DNA from: Macrostomum hystrix
Taxonomy: Eukaryota; Animalia; Platyhelminthes
Direction of reading: 5' to 3'
Assembly: GCA_950097015.1 (NCBI GenBank)
Contig: CATNEN010000002.1
Span: 8,432,001 to 8,496,000 of the forward strand
Length of the DNA: 64,000 nt
Position 1 is the first letter of the stretch, and every line of letters starts with the position of its first letter. Below the pieces are notes generated by a model. It saw nothing but the letters and a program-made list of their open reading frames with translations. It was not told where the DNA came from and made no database searches. This document shows positions 1 to 64,000 of the stretch, piece by piece. Position numbers and translations under genes: made by a program.

Positions 1-770
1 GGCTGAGTGCTTTCATGAGCTCCATGCGCCACTCGAGATGGCACTGACCAAATATGGGAAAAATAAACAAGCATTCGACGGCGCTGCACGCTGCCAGCCC
101 GACAAGATTTGCTGCGGCGCGAATGAGGGGAATTGAATTTGCAGTCTCAGCTCGCAAGACACAATCGGACAATCAAGAAGTTCTTTTCTAAAGGCATGAG
201 TAAAAGTCTGCGAGCACAGCAATTGCTTGCTCTGTATGCGCGACATCAGCCGTATGACAAATAGCGCTATTGTGATAACAAGAAATAATGCATTTTTCAG
301 TAGGTAAAGTAGGTCATTGGTTTAGGCAATTGGTCTGAGAGGTGTTGCAAGCCCTGGGCCTCGAGCACCATTGATCAGAGCTCTTCTGCAATCAGCTAAG
401 AGCTAGTACTTGTGTAAACCAAAGTTCGAGAAAAAAAACTTATTGAAATAGGCATAAGCCAAGCAAAACTCAAATATAAGTAGCTTTTTCGCATACATTC
501 TGTTAGTTCGAAAATAGTGCATAAATTACTGTTCTATTAATAGGACATTGTCTTGTAAGTAAAATATATATTGCGAGCCAGGGGGAGGAGGGTCGATTAT
601 TTAAGAATATCATTATGGGTTGTCCGACATATTATCTGCATACGGTATGAGTATACATATCTCGTGCGCAAATACAAACTCAAAGGCAGGAAGGTGAGTG
701 CATGGTAGAGTTGTCTATAACGCGTTTGCCTCTCGCACCAAGGTCCCTGAGCTCGATTTTTTGGCTCCAA

Positions 771-1140
771 GGGTGTTGTAGCCTAGTGGTTAGTAGGGCA
801 CTCACGACTTTGCATCGGACTCACGCGACTTGAAGGTCGGGGGGTTCGATTCCCGACTCCGCTCTGTAGAAAAAATTTTGTACTTAAACTCTGCTTAAAG
901 CTTCAAGCAATTCCTGACCAGTCTTTTAACATCAATCTCTATTGCTCAGTTTACCGGCCAGCTGTTAAAGCGAGTACCAGTGTAATCTGGGGGTATTTAT
1001 CAGGGTATGGTGCCCCTAAGTCCATGAACTGAACAGCCGCACGCAGCCTTCAGATGCTGCGTGACAGCTGCGGCTGTGCTATCAGTAGCACGTCTAAGCA
1101 ATCGTGGCATGTATAATAATACAAAATAACATTATTACAC
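771..1140 (+). mobile_element. tRNA-derived SINE (head, body and AT-rich tail)
   Basis: A-box-like GTAGCCTAGTGGTTAG (778-793) and B-box GGTTCGATTCC (843-853). Body contains CTCAGTTTACCGGCCAGCTGTTAAAGCGAGTACC, resembling conserved metazoan SINE central domains, a stem-loop at 1033-1077 and an ATT-rich tail. A second head copy lies at 29130-29204 (-). The 3' end is approximate. Confidence 0.65.
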
Positions 1141-1710
1141 ATGAGAATTTGCACTGACTTTGTACCTTCCTGAAATTTCACGAAGTAACGAGCACAGACA
1201 TAATAAAAAGATGACCTAATTGATTAGAAAAAAATCAATTGATCAGAGACAAGTAAATCTGAATTTATTCAAAACAAATTATTTTGTAATTTTTTGCTAG
1301 ATGTCATTGAATAATTATGTATTTGTTTATTTATTACTAAAAATTAGCATTTTAAATGTCGATTTACGTCCCTGTTCGAAACTTAAGGAAAAAGATCTAA
1401 ATATTCAGCTACTCTTATCTCGATCTTGCAAGTCAGTTGTAAGTATTATTTAGTCGGAAGACATATTGTTGTTTAGATATTAGGCAATTTTTATGCTAGG
1501 TTCTCAAGCCTTGTCTTTACTATAGTGCATATAGGAGAACAGGTCGCAGACATCATTGACATTAATATTAAGTAAAAAAATATATTTGTATATTACCATT
1601 CCTTGTTCTAACTTATTTTAGATTTGATAAAGAATATTTACGATCCAATCCCAATTTGCTTGGTATTTACCAACAGCGCATTTTGTCAATAAGGGTTCAC
1701 AATCCTTCAT

Positions 1711-3040
1711 TTAAATTACCTCCAGGCCGTTCCTCGCCAAGGTCTCTGCAACCCAGAGGACTATAATGCTGCACATGTTGGCAGGCCTGGCACCTCCTGG
1801 GCCGCCTCCTCCAGCTCCACCGGCAGGGCCTGGCCCTCCTGCACCTCCGATTCCTCCTGCAGGTCTTCCTCCTCCACCACCAGCCGCTCCTCCGCCTACT
1901 GCATTGCCGGGAGCCACAAATGTGACCCTTGCAAGGGCCCCATTCGGAATTCTGTTCTTGTTTAGATGAAACTGCGGGGTGTGACCGGTAGTTGCCACCT
2001 GGTGCAGGATGTGTTCCTGCCTAGATGTCGTGCCAAGAGTCATCAAGAGTCATGCCAAGAGTCAAGATACCTGTGTGTGCTGTTGTCAACACATCTACAG
2101 TCAGCATTGTGGCAGCAAGCAGCTAGCATCCAGTAGCGGTGTGCTGACATCCTGGCCGGGTTGTCATGCATGGCGTTGGCTTGGAGATCAGTCATGGCTC
2201 TCTCTAGAGCCGGCTCCTGCATACGTGCCCACCTTCTCCAAGAATTTATCCCTACGGACCTGCCGCAGGAAAATGCAGCAATTTTGCAAAGAGCATTTCT
2301 GGCTTCCCGCATTTCGATGCCATGGGACATCATGTGCTGAATAAATAGCAATATATAATCCAACATGAACTTGTTGGACATCCTCAGCTGCATCGTTCTG
2401 AGGTGGCGGGAAGGCAAGAGCTGCAGTTGCCAGATCAAAGAGTGCCCGCACTGCCCGTTGCCTCATTTCGGCAGTTATGGTCCGGTCCAGGTTTAGAGTT
2501 GGCAAGGCATAACCTTGGTTCAACAGGTTCATCAAGCCTGTGGCGAGCTGCCAGAGCACCTCAGTTGACCAGCCTGATGGCAAGTGCTCTGGTGTTCTCC
2601 CAGACATTGAGGTCATCTAGTATGTCGTGAGCAAAGTTCACTTGCTGTCCAGCATTAGCATTTCCCTGGACTGCAACGCGCTGCTTGGCCTGCATGTGGG
2701 TCCACAAACCCACAACAGCCTGAATGCTAGCTACAGGCAGGTTAGCAGGCAAGACCTCCTGCTCACTTGGTAGTGCTCTCATTATTGTGTTCTCCATTCC
2801 AGCCCTTACTCTTGCAGTTACATTTGCATCGGCTATTTCCGAGGCAATTCTGGCCTTCACTGCCAGAGTTGCACCGTCAGCCCACCAGTCTCTTGCCGCA
2901 AGCCACTCATGTTGGTTATTTTCCGCAGCAGTCCACAGCTGGGCGAACTGATCTTCAGTAATCATGCTGGCTGGAGGTCTAGGCATCTGCCTCAGCCTTG
3001 ACCTCAAGATGTGATGGACTTGAGCCGAAATTTGAGCCAT
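1711..3040 (-). pseudogene. Frameshifted orphan ORF (about 430 codons, helical, Gly/Ala/Pro-rich C-terminal tail); possible viral nucleoprotein- or gag-like remnant
   Basis: Four overlapping minus-strand ORFs (2561-3040, 2188-2616, 2043-2438, 1711-2046) join through frameshifts into one protein-like reading in a GC-richer island inside AT-rich DNA. A GACTCTTG triplication near 2030-2065 explains one shift. No family could be assigned with confidence. Confidence 0.5.
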
Positions 3041-3557
3041 GACTTTGGTGCTGGTTAATATTGCAGTATTGCTTTTAAGAATATCACTAATTAGGTTGTT
3101 ACGGTTTGCCTTCTGAGGTTAGGGGTAGGGGGTGCATTCCTTGTGTGTACGAGTTAGTTTTCCTCTTTCTTTTGCTTGTGTATTTATAGTAAAATTCTCC
3201 TCACCTCCGTGACTTCAGTATAACTTCTATATTTCTGTGCATTTGGTGCATAAAAACAAATTCGGTGCATTATAACAAACATATTAACTTGCGGGGAATA
3301 TTTCTAAGAAACGAAGAATAATCGGAGGCCCTATTTCAGCTGACCTCCCTACTAACCATATTTGACATGCATGAAATAAGTGAAAATATGGCTACAAGTA
3401 AAAATACACAATGACATTTAAAACCGTAGGCACAATAATATGACACAAAAATACAAAATTATGTGGTACAAAATACAAAAATATGATGCTAAAACACAAC
3501 ATAAAACTGTCACCTTAAAAGTAAGTTTTATAAATTGAAGTCCTTTACTTCATTTTT

Positions 3558-4280
3558 TTATGTGCACAGAGCCAGTAGTTGTTGATAATAAGGCCAGCCA
3601 ATCAGTCTGAAGATCCATCTGAACTCCATATTAGTAATCTTCCGATGTAGGGTCGCTTTGCCATTCGCTGCACTTCGGTGCATGTTGTGTGCTACGGCCT
3701 GCAGCACGGTAACTGCCATTTCCACACTTGCGTCCGCTGAGGGTACAACTGTTCATAGGTGTGAAATGCCACTCTTTCCATATACTCTGTCAAATCATGA
3801 ATCATCCTCTCTTTCTTCCTCTTCTGGTGTTGGCTGGTTGGGTTGCACAGGTTGGAGCACCAACTGCGTTGGCTGCGGTATAGTTTGTGTTGGCACAGTT
3901 GGTGTCGGCTGCGGCATAGGCTGCGACTCCCTTCTGGCTCAGGACTCCAGTGGTGCAGGCCACAGTTGCTGCTGTGCTGGCCCAGCCAAGTGTCAATTGC
4001 AAGTTGACAACGTCTCAACTGCTAGTCGACCAGATCTTCCTGTGCTTAGTCGAATCACTGACTTGAGGCGGCCGCTGCTTGCTGCACATGCTGGTGGTGC
4101 TGTCTTCACCTGTTTAACTGCCCCCGGTGATAGGGTATGAGGCCTCTTCGTTGCCATTGATGTGGCAACTGGTAGCTTAGGTTGCGTTGACACTCGTTCT
4201 GGTGCCATCTCCATGTTCTCTTGGGCGGCGCTCCCGTCTTCTAGCAATTCTTGCAAGAAATCGTCTAGATTGCTGTCCAT
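3558..4280 (-). pseudogene. Degenerate orphan ORF with acidic N-terminus and Pro/Gln/Thr-rich linker
   Basis: The frame of ORF 3993-4280 (MDSNLDDFLQELLED...) continues past four TGA stops as PQPTPTVPTQTIPQP...EEEEREDD to a TAA at 3558. GC-rich island. Confidence 0.35.
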
Positions 4281-5733
4281 GGCTTATATTTTGGCACTGT
4301 CTTGACAATTTTTCTCTGGCGGGCTTTAGGTAGTATAATTATATGGAGTGAAAACTGGACCAGATCATTGTGTCTGGGCTCCCCAGGGATCTGAGGGCCA
4401 CTTTTGACACTCACCCTGCCAAGTCATAAAGCACACTTCTTTCATTCCAATTTCTGGCTTTATAATTTACAATTATATTTTCATGTTTAGATTATTTTTA
4501 TAGATCTCAATTTCTTGAATACATTGAATTTTTAACCTTTTCAATATCTTTTTCAGATCAATTTTTATTTGCTTTTTAAGTTTTTATTATTTTAGATCTT
4601 AATTGATTAACATTGATTTAAATGCAAATCTGAGTCAACTCGGCTCCCATTGTTCTCTATTGTACAACAGGGATCAAATAAGCATAGTACTGTTGTATGA
4701 CAAAATCGTTTTTTAACTGGCACTTAAAGAGCTTAATAAGCATAAGTATAGGCTAAAGATCAGTCTAAAAAAAAAGTTTAATCAGGTCTGAATGCACTTG
4801 CTTCTGACAGCCAATGAATGGGACATGGGAGACCATCTTGGCGCGCTTCTCCAGCACTTTACCCATGGCATCTTTGACACAACCAGCAAAGAACTGGGCT
4901 CCAATGAGGCCAGATCCCGCGGCTTGGGTTGCCTGTAAAGAAGATCTTAACTGCGTCATTGAGAAATTTTTCACAGGCGTTGCTCCCAGTTGGTGGCAGC
5001 AGTCAATAAAGCTTTGACCAAAGTTGCAGTGTCTTATTCGACTGGTCACCTTGTTGCTACCAGCGCATTGTGGCATAGAAGCTTTCAAAAATAGGCTCTA
5101 CAATGAAACAGGACATGCTGATTCTAAGAAATCTAATCCAACAAGACAATCAATTAAATTAAAGTTGATAGTAACCAGTAGGCCACTCACCAATGCCACC
5201 ACGATGTAGTCAAGCAGAGCACAAGTGGCCGGGCCAGCCTGTTGGTACACATGTACACTGCAAAATTCTTATAATTAATAATCAACTTTTGTTATATTTA
5301 AATTTATCCAATTATAGGGAAGTATAACACATATATATGTATATTCAATAATTGTGGTAGCAAATCACAAGTGCCCAAGTAGTACTTGTAAGACACTTTT
5401 TACTCTCAAACTTTATAAAACTACTCTGTTATATATTAATGGCTACAACCAGTCTTTAAAGGCTCCAATGGATTGAAGGGTACCAGTCAAAACACACATT
5501 AATTTAGGTCCAATACTGGCTTCGTGTTATTGTCTTAATAGTCTGCTTTCCTTCAATACGATTTCATATGATTTTAAATGCAATTTCCTCTTTATAGCAG
5601 TTTTGAACTCAAATAACTTGATAGTCATGAACTTGGTTTTAAAACCCATATTAGTTTCTCCATTGTAGCAAGCTTGTATCTATATATATAAAAGTGAAAA
5701 CTCTGTCTGTGTGTGTGTCTGTGTGTGTGCAAC

Positions 5734-5894
5734 CTTTTGTCTTTATAGACGCCGAAACCGCTCAACTAAATCGCACCAAACTTTGCACATACCTAAAACC
5801 ACCTACGCTGAGTGCAATAGGCTACTCAAATTCCCGAAAAATCATTTCCTTCCTGCTCAAAAGTGCAAAAAACTGCTCAAAAATCGTCAAAAAA
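5734..5894 (+). repeat. About 160-bp direct repeat, copy 1 (Helitron 5' subterminal region)
   Basis: Near-identical to 6264-6424 (CTTTTGTCTTTATAGACGCCGAAAC...AATCGTCAAAAAA). Confidence 0.9.
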
Positions 5895-6263
5895 TCACTC
5901 AATTCGACATATCGTCGCCCCACTTTGTCAGATTTTCTCCAAATTTGATCCACTTACACTTTACATGTTTTCCAACAATGCTGTCAATTTTGAACATCTC
6001 TACTCAATCCAGAGCAAAGCTGCATCATCTCAAAGTGAGTCACTTTTTGTTTTCTGAGGACAGCCACCCCAACTCCCCTCCGCCACTCTGTGGGCCAAAT
6101 TTTATTACAGCCACCCCCTCCCTTCCCCGGGGCGCCGAAGCCCCAGACTGTACATTGTATTTCAAGCCGTGAATGTACACAGCCCAAACCCCTAGACTGT
6201 CTACTGGCCCCCAAGCAGCACTGAGACTGAGTGCGGTGAGTGCAGTGGCGTCCCAGTGTCTGT

Positions 6264-6424
6264 CTTTTGTCTTTATAGACGCCGAAACAGCTCAACCAAA
6301 TCGCACCAAACTTTGCACATACCTAAAACCACCTACACTGAGTGCAATAGGCTACTCAAATTCCCGAAAAATCATTTCCTTCCTGCTCAAAAGTGCAAAA
6401 AACTGCTCAAAAATCGTCAAAAAA
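6264..6424 (+). repeat. About 160-bp direct repeat, copy 2, fused to the helicase fragment
   Basis: Near-identical to 5734-5894; the helicase reading frame starts immediately after it. Confidence 0.9.
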
Positions 6425-7088
6425 GCTCAAGGCAAAAGTTTACCCGAACCTGATGGTTCGATATGCTGACGTTGACTGGCTGTCAGAGAGGGCAATTCTG
6501 TGTCCTAGAAATGATGCCGCCAACGAAATTAACTACCAACTGCTTCAGGAGTTGCCAGGTGCAGTTTTCACCTACAAGTCAATTGATACAACGTTGACTG
6601 ATGACACCGCTGTGGAGTATCCTGTTGAGTTTCTGAACTCTCTAGATCCTCCTGGAACTCCATCGCACAACTTGCAGCTGAAAGTTGGGGCACCAATTAT
6701 GCTCCTCCGCAACCTGAATGCGCCAAGGCTGTGTAACGGCACCAGACTGATAGTCAGGCGGCTCTTCCCACACGTGATTGAGGCCACGATAATGACTGGA
6801 TCTGGCAGAGGAGAGTCTGTGTTCGTTCCCCGGATTCCAATTATCCCCACGGACCTGCCATTTCAGTTCAAGCGACTGCAGTTCCCTGTGAGAGTGTGCT
6901 TTGCGATGACTATTAACAAGGCTCAGGGACAGTCGCTGAAGGTAGCTGGCATCAACCTGGAGACTCCTTGCTTCTCGCATGGGCAGCTTTATGTCGCCTG
7001 CTCCCATGTTGGAACTCCAGCTGGCCTATTCATTTTCGCACCAAGGGGAAGAACGAAGAATGTGGTGTATCCCCAGGCCTTGAGGTGA
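6425..7088 (+). pseudogene. Helitron RepHel C-terminal PIF1-like helicase fragment
   Basis: Motifs AILCPRN, LKVGAPIMLLRNLN..RLCNGTRL, FKRLQFPVRVCFAMTINKAQGQSL and FSHGQLYVACSHV. The N-terminal Rep and helicase motifs are absent, and the motif VI Arg is replaced by His. Confidence 0.9.
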
Positions 7089-7240
7089 CTCGCAAGCAAT
7101 TAATAGAAAAGTAGTCACGAATTGACCTTGACCTGTTTAACTCTGAACTCTGAAACAGTTTAATTTTGTTTCTTTGACATTGTTATTGTTATGCCATGGC
7201 TATTTTCCTTATGTATACGCGTGTACATGCATACTGTATA

Positions 7241-7518
7241 CAGAGGCAGATTTAGGGGGGGGGGGCGGGGGGCAGTCGCCCCCCCCCAAAATTTTAATCA
7301 TGGGAATAAGATGCCCCCACCAGGGGCGCCAGTCGCAGCACTGGCGCCCCTTTTCGGCCGCTGGCGCCCCTTTTTCAGCCGCTGGCTCCCGTTTTTCAGC
7401 CGCTGGCGCCCTTTCTTGGCTCCTGGCGCCCTTTTTCGGCCACTGGCACCCCCTCTGTGATTCTCATGGCGCTCCCCTGACAGACCGCCCCAAAACAAAA
7501 TTCCTGGATCTGCCACTG
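7241..7518. mobile_element. hAT-like MITE nested in the Helitron
   Basis: Perfect 8-bp TSD ACTGTATA (7233-7240 and 7519-7526). TIRs CAGAGGCAGATTTAGG / CCTGGATCTGCCACTG match at 13 of 16 positions. An 8-bp TSD with CAG termini is typical of hAT elements. Confidence 0.85.
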
Positions 7519-10009
7519 ACTGTATAGAGGAGTGGCTAAGAGACATGTTTCTAAAGAAGTAATCAAGAGGGGGCTGTTTGGACAAACTTTTCACTTATTT
7601 TTTACTTAAAACGCCCTTAAACAAACTCTTCACTTTTCATTAATGCAGTAAATAAATAAATGGTGACCTTCACTATAAAGTTAATACAGAGACGTGAATT
7701 GCTTACTGCTTTGCTTTAAATTTCTGCCCCAAAAACAACGGGCAAAAAAAGCTAGTTTATGGTATAAAATTGAGGTGGTTGGTGAACATAAGTAAAACAA
7801 ATTTTCAATTCAAACAAGTGTAAAAATATACACTTTCAATGAATTAACTGTTGATATAGTAACATTCTATACAATACGGAATATAGCCTATTACACTAAT
7901 ACAACTCTAAACCATTTAGATCTAATACAAGTATAGATACTATAAATAATTAATGTGACCCTATTGATTTAAGGAACACTAGTAGTATATGAGTTTGCTC
8001 TGAATTATTCAAGGGTCAATGACAGTTTATTTTTCAGAGATGCAGGAGCTACCTCTATATATACCATAAAATTAAGGCAAGGGCAAAAATTAAAACAAAA
8101 TAATGCTTTTTTAAAAAGGAAATTTACTTATTGTTGAATAAAGGCCTAGTGGTGCCTACTTCAAAATATAAAGTTATTCTAAGAATAACTCAAACATAAG
8201 ATTTATATATATTGAAAGATTTTACTTACATAGAAAATAATAATTAAAAAACACATTCTATTATATAAACAATAAGCCCTAGCTGTGTCTTTGCGGCTTG
8301 TGCCTTGTTTCATTAATGAAAAAAGTCTATAGATGCAGATGGAGTGTGAGCAAATAGCATAGCCAATATCTTATGAGTACTGATATATTATACTTTTGTC
8401 ATATTTTGAAACCTTGTAAAAAATGTTAAAATTTTGTATCTTTACTCTTGCTTCAAAATTTAATGCATATATTTCCATTTCTAGTCCTGAATCCCTAGGC
8501 CTAGTGCTTCAGTTTATAAGACAATTGCTAATCTTAAGGATAAGGATATGAAACACAAAAGTCCTGATGTGCAAAAAAGCTATTTTTTAAACATGCCTTG
8601 AAAAATAACATTAGTGCAGGGCTGCAAAAATAAAAAACTCCATATACACAAACACATACACAGCCACAAGGAGAAGAGATAAGAGAGAGATGGAAGTAAA
8701 GAAGTAGGATGTGGGAGAACGTAATTCCTTATGACTGCTCTTATAAAGGTCCAATATAAGACTGTAAGACTAAGACTAAGACTATAAAGACTGTAGGAGA
8801 ACAGCAAAGACCCTTGGACATACAACTATGTCTAACCTATATGGCTACAACATGTTGAACTGATGGTGGCTGAAATAAATGCAGGGCACATGAGGGACAG
8901 AAAAGTAAACATTTAAGAGCTAGTCTTAACGATCAAAACAAAATTAAATGGCACACTTGCATGGGTGACAAAAAAGTTTCGAATCAAAAGCTGAAGACAA
9001 AGAACGGCATTGAAAGTGATATCATTGTAGGCACTTGTCATAGGCAATACTTGTATTGGTATCCAAGTAAACTTAATAGGCACCACAGTTTAAAGTAGAT
9101 GATCGCAAGAGTGCAACTTGATGCTAAAGCTCACAAAAGCCACAGTTGGTGTGTTGTTGAATGTAGTAGAGATGCTTTTATTATTTCTTTAAAGTCAAAT
9201 TCGTGCCTATGCTTTTGTTTGAATGCGCTAAATATTTTTTATATGTAAAATATTTTAAAAAATTTGTCAAATTCATTTACTTTAACAAACTTTTTCTTTT
9301 GTGTATATAAACAAGTGTAATTCAGTTGAGACAAATCAACGTGCCAGTGTGGCGAAAAGCTATTACTGAAGAAGAAAAGTGTTGAGTTGGTTATTTGAGG
9401 CTGTGACCCTCTGATCCACAGAAAACGCCCAGCAAAGACTGGAGAATAGTAAGCCAGTGCCTTAGAAGGTTAAACCGCTCGTACTGAGTGATACGCTACC
9501 ATTAGAGAGAAAAGTAGAGAGACAAGCCCTGTTACATGAAGAAGTGGGCAAAGTCCTGTAACTTAACAATCAAGCACGGCACATTTTCCAACTGTTCTTT
9601 AAGACACTGAGCTTGGTACCAAGGGCTCATTTCTGCCTGTCAAAAAATTGCAATAGGATGAAGCATAAAAATTGCAATTCCATCATCTGGCACAAAGGCT
9701 GTGATCATACATGCGCAACACCCAGCCGGGTGAAACAAGGGCCAAGCAAGGTAAGTTGCAAAAACCAATCAACCAAGTGCAAAAAATCTAAGGGGGGACC
9801 AAGGGACAAAAAGGGATGGTGTGAAGAAGAGGAAAATGGGGAGAGAAAAATAGAGCAAATGAGAGCAAACTAAATTGTAAATAGAGCAATAAAACAAACT
9901 AGGTCGCAACTGAGAGCAAACTAAGTCGTAAATAGAGCAAAAACTAAGTTGCACAGCCGGCTAAGATTTGGGAGGTTGCACATGTATGGGCTGTGATAGT
10001 ACTATGGCA

Positions 10010-10880
10010 AACCTGCATTTAGTTGAGTAGAGAATATGTGCTCACAGGGTAACCCCATGAAAGTAGAAAAAGCATAGTGACAATCACTGACAATGGCAGC
10101 AAAAAGATTGGCATTCTTAGCACTCAACTCCAACTGATCCTTGATATATCAAAAAGCAAATGGCATTAGTAGTTGATCATGACTGTTTGTCATGACTCAT
10201 GACTCACCATGATCATTTGGGTGGCTCTGTTGTCACATTCAGTGCGCAGAGTGAATCACAGTCCTAAGCAATGTTATGCACAACACAAGGAGAGCATTCT
10301 TTTGGAGAACAGATTTTATTTTTTGATTGAGAGACTCCAGTCTGTTGTTTGTCTTATTACCCAACATTATCTCAGCCATCAAGCCTCAAACCCACTGATG
10401 GTGGATGCCATGCCAGTTGTCCAAAATTTACTACACAATGGACTCTAACAAAGTGGAAGCAAATGTGTTGTATATTTTGATGTACTTAACCTCCAATTAG
10501 CATAAACCAATGCCCACTGCTGCTCTTTAGGACTGATTGCAAACTTATGAGTTGTTATCTTGTGCCAAAAGGTGTGCAGAGTGTGGTAGGTGCAAATCTC
10601 AATCTTGGCATCTAGGAATGCCAAAGCAAAGACATCTCTCTCTATGAAGTCTTTATCTGCCATGTAGCTACCTTCACATCCTTCCACAATGGATTGTCCT
10701 CCAGTTTGTTGACAACTGCAGCTATTGCATCCTTGGTCTTTGCTTCCACAAGCCAAAATGCAGCTACCTCTGTTTCACCATTTCTGTCTTCAGTGGTCAG
10801 GATGTATGTACAACACAAATCCAACATAAGTGACACTGATGAGTAATTATTATTGTAGTGGAATATCTGGACCCTCAATA
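10010..10880 (-). pseudogene. Decayed MULE (Mutator-like, ZSWIM-type) transposase with SWIM finger
   Basis: Minus-strand pieces across frames: EVAAFWLVE..., NPLWKDVKV, DKDFIERDVFALAFLDAKIEICTYHTLHTF, DNWHGIHHQWV*G...LGNKTNNRLESLNQKIKSV, and SWIM-like DCHYAFSTFMGLPCEHIF near 10020-10085. Multiple stops and frameshifts. Confidence 0.8.
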
Positions 10881-11779
10881 TTTAACATGGTACATATCAA
10901 ACAATCAATTAAAGCACAATAAATAATTGCAACAAAAGCATCAAAACCATTTTTATTCAGCCAAAATATATAAAATCATAGAAATATTTAAAGACAAGTT
11001 TTATTAGGCACAATCCACAACATATAAGGCAATGGTTTGTTTCACAATTATTTAGCTCAAATGGAGAGCTATATAGACTAATAACAAAGGAATGGCAAAT
11101 TAATTGCACAAGTATGAATATACTTGAAGATTTAGCAAAGCTGTCAAAACACAAGTCACTATACTGCTAAAGATCAGTTAAAAAGAGTGAGATTCAGATG
11201 CTTAAAAATTATTAAACAGAAGTGGGTGTAAAGCTAAATGAGTTGTTTACGCAGTCATTTGTCTAAAAAAAGTAAACAATTTCTATTTATTACAGAAACT
11301 GGCAAGGTAAAAAGGTTTGAAATATAAAGACTGATGTACTCAAGAGTGCATTAAGAACAAAGTTCATATCTACAACTGAATACCACATATTTTCCCAAAT
11401 GTAAACAGTGTTAGCATGATCCAAACATGGTCACTAAGTCTATCTTATATCTTTTAAACTTTTTATAATAAATGTAAAATAGCCTAAATAAAAAACTGCT
11501 TATGACTAAATGCAAGTGCAGGAAGAGCTAAGGAAGAAATGTCTCTGCCAAACTTCTATGTGCATAAAATAAGAGAATATAGTCTAGTTTTTGCCTTATT
11601 TTTGAGAAAAAATTATACTGCTAGCTCTTCTCTGCATAAAGATATTTACAAAGATTACTAGCAGTAGTGGTAGCAAAAAATACTATTTCTTTGTAGAGTC
11701 TTGAGGCCAAAACATAAAAATTCTGAGGCACAACAATAAATAAATATTGGCTGGAGCTCTGCACTCTTTTGAAAGCTTT

Positions 11780-12301
11780 AATGGTTCATGCCCAAGCAAG
11801 TAGCATGAAGCCATTTGCCACATGCTTAGTAAAGTATAGATTTTTGGTTGTGGAAGTTAGGTGTGCGGAAAACAGTATATATCTACTGAAAATCACTGAT
11901 GCTGTCAAAGTGCTACTCCGCACAACAACCTGATAGGATAGGATGCAGGTCAGTAGCTTCCAAGCACTGGATTAAATGGCGCCGCATCTTTAGCCTATCA
12001 AACTGGCAATTGGCTGGATCTATTTGACAAGCCAGTGCAACTGCATATGTGATGCATAAATACCACAGCTGTAGGCGCCCTCCTAAATAGCAACGAGGGC
12101 GCCTACAGCTACAGAATAATAAAAGCTTATGCTTTTCACAGCGAATTGCAAAAACGCTGTCATGTCTTGTAATAAATCTTCACAAGGGATCTTCTGCTTT
12201 GGCGGCAGGGGATCATAAATCACAGGTTTGCCACTCCAGTTTGAGAGTACACACCAATGTCCTCTCAGAGGATTTCCAACTGGAAAATAGAGAAAAAGCA
12301 T
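11780..12301 (-). pseudogene. Transposon-associated Ulp1/C48-like cysteine protease plus PHD-finger remnant
   Basis: FPVGNPLRGHWCVL...IYDPL (His/Asp), *EGAYSCGIYA (Gln/Cys motif with Gln mutated to TAG), AVALACQIDPANCQFDRLKMRRHLIQCLE, then ACGKWLHATCLG (PHD-like) near 11785-11830. Confidence 0.6.
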
Positions 12302-13651
12302 CTCAACAAGTTTTATGTAGAAGTCTCTGGCTTACTTAAGAAAAGCTAGACTGGCGCCACTATCAAAATTCAAGATGCTGCTCCGGAGTGTTTCTTGGCA
12401 AAGGTTGCCAACAATTACCTGCTTGTTCGGAAGGTGGTTGGCAGGATTTTTTCTATCTCGTACACAGTTTGGCCTTCCATGGCTTCCTTTGTAACAAAGT
12501 GGACGAGAAGAGACTTCAGCAGGTTATCCATCTTCTGGAAGAGGACAGGGATCAATGGTTCTTTCGTTCTTTCAAAGATTCTCCCCCCAAAAACTCGCAG
12601 GCATGGTATGGAGAGATTTATTGGCCGCCGCAATGACTTCCTGTCGACTGGCTTAAGATGCGACCTTGCGCCCCCCAAGAGTCAAACCACACGGTTCACA
12701 TGATGTTACGTGTCCATACCGACTTTGCATCTACCGGCTTTGTGTGTGGCTGGCGGCCCATGGCTCCCCACTGCATGGACTGCTGCTTAGTAAGTGGAAA
12801 ATCAAGATACGTTGTGAAGATCAATTGAAGTCAGCGCCACAGAACTCACTGATAACAGCAGAGTATTTGAAATCTGTAGTGGATGATGAATGGAAGTTCA
12901 TGTGGTTTTATAGACGTTTTAGTCATGACAGTTGAATTAATTATACTGTCTAAAATGAATATTCAGAGCTTTTCAAAAGATGTGTGTATTCCAAATGTAT
13001 TGAATCTGTAGTGAATTTCACTTAATTTAATTATGTCTATTTGTAATAGATTTTTTGTGGCACTAATGTTTTCATTCAAAATTGCTCTTGTAGTAGCATT
13101 TCTGGCCACTTCAAACTTTATAGGCAGGACTGATGACTTAATTTCATGCAGCATAGAGAAACGGTGTACGAAATAAGACAAGTCAGTTATTCGATTGGCA
13201 AGAAATATGCAGCTTCTGAAGCCAATTCTTGTTGTCTCCTTGTCTATGCTGTTGTTTGTGACGTTTGTGTTATTGCTCGTCCAAGCTTTCTTGTCCAGGT
13301 CAGGTATAAACTAAACTAATAGGGACTATTTATATTTTTAAGCAAAAACCACAGCTTGTTCTTAGGCTGTTAATTTTGTGATGCAGCATTAAAGACATTT
13401 AGGCTAGGCCCAAAACCTGCAATAATGTATGCATCAAGTCGATTAGTTTTATAAATTTTCATTTTATGATGAATAATACAAATGGTGATACCTATCTATT
13501 ATTTAGCTAATAATTTAGTTTTATGCTTAGCTCTTCGGAGAGTTGAGCTTATTTCTACAGTTTGAGCTCATCATTATATGGCTGTATGTGCCAAAGTGCT
13601 CATTAGCAAGTTGGCCGGATTGTAACATGCCGCAATCTCCAACTTGCAGGC

Positions 13652-16600
13652 ATGAGCGGCCAATCTGCGGCAGCTGGTGGCGCGAGTAGGAAGCCGCGCT
13701 TTGTTCACCCGGACTACAGCCTGGCACCCAACTGCGGAGTGACCTACGGTGTGCGCTATGTAGGCAGTGTACCTGTGCTGGCTAGCACCAGGTCACTCAA
13801 GACCGACATGAGGAACCAGGTGAGGCCGCGTCATCACCCAAGTCTTCAGGCTGGGCTCCCATGACCCCATAATCTTCAGGCTGAGCTCCCATGACCCCAT
13901 AGTCTTCAGGCTGGGCTCCCATGACCCCATAATCTTCAGGCTGAGCTCCCATGACCCCATAATCTTCAGGCTGAGCTCCCATGACCCCATAGTCTTCAGT
14001 CTGAGCTCCCATGACCCCATAATCTTCAGGCTGAGCTCCCATGACCCCATAATCTTCAGGCTGAGCTCCCATGACCCCATAATCTTCAGGCTGAGCTCCC
14101 ATGACCCCATAATCTTCAGGCTGAGCTCCCATGACCCCATAGTCTTCAGTCTGAGCTCCCATGACCCCACAGTCTTCAGTCTGAGCTCCAATTACCCCAC
14201 ACTTATCAGGTTAAGCTCTAGTATTGCTACAAGGCCAATAGGCTGTGCTAAAATAGTTAGTTCAGATTCGCAGTGCACAATGTTCTTACAGTGGCAGCCA
14301 CGCCCAAAAAGCCCCGCTGTCACTTTGTTACATTGTGAGACAGCGTGCTCAAATGTGCAGCTGAGAGTTGGCCGAACAAAGCCCATTGTCTGTCGAGGCC
14401 TTATTGCTCCTGACTTGCTGTCATTGCTGTCGGCCATAGTAACTGCTGCATACATGAGGCTTCTCATTTTTTATTATTGCTGATTAGCTATAACCGGCAA
14501 CTGATAAACAGACTGAAGCACCCTACTCACAAATTCCGGCAGTCATAGCCTCAAACCCACAATGCTATTGGCTATGTTACACTTGTGAGACAGCACTGAC
14601 CAATGAGCAGCCGAGAGTTGGCCAGCAACCAGTTCTGTGATCAGCTGATTTGCTGGCCATAGAGAGCGCTGCTAACAGATCCTGAGGTTAATTTTGCGAC
14701 TTCCCAGCTTCCCACATCCTCACTCTAGCACTCCCAGCTTTCCAGATCCTCAAATCGTCATTCTGGAATACAGCATCCCATATACCTTTACTTGGACTCG
14801 TAACTTCCGAATTCGTTACTCTGGATCTCATCACTTCTCAGATCACTTCTAACTTTTTTTAACTCCTGGCTTCCCCATATTCCCAAGTTATCAGTCAAAG
14901 TATCCCAAGACAGTAAAATTTCCGCTATATAAATCTCATTTCTACACAAGTATTTGAGGTTTTGCCCTGCCATGGATTTCACAAGAATTAAGCTAGCTTG
15001 TTCTTAACTGCGAGTACTCACAAATTCCGGCAGTCATAGCCAAAAACGCACAATGCTATTGACTATGTTACACTTTGTGAGACAGCACTGACCAATGAGC
15101 AGCCGAGAGTTGGCCAGCAACCAGTCTGTGATCAGCTGATTTTGCTGGCCATAGTGAGCGCTGCTGACAGATCCTCAGGTTATGGTCGCGACTTCCCAAT
15201 CCTCAATCTTGCACTCTGATCCCCAGTTCCTCACTTTGACACTCCCAGCTTCCCAGATCCTCACTCTGACACTCCCAGCTTCCCAGATCCTCACTCTGAC
15301 ACTCCTAGCTTCGCAGATCCTCACTCTGGCACTCCCAACTTCCCAGATCCTCATCCTGACACTCCCAGCTTCCCAGATCCTCACCCTGACACTCCCAGCT
15401 TCCCAGATCCTCACTCCGACACTCCTAGCTTCCCAGATCCTCACCCTGACACTCCCAGCTTCCCAGATCCTCACCCTGACACTCCCAGATCCTCACCCTG
15501 ACACTCCCAGCTTCCCAGATCCTCACTCTGACACTCCCAGCTTCCCAGATCCTCACCCTGACACTCCCAGCTTCCCAGATCCTCACTCCGACACTCCTAG
15601 CTTCCCAGATCTTCACCCTGACACTCCTAGCTTCGCAGATCCTCACTCTGGCAAGTTATCCTAAGATATTAAATTGTTAATATATTTCTATTTTCTCACT
15701 CTGAGCATTTCGCATGAACTTTATTCATATCTAATTTTATCACTGAAGCTGCAGCTGGGCCACAATCTGAACCACCAATTATCACAACAAGGTGACTCGA
15801 GCAGCCATCTGCATGTGCTGCGAGGCTGCAGGCCTCATCATGCCAGGCAAGAAGCGGCGCGACAAGTCCATCACCAAACTGCTTGGTGACCGGCCCAGCA
15901 TGCAGCACAGCGGTTGGAGCGTCAACATTACAGTCACCACCCAGTGCATCAGCGTGCTGGCCATGGACACGCAGGCTGTCATCGCCAGCCACGACCTCGT
16001 CAATGTCTCATTCGCCAGCGGCGGCGACCCCGACACAATGGACTACGTAGCCTACGTTGCTAAGGACGCGCTCCAGGGTCGGGCATGCTACGTGATTGAG
16101 TGCCCAGACGGACTGGCATCGGATGTGGTATCCACCATCGGCCAAGCCTTTGAGCTCAGGTACAAGGGTGTCCATTGTGCGCCGGCTGCTGCAGCTTCTG
16201 CCACACCTGCCCCTTCGTCTGGCAATGTGAGTTCGAATGTTTTCTGTATAGCCTATAATCCCTAGTTCTGGACTCGAGTTTCTGGAGTCCCAGATCCTCC
16301 GTGTGGGAATTCTCACTCCCAGGTCCTCCAATCCTGAGTTGTAAATCCATCTCTAATCTATAATCTGTATTGAAGGTATCTACTCACAAATTCCGGCAGT
16401 CATAGCCTCAAACCCACAATGCTATTGACTATGTTACACTTGTGAGACAGCACTGACCAATGAGCAGCCGAGAGTTGGCCAGCAACCAGTTCTGTGATCA
16501 GTTGATTTTGCTGGCCATAGAAAGCGCTGCTAACAGATCTTAATTTTCAGACCCTCAAGGCTGCAGCAGCCGCCCTCCCAGACCCTCAAGGCTGCAGCAG

Positions 16601-19085
16601 CCATCCCTGATCCTCAAGGCTGTAGCAGCTGCCCTCCCAGCTGATCCTCAAGGCTGTAGCAGCTGCCCTCCCAGCTGATCCTCAAGGCTGCAGCAGCTGC
16701 CCTCCCAGCTGATCCTCAAGGCTGTAGCAGCTGCCCTCCCAGCTGATCCTCAAGGCTGTAGCAGCTACCCTCCCAGCTGATCCTCAAGGCTGCAGCAGCT
16801 GCCCTCCCAGCTGATCCTCAAGGCTGCAACAGCTGCCCTCCCAGCTGATCTTCAAGGCTGCAACAGCTGCCCTCCCAGCTGATCCTCAAGGCTGTAGCAG
16901 CTGCCCTCCCAGCTGATCCTCAAGGCTGTAGCAGCTGCCCTCCCAGCTGATCCTCAAGGCTGCAGCAGCTGCCCTCCCAGCTGATCCTCAAGGCTGCAAC
17001 AGCTGCCCTCCCAGCTGATCCTCAAGGCTGCAGCAGCTGCCCTCCCAGCTGATCCTCAAGGCTGTAGCAGCTGCCCTCCCAGCTGATCCTCAAGGCTGTA
17101 GCAGCTGCCCTCCCAGCTGATCCTCAAGGCTGTAGCAGCTGCCCTCCCAGCTGATCCTCAAGGCTGTAGCATCTGCCCTCCCAGACCCTCAACGCTGCAG
17201 CAGCCGCCATCCCAGACCCTCAAGGCTGCAGCAGCCGCCCTCCCAGACCCTCAAGGCTGCAGCAGCCGCCATCCCAGACCATCAAGTCTGTAGAACCCGC
17301 CATCCCAGATCCTCAAGACTGCAGCAGCCGCCCTCCCAGATCCACAGACCAAACATGGCCACCCTAACTAAATGTAGAGTTTTATCCAGCGATCGACTGT
17401 AGTTTAACAATATATGAACACAGTTGCGAGATTAAATTGCTAAATGTAATGAAACCGCATGCGTTAAAGGTCTAAGACTGTATCAGTTAGTTTCTTAGGC
17501 AGCGAAGGTGTTAGTAATGTGTTTTCAGTTATGACTAATCACAGTTTGGGCTTCAGTTTTGGCTCTGTTTGCCAGGTGCTTCGCATAGCTTGGCACTAAA
17601 TATAGCCATCAGCTTGACCTTGGCTGGCTGGCTAAACAGACTATTCAATATATTAGGTTGTTTAAAGTTTACTTAGCTGGCTTTCTAATCATTCATGGCG
17701 CGATCTTTGCGCATCAATTTGTTTAAAATTTAGACTGCCTTAACAGACTGAAGATTTGAAGGGTCAGCGATTGACACGTTTGATCTAATCATTCAGACTG
17801 CATTCAGTCCTTTCCTCATACTCCATTCAGCCCCTTCCTCAGACTCCATTCAGTCCTTTTCTCAGACTGCATTCAGTCCTTTCCTCCGACTGCATTCAGT
17901 CCTTTCATCAGACTGCATTCAGTCCTTTCCTCAGACTGCATTCAGTCCTTTCCTCAGACTGCATTCAGTCCTTTCCTCAGACTGCATTCAGTCCTTTCCT
18001 CAGACTGCATTCAGTCCTTTCCTCAGACTGCATTCAGCCCCTTCCTCAGACTCCATTCAGTCCTTTTCTCAGACTGCATTCAGTCCTTTCCTCAGACTGC
18101 ATTCAGTCCTTTCCTCAGACTGCATTCAGTCCTTTCCTCAGACTGCATTCAGTCCTTTCCTCAGACTGCATTCAGTCCTTTCCTCAGACTGCATTCAGTC
18201 CTTTCCTCAGACTGCATTCAGTCCTTTCCTCAGACTGCATTCAGTCCTTTCCTCAGACTGCATTCAGTCCTTTCCTCAGACTGCATTCAGTCCTTTCCTC
18301 AGACTGCATTCAGTCCTTTCCTCAGACTGCATTCAGTCCTTTCCTCAGACTGCATTCAGTCCTTTCCTCAGACTGCATTCAGCCCCTTCCTCAGGCTTCA
18401 ATTGACCACCTCCCTTAACTTCCTTCAGAGGCCAGTCCAGCAGCAGCCGTCCCAACCGCAGTTCCTGGACGTTCAGCAGAAGCAAAATCAAAACGACGCC
18501 AGCGGCGCTGCAGGAATTGACTTTGGTATGCGATGCAGTTTCCTGGAATTCTTAGCGCATTAAATAGGCTACAGATCTCTGGCTTTCACCAATGCCCCCA
18601 CTCCCTCCGCCTATTGCGCAGACCCGGCGCCGGCTCTACCGCCTCGCCACGCGCCAGCCTCAGTCGGCATTGTTGTCAGCGATGCGGCAGCCGCCAGCGC
18701 CTATCTTGTGCCCACTGTAGCTGATGCAGTCGCTTCAAACGGCAGCTCGGATCAGCAGCCGCTGTCGCAGCCCTGGTATCACGGTCACGTGACTCGGCTT
18801 GACGCCGAGGCCAGGCTGCAGGCCGAGGGCGACTATCTGGTCCGCTCCGCCTCCGGCCAGCCCGGCCAGTACGTGCTCAGCGGCCGCCTCACCGGCTCTG
18901 GTCCCGGCGGCCAGCCCCGCTACAAGCACCTGCTGCTGATCGATCCCGATGGCCGGGTTCGAACTCGCGACCGCGTATTCGACAGCGTAGAACAGCTGAT
19001 TAGATTTCACTCAGACAGCCGGCTGCCCATTGTCAGCGAAGACAGCGAGCTGGTGCTGGGCCGACCGGTGCTCAAGCCGCGGTGA
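13652..19085 (+). CDS. SHC1: SHC-family adaptor (PTB + CH1 + SH2), 4 coding exons
   Basis: Exons 13652-13819, 15792-16226, 18429-18525 and 18568-19085, with GT-AG ends and consistent phases. PTB motifs VRYVGSVPVL..R, SFASGGDPDTMDYVAYVAKD and TIGQAFELR; SH2 motifs PWYHG and GDYLVR. Exon 3/4 boundaries are less certain. Confidence 0.9.
13843..14190. repeat. 30-bp minisatellite (GGCTGAGCTCCCATGACCCCATAATCTTCA), about 11-12 copies, SHC intron 1
   Basis: Tandem units start about 20 bp after the exon 1 donor. Confidence 0.95.
14523..14683 (+). repeat. About 160-bp locally dispersed repeat, copy 1
   Basis: TACTCACAAATTCCGGCAGTCATAGCC...GCGCTGCTAACAGATC also occurs at 15015-15175 and 16380-16539, with a degenerate copy near 14320-14440. 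Confidence 0.9.
15015..15175 (+). repeat. About 160-bp locally dispersed repeat, copy 2
   Basis: Near-identical to 14523-14683; followed directly by the 30-bp array. Confidence 0.9.
15200..15650. repeat. 30-bp minisatellite (CTTCCCAGATCCTCACTCTGACACTCCCAG), about 15 copies
   Basis: Tandem units in SHC intron 1. Confidence 0.95.
16380..16539 (+). repeat. About 160-bp locally dispersed repeat, copy 3 (SHC intron 2)
   Basis: Near-identical to copies 1 and 2; followed directly by the 34-bp array. Confidence 0.9.
16548..17345. repeat. 34-bp minisatellite (CCTCAAGGCTGTAGCAGCTGCCCTCCCAGCTGAT), about 23 copies
   Basis: Tandem units in SHC intron 2; the ends have shorter variant units. Confidence 0.95.
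17790..18395. repeat. 23-bp minisatellite (CAGACTGCATTCAGTCCTTTCCT), about 26 copies
   Basis: Ends about 30 bp before the SHC exon 3 acceptor. Confidence 0.95.
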
Positions 19086-19224
19086 AGGAAATTGTGGCGA
19101 CTGCCATCTAAACTGAAATTCAATGCCATCTGTGTAACATTCTGTGTAACTTTAAGGGACAAAGTGCATAATCAGTCGTACGTCAGTCGTTCGGACACAG
19201 TCACTCTAAAACAAGTGCTGTATA

Positions 19225-19775
19225 ACAGCTAGATGTGTCTGTAACAGCTACTGTCTAATAGCTAGATGTATCTGTAACAGCTGCTGTCTAATAGCTAGAT
19301 GTATCTGTAACAGCTGCTGTCTAATAGCTAGATGTATCTGTAACAGCTGCTGTCTAATAGCTAGATGTATCTGTAACAGCTACTGTCTAATAGCTAGATG
19401 TATCTGTAACAGCTACTGTCTAATAGCTAGATGTATCTGTAACAGCTGCTGTCTAATAGCTAGATGTGTCTGTAACAGCTACTGTCTAATAGCTAGATGT
19501 GTCTGTAACAGCTACTGTCTAATAGCTAGATGTGTCTGTAACAGCTACTGTCTAATAGCTAGATGTATCTGTAACAGCTACTGTCTAATAGCTAGATGTA
19601 TCTGTAACAGCTACTGTCTAATAGCTAGATGTGTCTGTAACAGCTACTGTCTAATAGCTAGATGTGTCTGTAACAGCTACTGTCTAATAGCTAGATGTAT
19701 CTGTAACAGCTACTGTCTAATAGCTAGATGTATCTGTAACAGCTACTGTCTAATAGCTAGATGTATCTGTAACAG
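19225..19775. repeat. 33-bp minisatellite (AATAGCTAGATGTATCTGTAACAGCTACTGTCT), about 16 copies
   Basis: Tandem units about 140 bp downstream of the SHC stop. Confidence 0.95.
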
Positions 19776-20549
19776 GCGCTGTCCAGCACTTGAAGAGTCA
19801 AGACCAGTAAGAGCATAACAGTTTAGGGCAGTTCATTGATTGCATCTAGTTCAGTTAGTTATTAGCGTTCGCACCCATCACTACCGTTGTGATCAAGTGT
19901 TTTTCTGTAGATGTGGTTCTATTTTTCCAACGAAATAACGCCTAGTTTTTTGTTTCAATATAAATTCTTTTTTTTCACTTCTGAATGCAGACTTCAATTG
20001 TCAGTAGCCGCAATCGAACATGATTGTGTGTTTTTGTTCTCAATAGCATAGTTATAGCTAAGTTTGTGATTCAGTATCGTGTCTTCCATTTATCCACGCA
20101 TCTGCTACTGACTTTCTAGCAAATAAGCGTATGCTTAGCCTGTGTTCGATTAATCTTTGCCGCGACAAAAATGAAGCTCGTACCTAGTATCGATAGAAAT
20201 TCGCAAAATTAGTTGTTGTATTATACGCCACTTTGTACTATTAGGCAAGGTAATTTTTTACACTTCAAACGGGTAATTACCGCATGCTTTTGTCTGTTTC
20301 CTGAGCGTTAAACTTTCTCCACAATGGAATATTGTTTTTTTCACTACTTCAAGTAGTACTGTTTTTTATGAATTATAAGAACAACGCGTGTCTGTTCTTC
20401 CAATAAGCTCGCTGACTCGAAACTTCACCTTCCATCGGACAAAGCCTTTCTATTTTTGTCTCGCTTGATTGATTTCACGTAAATTCGGGCTTTTAACGAA
20501 ACAGCTGATAATGATAGAGAAATATTCTTTTTAAGTGGTAGAAAGAATC

Positions 20550-21045
20550 TAACAGACAGGGTAGAGTTAATCTGGTACGCAGCGTAGAATGCATCTGGCA
20601 GACAGGGTAGATTAAATCTGGTAGGCAGGGTAGAATAAATCTGGTGGACAGGGTAGATTAAATCTGGTGGACAGGGTAGATTTAATCTGGTAGGCAGGGT
20701 AGAATAAATCTGGTGGACAGGGTAGAATAAATCTGGTGGACAGGGTAGAATAAATCTGGTGGACAGGGTAGAATAAATCTGGTGGACAGGGTAGAATAAA
20801 TCTGGTGGACAGGGTAGAATAAATCTGGTGGACAGGGTAGATTAAATCTGGTAGGCAGGGTAGAGTATATCTCGTAAATAGGGTAGAATATATCTGGTAG
20901 ATAAAGTAGAATATATCTGGTAGACAGGGTAGAAAAAATCTCGTAGACAGGGTAAAAGGAATCTAGTAGATGGGTGGAATGAATCTAGTTGACATGCATT
21001 TTAGAATAAATCTGGTAGACAGGGTAAAATAAATCTGGTAAAAAT
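20550..21045. repeat. 23-bp minisatellite (GACAGGGTAGAATAAATCTGGTG), degenerate edges
   Basis: Intergenic tandem units. Confidence 0.9.
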
Positions 21046-21344
21046 GAGACATTTTCGTCCCATTTAATCTCGTGATTAAAAGCTGATGGTCTCATATGCT
21101 CATTTCTCTGATTGCGCATGTTAATAAGGCTATCGTGTGTTTTTTCTGTGCTCAGAATAGAGAGTTAAAGTTGTCCAAGCGTGTGATTTTGCTTGGGCAT
21201 ACATTTTGTCTTTTCAGTACAAATCGCTGTGTACATTGTTCGAACCTCATTGCAATGCTTGTTACCTGCATGCCACTGTTAGCTATTCTCGGCTGTTATT
21301 GGCATTATCTGCCCCTCATGATTTTCTTTCTCACCTGATGGCTG

Positions 21345-22445
21345 TTGCGATTGATACACTTGATAGACCCTGGAATTGATACACTTGATAAACCCTGCGA
21401 TTGATACACCTAATAGACCCTGGGATTGATACACCTGATAATCCCTGGGATTGATTCACCTGATAATCCCTGGGATTGATACACCTGATAGACCCTTGGA
21501 TTGATACAGGTCTGATAGACCCTGGGATTGATACACCTGATAGACCCTGGGATTGATACACCTGATAGACCCTGGGATTGATACACCTGATAGACCCTGG
21601 GATTGATTCACCTGATAATCCCTGGGATTGATTCACCTGATAGACCCTGGGATTGATACACCTGATAGACCCTGGGATTGATTCACCTGATAATCCCTGG
21701 GATTGATACACCTGATAGACCCTGGCATTGATACACCTGATAGACCCTTGGATTGATACACCTGATAGACCCTGGGATTGATACACCTGATAGACCCTGG
21801 GATTGATTCACCTGATAATCCCTGGGATTGATTCACCTGATAGACCCTGGGATTGATACACCTGATAGACCCTGGGATTGATTCACCTGATAATCCCTGG
21901 GATTGATACACCTGATAGACCCTGGCATTGATACACCTGATAGACCCTTGGATTGATACACCTGATAGACCCTGGGATTGATACACCTGATAGACCCTGG
22001 GATTGATACACTTGATAAACCCTGCGATTGATACACCTGATAGACCCTTGGATTGATACACCTGATAGACCCTGGGATTGATACACCTGATAGACCCTTG
22101 GATTGATACACCTGATAGACCCTGGGATTGATACACCTGATAGACCCTGGGATTGATACACTTGATAAACCCTGCGATTGATACACCTGATAGACCCTTG
22201 GATTGATACACCTGATAGACCCTGCGATTGATACACCTGATAGACCCTTGGATTGATACACCTGATAGACCCTGCGATTGATACACCTGATAGACCCTTG
22301 GATTGATACACCTGATAGACCCTGGGATTGATACACCTGATAGACCCTTGGATTGATACACCTGATAGACCCTGGGATTGATACACCTGATAGACCCTGG
22401 CATTGATAACCCTGGGATTGATACACTTGATAGACCCTGGGGTTC
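21345..22445. repeat. 25-bp minisatellite (GATTGATACACCTGATAGACCCTGG), about 44 copies
   Basis: Tandem units built from a few recurring variants. Confidence 0.95.
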
Positions 22446-22844
22446 ATTGATTGATCGAACATGCCCTACTCCACTCGCTGCAAAGATCTGCGCGAACTTT
22501 TATCACTTATACAAATCCCGCTACCCTTATTCTAGTGTTTTATTATTATCAGTTTTGGTCCAGCTCGACACAGCTACCCGTGTTTGTACTCTTGAATGTT
22601 ACTGACTCCTACAAATGCTACCAACGACTGGTGTTCACCGTTGCTTTATCAACAAAGCCAGAAAGGCACTAATAAATATTTATCTACGCTAATTGATTGA
22701 TCGCATCGGCAGTTATTTGTGATTACACTGATTGCCGTTGACTTCTACCGACTCTTGAGTTTGAAGGACTCGATTATTTCATACACGTCAGAAGTAACGT
22801 TACAAATTGATAAATTGGTCAAATGGTAACAGTACGATGACAAT

Positions 22845-23395
22845 CCGACTCCAGCTGCCATGACAGTCAGATACCAGCTGCCATAACAGTCATACTCCAG
22901 CTGCAATCACAGTCAAACTCCAGCTACCATGACAGTCAGACACCAGCTGCCATGACAGTCAGCCTCCAGCTGCAATCACAGTCAAACTCCAGCTACCATG
23001 ACAGTCAGACACCAGCTGCCAGTCTTGTGAGTCAGACTCCAGCTGCCATGACAGTCAGACACCAGCTGCCAGTCTTGTGAGTCGGACTCCAGCCGCCATG
23101 ACAGTCAGACACCAGCTGCCCTGACAGTCAGACACCAGCTGCCCTGACAGTTAGACACCAGCTGCCATGACAGTCAGACACCAGCTGCCCTGACAGTCAG
23201 ACACCAGCTGCCCTGACAGTCAGACACCAGCTGCCAGTCTTGTGAGTCAGACTACAGCTGCCATGACAGTCAGACACCAGCTGCAATCTCAGTCATACTC
23301 CAGCTGGCATGACAGTCAGACACCAGCTGCCATGACAGTCAGACTCCAGCTGCCATGACAGTCAGACTTTAGCTGCCAGTCTTGTGAGTCAGATC
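22845..23395. repeat. 23-bp minisatellite (CCAGCTGCCATGACAGTCAGACA)
   Basis: Tandem units ending about 440 bp upstream of the G-alpha ATG. Confidence 0.9.
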
Positions 23396-23835
23396 AGGTG
23401 AAAGCTGGAGCAGTTCACAATGTTTCGCACCGCTGTCAGGCGGGCCAGTTGCAATGGTCCTGAAGGAATTGCCCCATTTGTCCCCGCCTGCTACCCGCCT
23501 ACGCTGAAAGCGGCCAGCCAATGAAGGCTGTGCAGTCCGTATCCGCGATTGCTCAGCCATCTGCGGCTGCGGACCGGCCGACCCCCGTGTGCCTGACTTC
23601 GAGCCGACAAAAGCGGGCTTCATTATCGAAATAGCCGATAAGCCACTGCTGAGGCTCTGCACTCCTGCCTGCCCACCTCGGCGCATCTGTTCCCGCAATT
23701 CGAGCGTCTCTGGCTAGCTGAGCATAAATTAATTGATTGCACCGCTGCTGCGAGAAAACTTTGTCCACAGCTGGCAAATCTCTGAGCCTCTGTGGGTCCC
23801 GAGTCGACTTCTCAAACCGCAGTCAGGCCTGCTGA

Positions 23836-26800
23836 ATGTCCGCCACCTGCTGCCTCGCTGGCGGCGCCGCAGATGCTGAGGCGGCAGTCGCCGCCCGCGT
23901 CAATCGCGAGATCGAGCGACAGGCCAGGGCCGACTTCAAGCTCAGCCAGAAGATCATCCAGCTGCTGCTACTGGGTGAGTTTTTCCTGCATTCCCCTTGG
24001 CCCATCTTCCCTACCCCACCTTCCCAGCCTTCCTCTTCCTCGCCCTACCTTCCTCTTCCCCTCCTTCCTCTTCCTTTCCTTCCTCTTTTCTTCCCTCCTC
24101 TTCCCCTTCTTCCTCTTCCCCTCCTTCTTCTTCCCTTTATCCTCTTCCGCTCCTTCCTCTTCCCTTTATCCTCTTCCCCTCCTTCCTCTGCCCCGCCTTC
24201 CTCTTCCCCGCCTTCCTCTTCTCTTCCTTCCTCTTCCCCTCCTTCCTCTTCCCCTCCTTCCTCTTCCCCGCCTTCCTCTTCCCCGCCTTCCTCTTCTCTT
24301 CCTTCCTCTTCCTTTCCTTCCTCTTCCTTTCCTTCCTCTTCCCCTCCTTCCTCTTCCCCTCCTTCCTCTTCCCCGCCTTCCTCTTCTCTTCCTTCCTCTT
24401 CCCCGCCTTCCTCTTCTCTTCCTTCCTCTTCCTTTCCTTCCTCTTCCCCGCCTTCCTCTTCCCCGCCTTCCTCTTCTCTTCCTTCCTCCTCCTTTCCTTC
24501 CTCTTCCTTTCCTTCCTCTTCCCCTCCTTCCTCTTCCCCTCCTTCCTCTTCCCCGCCTTCCTCTTCTCTTCCTTCCTCTTCCTTTCCTTCCTCTTCCCCG
24601 CCTTCCTCTTCCCCGCCTTCCTCTTCTCTTCCTTCCTCTTCCTTTCCTTCCTCTTCCCCGCCTTCCTCTTCCCCGCCTTCCTCTTCTCTTCCTTCCTCTT
24701 CCCTACCTTTTTCTTCATCACCTTCCTGTTCCCTTCCCCACCTTCCCTGACATTTCGAGTAATCACAATGAGACAAAGCTGAGGTCTCCGCCAGTGATAA
24801 TTAAATATTCTGTATCTGTGCCAGGTGAGAGGCAGGCAGGTGAGAACAAGGAAACAAGCTGCAGCCCTCAATTCAATGGCTTGGCGCACTGGTTAGCAAC
24901 TGCGAGGCAATTCTGACAGGAATATTTGCTACAACACCGCCATTTTGCCCACTAATTAACTCTGCTCCCCCTCAAACCGAACCACTGTACTGCAGCTGCC
25001 ATTGCTGGACTGATTAACCGTGGACAAGACGACTGGGTGGCTTGCTCATTGCTGCGAGTCATGGCCATCATGGGATAAGCTAGCCCAAGCCTTAGCTACC
25101 CAAATCCTTAGCTACCCAAGAGACTTAGCTACTCCAGAATCTTAGCTACCCCAGAACCATGGCTACCCCAATCCTTAGCTACCCCAGGACCTTAGCTATC
25201 CCAATCCTTAGCTACCCCAGGACCTTAGCTATCCCAATCCTTAGCTACCCCAGAACCTTAGCTATCCCAATCCTTAGCTACCCCAGAACCTTAGCTATCC
25301 CAATCCTTAGCTACCCCAGAACCTTAGCTATCCCAATCCTTAGCTACCCAGAACCTTAGCTACACCTTAATTAGCTACCCAATCATTAGCTACCCCAGAA
25401 CCTTAGCTATCCCAATCCTTAGCTACCCCAGAACCTTAGCTATCCCAATCCTTAGCTACCCCAGAACCTTAGCTATCCAAATCCTTAGCTACCCCAGGAC
25501 CTTAGCTACCCAATCATTAGCTACCCCAGAACCTTAGCTATCCCAATCCTTAGCTACCCCAGAACCTTAGCTATCCCAATCCTTAGCTATCCCAGAACCT
25601 TAGCTATCCAAATCCTTAGCTACCCCAGAACCTTAGCTATCCCAATCCTTAGCTACCCAGAACCTTAGCTACACCTTAATTAGCTACCCAATCATTAGCT
25701 ACCCCAGAACCTTAGCTAGCCCAATCCTAGCTCCCCAATCCTTAGCTACCCCAATCCTAGCTACCCCAATCCTTAGCTACACCTTAATTAGCTACCCAAT
25801 CATTAGCTACCCCAGAACTTTATAGCTACACCTTAATTAGCTACCCAATCATTAGCTACCCCAGAACTTTATAGCTACACCTTAATTAGCTACCCAATCA
25901 TTAGCTACCCCAGAACTTTATAGCTACACCTTAATTAGCTACCAAGCTTCAGCCACGCCCTAGTCTCTTAGTTTCCTGAGCTCCGGCAAACATTTAGCCA
26001 CTGACAAAGCATTAGCTACCTCGGCATCCATAGCTACTCGAAAAGCGACCCGTTTGTCCAAGCCAATATTTAGTGAGGCTCCAGCAACACTCAGCTTTGA
26101 ATCCAATGTTAGAAACAAATTCAGATAATAAATTCAATTTATTGGCCGAGCCGCTGTTCATTTCTAACAAAAATGCCGGCTGTCCTGAACGGCCTTCGCG
26201 GGTTGCTGATTTGATCACCGGGTTAAAAACACAGCCCGCTAGGAAATATTGACAGCCAGTTAATCCCCAGCTATTCCCAGATGAGTGAGGAACCGCCCCT
26301 CTCTCCGTATCGGCCAGTCAGTCTCCCAGTTCCCAAATGTGTCGCCGCCTTTCGTATCCCGGGAAATTACGACGTCAATTGCCCGACGCATTTCGCATAA
26401 TAAGAGGCCGGCGGCCGCCATCCCCCGCCTGTGAATGAAAAATATGCCGCCCAGACCTACGGCTTTCACATCCGCATTGAGAACTCACAGACCAACAAGA
26501 GCTGGGGATTATTGGATTGCCGGCACATCAGACTGAGTCATGTAATTCTCTAGTTCTTCTTGTGCTAATTGCAAATTGCAGATTTCATCAGAAAAAAATT
26601 GGGAATTTTAACTAAACTAAGTTTTTCTGTTTTTTTGTGGGGTTTCTAATCTTGGGCATTTGAGATTTGTTATTTTAGATATTTGGGATTTCCAATTTTT
26701 TATATTTGGGATTTCCAATCTTTGATGTTTGGGATTTTTAATTTTTTATGCTTGGGATTTCTAATATTTGTTGTTTGGGATTTCTAATTTTTTATGTTTG

Positions 26801-29800
26801 GGATTTCTAATCTAATTAGATGATTGCTAATCGAGTTAGGATATTTCTATATTTACCTTTCATGGAATCGTACAAAACGTCGCTAACCATGATTCCGACC
26901 ATGAAAAGTGCAGCCAAAGCATTTTCCTCTTACAATTTCTGGAAAAAGCACTGCAGTATCAACGCCTAATCTGCCGTCCTAGCATTAGGAATTCAGCTCT
27001 ATAATCTAGGATTAGCGAGGCCGGTTAGAGCATTGCGTGGCGCAGGTTCAGTCTTGAACTGTGGATCGCAGCCCAGATGTGCAAACCATGGGTGGCTTTG
27101 AAACGCGCGTGTTAATCATCATTTTACAAACTACCCTAGTAGGAGTAGATGTGCTGATGAAGTTTTCAAAGGTTTCGCATCTACACTTTGTCGGACTTTC
27201 TGAACACAATCAGCCAGCAGACTTTGCTGACTCAGGTGCTTCTGAGCCTGATTCCCCGTCCAGATGCATTAGGGGAAAACTGCGCCACATTGACCTGACA
27301 CCACGAATTATACCAAGTATGGCTGTGGATGCTTCGAAATCAGGCAATTTTCTGCTGTCTTTGGAGACAGCGAACAGCGAAATTTCCTGTGCTGAAAACT
27401 CTGCGCATTTATTTCCTAGCAACAATTGGGCAACTATCGACTGAAATAATTTGATTTCACAGGTACTGGCGAGTCGGGAAAATCCACCATCAGAAAGCAG
27501 ATGCAAATTATTCACATCAATGGTTTCAGTGGCAAGTAAGTGTCCCTGAGAACAGGATAAACACTGCACTGTAGACAGCCCTTGAACATTGTTCTCAATT
27601 GTTGCAGAGAGCGCATGGAACTATTGCCCTACATGAGAAGAAATATTCGCGACTCAATTGCGGTAAGAAGCAAATTTGTTTTAATTTTGTCTCTTTCGAC
27701 CAATCAGAAACGAGCAACAAAGATGGGGCTAGAAAATGAAGTGAGGTGGGTGTGCGCGTCAACTGCACGAGCCAATGGGAGAGTAGAGAGAGTTATGGCG
27801 AGGCCCTCCATTATCTGCTCTCTGTCGACCGAAAACCTGCAACAAATTCACTGGTCTGTGACCTTGACCTGACGAACCAACTAAATGAAAAATCAGGAAT
27901 AAATTTGTTGGCAGCCCAGCTTGTCCTGTCTGACAGTCGCATTAATTCTGTTATTTGATTTTTCTGCTGACACTGGGCAGCTGTCTGTGGCATTCCTGCT
28001 CGAGTCCGGATCTGTGCATGCTAATCAGTGGACTCAAGACTCAGACTCAGCGACAAAGCGTTACTGTTAGCAGTTTGATTGATGACTGCCACTGCGAAAG
28101 AAATTCTACTAATGGCATAGAAATGCCTCACCGGGATAGCAATGCTCTCACGATCTTATTTTAGTACAATCTGAAACCCATTTATGCATATAGTTTTTAT
28201 ATATCAGCGTACTTTTTTGAGTGGTCGGGAGTTCTAATCCCACTGTATCTCATTGTAATAACTTCGACAGTTTATTGCAAGGGAAACAAAAACTCCTCGC
28301 CAGATTGCGTGCCGCAAGTTTAAAACACATCCTTGTTTGGATTGTATTGACATACGTATCGGTGAATGGCTAGTCTGTAACAGTTTCGCGAATAGTTATA
28401 ATAATATAAAAATGATTACACCTGCCCAAATCGATAATACAGCCGCAGCCATTGCGTGGCACATCTGAAGGCAGTGTATCATTGACTGGGGAGATGGAGG
28501 GCTGCGGGCAGTGGCACATTATTTGGTGACTCTAGACAGGCAGCCAGCGAGGAGGCAATTCTGCCCATTTCGCTGACTCCTGAGCACACACGTACACAGA
28601 TACCGTACGTAAGCACAAGCTCACACAGGTGTGTACATCTGCCCTGACTTCCTCGTCGTCAGGCAGTGTACACTGTCATTTTGCCTTTGAGGTTGGCCCT
28701 CAAAAATTGCATGGCAAGCCCCAAACGAAGGTGGCCTCGCCGCGGAATCGACCTTGGTGCAAAAAGTAAGCGCGGTATCTGCTCTGCCACTGCCCCCTGG
28801 GGGACGCCACACCCACCCTAACTACCCCAGCCACTGCCCCCTTGGGGACGCCACACCCACCCTTAACTACCCCAGCCACTGCCCCCCTGGGGGACGCCAC
28901 ACCCACCCTTAACTACCCCAGCCACTGCCCCCCTGGGGGACGCCACACCCACCCTAACTACCCCAGCCACTGCCCCCTGGGGGACGCCACACCCACCCTA
29001 ACTACCCCAGCCACTGCCCCCCTGGGGGACGCCACACCCACCCTTAACTACCCCAGCTACTGCCGGTACCTATTTAACATCTTGGTGACCTGAAGAACTT
29101 AATTGTCTTCCTAAAGGACACGAATTGTTCGATTGGAGTTTGGAATCGAACCCCCGACCTTTAAGTCGTGAGTCCGACGCTCAAACCACTAGGCTGCAAC
29201 CCCCTTAGTTGTCTATGAGCATAGTCAATACAATTATCCCCTGGCGTTGCCCACTCAACTCTCGGCCTGGCCAGTGCGTCATCGCCGGCATGCAGAAGTT
29301 GTCTCTGGACTTCGACAGCGCCGAGAACGCCAGGCTGGGCCAGTGGCTGCTGGAGCTGATGGCGCGGAACCAGGCGCACAACTGCCTGCCCGCCGATCGC
29401 GACCCGTTCGACTACTCGCCCGAGTTCTTCGCCGTAGTTGAGACGCTCTGGTCCGACTCCGGCGTGCAGCTGAGCTACCGGAACTCGAGCAGCTATCAGC
29501 TGATCGACTGCGCCAAGTAGTGAGCGTTGCGCCATTGCTTGGGGCTCGCGAGCATCTGGGGGAGACAATGGGCTATATTTCATCACCGCTATAAACTATA
29601 AACTGATGTTTCTTGGAGGGACAAATTGGGATTGTTTCACTTAGCTACAAGGCCATTGTTAACCCACATTCATTTAGTGATAGTCGGACAATCAATTCTG
29701 CCCATTCCGCTGACTCCACACACGCACCCAGACACTGTGCGATGGCACACACTCGTGTGGACATCTGCCCTGACTTTTTCATCGTCAGACACTGTACTGC

Positions 29801-31582
29801 ACTCTCTTTGACTTGACTTAGCTGCAGGGTGGTCCATGGACGCAGCGGGGAGGCGAGGATCGCCCATAACGCTAACCCCTGTAGGCCCGCAGACAGGCGA
29901 GGGCGCGGGGCCGGTCAGGGTGGTCCGCCGGTCCGTCCTGCAGCGTTGTCTTCCGTAGGGAAGAACGTGGCTCGTCTTGTTGCCCGGAGGAACTGGACGA
30001 GCCGTGGACGAGCCGTGGAATGCTGTCGGGCTGGCAGATCTCGTCCATAGACGGGTTAGGCCCGAGGTAGCGTAGCCGGTCTCCTACTGCACTCTCACTG
30101 TGCATTGGTGGTTGGCCTGAAAAAAACACTGCGGATTCGAGCTGAAAAAACTCTCCCAGTAGATCGGTGCTAATCAGCGGATTAGCTGGAAAACATTTTC
30201 AATGCCAGACTCCGCACTTAACCCACAGCTTCCTAGACCGGGTCCGACAGTTCAGCGACCCCGAGTACACCCCGACTGACCAGGACATCCTGCGATGTCG
30301 CGTGATGACTAACGACATCTCCGACATCAATTTCGACATCAAGGACGGTGGCCACACTGTCAAGTTCAGGTGAGTGGCTCGCACCTGTCTAACATTATTC
30401 CATTCCTACTGCAAGGAATCGGTGCTGACTAGCGAACAAGAATTCTATAGGGCATCTTTCTGACCTTTCAGAGTGTTCGACGTGGGTGGCCAGCGAGGCG
30501 AGCGTCGCAAGTGGATCCAGTGCTTCAACAATGTGACCGCCATTCTCTACCTGTGTGACGTGAGCAGCTTCGATCAAACGCTGAAGGAAGACGTCGACTC
30601 GCCCGTGCCGAAGAACCGCCTGCTGGAGTCGCTGGACACCTTCCAGGAGGTTTGGCTGAATCGCTACCTGCAGGACGTGTCCATCCTGCTGTTCATCAAC
30701 AAGATCGACCAGCTGGAGGAGAAGGTGCGCGCTGGCAGGTCGCCGAAGGCTCTGATCAGCCATTGCCTCCAGGCCGATGCCGCGGCTTTGGCCACCGACT
30801 GCGACGCTTGCGACGGAGGCGTCGAAAATGACAAAAAGAAGAAGTCTTGTCTCGGCCCCATAAACCTGCGACGCTTCATATGCAGCTTCTGCTTGGACGC
30901 CTTCCAGCCACCAGGTGGGAAGTCGGAGATGTTGTCATTGAATTCCTGCACCGCTTCACCGTTCCTTCCTTTTTACGCCATAGAAACTGACAGGAGAGAT
31001 TTTCTCGCGGCATTTCCCCAGCTGGACGCTTCGGCAACCGACGATGAGCCGCCAGCCGTGCACCCGGACACGGTTAAGTTCGCCTGCTACGTGCAGCGAA
31101 TCTTCCAGGTAATTTTGATGATATGACATCGGCTAGTTCAAGCAACTCTTGATGGACTCATCAGTCCTTCACTAGTCACTACACTGTCTCATCACCTCTA
31201 AACTGTCTCATTATCTCTTAACGTCTCATCTCCCTTGTGTCTCATCTCTCCCATGACTCATCTCTCCACTGTCTCTCTCATGCAGTAGACAGTATAGACT
31301 TAGATGGTTCAATCTTGCACTCTGTCTTGCCTTCGCCCTGCCATTCGTCAGCATGCATTGCATAAGATAAGTCGTGTATAGAACGTCTGCGATGTCTCTG
31401 CCCTCTCCAATCAGGAAATCGCATCTCGCAAGCGCCGCTCTGAGTACAAGTTTGAGTACCACTACCACGCCTGCTACAGCTACTTCACCTGCGCGGTGAA
31501 CACCGACAATGTCAAGAAGGTGCTGGAGGGCTGTCGCCGATTCATCATCGATAAACACCTCGAGAGATTTGGCATTCTCTGA
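23836..31582 (+). CDS. Heterotrimeric G-protein alpha subunit, divergent Gs-like
   Basis: Exons 23836-23974, 27463-27535, 27608-27662, 29275-29519, 30229-30369, 30472-30914, 30984-31108 (the 69-nt intron 30915-30983 is in frame and optional) and 31415-31582. Motifs [57 protein letters not shown]; C-terminus HLERFGIL. Confidence 0.92.
24020..24715. repeat. 15-bp pure-pyrimidine minisatellite (CCTTCCTCTTCCCCT), about 45 copies, G-alpha intron 1
   Basis: About 700 bp almost exclusively C/T, starting about 45 bp after the exon 1 donor. Confidence 0.95.
25080..25945. repeat. 16/17-bp alternating minisatellite (33-bp dimer CCTTAGCTATCCCAATCCTTAGCTACCCCAGAA)
   Basis: Tandem dimeric units that shift to a longer variant unit toward 25800-25945. 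Confidence 0.95.
26640..26815. repeat. Degenerate TTGGGATTTCTAAT-type tandem repeat
   Basis: About 7 decayed units in G-alpha intron 1. Confidence 0.7.
28467..28680 (+). mobile_element. About 210-bp dispersed repeat, copy 1
   Basis: GAAGGCAGTGTATCATTGACTGGGGAGATGGAG...GAGGAGGCAATTCTGCCCATTTCGCTGACTCCTGAGCACAC...ACATCTGCCCTGACTT...GCAGTGTACACT is shared with 34418-34630 and, in part, 29693-29812. Confidence 0.75.
28790..29060. repeat. About 45-bp GC-rich minisatellite, 6 copies
   Basis: Unit CTGCCCCCCTGGGGGACGCCACACCCACCCTTAACTACCCCAGCCA, in G-alpha intron 3. Confidence 0.95.
29130..29204 (-). mobile_element. tRNA-like SINE head / tRNA pseudogene, same family as 771-870
   Basis: The reverse complement GGGGTTGCAGCCTAGTGGTTTGAGCGTCGGACTCACGACTTAAAGGTCGGGGGTTCGATTCC has A and B boxes; the anticodon stem pairs poorly. 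Confidence 0.65.
29693..29812 (+). mobile_element. Partial diverged copy of the about 210-bp dispersed repeat
   Basis: AATTCTGCCCATTCCGCTGACTCC...ACATCTGCCCTGACTTTTTCATCGTCAG, in G-alpha intron 4. Confidence 0.65.
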
Positions 31583-33020
31583 AAATTTTGCACTTTCAAA
31601 TTGGCGCCAAACATAGTGAAATTAGTAATTTCGTGTGCGCTCACTCCGTCAGCCGTGCAGCCACAAGGGCAAAGTTAGTGCAAAATCAGCTAGCGGTGTT
31701 TTTAATTATTGCAACAGGTTTTTATTCTCGCTTCTGACTAATCATTCCCTATTCATGCATCATTCAATGCTTGCGCACAATTACTGTATCCCTGTCCTTA
31801 ATCAATTTATCAATCGATTGTTGCCGTGAATAGCAGAATATTAAAATATTTGTTTCAATTAACAAAAACTGTCACACTTACTTTTCCATTGAATTCATTG
31901 CTCTATTAACATTTGACTTATTTTTTTTCTGACCAAAATAGCTTTCTTTACTACTGGTATCTCACGTTGCTTAATTGCTTTTTCTGTCGCGGCTGTCAGC
32001 AATGAGTAATCCGATGCAACAATTGAGGGCGTAAGGCATCGCTTTGTCACAAAATATGACAATAATTTAAGCTTTTATTGCTCGATTTAAGCCAGCATAT
32101 TACTCGTAAATTTAGCAACTAAAGTTTTTAGTTCAATTTAATTGAATAATACGGGCCGCGACTGAGAAGTGAGTCCTGCGTCTCCACAGTTAGAGACGAT
32201 TATCAGTTTATCACACTAAATCTGCGTTTTAATCAATTTTTAAAGGTAAACTATGCATTAACAGAGCTCCCAAACCGAATGACCGATTTTCGTGAAAGTA
32301 CAGAAGAAAATGAAGCAAAATTTTACGCCCGTACATGATGAAACCTTTTGTTACGTGGCTTTTGTCACCGGAAACCACGACGACAATCGTTGAATATCTC
32401 GACGATGCCGATGCTTTGTGATTCTGGAAGTTGTTTCATCGGGTAGAGTGGAAAATCCAGGCCCGTGGTCTGGATTTTTATGGCGATTGGTTGAATATTT
32501 TCGTAGATCAGAAAAAAAGAAAAATTTGAGTATTTGAAACCCCCCCGTGATCTTTCTGCTGTTAACAAATACCATTCACCATTGGCAGTCTAGTTAAAAT
32601 GAGATGTAGACTAGCTGAGATAGAATGTACGCATCTCAGGCAGTGTACACTTCTTATCGTAGGGGAGGGTAGGACTGTATGTACACTGTCCCAGGCCCAG
32701 CCCCGCGCCCACCACCCCCATGTGCCGCGAAGCATAGACATCCCCCGCTTGAAAGCTCTCTCGTCCCTCGTGCCTCGTCCTTTCTTTCTCTCTCCGTTCC
32801 AACTCTCTAGCCCGAGACTTCGCCCGCGGCAACGTTTCTATGGCAACCGTGTGTGAGGCAGAAAGCTTACAATGTACGCCTACGACTGCTGAGCAGCCTT
32901 GCGCGCACAAAAAGAGACAGGCGTTCGGACTTAAAATAAGGTGGTCCTCGAATATTTTCTCAAAACTAGAAGGTGGCCAAAAGCAGCAGAGTAGTTTTGT
33001 TGAAAGGAGATTTATCGCAG

Positions 33021-36000
33021 ATGCTTCAACTAAAGCTTCCTGGCCTGCTCCTGCTGCCGCTGTTGCTGCTTCAAACGGTGTCTGGCCAGTCAGAGACTAC
33101 GTTGCTGGACCCGCAGTATTACAACATTGCGCCCTGCCCCTGCGACCTGCAGGCTAGCGTCTGTGACGTTGGCTGCTGCTGCGATGCGGGCTGTAGCGCC
33201 AGCGACAAGACTCTGTTCGACTGCAACTCCGGCTTCTACGGCGGCAACTCCAGCGCCCTTGAGCTGTTCAGGCAGTGCAGCTCCACAGACAACAGGAACC
33301 CAGACTACCACCCATTCACCTGTGTGCTCATCGAGAACTACAATGCCTACCTGGGCAGGTACTTCCCGGTGAAGGCCATCGCCACCGACTGGGCGACCAC
33401 GAGAGCCAGCGGATCTGCGGCCAGCCTGAGCGGCCAGTTCCCGACTCAGACCATACTGGGAGTGCAGGTGCGAGTTTGTTTTAATTTGCTTCGTGAAGTT
33501 GGGACAATAAACCCCTAATTACAAGTACGATAAAACTAAGCTAAGAGGTAGGATAAACCCCAACCTACAGGTAGGATAAACCCCAACCTACAGGTAGGAT
33601 AAACCCCAACCTACAGGTAGGATAAACCCCAGCCTACAGGTAGAATAAACCCCAACCTACAGGTAGGATAAACCCCAACCTACAGGTAGAATAAACCCCA
33701 ACCAACAGGTATGATAAACCCCAACCAACAGGTAGGATAAACCCCAACCTACAGGTAGGATAAACCCCAACCTACAGGTAGAATAAACCCCAACCTACAG
33801 GTAGGATAAACCCCAGCCTACAGGTAGGATAAACCCCAACCTACAGGTAGAATAAACCCCAACCAACAGGTATGATAAACCCCAACCAACAGGTAGGATA
33901 AACACCAACCAACAGGTAGAATAAACCCCAGCCTACAGGTAGGATAAACCCCTGCCTACAGGTAGGATAAACCCCAACCTACAGGTAGAATAAACCCCAA
34001 CCAACAGGTAGGATAAACCCCAACCTACAGGTAGGATAAACCCCAACCTACAGGTAGGATAAACCCCAGCCTACAGGTAGAATAAACCCCAACCTACAGG
34101 TAGGATAAACCCCAACCTACAGGTAGAATAAACCCCAACCAACAGGTATGATAAACCCCAACCAACAGGTAGGATAAACCCCAACCTACAGGTAGGATAA
34201 ACCCCAACCTACAGGTAGAATAAACCCCAGCCTACAGGTAGGATACACCCCAGCCTACAGGTAGGATAAACTCCAACCTACAGGTAGGATTAACCCAACC
34301 TACAGGCATGAAAACCCCAACCTACTGGTGGGATACATTTAAACCAATAAGTACAATTAAGCCAAACCGGCAGGTAATAATAATAATGATAATAATGATT
34401 GCAGTCAATGATACATCTGAAGGCAGTGTATCATTGACTGGGGAGATGGAGTGCTGAGGCACTGGCACACCATTTGCTGACACTATACCCGCAGCCAGCG
34501 AGGAGGCAATTCTGCCCATTTCGCTGACTCCTGAGCACACACGCACACAGATACTGTACGCAGGCACACGCTCACACCCTGACATCTGCCCTGACTTTCT
34601 CATCGTCAAGCAGTGTACACTCTCACTGTGCCTTGGGGGTTGGTAACAACCCAAACCAGCAGGTAGGGTAAACCCAGCCGACAGGTAGGCTAAACTATCC
34701 TATCAAACCCACACCTGCAGGAGGCGGCCTTGGCTAGCAACAGGCGGGCAGGCCTGCTGCTGCTGGAGCTGCCGGGCACAGTGACCCAGATCTGGCCGGA
34801 CTCCAGGCAGGCCCCTAACAATCGCCTGGCCCTGCCGCGCCGCACACTGTCGGGCGGCTGCGATAGGAGCGCCGGCATCGCCTTCCTGGAGGACTCCAGC
34901 GACGCCTGCGATGTGACAGTGAGCAGCTCAGTGTGCTCAGCACGAACAGCCTCGCCCATCGATGCAAACATCTTCGCCAGCGCCTGCGCCGGCGGCAACG
35001 CCAGCTGCGAAGCGAAGGCGCGCACCCAGCAGTCGTCCACGGTGTTCCCCGTCAGCGTCACGTACCAGACGCTGAGCTCAGCGGTCGGCTATCAGAAGGG
35101 CCTTGCTGGGACCAGCCCGACTGTGTCCGCTGGCAGCCTTCTGCCGCCGGACCTCACAGGAACCGCCTGCAGCAACGCTGTGGTTGATGTAAGCTACCGG
35201 TTCACGTGGAGCGGTAGCAGCGTGGTCAGCCTGGCTGCCACCGTTTCCATGGCGACGGTAGAGCTGGGCTCTACGGTGACGCAGAAATTCAGCGTCAGCT
35301 TTGTGCACCAATCGGCGGCTTCCTTGACAACGGTTGCCAAGCGCTCCGGATTGGTTGGCTACAATCCAGGAGCGCAACTGATTGGAGCATCCAACTCATC
35401 CGGCTCCGTGAGTTTAGAGAGAGAGAAGGAGAGGAGAGGTAGAGATGAGAGATAAGAGGGAGAGTGAGGGGGAGAAATTTGAGGGAGAGATAAGAGGGAG
35501 GGATGAGGGGGGGAAGCTGATGGTCAGAGGTTACAAGGGCCAGGCCGCACTCTCCGCAGTTGAACTCCAGCTCGGCCTACTGGCCCAGACTGTGGAAGGC
35601 GGCCACCGACGGCTCCTGCCCGAGTGCTTCAGCGGCTGCCGCCAGCGGCGACCCTGTACAGTTCCTGTACGACGCCACGTCCTACTGTACGGAGACCGTG
35701 GCGCTCAGCGACTTCTCCGACTGCCCCACCCTGCGGCAGCGACTGCGCAACCGCCTGCTGGCACAGTTCCCCGCCAACCGCATCGGCGTGTTCGGCAGTG
35801 CGAACTCCAGCGTCAGCAACGATTGGGTGAGCGGCGAGCTGGGGTCATGGCCTCTGCATCCTGTGGGGTCATGCTGGGGTCATGGCTTCTGCCTCCTGTG
35901 CTGCAACCTCTCCTCCTCTGCATCCTCTGCATCCAACTCCAGATCCCATCAATTCACTCATTTGGCTAATCCTTCAACCAGGTGACGTTGATGGAGCAGA

Positions 36001-36476
36001 ACCTGACAGAATTCACCGGCTTTGAGTTTGCCGGCAGCAACAACAATGTGACTCCCGCCTGGACGGCCCTGCCCGGCCTCTGCCTCGGCCTGCCCACTGA
36101 GGTTGTGCTCACCGTTCTCTACTCTGAGCAGGGCAAGGCAAACGACAGCAGCATCTGGCAGGTGGTTGGCGCCTACCTGCGATACAAGCAGGTGCACGTC
36201 GCGGCCACCTGCGGCCCCACCGGCTGCTCCAGCACCAGCCTCATGATGTCCACCGGGGTGCAGTTTGTCCGGGTGCCCTCCGACTGGCTGCAAAACGACC
36301 AGGCCTTCTTCGGGCCTTACAAGGCCATCTGCTGGTGGGGCATCTGCTGGGACGAGCTGGCCTACCCGCTGACCGCCGACTTCGAAGGCGAGAGTCGCTC
36401 GGCCAGCATCGCCTGGTGTGTGTTCATCGTGCTGGTCGCGGTGTACGCGTTCTGCATTTCTAGGCCCTGGTGTTAG
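33021..36476 (+). CDS. TCTN2: Tectonic-family ciliary transition-zone protein (TCTN2-like, C-terminal TM helix)
   Basis: Exons 33021-33467, 34721-35407, 35560-35826 and 35982-36476, all phase 0. Signal-peptide-like N-terminus, tectonic Cys motif PCPCDL...CDVGCCCDAGC, RSGLVGYNPG, PVQFL and a hydrophobic tail ending SRPWC. Paralogue assignment is tentative. Confidence 0.85.
33545..34325. repeat. 23-bp minisatellite (AACCCCAACCTACAGGTAGGATA), about 34 copies, tectonic intron 1
   Basis: Tandem units; decayed units resume at about 34645-34700. Confidence 0.95.
34418..34630 (+). mobile_element. About 210-bp dispersed repeat, copy 2, interrupting the 23-bp array
   Basis: High similarity to 28467-28680; array-like units lie on both sides. 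Confidence 0.75.
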
Positions 36477-36589
36477 CCCCAACAGCTGGCAGCATCTCCC
36501 AGGTGTCTCCAGGGTGCTCTCCGGCTTCCTCAACTCTTACTGTACGAATTTTACCTAATTTGAAGACAGCTCGCAGGTTCCGTAATGCT

Positions 36590-36895
36590 CATCGTGTTCT
36601 CATAGGCTCACCCGGACACAATGATGCGGTCCAGTTCTCATAGGCTCACCCGAACACAATGATGCGGTCCAGTTCTCATAGGCTCACCCGAACACAATGA
36701 TGCGGTCCAGTTCTCATAGGCTCACCCGAACACAATGATGCGGTCCAGTTCTCATAGGCTCACCCGAACACAATGATGCGGTCCAGTTCTCATAGGCTCA
36801 CCCGAACACAATGATGCGGTCCAGTTCTCATAGGCTCACCCGAACACAATGATGCGGTCCAGTTCTCATAGGCTCACCCGAACACAACGATGCAG
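36590..36895. repeat. 38-bp minisatellite (GCTCACCCGAACACAATGATGCGGTCCAGTTCTCATAG), 8 copies
   Basis: Near-perfect tandem units about 115 bp after the tectonic stop; no spacers. Confidence 0.95.
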
Positions 36896-37495
36896 TCAAG
36901 GTTTCAACCGTCCAACTAAAAGCTTCAGTGTCCCATGGTTTTAGAATATTTTCATTGATAAATAGTCAGTTTGTTATAAGTTTTCCTAAAAATTTATTTA
37001 GCCGATATGTTTAGAAACTTTGCCGCTGGCTGCGCCAATGGAAAATTCAAAATTGTTTTTCGACCATTTCTATCGATGTAGCTCCGATGCCGTCCATTGA
37101 TTTTTATCTCTCAAATTGTGAGTTGTACAAAATAGTATTCAGTTCAAAGTCTTTTAAAAATCAAGTATAGAAACTGTTTATTGGCGACTTAAGCTGACCT
37201 ACAGAAAAAAGAACTGACTTTGTTAATATTTTTATTTTATTTTCTTGTGATTGCAACTATTTGAACGGTTCACGATATAAACCATTCAGTAGTGATTCAA
37301 GTCCGTTTTCAGAATGTGAAAACCAGAGTTTAAAAAAGTTCCATGGTGCGTCACGCAGAGTGACATAATAAAAGTACAAATGTGCCATTTAGTGCAAATG
37401 TTGCTTTTTAACACCAAATAGTTGTGCATCTACAGTCAGTCACTGTGTGGGTGGAATCCGCCAAGGTAGCCAGCTGATCTCTGGGGACTCGCGCG

Positions 37496-40400
37496 TCACA
37501 GCAGCCGGCAGGTGCGTGACTGAATCTCGGCTGAGTCGGGGTCTCTGTCCCGCAGCTCCGCTTTCCTCAAAGTCTTGTGCGCACCGTTGACACCGTTCTT
37601 GGCCAGCGTGACATCCTCCTTCATATTCGGCTGCATCTTGGAATCGGGGAAGTCCGCGACTGCGATGGGATCCGTTGTGTTGGGTTTGAGTCGGGTTGGG
37701 TTTGAGTCGGGTTGGGTTTGAGTCAGGTTAGGTTTGAGTCTACTTTGGTTTGAGTCGGGTTGGGTTTGAGTCAGGTTAGGTTTGAGTCTACTTTGGTTTG
37801 AGTCGGGTTGGGTTTGATTTCGATGGATTTGAATCAGGTTGGGTTTGAGTCCGGTTGGGTTTGAGTCGAGTTTAGGTTTGAGTCGAGTTTGGGTTTGAGT
37901 CCGGTCAGATCCAACTTTTTAGTTTGAGTAGGGTGCTTAACCAGCCGAGCTCTCACCGCTTCCGCCCAAGCTGCTGTCCCGCTGCCCCAGTTTCTCAGCA
38001 GCCGAGGGTCCGAGGTCGTCATTGCCGCCACCGGTCTCAGCGGTCAGCCGGGCTTCCTCTTCGGCCACCTCGACCTTCTCCTGGCGCAGCGCCTGAGTCA
38101 GGCTGTCCGACTGCTCCTTGGACAGCCCCGGCTGGCGGCCCGGCAGGTAGCGGCAGCCGACGATGCAAGACTTCGACTGAGGGCGGGCGGTTGCGGCGTG
38201 TGGGTGGGTTTTTGAAGTCTGCTTGACTTTGCTACCCGCATCCGCCCTACCTTGAACTCGATGCTATCAGCAGGCTCAAGTACGTAGAACTCAGGGTCCA
38301 GGCCCTCAGCCACCCGGTAGGTGATGAGGATCTTGCCGGACTGCGGAGCGCCGGGTTTGATGCATCGCGCACTTTGTTCTTGCTCATCTTTTACGCTACA
38401 CTTTTTATGTCTCAATTTCTCCCTAATTCAACAATCTACCTCCCACTCTACTTCTCTTGTCTCTCTTCTCACTCTACTTCTTTTGTCTCCCTTCTCACTC
38501 TACTTCTCTTGTCTCCCTTCTCACTCTACTTCTTTTGTCTCCCTTCTCACTCTACTTCTCTCGTATCCCTTCCCACTCTACTTGTCTCCCTTCGCACTCT
38601 ACTTCTCTTGACTCCCTTCCCACTCTAATTCTCTTGTTTCCTTTCCCACTCTACTTGTCTCCCTTCTCACTCTGCTTCTCCTGTCTCCTTTGGCACTCTA
38701 CTTCTCTTGTCTCCCTTCTCACTCTACGTCTTTTGTCTCTCTTCTCACTCTACTTCTCTTGTCTCCCTTCTCACTCTCCCTCTCTCTCCCTTCTGACTCT
38801 ACCTCTCTTGTCTCCCTTCTCACTCTGCTTCTCCTGTCTCCCTGGCAACTCACGGAGCTGGCTGCCAGAACCCGCTGCGCCAAGTTGACGGTGTCGCCGA
38901 ACAGGCAGAAGCGCGGCATCTTCAGGCCGACAACACCGGCCACCACTGGGCCTCGGTGGACTCCTGAAATTCAGCGCGACTCTTGTTCGAGTGAATTTGC
39001 TTTACTTTCTACTCATAGTCTGAGTCAGTAGCATAGTTTGCGCATTCATTTGTTTACGAGCTACATGGCCAATCTGACGATAAAAAAGCGATTTGAGACG
39101 TGCCACGCAGGGAAATCCGGCTGCCGCCCCCGCTTTCAGTGCTTTTTTCTGAGAATTCTTTAAAACATTTTCGCGAGCAGAATTCCCAGACAGAATTAAT
39201 ATGCGTATTAAGCCATCTAATATTTATTAGACTCAAAAAGCCATAAAATCCTATCCCTCCTGTTCTGTGCCCGCTAATCCTAGTAGGCTGCATCCTGCCT
39301 GATCTGTCACAGCTCGGCCGCTTCCACTCTGAGCGACCTTCTCCTTGGCAGTGAGTTAATATCTGCCCCAGCGGAAGTATTTTTCAAAGAAGCTTAATAG
39401 GAGAAAGGTCGCGACACGAGCTCAACTATAGTATGAGCACTTTTACTAGCACTTCCTGGGTGCACTCAAGCATTGAGCATCTGCTCTGAAACATTGGTTA
39501 ATATAATCCACTGCCTGTGCGACTTCCTCTGATCTCTCCGCCCTCTCTACCCTCCTATCTGCCCTCTCTACCCTCCTATCTGCCCTCTCTACCCTCCTAT
39601 CTGCCCTCTCTACCCTCCTATCTGCCCTCTCTACCCTCCTATCTGCCCTCTCTACCCTCCTATCTGCCCTCTCTACCCTCCTATCTTCCCTCTCTACCCT
39701 CCTATCTGCCCTATCTAACTCTCCCTCTCTTCCTCTCCTCTCTCTATCCTCCTTTCCGCCCTCACTAACCACCTCTCCGCGCCCCCACCCTCTTTTCCGC
39801 CATCTCTACTCTCCTCTATAACCCCATCTAACCCCATCCCCCCTCTCTAGCGCCCTCATCAGTACATCACGCACCGATTCGAATCCGGAGCGAGTTGCCG
39901 CCGCGCGGGTCGTGCACGAGGCTGATGACCCGTAGCATCTCCAGCGCGGTTTCCACAGCGTGGCGGCAGTGATTCGGCGTCTTCCAGGGCACCCCGCTGG
40001 CCAGCATGTAGGCGTCACCGGTGGTCTCGACCTGGGGAGGCAGCCGGGGACCGGGTTAGCTTTCCCTCTGAATCTCCAAGTGCCAATCTCTAACTGTTAA
40101 TCTCTAACTGCCAATCTCTAACTGCCAATCCTTAACTACCTATATCTAACTGCCAATCTCTAACTGCCGATCTCTAGCTGTCGATCTCTAACTGCCTATC
40201 TTAAACTGCCGATCTCTAACTGCCTATCTTAAACTGCCGATCTCTAACTGCCGATCTTTAACTGCCAATCCTTAACTACCAATCTCTAACTGCCAATCTT
40301 TAACTGCCGATATCTAACTTCCAATCTTTAAATACCAATCTCTAACTGCCGATCTCTAACTTCCAATCTCTAACTGCCAATCTCTAACTACCAATGTCTA

Positions 40401-43400
40401 ACTGCCAACCTATTACTGCCGATCTCTAACTATCGATAGTTAAAAATCTTGAACTCGTAAATGATTGTAGCGGCGGGTTTGTGGGGCCAGTTCGCGGGAC
40501 TGCAAAGCACAGTAGCCGATTCGAAATCAAAAGAGTTTGCAGGTGATCAAAGACCTGAAAACAGTTCCGACTTCACTGTGCGAACAGGACACTTCCCTGG
40601 CATCCGCTTGTCCCGAGAATCTGAGAGCTATAGCTGAGTCAGCTAGTACCCAATAATTTTCTAATGCTGTCAAACCAGCATCCAAAATAATCTTCATCTA
40701 AATCTGCTGTTGCGAGTTCCGGACTTCCTGTGTCACGGTTCGCGCCGTCACCTTGGCAGCCAACCCTGGGGGGAATCCAAGCGCTTCATTTTGAGAAATT
40801 GAAAATTCAGTATTTTTTTCAATCTTATTTCTGCTGCCTAGAGCCGGTTGTTGCAGGAAAAGCAGATTTCCAGACCAGCAGAAGGAATTTGAGAAATTAA
40901 ATCTGCTCTAGTCCTGTCAGGGCTTCAGTTATTTTATCCCCTACTCATGAGAAACTGCTCATCATCTGAGCACATAATCTCAAAAGCACCTTATCCGTCC
41001 ATCGTTCTCTAAAGATTGTCATCCACAACTGTCTAGTCTAGATGTACTGTTCTCTATCCACTGTTCTCTATCCACTGTCCTCTATCCACTGTCCTCTATT
41101 CACTGTTCTCCATCCTCTGTCCTCTATCCACTGTCCTCTATTCACTGTTCTCTATCCTCTGTCCCCTATCCACTGTCCTGTATCCACTGTCCTCTATTCA
41201 CTGTTCTCTATCCTCTGTACTCTATCCACTGTCCTCTATCCACTGTCCTCTATCCACTGTCCTCTATTCACTGTTCTCTATCTACTGTTCTCTATCCACT
41301 GTTCTCTATCCACTGTCCTCTATCCACTGTCCTCTATCCACTGTTCTATATCCTCTGTCCTCTATTCACTGTTCTCTATCCACTGTTCTCTATCCACTGT
41401 TCTCTATCCTCTGTACTCTATTCACTGTTCTCTATCCTCTGTACTCTATCCACTGTTCTCTATCCACTGTTCTCTATCCTCTGTCCTCTATTCACTGTTC
41501 TCTATCCACTGTTCTCTATCCACTGTTCTCTATCCACTGTTGTCTATCCACTGTCCTCTATTCACTGTTCTCTATCCTCTGTCCTCTATCCACTGTCCTC
41601 TATTCACTGTTCTCTATCCTCTGTCCTCTATCCACTGTCCTGTATCCACTGTCCTCTATTCACTGTTCTCTATCCTCTGTACTCTATTCACTGTTCTCTA
41701 TCCTCTGTACTCTATCCACTGTCCTCTATCCACTGTCCTCTATCCACTGTCCTCTATTCACTGTTCTCTATCTACTGTTCTCTATCCACTGTTCTCTATC
41801 CACTGTCCTCTATCCACTGTCCTCTATCCACTGTTCTCTATCCTCTGTCCTCTATTCACTGTTCTCTATCCTCTGTACTCTATCCACTGTTCTCTATCCA
41901 CTGTTCTCTATCCTCTGTCCTCTATTCACTGTTCTCTATCCACTGTTCTCTATCCACTGTTCTCTATCCACTGTTCTCTATCCTCTGTCCTCTATTCACT
42001 GTTCTCTATCCTCTGTCCTCTATCCACTGTTCTATATCCTCTGTCCTCTATTCCCTGTTCTCTATCCACTGTTCTCTATCCACTGTTCTCTATCCTCTGT
42101 ACTCTATTCACTGTTCTCTATCCTCTGTACTCTATCCACTGTTCTCTATCCACTGTTCTCTATCCTCTGTCCTCTATTCACTGTTCTCTATCCACTGTTC
42201 TCTATCCACTGTTCTCTATCCACTGTTGTCTATCCACTGTCCTCTATTCACTGTTCTCTATCCTCTGTCCTCTATCCACTGTCCTCTATTCACTGTTCTC
42301 TATCCTCTGTCCTCTATCCACTGTCCTGTATCCACTGTCCTCTATTCACTGTTCTCTATCCTCTGTACTCTATTCACTGTTCTCTATCCTCTGTACTCTA
42401 TCCACTGTCCTCTATCCACTGTCCTCTATCCACTGTCCTCTATCCACTGTCCTCTATCCACTGTTCTCTATCCTCTGTACTCTATCCACTGTTCTCTATC
42501 CACTGTTCTCTATCCTCTGTCCTCTATTCACTGTTCTCTATCCACTGTTCTCTATCCACTGTTCTCTATCCACTGTTCTCTATCCTCTGTCCTCTATTCA
42601 CTGTTCTCTATCCTCTGTCCTCTATTCACTGTTCTCTATCCACTGTTCTCTATCCACTGTTCTCTATCCACTGTTCTCTATCCACTGTTCTCTATCCTCT
42701 GTCCTCTATTCACTGTTCTCTATCCACTGTTCTCTATCCACTGTTCTCTATCCACTGTTCTCTATCCTCTGTCCTCTATTCACTGTTCTCTATCCTCTGT
42801 CCTCTATTCACTGTTCTCTATCCACTGTTCTCTATCCACTGTTCTCTATCCACTGTTCTCTATCCACTGTTCTCTATCCTCTGTCCTCTATTCACTGTCC
42901 TCTATCCAGCCCAGTATGAGGCCAGCTCACCTTGTAAACCAGAAACTTCTCGGTGACCCTGTCGAACGCTGAGTACATGTCGTTGAGCATAGCAACCACA
43001 GCCAGCGGTGAGATGAAGCTGCAGATGGTGGTGAAGCCGATGACGTCGCTGAACACGATCGTCACGTCGTCGTAAGTCTGGCAGCAGAAGGTTCGTTGGC
43101 GGGTTTTGTTTGTCTGCTTTTTTAATGGCTTCTCATAACCAAATCCTTGTTCCACCTGTTAGACACCGCTCCATCTGTTAAACATGGCTCTATCTGTTAG
43201 ACACGGCTCTATCTGTTATGCACGGCTCTGCCAGTTAGACACGGCACAACCTGTTAAACACAGCTCTACCTGTTAGACACAGCTCCATCTGTTCGACATA
43301 GCTCGACATGTTAGACACGGCTCTACCTGTTAGGCACGGCTCTACCTGTTAGGCACGGCTCTGCCAGTTAGACACGGCACAACCTGTTAAACACAGCTCT

Positions 43401-46400
43401 ACCTGTTAGACACAGCTCCATCTGTTCGACATAGCTCGACATGTTAGACACGGCTCTACCTGTTAGGCACAGCTCTACCTGTTAGGCACGGCTCTACCTG
43501 TTAGACTCTGTTCTACCTGTTAGACACAGTTCTACATGTTAGACACAGCTCTACATGTTAGACATTGTACTACCTGTTAGACACAGCTCTACCTGTTAGG
43601 CACGGCTCTACCTGTTAGGCACGGCTCTACCTGTTAGACTCTGTTCTACCTGTTAGACACAGTTCTACATGTTAGACTCTGTTCTACCTGTTAGACACAG
43701 TTCTACATGTTAGACACAGCTCTACATGTTAGACATTGTACTACCTGTTAGACACAGCTCTATCTGTTAGGCACGGCTCTACCTGTTAGACACAGCTCTA
43801 CCTGTTAGGCACGGCTCTACCTGTTAGACACAGCTCTACCTGTTAGGCACGGCTCTACCTGTTAGACACAGCTCTACCTGTTAGGCACGGCTCTACCTGT
43901 TAGGCACGGCTCTACCTGTTAGGCACGGCTCTACCTGTTAGACACAGCTCTACCTGTTAGGCACGGCTCTACCTGTTAGACACAGCTCTATCTGTTAGGC
44001 ACGGCTCTACCTGTTAGACACAGCTCTACCTGTTAGGCACGGCTCTACCTGTTAGACACAGCTCTACCTGTTAGGCACGGCTCTACCTGTTAGACACAGC
44101 TCTACCTGTTAGGCACGGCTCTACCTGTTAGGCACAGACAATTTTTTGCAGTATCTTAAATTTCGACTGCACAAATATTAAGTTCTTACTAAGCATGCTT
44201 TCTTTATCGAGCTTATTTTGTCTAAAAATAAAAAATGAATTCTATTTCTTTCCGGTGCTCCTAGGAGTCATGTAATGTGCGCTACAATTTTTTGACAGCT
44301 TGATAAGTAATTACATCATCGCTTAGGAGATTAATTCCATCTGAGATTATCTGCGCAAGCCTCGCGTGGCAACTGTTTGATGGAGCAATTTAATCCCTAA
44401 GGCGTGAGTTTGTTGATAGACATATGGGAACAATTCCTGAGTGATTCTCTCTGAGTTAAATGTCACGAAATTAATTTCTATTTTTCTTGACCTCATTGCA
44501 ACTTAAGACAGCCAATTGACCGAGTCCGAGTCGGAATTTCAACAATCTTTTAAGTCCTCATCATAGCATGTCCTGTAAGAGATTTCTTCTCGTGTTAGAC
44601 AGATTTTTGCTTTTTAGATATGACTAAAACTGTTAGACACAGCTCTACCTGTTAGACACTGTTCTACCTGTTAGACACTGTTCTACCTGTTAGACACTGT
44701 TCTACCTGGTAGACACTGTTCTACCTGTTGGACACTTTCTTACCTGTTAGACACTGTTCTACCTGTTAGACACTGTTCTACCTGTTAGACACTGTTCTAC
44801 CTGTTAGACACTGTTCTACCTGGTAGACACTGTTCTACCTGTTGGACACTTTCTTACCTGTTAGACACTGTTCTACCTGTTAGACACAGCTCTACCTGTT
44901 AGACACAGCTGTACCTGTTAGACACCTTCTACCTGTTAGACACTTTCTACCTGTTAGACACTTTCTACCTGTTAGACACTGTTTTACCTATTCGACACGG
45001 GCACCAGAGCCAATTACCTGGCAGGTTGACATGACCGTGTGACCCTGACGCAGCTTGTCGGCAATGACCCTCGGCATCATCTGGTACAGCAGCTGGTCAG
45101 TCTTTCGCTTCTCCTGATTGAGCTGCTTCAGCGACTCTTCGAGTTGCTGCGTTTTCAACAGTTCCTGGAATGGCGGAGAATGAATGAACAGCTGCATCAG
45201 CTTTGTGAAGGCTGAGAATGAATTGAAAACTGAATAGCAGACATGTTCAGTGACAAAATCCACTTCCGTTAGTTCCTAACAGGTGTCTAGTGGGAGTCTA
45301 ACAGGTGTCTAGTGGGATTCTAACAGGTGTCTAGTGGGAGTCTAACAGGTGTCTAGTGGGAGTCTAACAGGTGTCTAGTGGGATTATAACAGGTGTCTAG
45401 TGGGAGTCTAACAGGTGTCTAACAGGTGTCTAGTGGGAATCTAACAGGTGTCTAGTGGGAGTCTAACAGGTGTCTAACAGGTGTCTAGTGGGAGTCTAAC
45501 AGGTGTCTAGTGGGATTCTAACAGGTGTCTAGTGGGAGTCTAACAGGTGTCTAGTGGGAGTCTAACAGGTGTCTAGTGGGATTATAACAGGTGTCTAGTG
45601 GGAGTCTAACAGGTGTCTAACAGGTGTCTAGTGGGAATCTAACAGGTGTCTAGTGGGAGTCTAACAGGTGTCTAACAGGTGTCTAGTGGGAGTCTAACAG
45701 GTGTCTAGTGGGATTCTAACAGGTGTCTAGTGGGAGTCTAACAGGTGTCTAACAGTTGTCTAGTGGGTGTTTATGATTTTGATAATAAATTTCCAACTGA
45801 CTATTTGTGTCGAATTTGTGCCTTAACGCGTGTCTAACAGGTGTTGAAGGGCTGTCAAACAGGTATCCAATGAGTGTCTAACAGGTGTTGAAGGGCTGTC
45901 AAACAGGTATCCAATGAGTGTCTAACAGGTGTTGAAGGGCTGTCTAACAGGTATCCAATGGGTAGAAAAATTGCTAATAATAGTTTTGCTTCAATAACAG
46001 TTTGGGTGTTTTCGCGAAATTAAAAAAAAATATTTAAATCTGTTGACTAGACTAGACTAAAACACTTGTCTGTTTAGCGCAAAACATTTTATTCTACAAA
46101 GGGTATCCCTGAGCCGCCTAAATCTAGGAGCTCAAACAAACGACTAAATTTGTTTAGAAAAAAATTTCCTTTTGAAGTCGAGTCGACTACTTTCGAATTT
46201 TCACATGCGTTTTAAAAGGCTGTAACTTGCGAGGATTGCAACCCACCCCTCACCCTCCCTCACACTCTCCATCTCACTCTCCATCTCACTCTCACTCTAC
46301 CTCTCAACAATCAAAGTTGATCTGATCAGACCACCCACCTGGTCCAGCAGCAGCTTCAGCTCCGCCGACTTCTGCTCGCCCAGCATGACCAGATCGCGGC

Positions 46401-49196
46401 TCGAGTCGTGCAGGCTGAGGTCCGTGATATAGAAGCCCAGCTGGCGCAGGCTGCGAATGTCCATCAGGCTGGTGATGGGCAGGGGCAGGTGGCGGCTAAC
46501 ATCAAAAGGAAATCCGGCGCGTATAACAATATTCTTATCTAATAAGATTTTTTTAAATATGTAGTCACGTGACTAAAATGAGTCATTATTTCGTCTATGC
46601 AAACGCCTGCGCCAATCAGAAGCGATTCTCCAACCACGTGACTAAAAAAACAAGCCAACTTTTCCATTGACCAAGTAACGTGACTAAAATTGCTAAGCAT
46701 TTCCACGTGACCTGAAGGCCTAGAAAGAGCAATGGTATGATTAGAGAACAAGTATTATGTGGCTCACATCGGCACACCCAGAAACACGATGCAGTCCCAT
46801 TCCAGCAGGTGCTTCATCTGGCCTTTCAAATGCAGCGACTTCATCTGGGAGCGAGTCGGCTGAGCCGGCTGATTGGTTGGGATTTCGGCGGCTGCTGACT
46901 CTGAAAAAAATCGGTTTAAAATTGGTCCACGGACTGAACAGCTGTACACAGGCGCAGCATATATCTACCACTGAAGCAGACTTTAATCTAAAATGAGACA
47001 CCTATTGCATTTGAAGCATGTTGCTCAAATTCAAAGTGCTCACGTCCGGCAGAGTCGGCCGCTGATTTGCTGTACTCGCCGTCGTCAGACGCCGAACCTC
47101 CCGAGTTCGAATCCGAATCCTTGGCCGAGTTGGTCAGCTTGATGAGGCACCGCAGCTGAAACTCATTGTTCATGTGGTGCAGAATCTGCGGGTGGAGCGG
47201 GAGACACTGCAGTCAGGGCGAGACTGGCAATTAATTAGAAAACCCACCCTACTCCAGCCCTGAACTAACCTACTCCAGCCCTGAACTAACCTACTCCAGC
47301 CCTGAACTAACCCTTCTCCAGCCCTGAACTAACCCTTCTCCAGCCCTGAACTAACCCTTCTCCAGCCCTGAACTAACCCTTCTCCAGCCCTGAACTAACC
47401 CTTCTCCAGCCCTGAACTAACCCTTCTCCAGCCCTGAACTAACCCTTCTCCAGCCCTGAACTAACCCTTCTCCAGCCCTGAACAAACCCTTCTCCAGCCT
47501 GAACTAACCCTTCTCCAGCCCTGAACTAACCCTTCTCCAGCCCTGAACTAACCCTTCTCCAGCCCTGAACTAACCCTTCTCCAGCCCTGAACTAACCCTA
47601 CTCCAGCCATGAACTAACCCTTCTACAGCCCTGAACAAACCCTACTCCAGCCCTGAACAAACCTACTCCAGCCCTGAACTAACCTACTCCAGCCCTGAAC
47701 TAACAAATCCCTAACAGGCTGCTCCTTTGTGAACCAACCCGGCCCATTCGCACGTTGTGCCAACCCGTCAGACCTGGTCCCAGGAGGCCTGAATGAAAGG
47801 CTTCTGGATCTCGAAGCAGTCGGCGAAATTCCTCTTCAACAGGTCCGGCAGGGCGCTGCGCATCGCGGCGCCGACGGTGACAACGCGGAGCTGCCGGTCC
47901 AGCACGATGTTGAAGGGGAAGATCTCCAGGAAGATGTCGCTGGAGATGCTGCTGACTCCGGCCAGGTCGCCAGCCTGCCGACCGGCTTCGGCGCGACGGC
48001 TGCGGAAGGCGCGGTTGTCGAACTCCAGGCGGTAGTTGGTGGTCCAAATGCCATCCTCGGCTTGGGCGGTGGCCTCGATGTGCACCAGCATCTCGATGCC
48101 GTAGAACAGGCGGGCGACTTCGCCGATCTGGCCGCGGACGTACTGCTCGAAGCCGCTGCGGCGGGACCGGTAGAGCAGGTTCAGGCCCGACTCGCTCTCG
48201 TTCAGGCAGTAGAAAGAGGGCGGCTGCAGGCGCGGGTAGCTGAACCTGCGGAGTCAGGATGTGAGAGAGTCAGGATGTGAGAGAGTCAGGATGTGAGAGA
48301 GTCAGGATGTGAGAGAGTCAGGATGTGAGAGAGTCAGGATGTGAGAGAGTCAGGATGTGAGAGAGTCAGGATGTGAGAGAGTCAAGGTGTGAGAGAGTCA
48401 GGATGTGAGAGAGTCAGGATGTGAGAGAGTCAGGATGTGAGAGAGTCAGGATGTGAGAGAGTCAGGATGTGAGAGAGTCAGGATGAGAGAGTCAGGATGA
48501 GAGAGTCAGGATGTGAGAGAGTCAGGGTGTGAGAGAGTCAGGATGTGAGAGAGTCAGGATGTGAGAGAGTCAGGGTGTGAGAGAGTCAGGATGTGAGAGA
48601 GTCAGAATGTGAGAGAGTCAGGATGTGAGAGAGTCAGGATGTGAGAGAGTCAGGATGTGAGAGAGTCAGGATGAGAGAGTCAGGATGAGAGAGTCAGGAT
48701 GTGAGAGAGTCAGGGTGTGAGAGAGTCAGGATGTGAGAGAGTCAGGATGTGAGAGAGTCAGGATGTGAGAGAGTCAGGATGTGAGAGAGTCAGGATGTGA
48801 GAGAGTCAGGATGTGAGAGAGTCAGGATGTGAGAGAGTCAGGATGTGAGAGTCAGGGCAGCCAGTCCTACCTGAGATACTCGTGCAGGCCGTCCAGTCCG
48901 TTGAGGAAGTCGGTGAGGTGGCGGCCCAGCACCTCCAGCACCTCGTCGTAGCCGTACTGGCCGATGAAGCTGACGAAGAACACCCCGGCGGAGTAGTACA
49001 CCTGGCTGGGCTCGAGTTTCAGCTGCTCGGCGGCGATGTCGGCCACGCGGCCCAGGAGATTCTCGTCGTACACCTGGTGGGCAGCGAAGCTCGGAGTGTT
49101 CTCAAGGCCGGCCACGCGGAGCACCCGCTGCCAGGCGGCCTCGCCGTGCTCGCGACGAATCCACTGACCGAAGGCGTCGAGGATCAGGCCGTACAT
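37496..49196 (-). CDS. Atypical soluble guanylyl cyclase (H-NOX, PAS, coiled coil, cyclase; Gyc-88E/GCY-35/GUCY1B2-like) ending in CRLL
   Basis: 12 exons: 49196-48871, 48245-47774, 47185-47044, 46900-46768, 46468-46339, 45164-45018, 43077-42931, 40031-39875, 38963-38854, 38340-38251, 38176-37957, 37659-37496, with consistent phases. Motifs [70 protein letters not shown]. Confidence 0.92.
37680..37925. repeat. 16-bp minisatellite (TTGGGTTTGAGTCGGG), sGC intron 11
   Basis: Fills most of the 297-bp intron. Confidence 0.9.
38440..38840. repeat. About 26-bp minisatellite (CTCACTCTACTTCTCTTGTCTCCCTT), sGC intron 9
   Basis: Starts about 12 nt from the donor at 38853. Confidence 0.9.
39530..39720. 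repeat. 21-bp minisatellite (CCCTCTCTACCCTCCTATCTG), sGC intron 8
   Basis: About 9 tandem copies. Confidence 0.9.
40080..40435. repeat. 14-bp minisatellite (TCTCTAACTGCCAA), sGC intron 7
   Basis: Degenerate tandem units near the exon 8 acceptor. Confidence 0.9.
41040..42905. repeat. 14-bp minisatellite (CTATCCACTGTTCT and variants), about 130 copies, sGC intron 7
   Basis: Begins about 25 nt after the exon 7 donor; source of the spurious 625-aa ORF. Confidence 0.97.
43155..44140. repeat. 19-bp minisatellite (CTACCTGTTAGACACAGCT), about 50 copies, sGC intron 6
   Basis: Tandem units with core ACCTGTTAGACAC. Confidence 0.95.
44630..44990. repeat. 19-bp minisatellite (ACCTGTTAGACACTGTTCT), sGC intron 6
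   Basis: Same core as 43155-44140; ends about 30 nt from the exon 6 donor. Confidence 0.95.
45275..45960. repeat. 22-bp minisatellite (CTAACAGGTGTCTAGTGGGAGT) plus about 44-bp triplet, sGC intron 5
   Basis: Units contain GTGTCTAACAGGT, the reverse complement of the intron 6 core. Confidence 0.95.
46564..46713. promoter_or_regulatory. Cluster of E-box/CLEAR-like motifs (CACGTGAC) with a CCAAT box in sGC intron 4
   Basis: GTCACGTGAC 46564-46573, CACGTGACT 46635-46643, AACGTGACT about 46677-46685, CACGTGACC 46704-46712; CCAAT near 46612. Confidence 0.35.
47245..47705. repeat. 22-bp minisatellite (CCCTTCTCCAGCCCTGAACTAA), sGC intron 2
   Basis: About 21 tandem copies filling most of the 588-bp intron. 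Confidence 0.95.
48250..48855. repeat. 16-bp minisatellite (GAGAGTCAGGATGTGA), about 38 copies, making up essentially all of sGC intron 1
   Basis: The array runs to within about 5 nt of the acceptor and about 15 nt of the donor. Confidence 0.97.
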
Positions 49197-49309
49197 GACT
49201 GCGTCCGCTGGCTGATGAATGGGATCTGGGATCTGGGATCTGGAACTTTTTAGGACGTGCTTCTGCGTCTCCTGCAAAAAAACTGCATCTCAGCCCGAGT
49301 TCTAAATCT

Positions 49310-49345
49310 TTATTGGTTGGTGATAACCAATTCTGATTGGCCAGA
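49310..49345 (-). promoter_or_regulatory. Putative sGC proximal promoter with three CCAAT/ATTGG boxes
   Basis: ATTGG 49312-49316, CCAAT 49327-49331 and ATTGG 49336-49340, 115-145 bp upstream of the ATG. Confidence 0.4.
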
Positions 49346-49349
49346 ACTC

Positions 49350-50345
49350 TGAGCAGTTTCTTTGAGCAGCAAAAAACACAAACTGCTCAGCTCACAGCAC
49401 TACTCAAACTGCTCAGCTCACAACACTACTCAAACTGCTCAGCTAAAAGCACTACTCAAACTGCTCAGCTCACAGCACTACTCAAACTGCTCAGCTAAAA
49501 GCACTACTCAAACTGCTCAGCTAAAAGCACTACTCAAACTGCTCAGCTCACAGCACTACTCAAACTGCTCAGCTCACAGCACTACTCAAACTGCTCAGCT
49601 AAAAGCACTACTTAAACTGCTTTGTTAACAGCACTACTCAAAATGTTCAAAATACTCAAAATACTCAGCTCACAACACTACTCAAACTGCTCAGCTAAAA
49701 GCACTACTCAAACTGCTCAGCTCACAGCACTACTCAAACTGCTCAGCTCACAGCACTACTCAAACTGCTCAACTCACAGCACTACTCAAACTGCTCAGCT
49801 AAAAGCACTACTTAAACTGCTCAGCTCACAGCACTACTCAAGCTGCTCAGCTCACAGCACTACTCAAACTGCTCAGCTCACAGCACTACTCAAACTGCTC
49901 AACTCACAGCACTACTCAAACTGCTCAACTCACAGCACTACTCAAACTGCTCAGCTAAAAGCACTACTTAAACTGCTTTGTTAACAGCACTACTCAAAAT
50001 GTTCAAAATACTCAAAATACTCAGCTCACAACACTACTCAAACTGCTCAGCTAAAAGCACTATTCAAACTGCTCAGCTCACAGCACTACTCAAACTGCTC
50101 AACTCACAGCACTACTCAAACTGCTCAACTCACAGCACTACTCAAACTGCTCAACTCACAGCACTACTCAAACTGCTCAACTCACAGCACTACTCAAACT
50201 GCTCAACTCACAGCACTACTCAAACTGCTCAACTCACAGCACTAATCAAACTGCTCAGCTAAAAGCACTACTTAAACTGCTTCGTTAACAGCACTACTCA
50301 AAATGTTCAAAATACTCAAAATACTCAGCTCACAGCCTACTCAAG
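49350..50345. repeat. 26-bp minisatellite (CAGCACTACTCAAACTGCTCAGCTCA) with higher-order blocks
   Basis: The marker GTTAACAGCACTACTCAAAATGTTCAAAATACTCAAAATAC recurs near 49625, 49980 and 50285. Confidence 0.95.
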
Positions 50346-50674
50346 CTGCTCTCTTAGAAAAAGGCATTCCCCAGTCAAACATTGAGGTGTAAACTAAATG
50401 TTTGTATCAATGAATACTTTAATGGGAAGAAAAATACAGACAACATAGAAAAATATGAGCAAGCTATTTACCTATCAAATTTCAGAACACTATATTTAGA
50501 AATCCTGTTTGCAGGCAACTTTCGTTCTCAGACGCAAAGTAAACTTATAGGGCCAATGGTATCATGTTGTAAGGATGCAGAATGTGGGATACGAAAGTTT
50601 TAGTCAGTAGAATATCCTGCTATTTTAGGCGATTTGTCTCGAACCAGTCAGAGAGCTTGTATTGTACTTTTACT

Positions 50675-51895
50675 GATTAGAGGATTGGGGAATATGTAGC
50701 CAGTGGATTAGAGGATTGGGGAATATGTAGACAGTGGATTAGAGAATTGGGGAATATGTAGCCAGCAGATAAGAGGAATGGGGAATATGTAGCCAGTGGA
50801 TTCGAGAATTGGGGAATATGTAGCCAGTCGATTAGAGGATTGGTGAATATGTAGCCAGCGGATTAGAGGATTAGGGAATATGTAGCCAGTGGATTAGAGG
50901 ATTGGGGAATATGTAGCCAGTGGATTAGAGGATTGGGGAATATGTAGCCAGTCGAATAGAGAATTGGGGAATATGTAGACAGTGGACTAGAGGATTGGGG
51001 AATATGTAGCCAGTCGATTAGAGGATTGGGGAATATGTAGTCAGTCGAATAGAGAATTGGGAATATGTAGACAGTGGATTAGAGAATTGAGGAATATGTA
51101 GCCAGTGGATTAGAGGATTGGGGAATATGTAGCCAGTCGAATAGAGAATTGGGGAATATGTAGACAGTCGAATAGAGAATTGGGGAATATGTAGCCAGTG
51201 GATTAGAGAATTGGGGAATATGTAGACAGTCGAATAGAGAATTGGGAATATGTAGCCAGTGGATTAGAGAATTGAGGAATATGTAGCCAGTGGATTAGAG
51301 AATTGGGGAATATGTAGCCAGTGGATTAGAGGATTGGGGAATATGTAGCCAGTGGATTAGAGAATTGGGGAATATGTAGCCAGTGGATTAGAGAATTGGG
51401 GAATATTTAGCCAGTGGATTAGAGAATTGGGGAATATTTAGCCAGTGGATTAGAGAATTGGGGAATATTTAGCCAGTGGATTAGAGGATTGGGGAATATG
51501 TAGCCAGTGGATTAGAGGATTGGGGAATATGTAGACAGTGGATTAGAGGATTGGGGAATATGTAGCCAGTCGATTAGAGGATTGGGGAATATGTAGCCAG
51601 TGGATTAGAGGATTGGGGAATATGTAGCCAGTGGATTAGAGGATTGGGGAATATGTAGCCAGTGGATTAGAGAATTGGGGAATATGTAGACAGTGGATTA
51701 GAGGATTGGGGAATATGTAGCCAGTGGATTAGAGAATTGGGGAATATGTAGACAGTGGATTAGAGGATTGGGGAATATGTAGCCAGCGGATTAGAGAATT
51801 GGGGAATATGTAGCCAGTGGATTAGAGAATTGGGGAATATTTAGCCAGTGGATTAGAGGATTGGGGAATATGTAGCCAGTGGATTAGAGGATTCG
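50675..51895. repeat. 31-bp minisatellite (GAGGATTGGGGAATATGTAGCCAGTGGATTA), about 39 copies
   Basis: Tandem units between the peroxiredoxin-like stop and the sGC promoter. Confidence 0.95.
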
Positions 51896-52028
51896 GAAAT
51901 AGCTACGGGGCTTATTGTAATGCGTGTAAAACTGTTTCATACGTTTTCTTAAGTACAACTTCCCCAATCCTCAAAGTGTGCTCAACAACTAAAGTCTGGG
52001 TCGAATTTCAGCTGCCATCCAAGCCTCG

Positions 52029-55000
52029 CTAATGCTGCCCTTCCTGATGGGAGAATTTGTCTTTGAAGTACTTCCGACTGGCCTCCGGGTCCGGGGTCAG
52101 GGTCGGGTCGCCTGACTTCCAGTCGGCCGGACAGACCTGGCCGTACTCGTCGACAAACCGGAAGGCTTTTAGCTGGCGACACAGTTCGTCAACGTTGCGC
52201 GACACCTGCGGGATGGCCGGCCGATCTCACGACGTTTAAAAATCGAATATTACGTGAAGTTTTAATTAGTCAATGCAGTGCTAAATTCTCCAGTCCCTAG
52301 TAGATTCTAAGTAGACCAAATTAATTCTACATATCTGTATTTCTCAATGGAACTATATACTTTCAATATCTACGCTGAGATACGAACACCCGACCTCTTA
52401 TTGGTGCCCTTAAAAATAATATTCCACGATTCCATAGAACAGAAAGATACGATTTCTTACATTGCTGAGCTTCATTATTTTCCTAGAATAATAAGCTTCG
52501 ATTTCCTAGAACTGCGATTTCCTAGAATATCAAGCTACGATTTCCAAGAATAAAAAGTTACGGTTTCTATGGATAATAAGTTAAGATTTCCAAAAGTAAT
52601 AAGCGACACTTTCCAAGAATAATAAGCTATGATTTCCAAGAATTTTAAACTACAATTTCCTAGAAATGAAACTACTATTTACTAGAATAATAAGTTACGA
52701 TTTCCTAGAATTTCCTAGAAATCACTGAAGTTTTGTGCCTAGAACAATTGGTACCAGCGTCAGCTGCGTTAGAAGTTTGGGTGGCGTGTCCATGTGTCCA
52801 TGGACTGAACAGATGTACACAGGGCAATGTTGTGTGTATAGCTGGCTGTAAATTTGAACTTATTTTCTTATTATTTATAATACATATTTCTTTATAATTA
52901 TTTGGACTTCCGTTACTTGTCCAGACAGGTTTTTCCACTCTGTTAAATTAATAACGCAAAAAGAAAAAATAATTAATAATTTTCTTATAAAATTTCTTTG
53001 AGCCGAATCCCTGAGAAGCATGCCGCTCATTTCCTGTCAGAGAATCAACTGTTGAATCTGCTATTTCATTAATTCTCATTGCTAGGATAAAGATTTTTCA
53101 GCTTGAAATTTTCAAAATAATTTCTTTTCCAAGAAACAATGCGTACATTTCCATCCCTTCAGCAACAGCTGACTTTCCTGAAAAATGATTGTTTAATTTC
53201 ACGCCTCACAGAAACTACAGATACACCTGGTCACCCCCGATTAAACCCTGCAATTGTGTGGAAAATATGTACCAACTGTTAATGAAGACTGATCCGGCTT
53301 TAATAAGCGATTCTAAATCCCATCTTCACTATAGAAATCCCCTTAATTTTCTCCCGGGCAAAGAGGATTTCTTTTTGAGGATGAAAAACCCATGGAAGCT
53401 GGGACGCTGAGGACGGGAAAACAAAGTAATTAAAGTAATTTTTGTCTGCAATTTTCTGTGGGCGTAAAAGGGGGAAGTCGGCTTGGCGGATGGGGCCTGT
53501 GAGGATTTGTTGTCAAGGACGCTGAGCTGGCCTACCGTTATCCATCGAGGCGTGCTTATGCTTGAAATTCTGGACAGCCGGTTTTAGTAACTCAACATGA
53601 GACCGAGACGGAGCAGACAATAGGGACATTCACAATGGCAAAACATCAATTTCAATTCTCCTCAATCTAGCTGTTTCGTGTGGAACAATTTTTAAGGTTT
53701 TAAATTAACTATTATTTGAATTGGTTGAATTAAAAAGAGAACCGCGGATGCAGCTCTGAGAACCCTACTCAAATTTAAACAGCAAATAACATTCACATGC
53801 CATTCGACCTAACAACTAATAAAACTACACTTTTCCCTCCAAACACTAGCACCCTTCATTCCCTACAACCAGAACCCTTCATTCCCTACAACCAGAACCC
53901 TTCATTCCCTACAACCAGAACCCTTCATCCCCTACAACCAGAACCCTTCATTCCCTACAACCAGAACCCTTCATTCCCTACAACCAGAACCCCTCATTCC
54001 CTACAATCAGCATCCTTCATTCCCTACAACCAGCATCCATCATTCCCTACAACCAGAACCCTTCATTCCCTACAACCAGAATCCTTCATTCCCTACAACT
54101 AGCAACCTTCATTCCCTACAACCAGTCCCCTTCATTCCCTACAACCAGAACCCTCCATTCCCTACAACCAGAATCCTTCATTCCCAACAACCAGAACCCT
54201 CCATTCCCTACAACCAGTCCCCTTCATTCCCTACAACTAGCAACCTTCATTCCCTACAACCAGTCCCCTTCATTCCCTACAACCAGAATCCTTCATTCCC
54301 TACAACTAGCAACCTTCATTCCCTACAACCAGATCCCTTCAATCCCTACAACCAGCACCCTTCCTTCCCTACAACCCGCATCCTCTGTCCCTTGAAACCC
54401 GCATCCTTTATTCTCAACAAGCATTATCCCAGCGGCCCGCAATCTTAGATCTGCACTTTCCCCGCGCACTTTCAATCCCATCAGATCAAACAAGTTCAAA
54501 CAGATGCCATAATTGGAAAGTCCAAAATAGAATTGCAAAACTAGAAGAGACGCCTCAGCAGGATGGTCGCGTGCGTGTGCTGAATGACTTTTTTAGGCAA
54601 GGTAACTATGATGCATTCATGCCGAACTGTTCGTGTTGCAAGATGGGATCTCAAAGTCAGAAACAGATACGACATTATATTCGACTAAGTTCAATGCAAA
54701 TCGCGTTCTTAAGATTTCTTGTCAGTGTTAGCTAACCCACCTGGCAGTTTCTTATCCCAATGGGTTCAATTTCATTGATCCTTTAAGCTGAATTATGACA
54801 GCCCTTAGTGATCTTAACTGATTCTGGCCGAATCCCACATATCCTCAGACTGAATCCCAACTGGCTCTGATCCTCAGACTGAATCCCAACTGGCTCTGAT
54901 CCTCAGACTGAATCCCAACTGGCTCTGATCCTCAGACTGAATCCCAACTGCACCTGATCCTCAGACTCAATCCCAACTGGCTCTGATCCTCAGACTGAAT

Positions 55001-56852
55001 CCCAACTGCTCCTGATCCTCAGACTGAATCCCAACTGGCTCTGATCCTCAGACTGAATCCCAACTGCTCCTGATCCTCAGACTGAATCCCAACTGGCTCT
55101 GATCCTCAGACTGAATCCCAACTGCACCTGATCCTCAGACTCAATCCCAACTGGCTCTGATCCTCAGACTGAATCCCAACTGCTCCTGATCCTCAGACTG
55201 AATCCCAACTGGCTCTGATCCTCAGACTGAATCCCAACTGCACCTGATCCTCAGACTGAATCCCAACTGGCTCTGATCCTCAGACTGAATCCCAACTGCA
55301 CCTGATCCTCAGACTGAATCCCAACTGGCTCTGATCCTCAGACTGAATCCCAACTGGCTCTGATCCTCAGACTGAATCCCAACTGGCTCTGATCCTCAGA
55401 CTGAATCCCAACTGCACCTGATCCTCAGACTGAATCCCAACTGGCTCTGATCCTCAGACTGAATCCCAACTGCTCCTGATCCTCAGACTGAATCCCAACT
55501 GGCTCTGATCCTCAGACTGAATCCCAACTGGCTCTGATCCTCAGACTGAATCCCAACTGGCTCTGATCCTCAGACTGAATCCCAACTGCACCTGATCCTC
55601 AGACTGAATCCCAACTGTCCCTGATCCTCAGACTGAATCCCAACTGGCTCTGATCCTCAGACTGAATCCCAACTGTCCCTGATCCTCAGACTGAATCCCA
55701 ACTGCTCCTGATCCTCAGACTGAATCCCAACTGCTCCTGATCCTCAGACTGAATCCCAACTGTCCCTGATCCTCAGACTGAATCCCAACTGGCTCTGATC
55801 CTCAGACTGAATCCCAACTGTCCCTGATCCTCAGACTGAATCCCAACTGGCTCTGATCCTCAGACTGAATCCCAACTGTCCCTGATCCTCAGACTGAATC
55901 CCAACTGCACCTGATCCTCAGACTGAATCCCAACTGCTCCTGATCCTCAGACTGAATCCCAACTGCTCCTGATCCTCAGACTGAATCCCAACTGGCTCTG
56001 ATCCTCAGACTGAATCCCAACTGGCTCTGATCCTCAGACTGAATCCCAACTGTCCCTGATCCTCAGATCGCACCAGTCCCTGATCCTCCGATCCCACCAG
56101 TCCCTGATCCTCAGATCCCACCAGTCCCTGATCCTCCGATCCCACCAGTCCCTGATCCTCAGATCCCACCAGTCCCTGATCCTTCGATCCCACCAGCACC
56201 TGATCCTCAGATCCCACCAGTCCCTGATCCTCCGATCCCACCAGTCCCTGATCCTCAGATCCCATCAGTCCCTGATCCTTCGATCCCACCAGTCCCTGAT
56301 CGTCAGATCCCACCAGTCCCTGATCACCATGGCATCGTTGATGGTGAGCTGGCGGATCACGCCTTTGCCATCCAGGATGACGTGAGCTCTGTTCAGCAGT
56401 TTGGCCTTGGCATCCCAGACGCCGGCGAAGCGACCGCTGAACCGTCCAGTGTGGTCGCAGACCACTGGAAATGGCAGGTCGCGAAGGCCGCCCCGCTCAG
56501 CCGGGATGTCCATCCATCGCTTGACCTGGTCGATGCTAGCGTCAACAACGCCGACAATGTATGCTTTGTGCTTGTCGTGCAGCTCCTTGACCATGAAGGG
56601 CGACACGGCGCGGAATTCGTCGAAAATGTTGCCGCCGGCGCCGGTGAGAATTTGCACAGCAGGTCCGTGGACAGGGACAAAGAGCAGCAGCAGGTAGCTG
56701 TGCGACATCCGGTAAGTGCACAGGCACAGCTCCTGTACACTGCCGCCAGCCAGGCTCATCGTATTGACATCATCCGGGACGACTTCGCCGACGGAAACTG
56801 GTCGGCCGACAAAGGCTGCGCCAGCGCAAGATCTGCAACTCGCCGCAGACAT
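52029..56852 (-). CDS. Prx1/AhpC-fold protein lacking the peroxidatic cysteine (pseudo-peroxiredoxin), 234 aa
   Basis: Exons 56852-56328 and 52205-52029, phase 0. RWMDIPAERGGL, ILDGKGVIRQLTIND|MVSRNVDE, GQVCPADWK and KYF align to PRDX1/2. The FYPxDFTFVCPTE motif is replaced by FVPVHGPAVQILT. Confidence 0.88.
53850..54370. repeat. 23-bp minisatellite (CCCTTCATTCCCTACAACCAGAA), Prx-like intron
   Basis: About 22 tandem copies. Confidence 0.95.
54835..56060. repeat. 29-bp minisatellite (GATCCTCAGACTGAATCCCAACTGGCTCT), about 42 copies
   Basis: Tandem units with GGCT/GCAC/GCTC/GTCC variants; contiguous with the 24-bp array. Confidence 0.97.
56060..56325. repeat. 24-bp minisatellite (GATCCTCAGATCCCACCAGTCCCT), about 11 copies, abutting the Prx-like donor
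   Basis: The first unit overlaps the donor context ATG|GTGATCAGGGACTGG. Confidence 0.95.
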
Positions 56853-57149
56853 TTTCAGGAGTGCGACAGCGCTCTGGCTGGCTCGATCAATGCGAAATCA
56901 GCTGCCTAGCTAAGTGCGCAATGCGTTGCAGTCGTTGAAGAAAGGAAACAACGGAATGCTAATCTGGCTCACTCATTTCTATTTTGCTCGCTTTCGCAAT
57001 TTAACATCCGGCTCCCACTGTTTCATTCTATTGGCTGTTAAATGCCATAGACAGAAATTCTTTACGGAGCCTGTGGGAAGGAACGCATGGACTTTTCACG
57101 ATAAATTTTGATCCGTTTGAAATGATTCATTTTCGAAAAACTTCTTCGA

Positions 57150-59550
57150 TTCTAGATCCATCCCACAACTCTAATCCATTCCACAACTCTAATCCATCCC
57201 ACAACTCCAATCCATCCCACAACTCTAATCCATCCCACAACTCTAATCCATTCCACAACTCTAATCCATTCCACAACTCTAATCCATTCCACAACTCTAA
57301 TCCATCCCACAACTCTAATCCATCCCACAACTCCAATCCATCCCACAACTCTAATCCATCCCACAACTCCAATCCATCCCACAACTCTAATCCATCCCAC
57401 AACTCTAATCCATCCCACAACTCTAATCCATTCCACAACTCTAATCCATCCCACAACTCCAATCCATCCCACAACTCTAATCCATCCCACAACTCTAATC
57501 CATTCCACAACTCTAATCCATCCCACAACTCCAATCCATCCCACAACCTCTAATCCATCCCACAATTCCAATCCATCCCACCACTCCAATCCATCCCACA
57601 ACTCTACTAATTCATCCCACAACTCCAATCCACCACACAACTCTAATCCATCCCACAACTCCAATCCATCCCACAACTCCAATCCATCCCACAACTCTAA
57701 TCCATCCCACAACTCCAATCCACCACACAACTCTAATCCATTCCACAACTCCAATCCATCCCACAACTCCAATCCATCCCACAACTCTAATCCATCCCAC
57801 AACTCCAATGCATCCCACAAATCTAATCCATATCATCCCACAACTCCAATCCATCCCACAACTCTAATCCATCCCACAACTCCAATCCACCACACAACTC
57901 TAATCCATTCCACAACTCCAATCCATCCCACAACTCCAATCCATCACACAACTCTAATCCATCCCACAACTCCAATCCATCACACAACTCTAATCCATCC
58001 CACAACTCCAATCCATCACACAACTCCAATCCATCCCACAAATCTAATCCATATCATCCCACAACTCCAATCCATCCCACAACTCCAATCCATCCCACAA
58101 CTCTACTAATCCATCCCACAACTCCAATCCATCACACAACTCTAATCCATCCCACAACTCCAATCCATCCCACAACTCCAATCCATCCCACAACTCCAAT
58201 CCATCCCACAACTCTAATCCATCCCACAACTCCAATCCACCACACAACTCTAATCCATTCCACAACTCCAATCCATCCCACAACTCCAATCCATCACACA
58301 ACTCTAATCCATCCCACAACTCCAATCCATCACACAACTCTAATCCATCCCACAACTCCAATCCATCACACAACTCCAATCCATCCCACAAATCTAATCC
58401 ATATCATCCCACAACTCCAATCCATCCCACAACTCCAATCCATCCCACAACTCTACTAATCCATCCCACAACTCCAATCCATCACACAACTCTAATCCAT
58501 CCCACAACTCCAATCCATCCCACAACTCCAATCCATCCCACAACTCTACTAATCCATCTCACCACTCCAATCCATCCCACAACTCTACTAATTCATCCCA
58601 CAACTCCAATCCACCACACAACTCCAATCCATCACACAACTCTAATCCATCCCACAACTCTAATCCATCCCACAACTCCTATCCGCCCTACAACCTCCAA
58701 TCCGCCACACAACTCAAATCCATCCCACAACTCTAATCCATCCCACAACTCCAAATCATCCCACAACTCTAATCCATCCCACAACTCTAATCCATCCCAC
58801 AACTCTAATCCATCACACAACTCTAATCCATCCCACAACTCCAATCCATCACACAACTCTAATCCATCCCACAACTCTAATCCATCCCACAACTCCTATC
58901 CGCCCTACAACCTCCAATCCGCCACACAACTCAAATCCATCCCACAACTCCAATCCATCCCACAACTCTAATCCATCCCACAACTCTAATCCATCCCACA
59001 ACTCTAATCCATCCCACAACTCTAATCCATCACACAACTCTAATCCATCCCACAACTCCAATCCATCACACAACTCTAATCCATCCCACAACTCTAATCC
59101 ATCCCACAACTCCAATCCACCACACAACTCTAATCCATCCCACAACTCTAATCCATCCCACAACTCTACTAATCCATCTCACCACTCCAATCCATCCCAC
59201 AACTCTAATCCATCACACAACTCTAATCCATCCCACAACTCTAATCCATCCCACAACTCTACTAATCCATCCCACAACTCTACTAATCCATCTCACCACT
59301 CCAATCCATCCCACAACTCCAATCCATCCCACAACTCTAATCCATCCCACAACTCTAATCCATCCCACAACTCTACTAATCCATCTCACCACTCCAATCC
59401 ATCCCACAACTCTAATCCATCACACAACTCTAATCCATCCCACAACTCCAATCCATCACACAACTCTAATCCATCCCACAACTCTAATCCATTCCACAAC
59501 TCTAATCCATCCCACAACTCTAATCCATCCCACAACTCCTATCCGCCACA
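57150..59550. repeat. 18-bp minisatellite (CTCTAATCCATCCCACAA), about 130 copies with block duplications
   Basis: Intergenic; the 18-bp unit produces the many WDGLEL/VVGWIR artefact ORFs. Confidence 0.97.
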
Positions 59551-60628
59551 CAACCTATACGTACTTCGCTCAGCAACCATTAATTGGTTATCCTTAGTAG
59601 GTGCACAAAAGTAGAATAATTGTATAGTACAGTATCAGAGCCACAGGTGCGAGAATTTCTTTCATAGTGATGATTGGCTACTTCAGTAGAGTGAGAGCAC
59701 ATAATTAACTCTTTGACAATGACATCGTCAGTCTAAATCAGACTTGGAGAATTACAAATCATCATCTAGGTGTTATAAAACTGTCGCTCAACATTACACT
59801 GCACGTTAAGTCGTCGACTAATTTAAATTTAGAGACCATTAGGATAATGAGCAAGGACATCGTGAGAAAATCAAGAGTAGAGACTGACACAAGCCCGTGG
59901 AGTGACTCACTGATATATGCTTTCCGGAGAGTCAGATCACAGCTTTGTGATTTCCTAATTGGCCACACTAGGATAGCAAGCTGAGGTTCCGTTAGAAAAG
60001 CAGCGAGTGACAGCCAGCACCATTGCTGGATAAACTGCAGATTTGGCTGACTGACAGCTCCTAAAGCCAACACTTTGTCACTCCACAGACTCATTAGTAA
60101 TGTTTCTTTAACCTTTTCCATTTAGTTATTTATTTCCAACAAAATACCTGACTACTATTAGTAGAACGCACAATAAGATATTAGCCTTCCTGAGGATGCA
60201 CGCCGCTGTCAGCTTGTAACTGTAAGGAGAGGACGCAGGGCTTAGCAGCTTGTGAGCAGAATTATTGAGGTCAAATGCACGTGCACATCTACATAGACAT
60301 TGTCCATGGACGGCTTTGGCTTTTAAGCCGCGAACGCTGTCAGAGCGATATTAAGATGAGATTTTTTGAGAATCAGAGACAAGGATCAGTGGGATTTAGG
60401 TAAGTCCTGAGAGAAGTGAAACGAGCTTCTTCTTACCATCTTCCTAGAGACCACAAAACACTAGGGAACAGCAGCAACAAATGAAACGATAAACTTTTCC
60501 GAGCACAGAAAAAACTCGAAAGCAAAGCAACTTAAACAGCTTTCGAATAACAGCTTTATTTCCAATAAATTTCTCATTGCTACATTCCGTCTTTTTTCAG
60601 CGCAACGAACACTGCCAATGAAAAGCTG

Positions 60629-63151
60629 TCACTCCAGTGCCTCAACTCGCTTCTGCGCCACGCGGTCCTGGCGCCGCTTCCTGGCCTCCTTGGCGCGGGT
60701 TCGCCTGGCCTCGGCCTGGTCCATGAGCTGCTTGGTGCGGGCCCGCTCAGCCTTCTTCCTGTGAATGTGCTCAACAAGGATGCGCTTGTTCTTGAAGCCG
60801 TTGCCCTTGCAGCTGACGTACAGCTGGTGGTAAAGGTGCTTGTCGATCTTCTTGGCCTCGCGGTAGCGCTTGAGCAGGCGGCGCAGGACTCGCATCCGGC
60901 GCATCCACAGCACTTTCTCAGGCATGCGGGCATTGGCCGTACCCTTGCGCTTACCCTGGCCCATGTGCCGGCCCTTGCGCCTGGCGATCAGGTTCTTGCG
61001 GCAGCGGGCGCGCGAATGGACAGCCACCGGTTTGCGAATGATCAGGCCGTCCTTAACCAGCTTGCGAATGTTCTGCCGGCTGTTGGCATTGGCAATCTCA
61101 CTGTTCTCATTGGGATCTAGCCAGATCTTGGCCTTTCCGCATTTCAGAACTGTGGCTGCTAGCCGCTTCTGTAGGCGCAGGTTGCTGTGCAGACAGGTTT
61201 GGGGTGAAATGATATCATTATTAACAAGCAGCAGTTGATTTTAAGTTTTTGAGTTCAAATCTCTGACCCTTCTCTGTCAGCATTCCCGACTAGCTTAAAT
61301 AAAACAGCTTGGTTAATTTTTAATAGCAGTGAGAGTACAAAAATGAATATTGCTGCCTTGTATTTCTAGGTTTGTATATCAGAAAGAGGTCAAGAGTTCG
61401 AATCTTAGCCAAAGAGAAACTTATTTGTCTCAGAGCAAGTCATTTTACTCATTTTTCTTTAGTTCACCCAGCTGTAAGATGGATAACAACACTAAATAAA
61501 TAGCTATATAAATAGAGAGGAGAAAAAATTCTTTTATTTCCAATACAGTACAAACAAAAGACTAAATTTATTCCCCAACTGTTTGAGAAGAGAAGATAAG
61601 TGAGACAGGGAGAGATAATTGAAGAAAGTACGAAGTATATAACAAGAACTATAACCTAGAACAACTTTTATGGCCAAATTTCAGATTTTACAATGTACAG
61701 ATATGAGATGGCATAGGGTTAGGAATGTTAGCTGCCAAGCTAAAAAATATAGGGATTTTGCCAAATTCAGGGGATCTGAGCTGATGGGCTATTTGAATTA
61801 CACCTATAGGAGTCCTTGTGGTGGCAACAGTTCCAACAGAACACATTAACTGCTCTGAATGTGTGAAGTACATGAAGATGACTACAACAAACTAACTTGG
61901 CATATACTTTACATTCTGTCATTTCAATGTTACTTTCTTATATTGTCCTAAACTCCAGAGTTAAGATGCAAGTTATTCTCATTGAAAATAATTTGACAAA
62001 TTATTCTGTAGAAAAGCTGGTTTGGCTTAAGCAAAAGGCTCAAAAAAGTGTCCAAGAGCAACTTCAAGTATTGTGAAATGATCTTGTCTGCACTACAGCC
62101 AATTAGTTACAGCAATAAGTACTTTTTTGGACACTGAAATTGAACTTATTGGCAAATAATTAATGCCTATAATATGTAATTGGCATTACTATAATTATAA
62201 TAGGCAGAGCTTATTCCCACGGTCCCGTGCCGATAATTTTCTGCTTATCCACACGGCAGCTTGTATGAATAGGTCTAAAACTCTTTATATAAATATGCTG
62301 TGTCATTAATTTCCATTTTATTCACACAGTTCTGTTCTTCGAAATGAGGCCCTTTCGGGTTTGAATGTTTTGTTGAACCCTCGAGCCAATAGATAGACTA
62401 AGTTGAAAGTTGCCAGTGTGTTACGACAGTTTTCTACATTTCGACCTACACATTTATTAACCGACATTAATGTCATCCTTTTTTATCGCAATAACAACTT
62501 AATAAATCTTTTGTCATTGTTACGTGTTTTCATTCGAATTGTATTGACTTAAAAAGTAAGAAGTCTATCAAAGAAAATCATACGAGTCAACCAGCAGAAT
62601 TCTAGTCAGCACCAAGCTCGTCACACATATTATATATCATTGTTATTATTTTACACTATGCATTGATAGTGTACAAAAGAGAAGAATAGGTAGGGACTTG
62701 AAAGTAGACCTATTCATACAAGCTGCCATGTGGATAAGCATAAAATTATTGGCACGGATCTGTGTGGATAAAATTGAAATTATCAGCACAGGACCGTGGG
62801 AATAAGCACTTCCTTACTAATAATACTAGCATAGCTGTGTTCAGCATACTGTATACCTTATCTTTGTACTTTCTTATCTTTGAACATTTTGTCCCTGTGC
62901 ATTGATCATGTTTATCTTATTTTTTTGTCATTTATTAGTGTAACTTTCATTCTTTTGTTCTCCATTTCATCCAAACCAAAATTTCGTCAAAAGATATAAA
63001 AAGTTAAGAAGGTAAATTTTTCTGTAAATTGCTCGGTGCCTTATTAACGGATAGGTTTATAAATTTACTGTAAATCTAAACGACCTCTTAATGTTAATCC
63101 AAAATGTTTCAAAGGGGGCATACAATGCATTAAATTTAAAGCTTACCTCAT
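60629..63151 (-). CDS. RPL19: 60S ribosomal protein L19 (eL19), 186 aa
   Basis: Exon 1 ATGAG|GTAAGC at 63151-63147; exon 2 61184-60629. Translates as [28 protein letters not shown]...[22 protein letters not shown]...[15 protein letters not shown] on the minus strand near 60556. Confidence 0.97.
62202..62814. mobile_element. MITE-like element with about 80-bp imperfect terminal inverted repeats in the RPL19 intron
   Basis: 62202-62277 (AGGCAGAGCTTATTCCCACGGTCCCGTGCCGATAATTT...GCAGCTTGTATGAATAGGTCTA) is the reverse complement of 62705-62814, apart from an about 35-bp internal insertion. TSD unclear. Confidence 0.75.
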
Positions 63152-64000
63152 TGTTTTGAACAAAAGCAAACACAACTATAATTCAAATAGACTTTCTTGA
63201 GTCTAAACGTAAAAAATAAACTAGCCTACTTTTATATACCTCTTCTACTTATATATACCTCTTCTACTTATATAGCGTAAGCACAAACAGTCCAAAACGT
63301 GTTATATTCTCCTATTATTACCTATTTTACAATCTCGTAGCCGCTAATCTGTTCTGAAACAAATGTTTTGTAATGTGTTTTGTAAAAAAATAAGTGATTT
63401 TGAATTGGATTTTCTACTTCCGTTTTTTGCTGCAATATTTCAAGGTTTGAGTTCTTTATTTATAATTAAACTAGCTTAGAGTATTTTTCAAACAACATTT
63501 TTTTTGTTTTAACCTACAGCTTTGCATTTAATTGTTCATGTTCGTCATTTTAAAAGAAAAATGTGCGTTTATTATATTTTTGTGGTTTTAAATGCTTATA
63601 ACGTTTGATGTCTAAACATACATACAACTCGACTTGATTGTATGCATATATTACGCCACAAAAATGTAGTTTTATTAGAATGCGCGCTTAACATATATGT
63701 AGCTCAGTCATTTAATGTGAAAGACTTGCAGTGGCATGTTAGGCCTAGTGTTTTTGGTACAAGTAGTAAGCTAACTTTTGTGTTTTACCAAATAGCCATT
63801 AAATTAAATGCTGTGTACTATACAAATTATATTATGCATTTTACTTTCATAGGCCTAGCTTGATCACACTTCATATTCATGACTGAGCAAGTAGTGTTTT
63901 GCCATAATTATTTTTACTGTTATAACCTCAACTGTAATTGTAGCTGTAGGGCCTAATCAATGGGTAATCCGCATAATTATACCATACTGTAAAATATGCA

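Follow-up and report, generated by a model that had tools for sequence, protein, structure and literature searches.

Peroxiredoxins (Prx) are defined by a peroxidatic cysteine (Cp), and databases and surveys usually detect them through that signature. Dead paralogs have been described for numerous other families of enzymes. In the literature searched, we found no characterized natural Cp-less Prx and no characterized Prx pseudoenzyme, only engineered mutants. Among these, Anabaena Alr4641 C56S kept its oligomers and chaperone activity without Cp (PMC4349727), as did the Cp mutant of T. cruzi MPX (PMC8855072). Here, we analyzed a window of 64,000 nucleotides of Macrostomum hystrix DNA containing a Prx-like gene whose product, like these two mutants, combines a Prx fold with the absence of Cp. 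However, the engineered proteins carry point changes and keep an intact active-site helix, whereas in Macrostomum the whole segment has been rebuilt, naturally and under selection.

Gene structure and the Macrostomum lignano ortholog

The Prx-like gene consists of two exons (Table 1), and the interval given in the original prediction coincided exactly with the CDS from ATG to TAG. In-frame TAG and TGA stops are located upstream of the ATG. Exon 1 encodes the N-terminal beta-hairpin, strand beta3, the remodeled Cp loop and helix, and beta4 to beta7, and exon 2 contributes helix alpha5 plus a C-terminal arm that carries the resolving cysteine (Cr, in VCP) and the YF motif. The splice junction (INDAM/VSRNVDE) yields the same length as the canonical INDLP/VGRSVDE and agrees with the transcript-derived M. 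lignano protein (INDAM/VSRSVGE). Four minisatellite arrays make up more than half of the intron; in contrast, the M. lignano intron is 2.1 kb long and contains no minisatellites.

Table 1. Features of the Prx-like gene and their positions in the window
Feature	Position	Strand	Detail
Prx-like gene, CDS	52029-56852, 2 exons	minus	233 aa; relative of typical 2-Cys peroxiredoxins
Exon 1	56328-56852	minus	ATG at 56852; 175 codons
CRSC and CLC	56837-56826 and 56726-56718 (span 56718-56837)	minus	Cysteines specific to the window species
PVHGPAVQ, aa 60-67	56652-56675	minus	In place of PxxxTxxC; Thr to Pro64, Cys to Gln67 (CAA)
Remodeled segment, aa 60-96	56565-56675	minus	Pro60 to just before beta4; 37 residues, no Cys
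GGL of GGLG	56484-56492	minus	GGLR in the window, GGLQ in M. lignano
VVCD, Cys132	56454-56465	minus	Directly before the invariant Asp, end of beta5
LNRAH	56382-56396	minus	Active-site Arg155; Arg in 60/60 canonical comparators
Intron	52206-56327	minus	Phase 0, 4122 nt, GTGATC...CCCGCAG (GT..AG)
Intron minisatellite arrays	52479-52711, 53851-54376, 54841-56067, 56043-56325
Exon 2	52029-52205	minus	58 codons and TAG stop (52031-52029)
VCP, resolving Cys (aa 200)	52128-52136	minus	Flanks also conserved in both species
KYF, YF motif of the C-terminal helix	52065-52073	minus

The M. lignano ortholog shares 66-70% identity with the window protein, has an intron at the same position and also lacks Cp. 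It is present as three nearly identical copies with intact ORFs (Mlig020987.g1-g3, corresponding to PAA68523.1, PAA55184.1 and PAA85546.1; UniProt A0A1I8I8E1), and the introns of all three copies (L001-L003) are placed identically; the copies differ at 1-3 sites per exon, too few for selection inference. The order RPL19e, Prx-like gene and soluble guanylate cyclase (sGC), all on one strand, is kept in both species. Besides these neighbors, the M. hystrix gene and Mlig020987 share the loss of Cp and the activating Thr, as well as Cys132, the Arg, Cr and YF. The GenBank gene models of M. lignano were derived from an RNA-seq-guided transcriptome annotation (PMC5730564); therefore, judging from this annotation, the ortholog produces transcripts from which this intron is spliced out. 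We found no mention of Mlig020987 in the literature searched or in the supplements of Macrostomum papers. GenBank names the ortholog "hypothetical protein", and UniRef assigns it the automatic name "thioredoxin-dependent peroxiredoxin".

One M. lignano entry fuses the Prx-like protein to sGC (UniProt A0A1I8GK59, P0004, 940 aa), which we read as a gene-model artifact. The cyclase starts from a Met of its own (MYGLILD) and has a CCAAT box that the two species share, and the GT donor used in the fused model has no counterpart in the window immediately ahead of the stop codon.

The former active site and the retained Prx motifs

At the start of helix alpha2, where Cp is expected within PxxxT/SxxC, the M. 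hystrix protein reads PVHGPAVQ, as the original prediction had proposed, and its ortholog reads PTHGPAVD. The prediction erred in giving the Gln codon as CAG. It correctly excluded TGA, no TGA being in frame within the CDS, and selenocysteine at the Cp position is thereby ruled out. The insertion of approximately 10 residues that it described is also real: against the canonical-Prx profile, 32 residues of the window protein (aa 62-93) face only 21 positions, which amounts to 11 additional residues. In neither species did the stretch from Pro60 to strand beta4 contain a cysteine, whichever alignment was used. In the AlphaFold2 (AF2) models, helix alpha2 is replaced by three short helices, and the PVHGPAVQ stretch forms a 4-residue loop and the first helix turn directly after beta3. 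The residue homologous to Cp is ambiguous: Pro spacing and the AlphaFold topology point to Gln67, at a pLDDT of only 68-77 in this segment, MAFFT points to Ser84 (AVSP), and the HMMER canonical-Prx profile aligns neither residue to Cp. Cp was lost before the two species split; the residue at Pro+7 is Gln in M. hystrix and Asp in M. lignano, and the MAFFT position is Ser in both. From a Cp loop and helix rebuilt with approximately 11 extra residues and without any Cys, we infer that the canonical peroxidase cycle would be impossible for this protein and that it has no peroxidase activity.

The other Prx signatures named in the original prediction, namely, the conserved Arg, the VCP resolving motif, GGL and YF, were all located (Table 1). 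GGLG and YF mark Prx of the sensitive eukaryotic type; YF persists, and GGLG is reduced to GGLR in the window and to GGLQ in M. lignano. Both Macrostomum species keep 32 of the 61 canonical conserved columns, and these are unevenly placed: 16 of 19 survive in the region that runs from the catalytic Arg through the Cr arm, compared with 2 of 12 in the Cp loop-helix. Conserved columns of the decamer (A-type) interface are altered (SVDS to VDAS), and oligomeric behavior may therefore differ from that of canonical Prx. His157 of LNRAH is a derived residue found in both species; the 60 canonical comparators carry L, T, S, I or M at this position and never His. Cys132 is encoded by TGC in both species, whereas the comparators have Ser (37/60) or Ala (23/60) and never Cys. 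This conserved cysteine was missing from the earlier list of cysteines, which named CRSC and CLC instead. Those two motifs are present in the window but are not conserved in M. lignano, where the N-terminal tail that corresponds to CRSC is unconserved (RKPAS) and SLR stands opposite CLC; ELC is likewise not conserved, and the ortholog has an additional Cys in RFSCHF. Because they are species-specific, the CRSC and CLC cysteines are unlikely to be the key to function.

The window exons were searched separately, and for the full-length search and model, the complete M. lignano protein (P0002) was used as a proxy. Exon 1 matched Pfam AhpC-TSA (PF00578) over aa 92-168 only, at 28 bits (cut-off 26), and exon 2 matched 1-cysPrx_C (PF10417) with an E-value of 1.5e-11 and 44.5 bits (cut-off 21.1), as well as tryparedoxin peroxidase 4llr in the PDB (E 3.6e-15). 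AF2 reached a pLDDT of 85 for the full-length M. lignano protein and 83.4 for window exon 1 only, with a pTM of 0.82. The best Foldseek match of the AF2 model was reduced human PRDX2 (7kiz; TM 0.89 by target length, rmsd 2.4), and the top matches were all typical 2-Cys Prx with TM 0.8-0.9 by target length. The thioredoxin-like Prx fold with its C-terminal extension is thus retained in the predicted structure. The fold and both Pfam domains are common to the typical 2-Cys Prx (PRDX2 7kiz/1qmv, PRDX1, PRDX4 and 4llr), whose invariant Pro, Arg, Trp, GG and Asp are kept, together with beta7 (RQLTIND), alpha5, VCP, Trp and YF. Unlike these proteins, the Macrostomum protein has neither Cp nor the activating Thr, carries the extra residues and the altered SVDS and GGLG motifs, and shows an identity to them of approximately 30-35% and a long stem branch.

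Purifying selection and possible functions

Comparison of M. hystrix with M. lignano (NG86; two species only, counts computed per exon and then pooled) gave a dN of 0.224, a dS of 0.973 and an omega of 0.23 (bootstrap CI 0.15-0.33), and the LWL85 and ML estimates of omega were also below 0.4. Because dS is near saturation, omega is imprecise, but the excess of synonymous change (pN 0.19 versus pS 0.55; Fisher p 2e-17) is robust. The neighboring genes have a dS of 0.65-0.72, and therefore the comparison of the Prx-like genes is orthologous. Constraint was weaker than in sGC (dN/dS 0.09-0.12), and omega was 0.33 in the C-terminal exon versus 0.21 in exon 1. Over alignment codons 50-90, a range spanning most of the remodeled segment, dN was 0.22, dS 1.31 and omega approximately 0.17; the rebuilt active-site stretch is itself constrained. 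These values contradict neutral evolution, and the Prx-like gene is maintained by purifying selection and is not a decaying copy. The earlier description of a maintained pseudoenzyme is thus borne out with respect to maintenance by the open frames, the intron, the synteny and omega, while its other half comes from sequence only, which suggests a catalytically dead protein. Selection across two distant species implies that this protein probably has a non-peroxidase job.

A decaying duplicate, nonfunctional or barely expressed and with a frame left open by chance, would fit the very divergent N-terminal half, with its Pfam score close to the cut-off, and a nonsynonymous evolution three to four times faster than that of the adjacent sGC. 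However, the open frames and the GT..AG boundaries are intact in both species at a dS of about 0.7-1.0 and in all three M. lignano copies, pN is far below pS, and the M. lignano models are transcript-derived. Decay is therefore very unlikely, the least probable of the explanations that we considered.

In the Prx family, the head-to-tail dimer is built by beta7 and the C-terminal arm, which extend across the active site of the partner. We speculate, tentatively, that this selected, Macrostomum-restricted Cp-less Prx is most likely a mixed-dimer partner of a Cp-bearing Prx. Selection has kept the thioredoxin-like core, the catalytic Arg, beta6 and beta7, alpha5, and the C-terminal arm with Cr and YF. 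In this proposal, the protein would still dimerize via the head-to-tail interface and form mixed dimers with the Cp-bearing enzyme. Its Cr would then service the Cp of the partner, giving one live site per dimer, and the oxidation, hyperoxidation or relay behavior of the partner might be tuned or rerouted as an outcome. Several observations were counted against this proposal. The higher omega of the C-terminal exon is unexpected if the arm matters most, the retention of Cr may be purely structural, and some thiol chemistry may still be possible through the derived, conserved Cys132.

The retained fold and the purifying selection would also suit a cysteine-independent chaperone (holdase) or scaffold that binds unfolded or client proteins through its fold and in which Cr is a structural leftover. 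The engineered Cp-less 2-Cys Prx, which keep their oligomers and chaperone activity (PMC4349727, PMC8855072), argue for such a role. Nevertheless, Prx usually act as holdases in the form of decamers or larger assemblies, while conserved columns of the decamer interface are altered here, and neither the strict conservation of VCP and its flanks nor the constraint on the rebuilt Cp segment would be explained; we regard this role as possible but somewhat unlikely. Cys132 raises the alternative of a thiol enzyme with a relocated reactive cysteine, in which Cys132, together with Arg155 and Cr, would reduce peroxide or catalyze some other thiol-disulfide reaction. The occurrence of Cys132 in both species and in none of the 60 canonical comparators, the retention of the invariant Arg and Cr, and the conserved HGPAV and His157 in the rebuilt pocket, which suggest a constrained site, are consistent with this idea. 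On the other hand, Ser/Ala to Cys is a conservative change at a small-residue position, and the activating Thr and the Arg-positioning Glu are gone. Moreover, beta5 is two strands removed from beta3 in proteins with a thioredoxin fold, and thus Cys132 is probably outside the old pocket. Relocated catalysis is unlikely in our judgment. Still less probable is that the protein forms half of an obligate pair with a hypothetical Cp-keeping, Cr-less paralog, the heterodimer having one complete Cp...Cr site; to our knowledge, no Prx with such complementary half-sites has been described.

Relatives outside Macrostomum and wider relevance

Natural Cp-less members are overlooked or automatically named as active enzymes, as the UniRef name of the M. 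lignano ortholog illustrates. With a rebuilt, constrained former active site next to an intact Cr arm, the Macrostomum gene provides a natural experiment on what the Prx scaffold may do besides peroxidase catalysis, for example as a dimer partner, a relay or a chaperone. Its function is directly testable in M. lignano, for which RNAi and transgenesis exist. The scope is modest, as the gene is, on the available data, confined to a single genus.

An exhaustive search of 1.84 billion representatives yielded no nearer relative in any other genus: a score below 1e-30 was reached by the M. lignano cluster alone, and the next match was at 1.2e-22. In the tree, the stem branch measured 1.44 substitutions per site, compared with 0.47 between the two Macrostomum species. 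As far as these data go, the Prx-like gene appears to have branched off from the typical 2-Cys (AhpC/Prx1-type) Prx and to be restricted to Macrostomum.

Other natural Prx1-type proteins in which the Cp column holds a residue other than Cys were observed in Tritrichomonas musculus (KAK8838833.1, P0090) and among environmental eukaryote proteins (P0031 and P0032). These proteins are full-length and Prx1-like and keep VCP, but they lack the 11-aa remodeling. With E-values of 1e-16 or worse, they are no nearer to the Macrostomum pair than ordinary Prx, and KAK8838833.1 is not among the nearest neighbors of the pair in the tree. The three proteins probably represent independent losses of Cp.

Gene structure and absence of the peroxidatic cysteine

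The original prediction placed a peroxiredoxin (Prx) with an intact frame and no peroxidatic cysteine (Cp) at 52029-56852, and this span proved to be exactly the coding sequence, since the ATG, the stop codon and the splice junction were all placed there. In-frame TAG and TGA stops lie upstream of the ATG, and the phase-0 intron measures 4122 nt. The exons join at INDAM|VSRNVDE, equal in length to the canonical INDLP|VGRSVDE, and the same junction is present in a transcript-derived protein of Macrostomum lignano. The window itself is eukaryotic in character, with compact GC-rich exons among many minisatellites. Its two Prx-like exons were searched separately; where an analysis called for a complete protein, P0002, the full-length natural orthologue from M. 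lignano, stood in.

Features of the Prx-like locus and its surroundings (window coordinates)
Feature	Position	Strand	Description
RPL19e	60621-62805	minus	lies upstream of the Prx-like gene and is oriented as at all three M. lignano loci
18-nt array	57156-58500+		onset ~300 nt upstream of the ATG
Prx-like exon 1	56852-56328	minus	by translation: ATG at 56852, 175 codons to ...RQLTINDAM, then GTGATC
Intron array	56043-56325		period 24 nt
Intron array	54841-56067		period 29 nt
Intron array	53851-54376		period 23 nt
Intron array	52479-52711		period 23 nt
Prx-like exon 2	52205-52029	minus	by translation: from 52205 (VSRNVDELCRQL...) after ...CCCGCAG, to TAG 52031-52029
31-nt array	51000-51901		onset ~130 nt past the stop codon
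sGC start	49194-49196		cyclase's own start, MYGLILD
Repeat-like segment	29026-29209		resembles part of the M. lignano intron

Exon 1 matched Pfam AhpC-TSA marginally (28 bits, cut-off 26; aa 92-168 only) and exon 2 matched 1-cysPrx_C well, and PDB sequence searches returned typical 2-Cys peroxiredoxins only (PRDX2, PRDX1, PRDX4 and tryparedoxin peroxidases). All motifs reported earlier were found, namely PVHGPAVQ (aa 60-67), GGL, LNRAH with the invariant Arg, the VCP of the resolving cysteine (Cr), KYF, CRSC and CLC. An in-frame TGA was indeed absent from the coding sequence; the Gln codon, previously given as CAG, is CAA. The extra cysteines of CRSC and CLC are present in the window protein and not common to M. 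lignano, where the ELC cysteine likewise lacks a counterpart.

By spacing from the invariant Pro, the Cp equivalent (Pro+7) is Gln67. MAFFT repeatedly set Ser84 of AVSP in the Cp column (F-x-x-V-S-P against F-T-F-V-C-P), an alignment that needs 17 inserted residues ahead of the serine and 7 deleted residues behind it. When canonical Prx were represented by a profile HMM of 59 sequences, neither residue was aligned: the match broke off at FVPV and resumed at aa 94, leaving 32 residues to face 21 profile positions. The net gain, 11 residues, agrees with the insertion of about 10 aa noted originally. AlphaFold modelling gave concordant predictions for the M. lignano protein (pLDDT 85, pTM 0.82) and for window exon 1 (pLDDT 83). 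In window numbering, beta3 (aa 53-59) is followed by a loop of four residues, a short helix at aa 64-71 with Gln67 in its first turn, a further loop, helices at aa 78-82 and 85-95, and then beta4 (aa 97-103). On this topology Gln67 is the likelier counterpart of Cp in space, although the segment was modelled with a pLDDT of only 68-77. No cysteine was found between Pro60 and beta4 in the window protein or in M. lignano; thus, at the level of sequence, Cp is absent whether Gln67 or Ser84 is chosen.

Orthology and selection

A word-index search with exon 1 returned one cluster only, M. lignano Mlig020987.g1-g3, at 70% identity. The three genomic copies (L001-L003) are near-identical to one another, carry the phase-0 intron after INDAM as in the window, and read PTHGPAVD at the motif. 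RPL19e, the Prx-like gene and soluble guanylate cyclase (sGC) follow one another with equal order and strand in both species, and one RPL19e exon shows 99% protein identity. The M. lignano GenBank annotation was derived from an RNA-seq-guided transcriptome assembly (PMC5730564), an indirect sign of transcription and splicing of the orthologue.

In the two-species comparison, the sGC exons gave dN 0.06-0.075, dS 0.65-0.72 and omega 0.09-0.12, and the RPL19e exon gave 0.005, 0.65 and 0.008, respectively. The dS of these neighbours shows species-level divergence, and the Prx-like comparison is therefore orthologous. For the Prx-like gene, NG86 on pooled per-exon counts yielded dN 0.224, dS 0.973 and omega 0.23 (bootstrap CI 0.15-0.33), with pN 0.19 against pS 0.55 (Fisher p 2e-17); all other estimators placed omega below 0.4, and alignment codons 50-90, which hold most of the rebuilt segment, gave ~0.17. 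The gene evolves faster than its neighbours yet is clearly constrained.

The canonical comparators share 61 conserved columns. Both species retain 32 of these and both depart from 21, and the other 8 are altered in one species only. Pro, Trp, GG, Asp and the catalytic Arg are retained, together with YF, the Cr arm (G-E/Q-V-C-P-A-x-W...G) and the greater part of beta6, beta7 (RQLTIND) and alpha5. Nearly the entire Cp loop-helix is lost (2/12 columns kept), as are the SVDS motif and the last Gly of GGLG. Two derived residues are conserved in both species: Cys132, ahead of the invariant Asp, where all 60 canonical sequences have Ser or Ala and never Cys, and His157, two residues past the Arg, where no canonical sequence has His.

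Isolation, classification and possible roles

Below 1e-30, exhaustive phmmer searching of 1.84 billion representatives with P0002 recovered its own cluster and nothing else; the matches that followed, at 1e-22, were ordinary Prx or fragments, the full-length ones being ~24-36% identical. In a FastTree phylogeny of 62 sequences, the stem of the Macrostomum pair measured 1.44 substitutions per site and the two species lay 0.47 apart, which fits a long or fast episode of change ahead of the Macrostomum split and constraint thereafter. The matches also held Prx1-type proteins unrelated to this pair, KAK8838833.1 of Tritrichomonas musculus (recorded as 'peroxiredoxin') and two environmental eukaryote proteins (P0031, P0032), one of which reads DFTYVSPTE, Ser standing where Cp would be. 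Like the Macrostomum pair, all three are full-length, keep VCP and have a non-Cys residue in the Cp column. They look like separate cases and suggest that Cp has been lost repeatedly in nature among Prx1-type proteins.

Fold and descent place the protein in the AhpC/Prx1 lineage, yet it lacks the Cp that defines a peroxiredoxin enzyme, and it is therefore best described as a pseudo-peroxiredoxin. The maintenance proposed originally was borne out by selection and synteny, and the Cp-less protein is predicted to keep the Prx fold; its catalytic loss is deduced from the missing Cp, without which the canonical peroxidase cycle would be impossible under established Prx chemistry. Dead paralogues are a common feature of enzyme families. 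In a literature search of limited scope, we found no account of a typical 2-Cys Prx that lacks Cp naturally and is maintained by selection, nor any description of this gene or its M. lignano orthologue. The gene is lineage-restricted and provides a clean, well-supported case in a genetically tractable flatworm genus.

In typical 2-Cys Prx, beta7 forms the head-to-tail dimer interface and the C-terminal arm brings Cr to the partner's Cp. Because beta6, beta7, alpha5 and the Cr arm are selectively retained, the most economical reading, which we put forward tentatively, is that the protein would act as a dimer partner; paired with a Prx that bears Cp, it would leave one live site in the mixed dimer. 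The main rival, a cysteine-independent holdase or scaffold, would draw on the chaperone activity that survives in Cp-less Prx mutants (PMC4349727, PMC8855072). Against it, columns of the decamer interface are altered, and it would leave unexplained why Cr is conserved; we consider it rather unlikely. There is only a slim chance that a reactive cysteine was relocated to Cys132. A decaying duplicate is very unlikely; the dN/dS comparison, proposed beforehand as a check, indicated constraint and not neutral evolution.

Intron repeats and a fused gene model

Four minisatellite arrays occupy more than half of the Prx-like intron, the last starting 2 bases past the splice donor, and two further arrays lie near the gene. 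No tandem array was found in the orthologous M. lignano intron.

In UniProt A0A1I8GK59, a 'guanylate cyclase' model of 940 aa from M. lignano, the Prx-like protein is joined, at L001 12805-13476, to the sGC downstream of it. The join is a GT..AG 'intron' that starts at the last Lys codon and ends 38 nt short of the ATG of the cyclase. This fusion is probably a gene-model artefact, as both species conserve a CCAAT box for the cyclase, which also has its own Met start. In both, the two genes remain neighbours, separated by 659 nt in M. lignano and by 2832 nt in the window.

A ~180-nt segment of the M. lignano intron (L001 12012-12195) and a window segment 23 kb away have similar translations on both strands (E values as low as 5e-18), and may represent a repeat common to the two or a piece of a mobile element.
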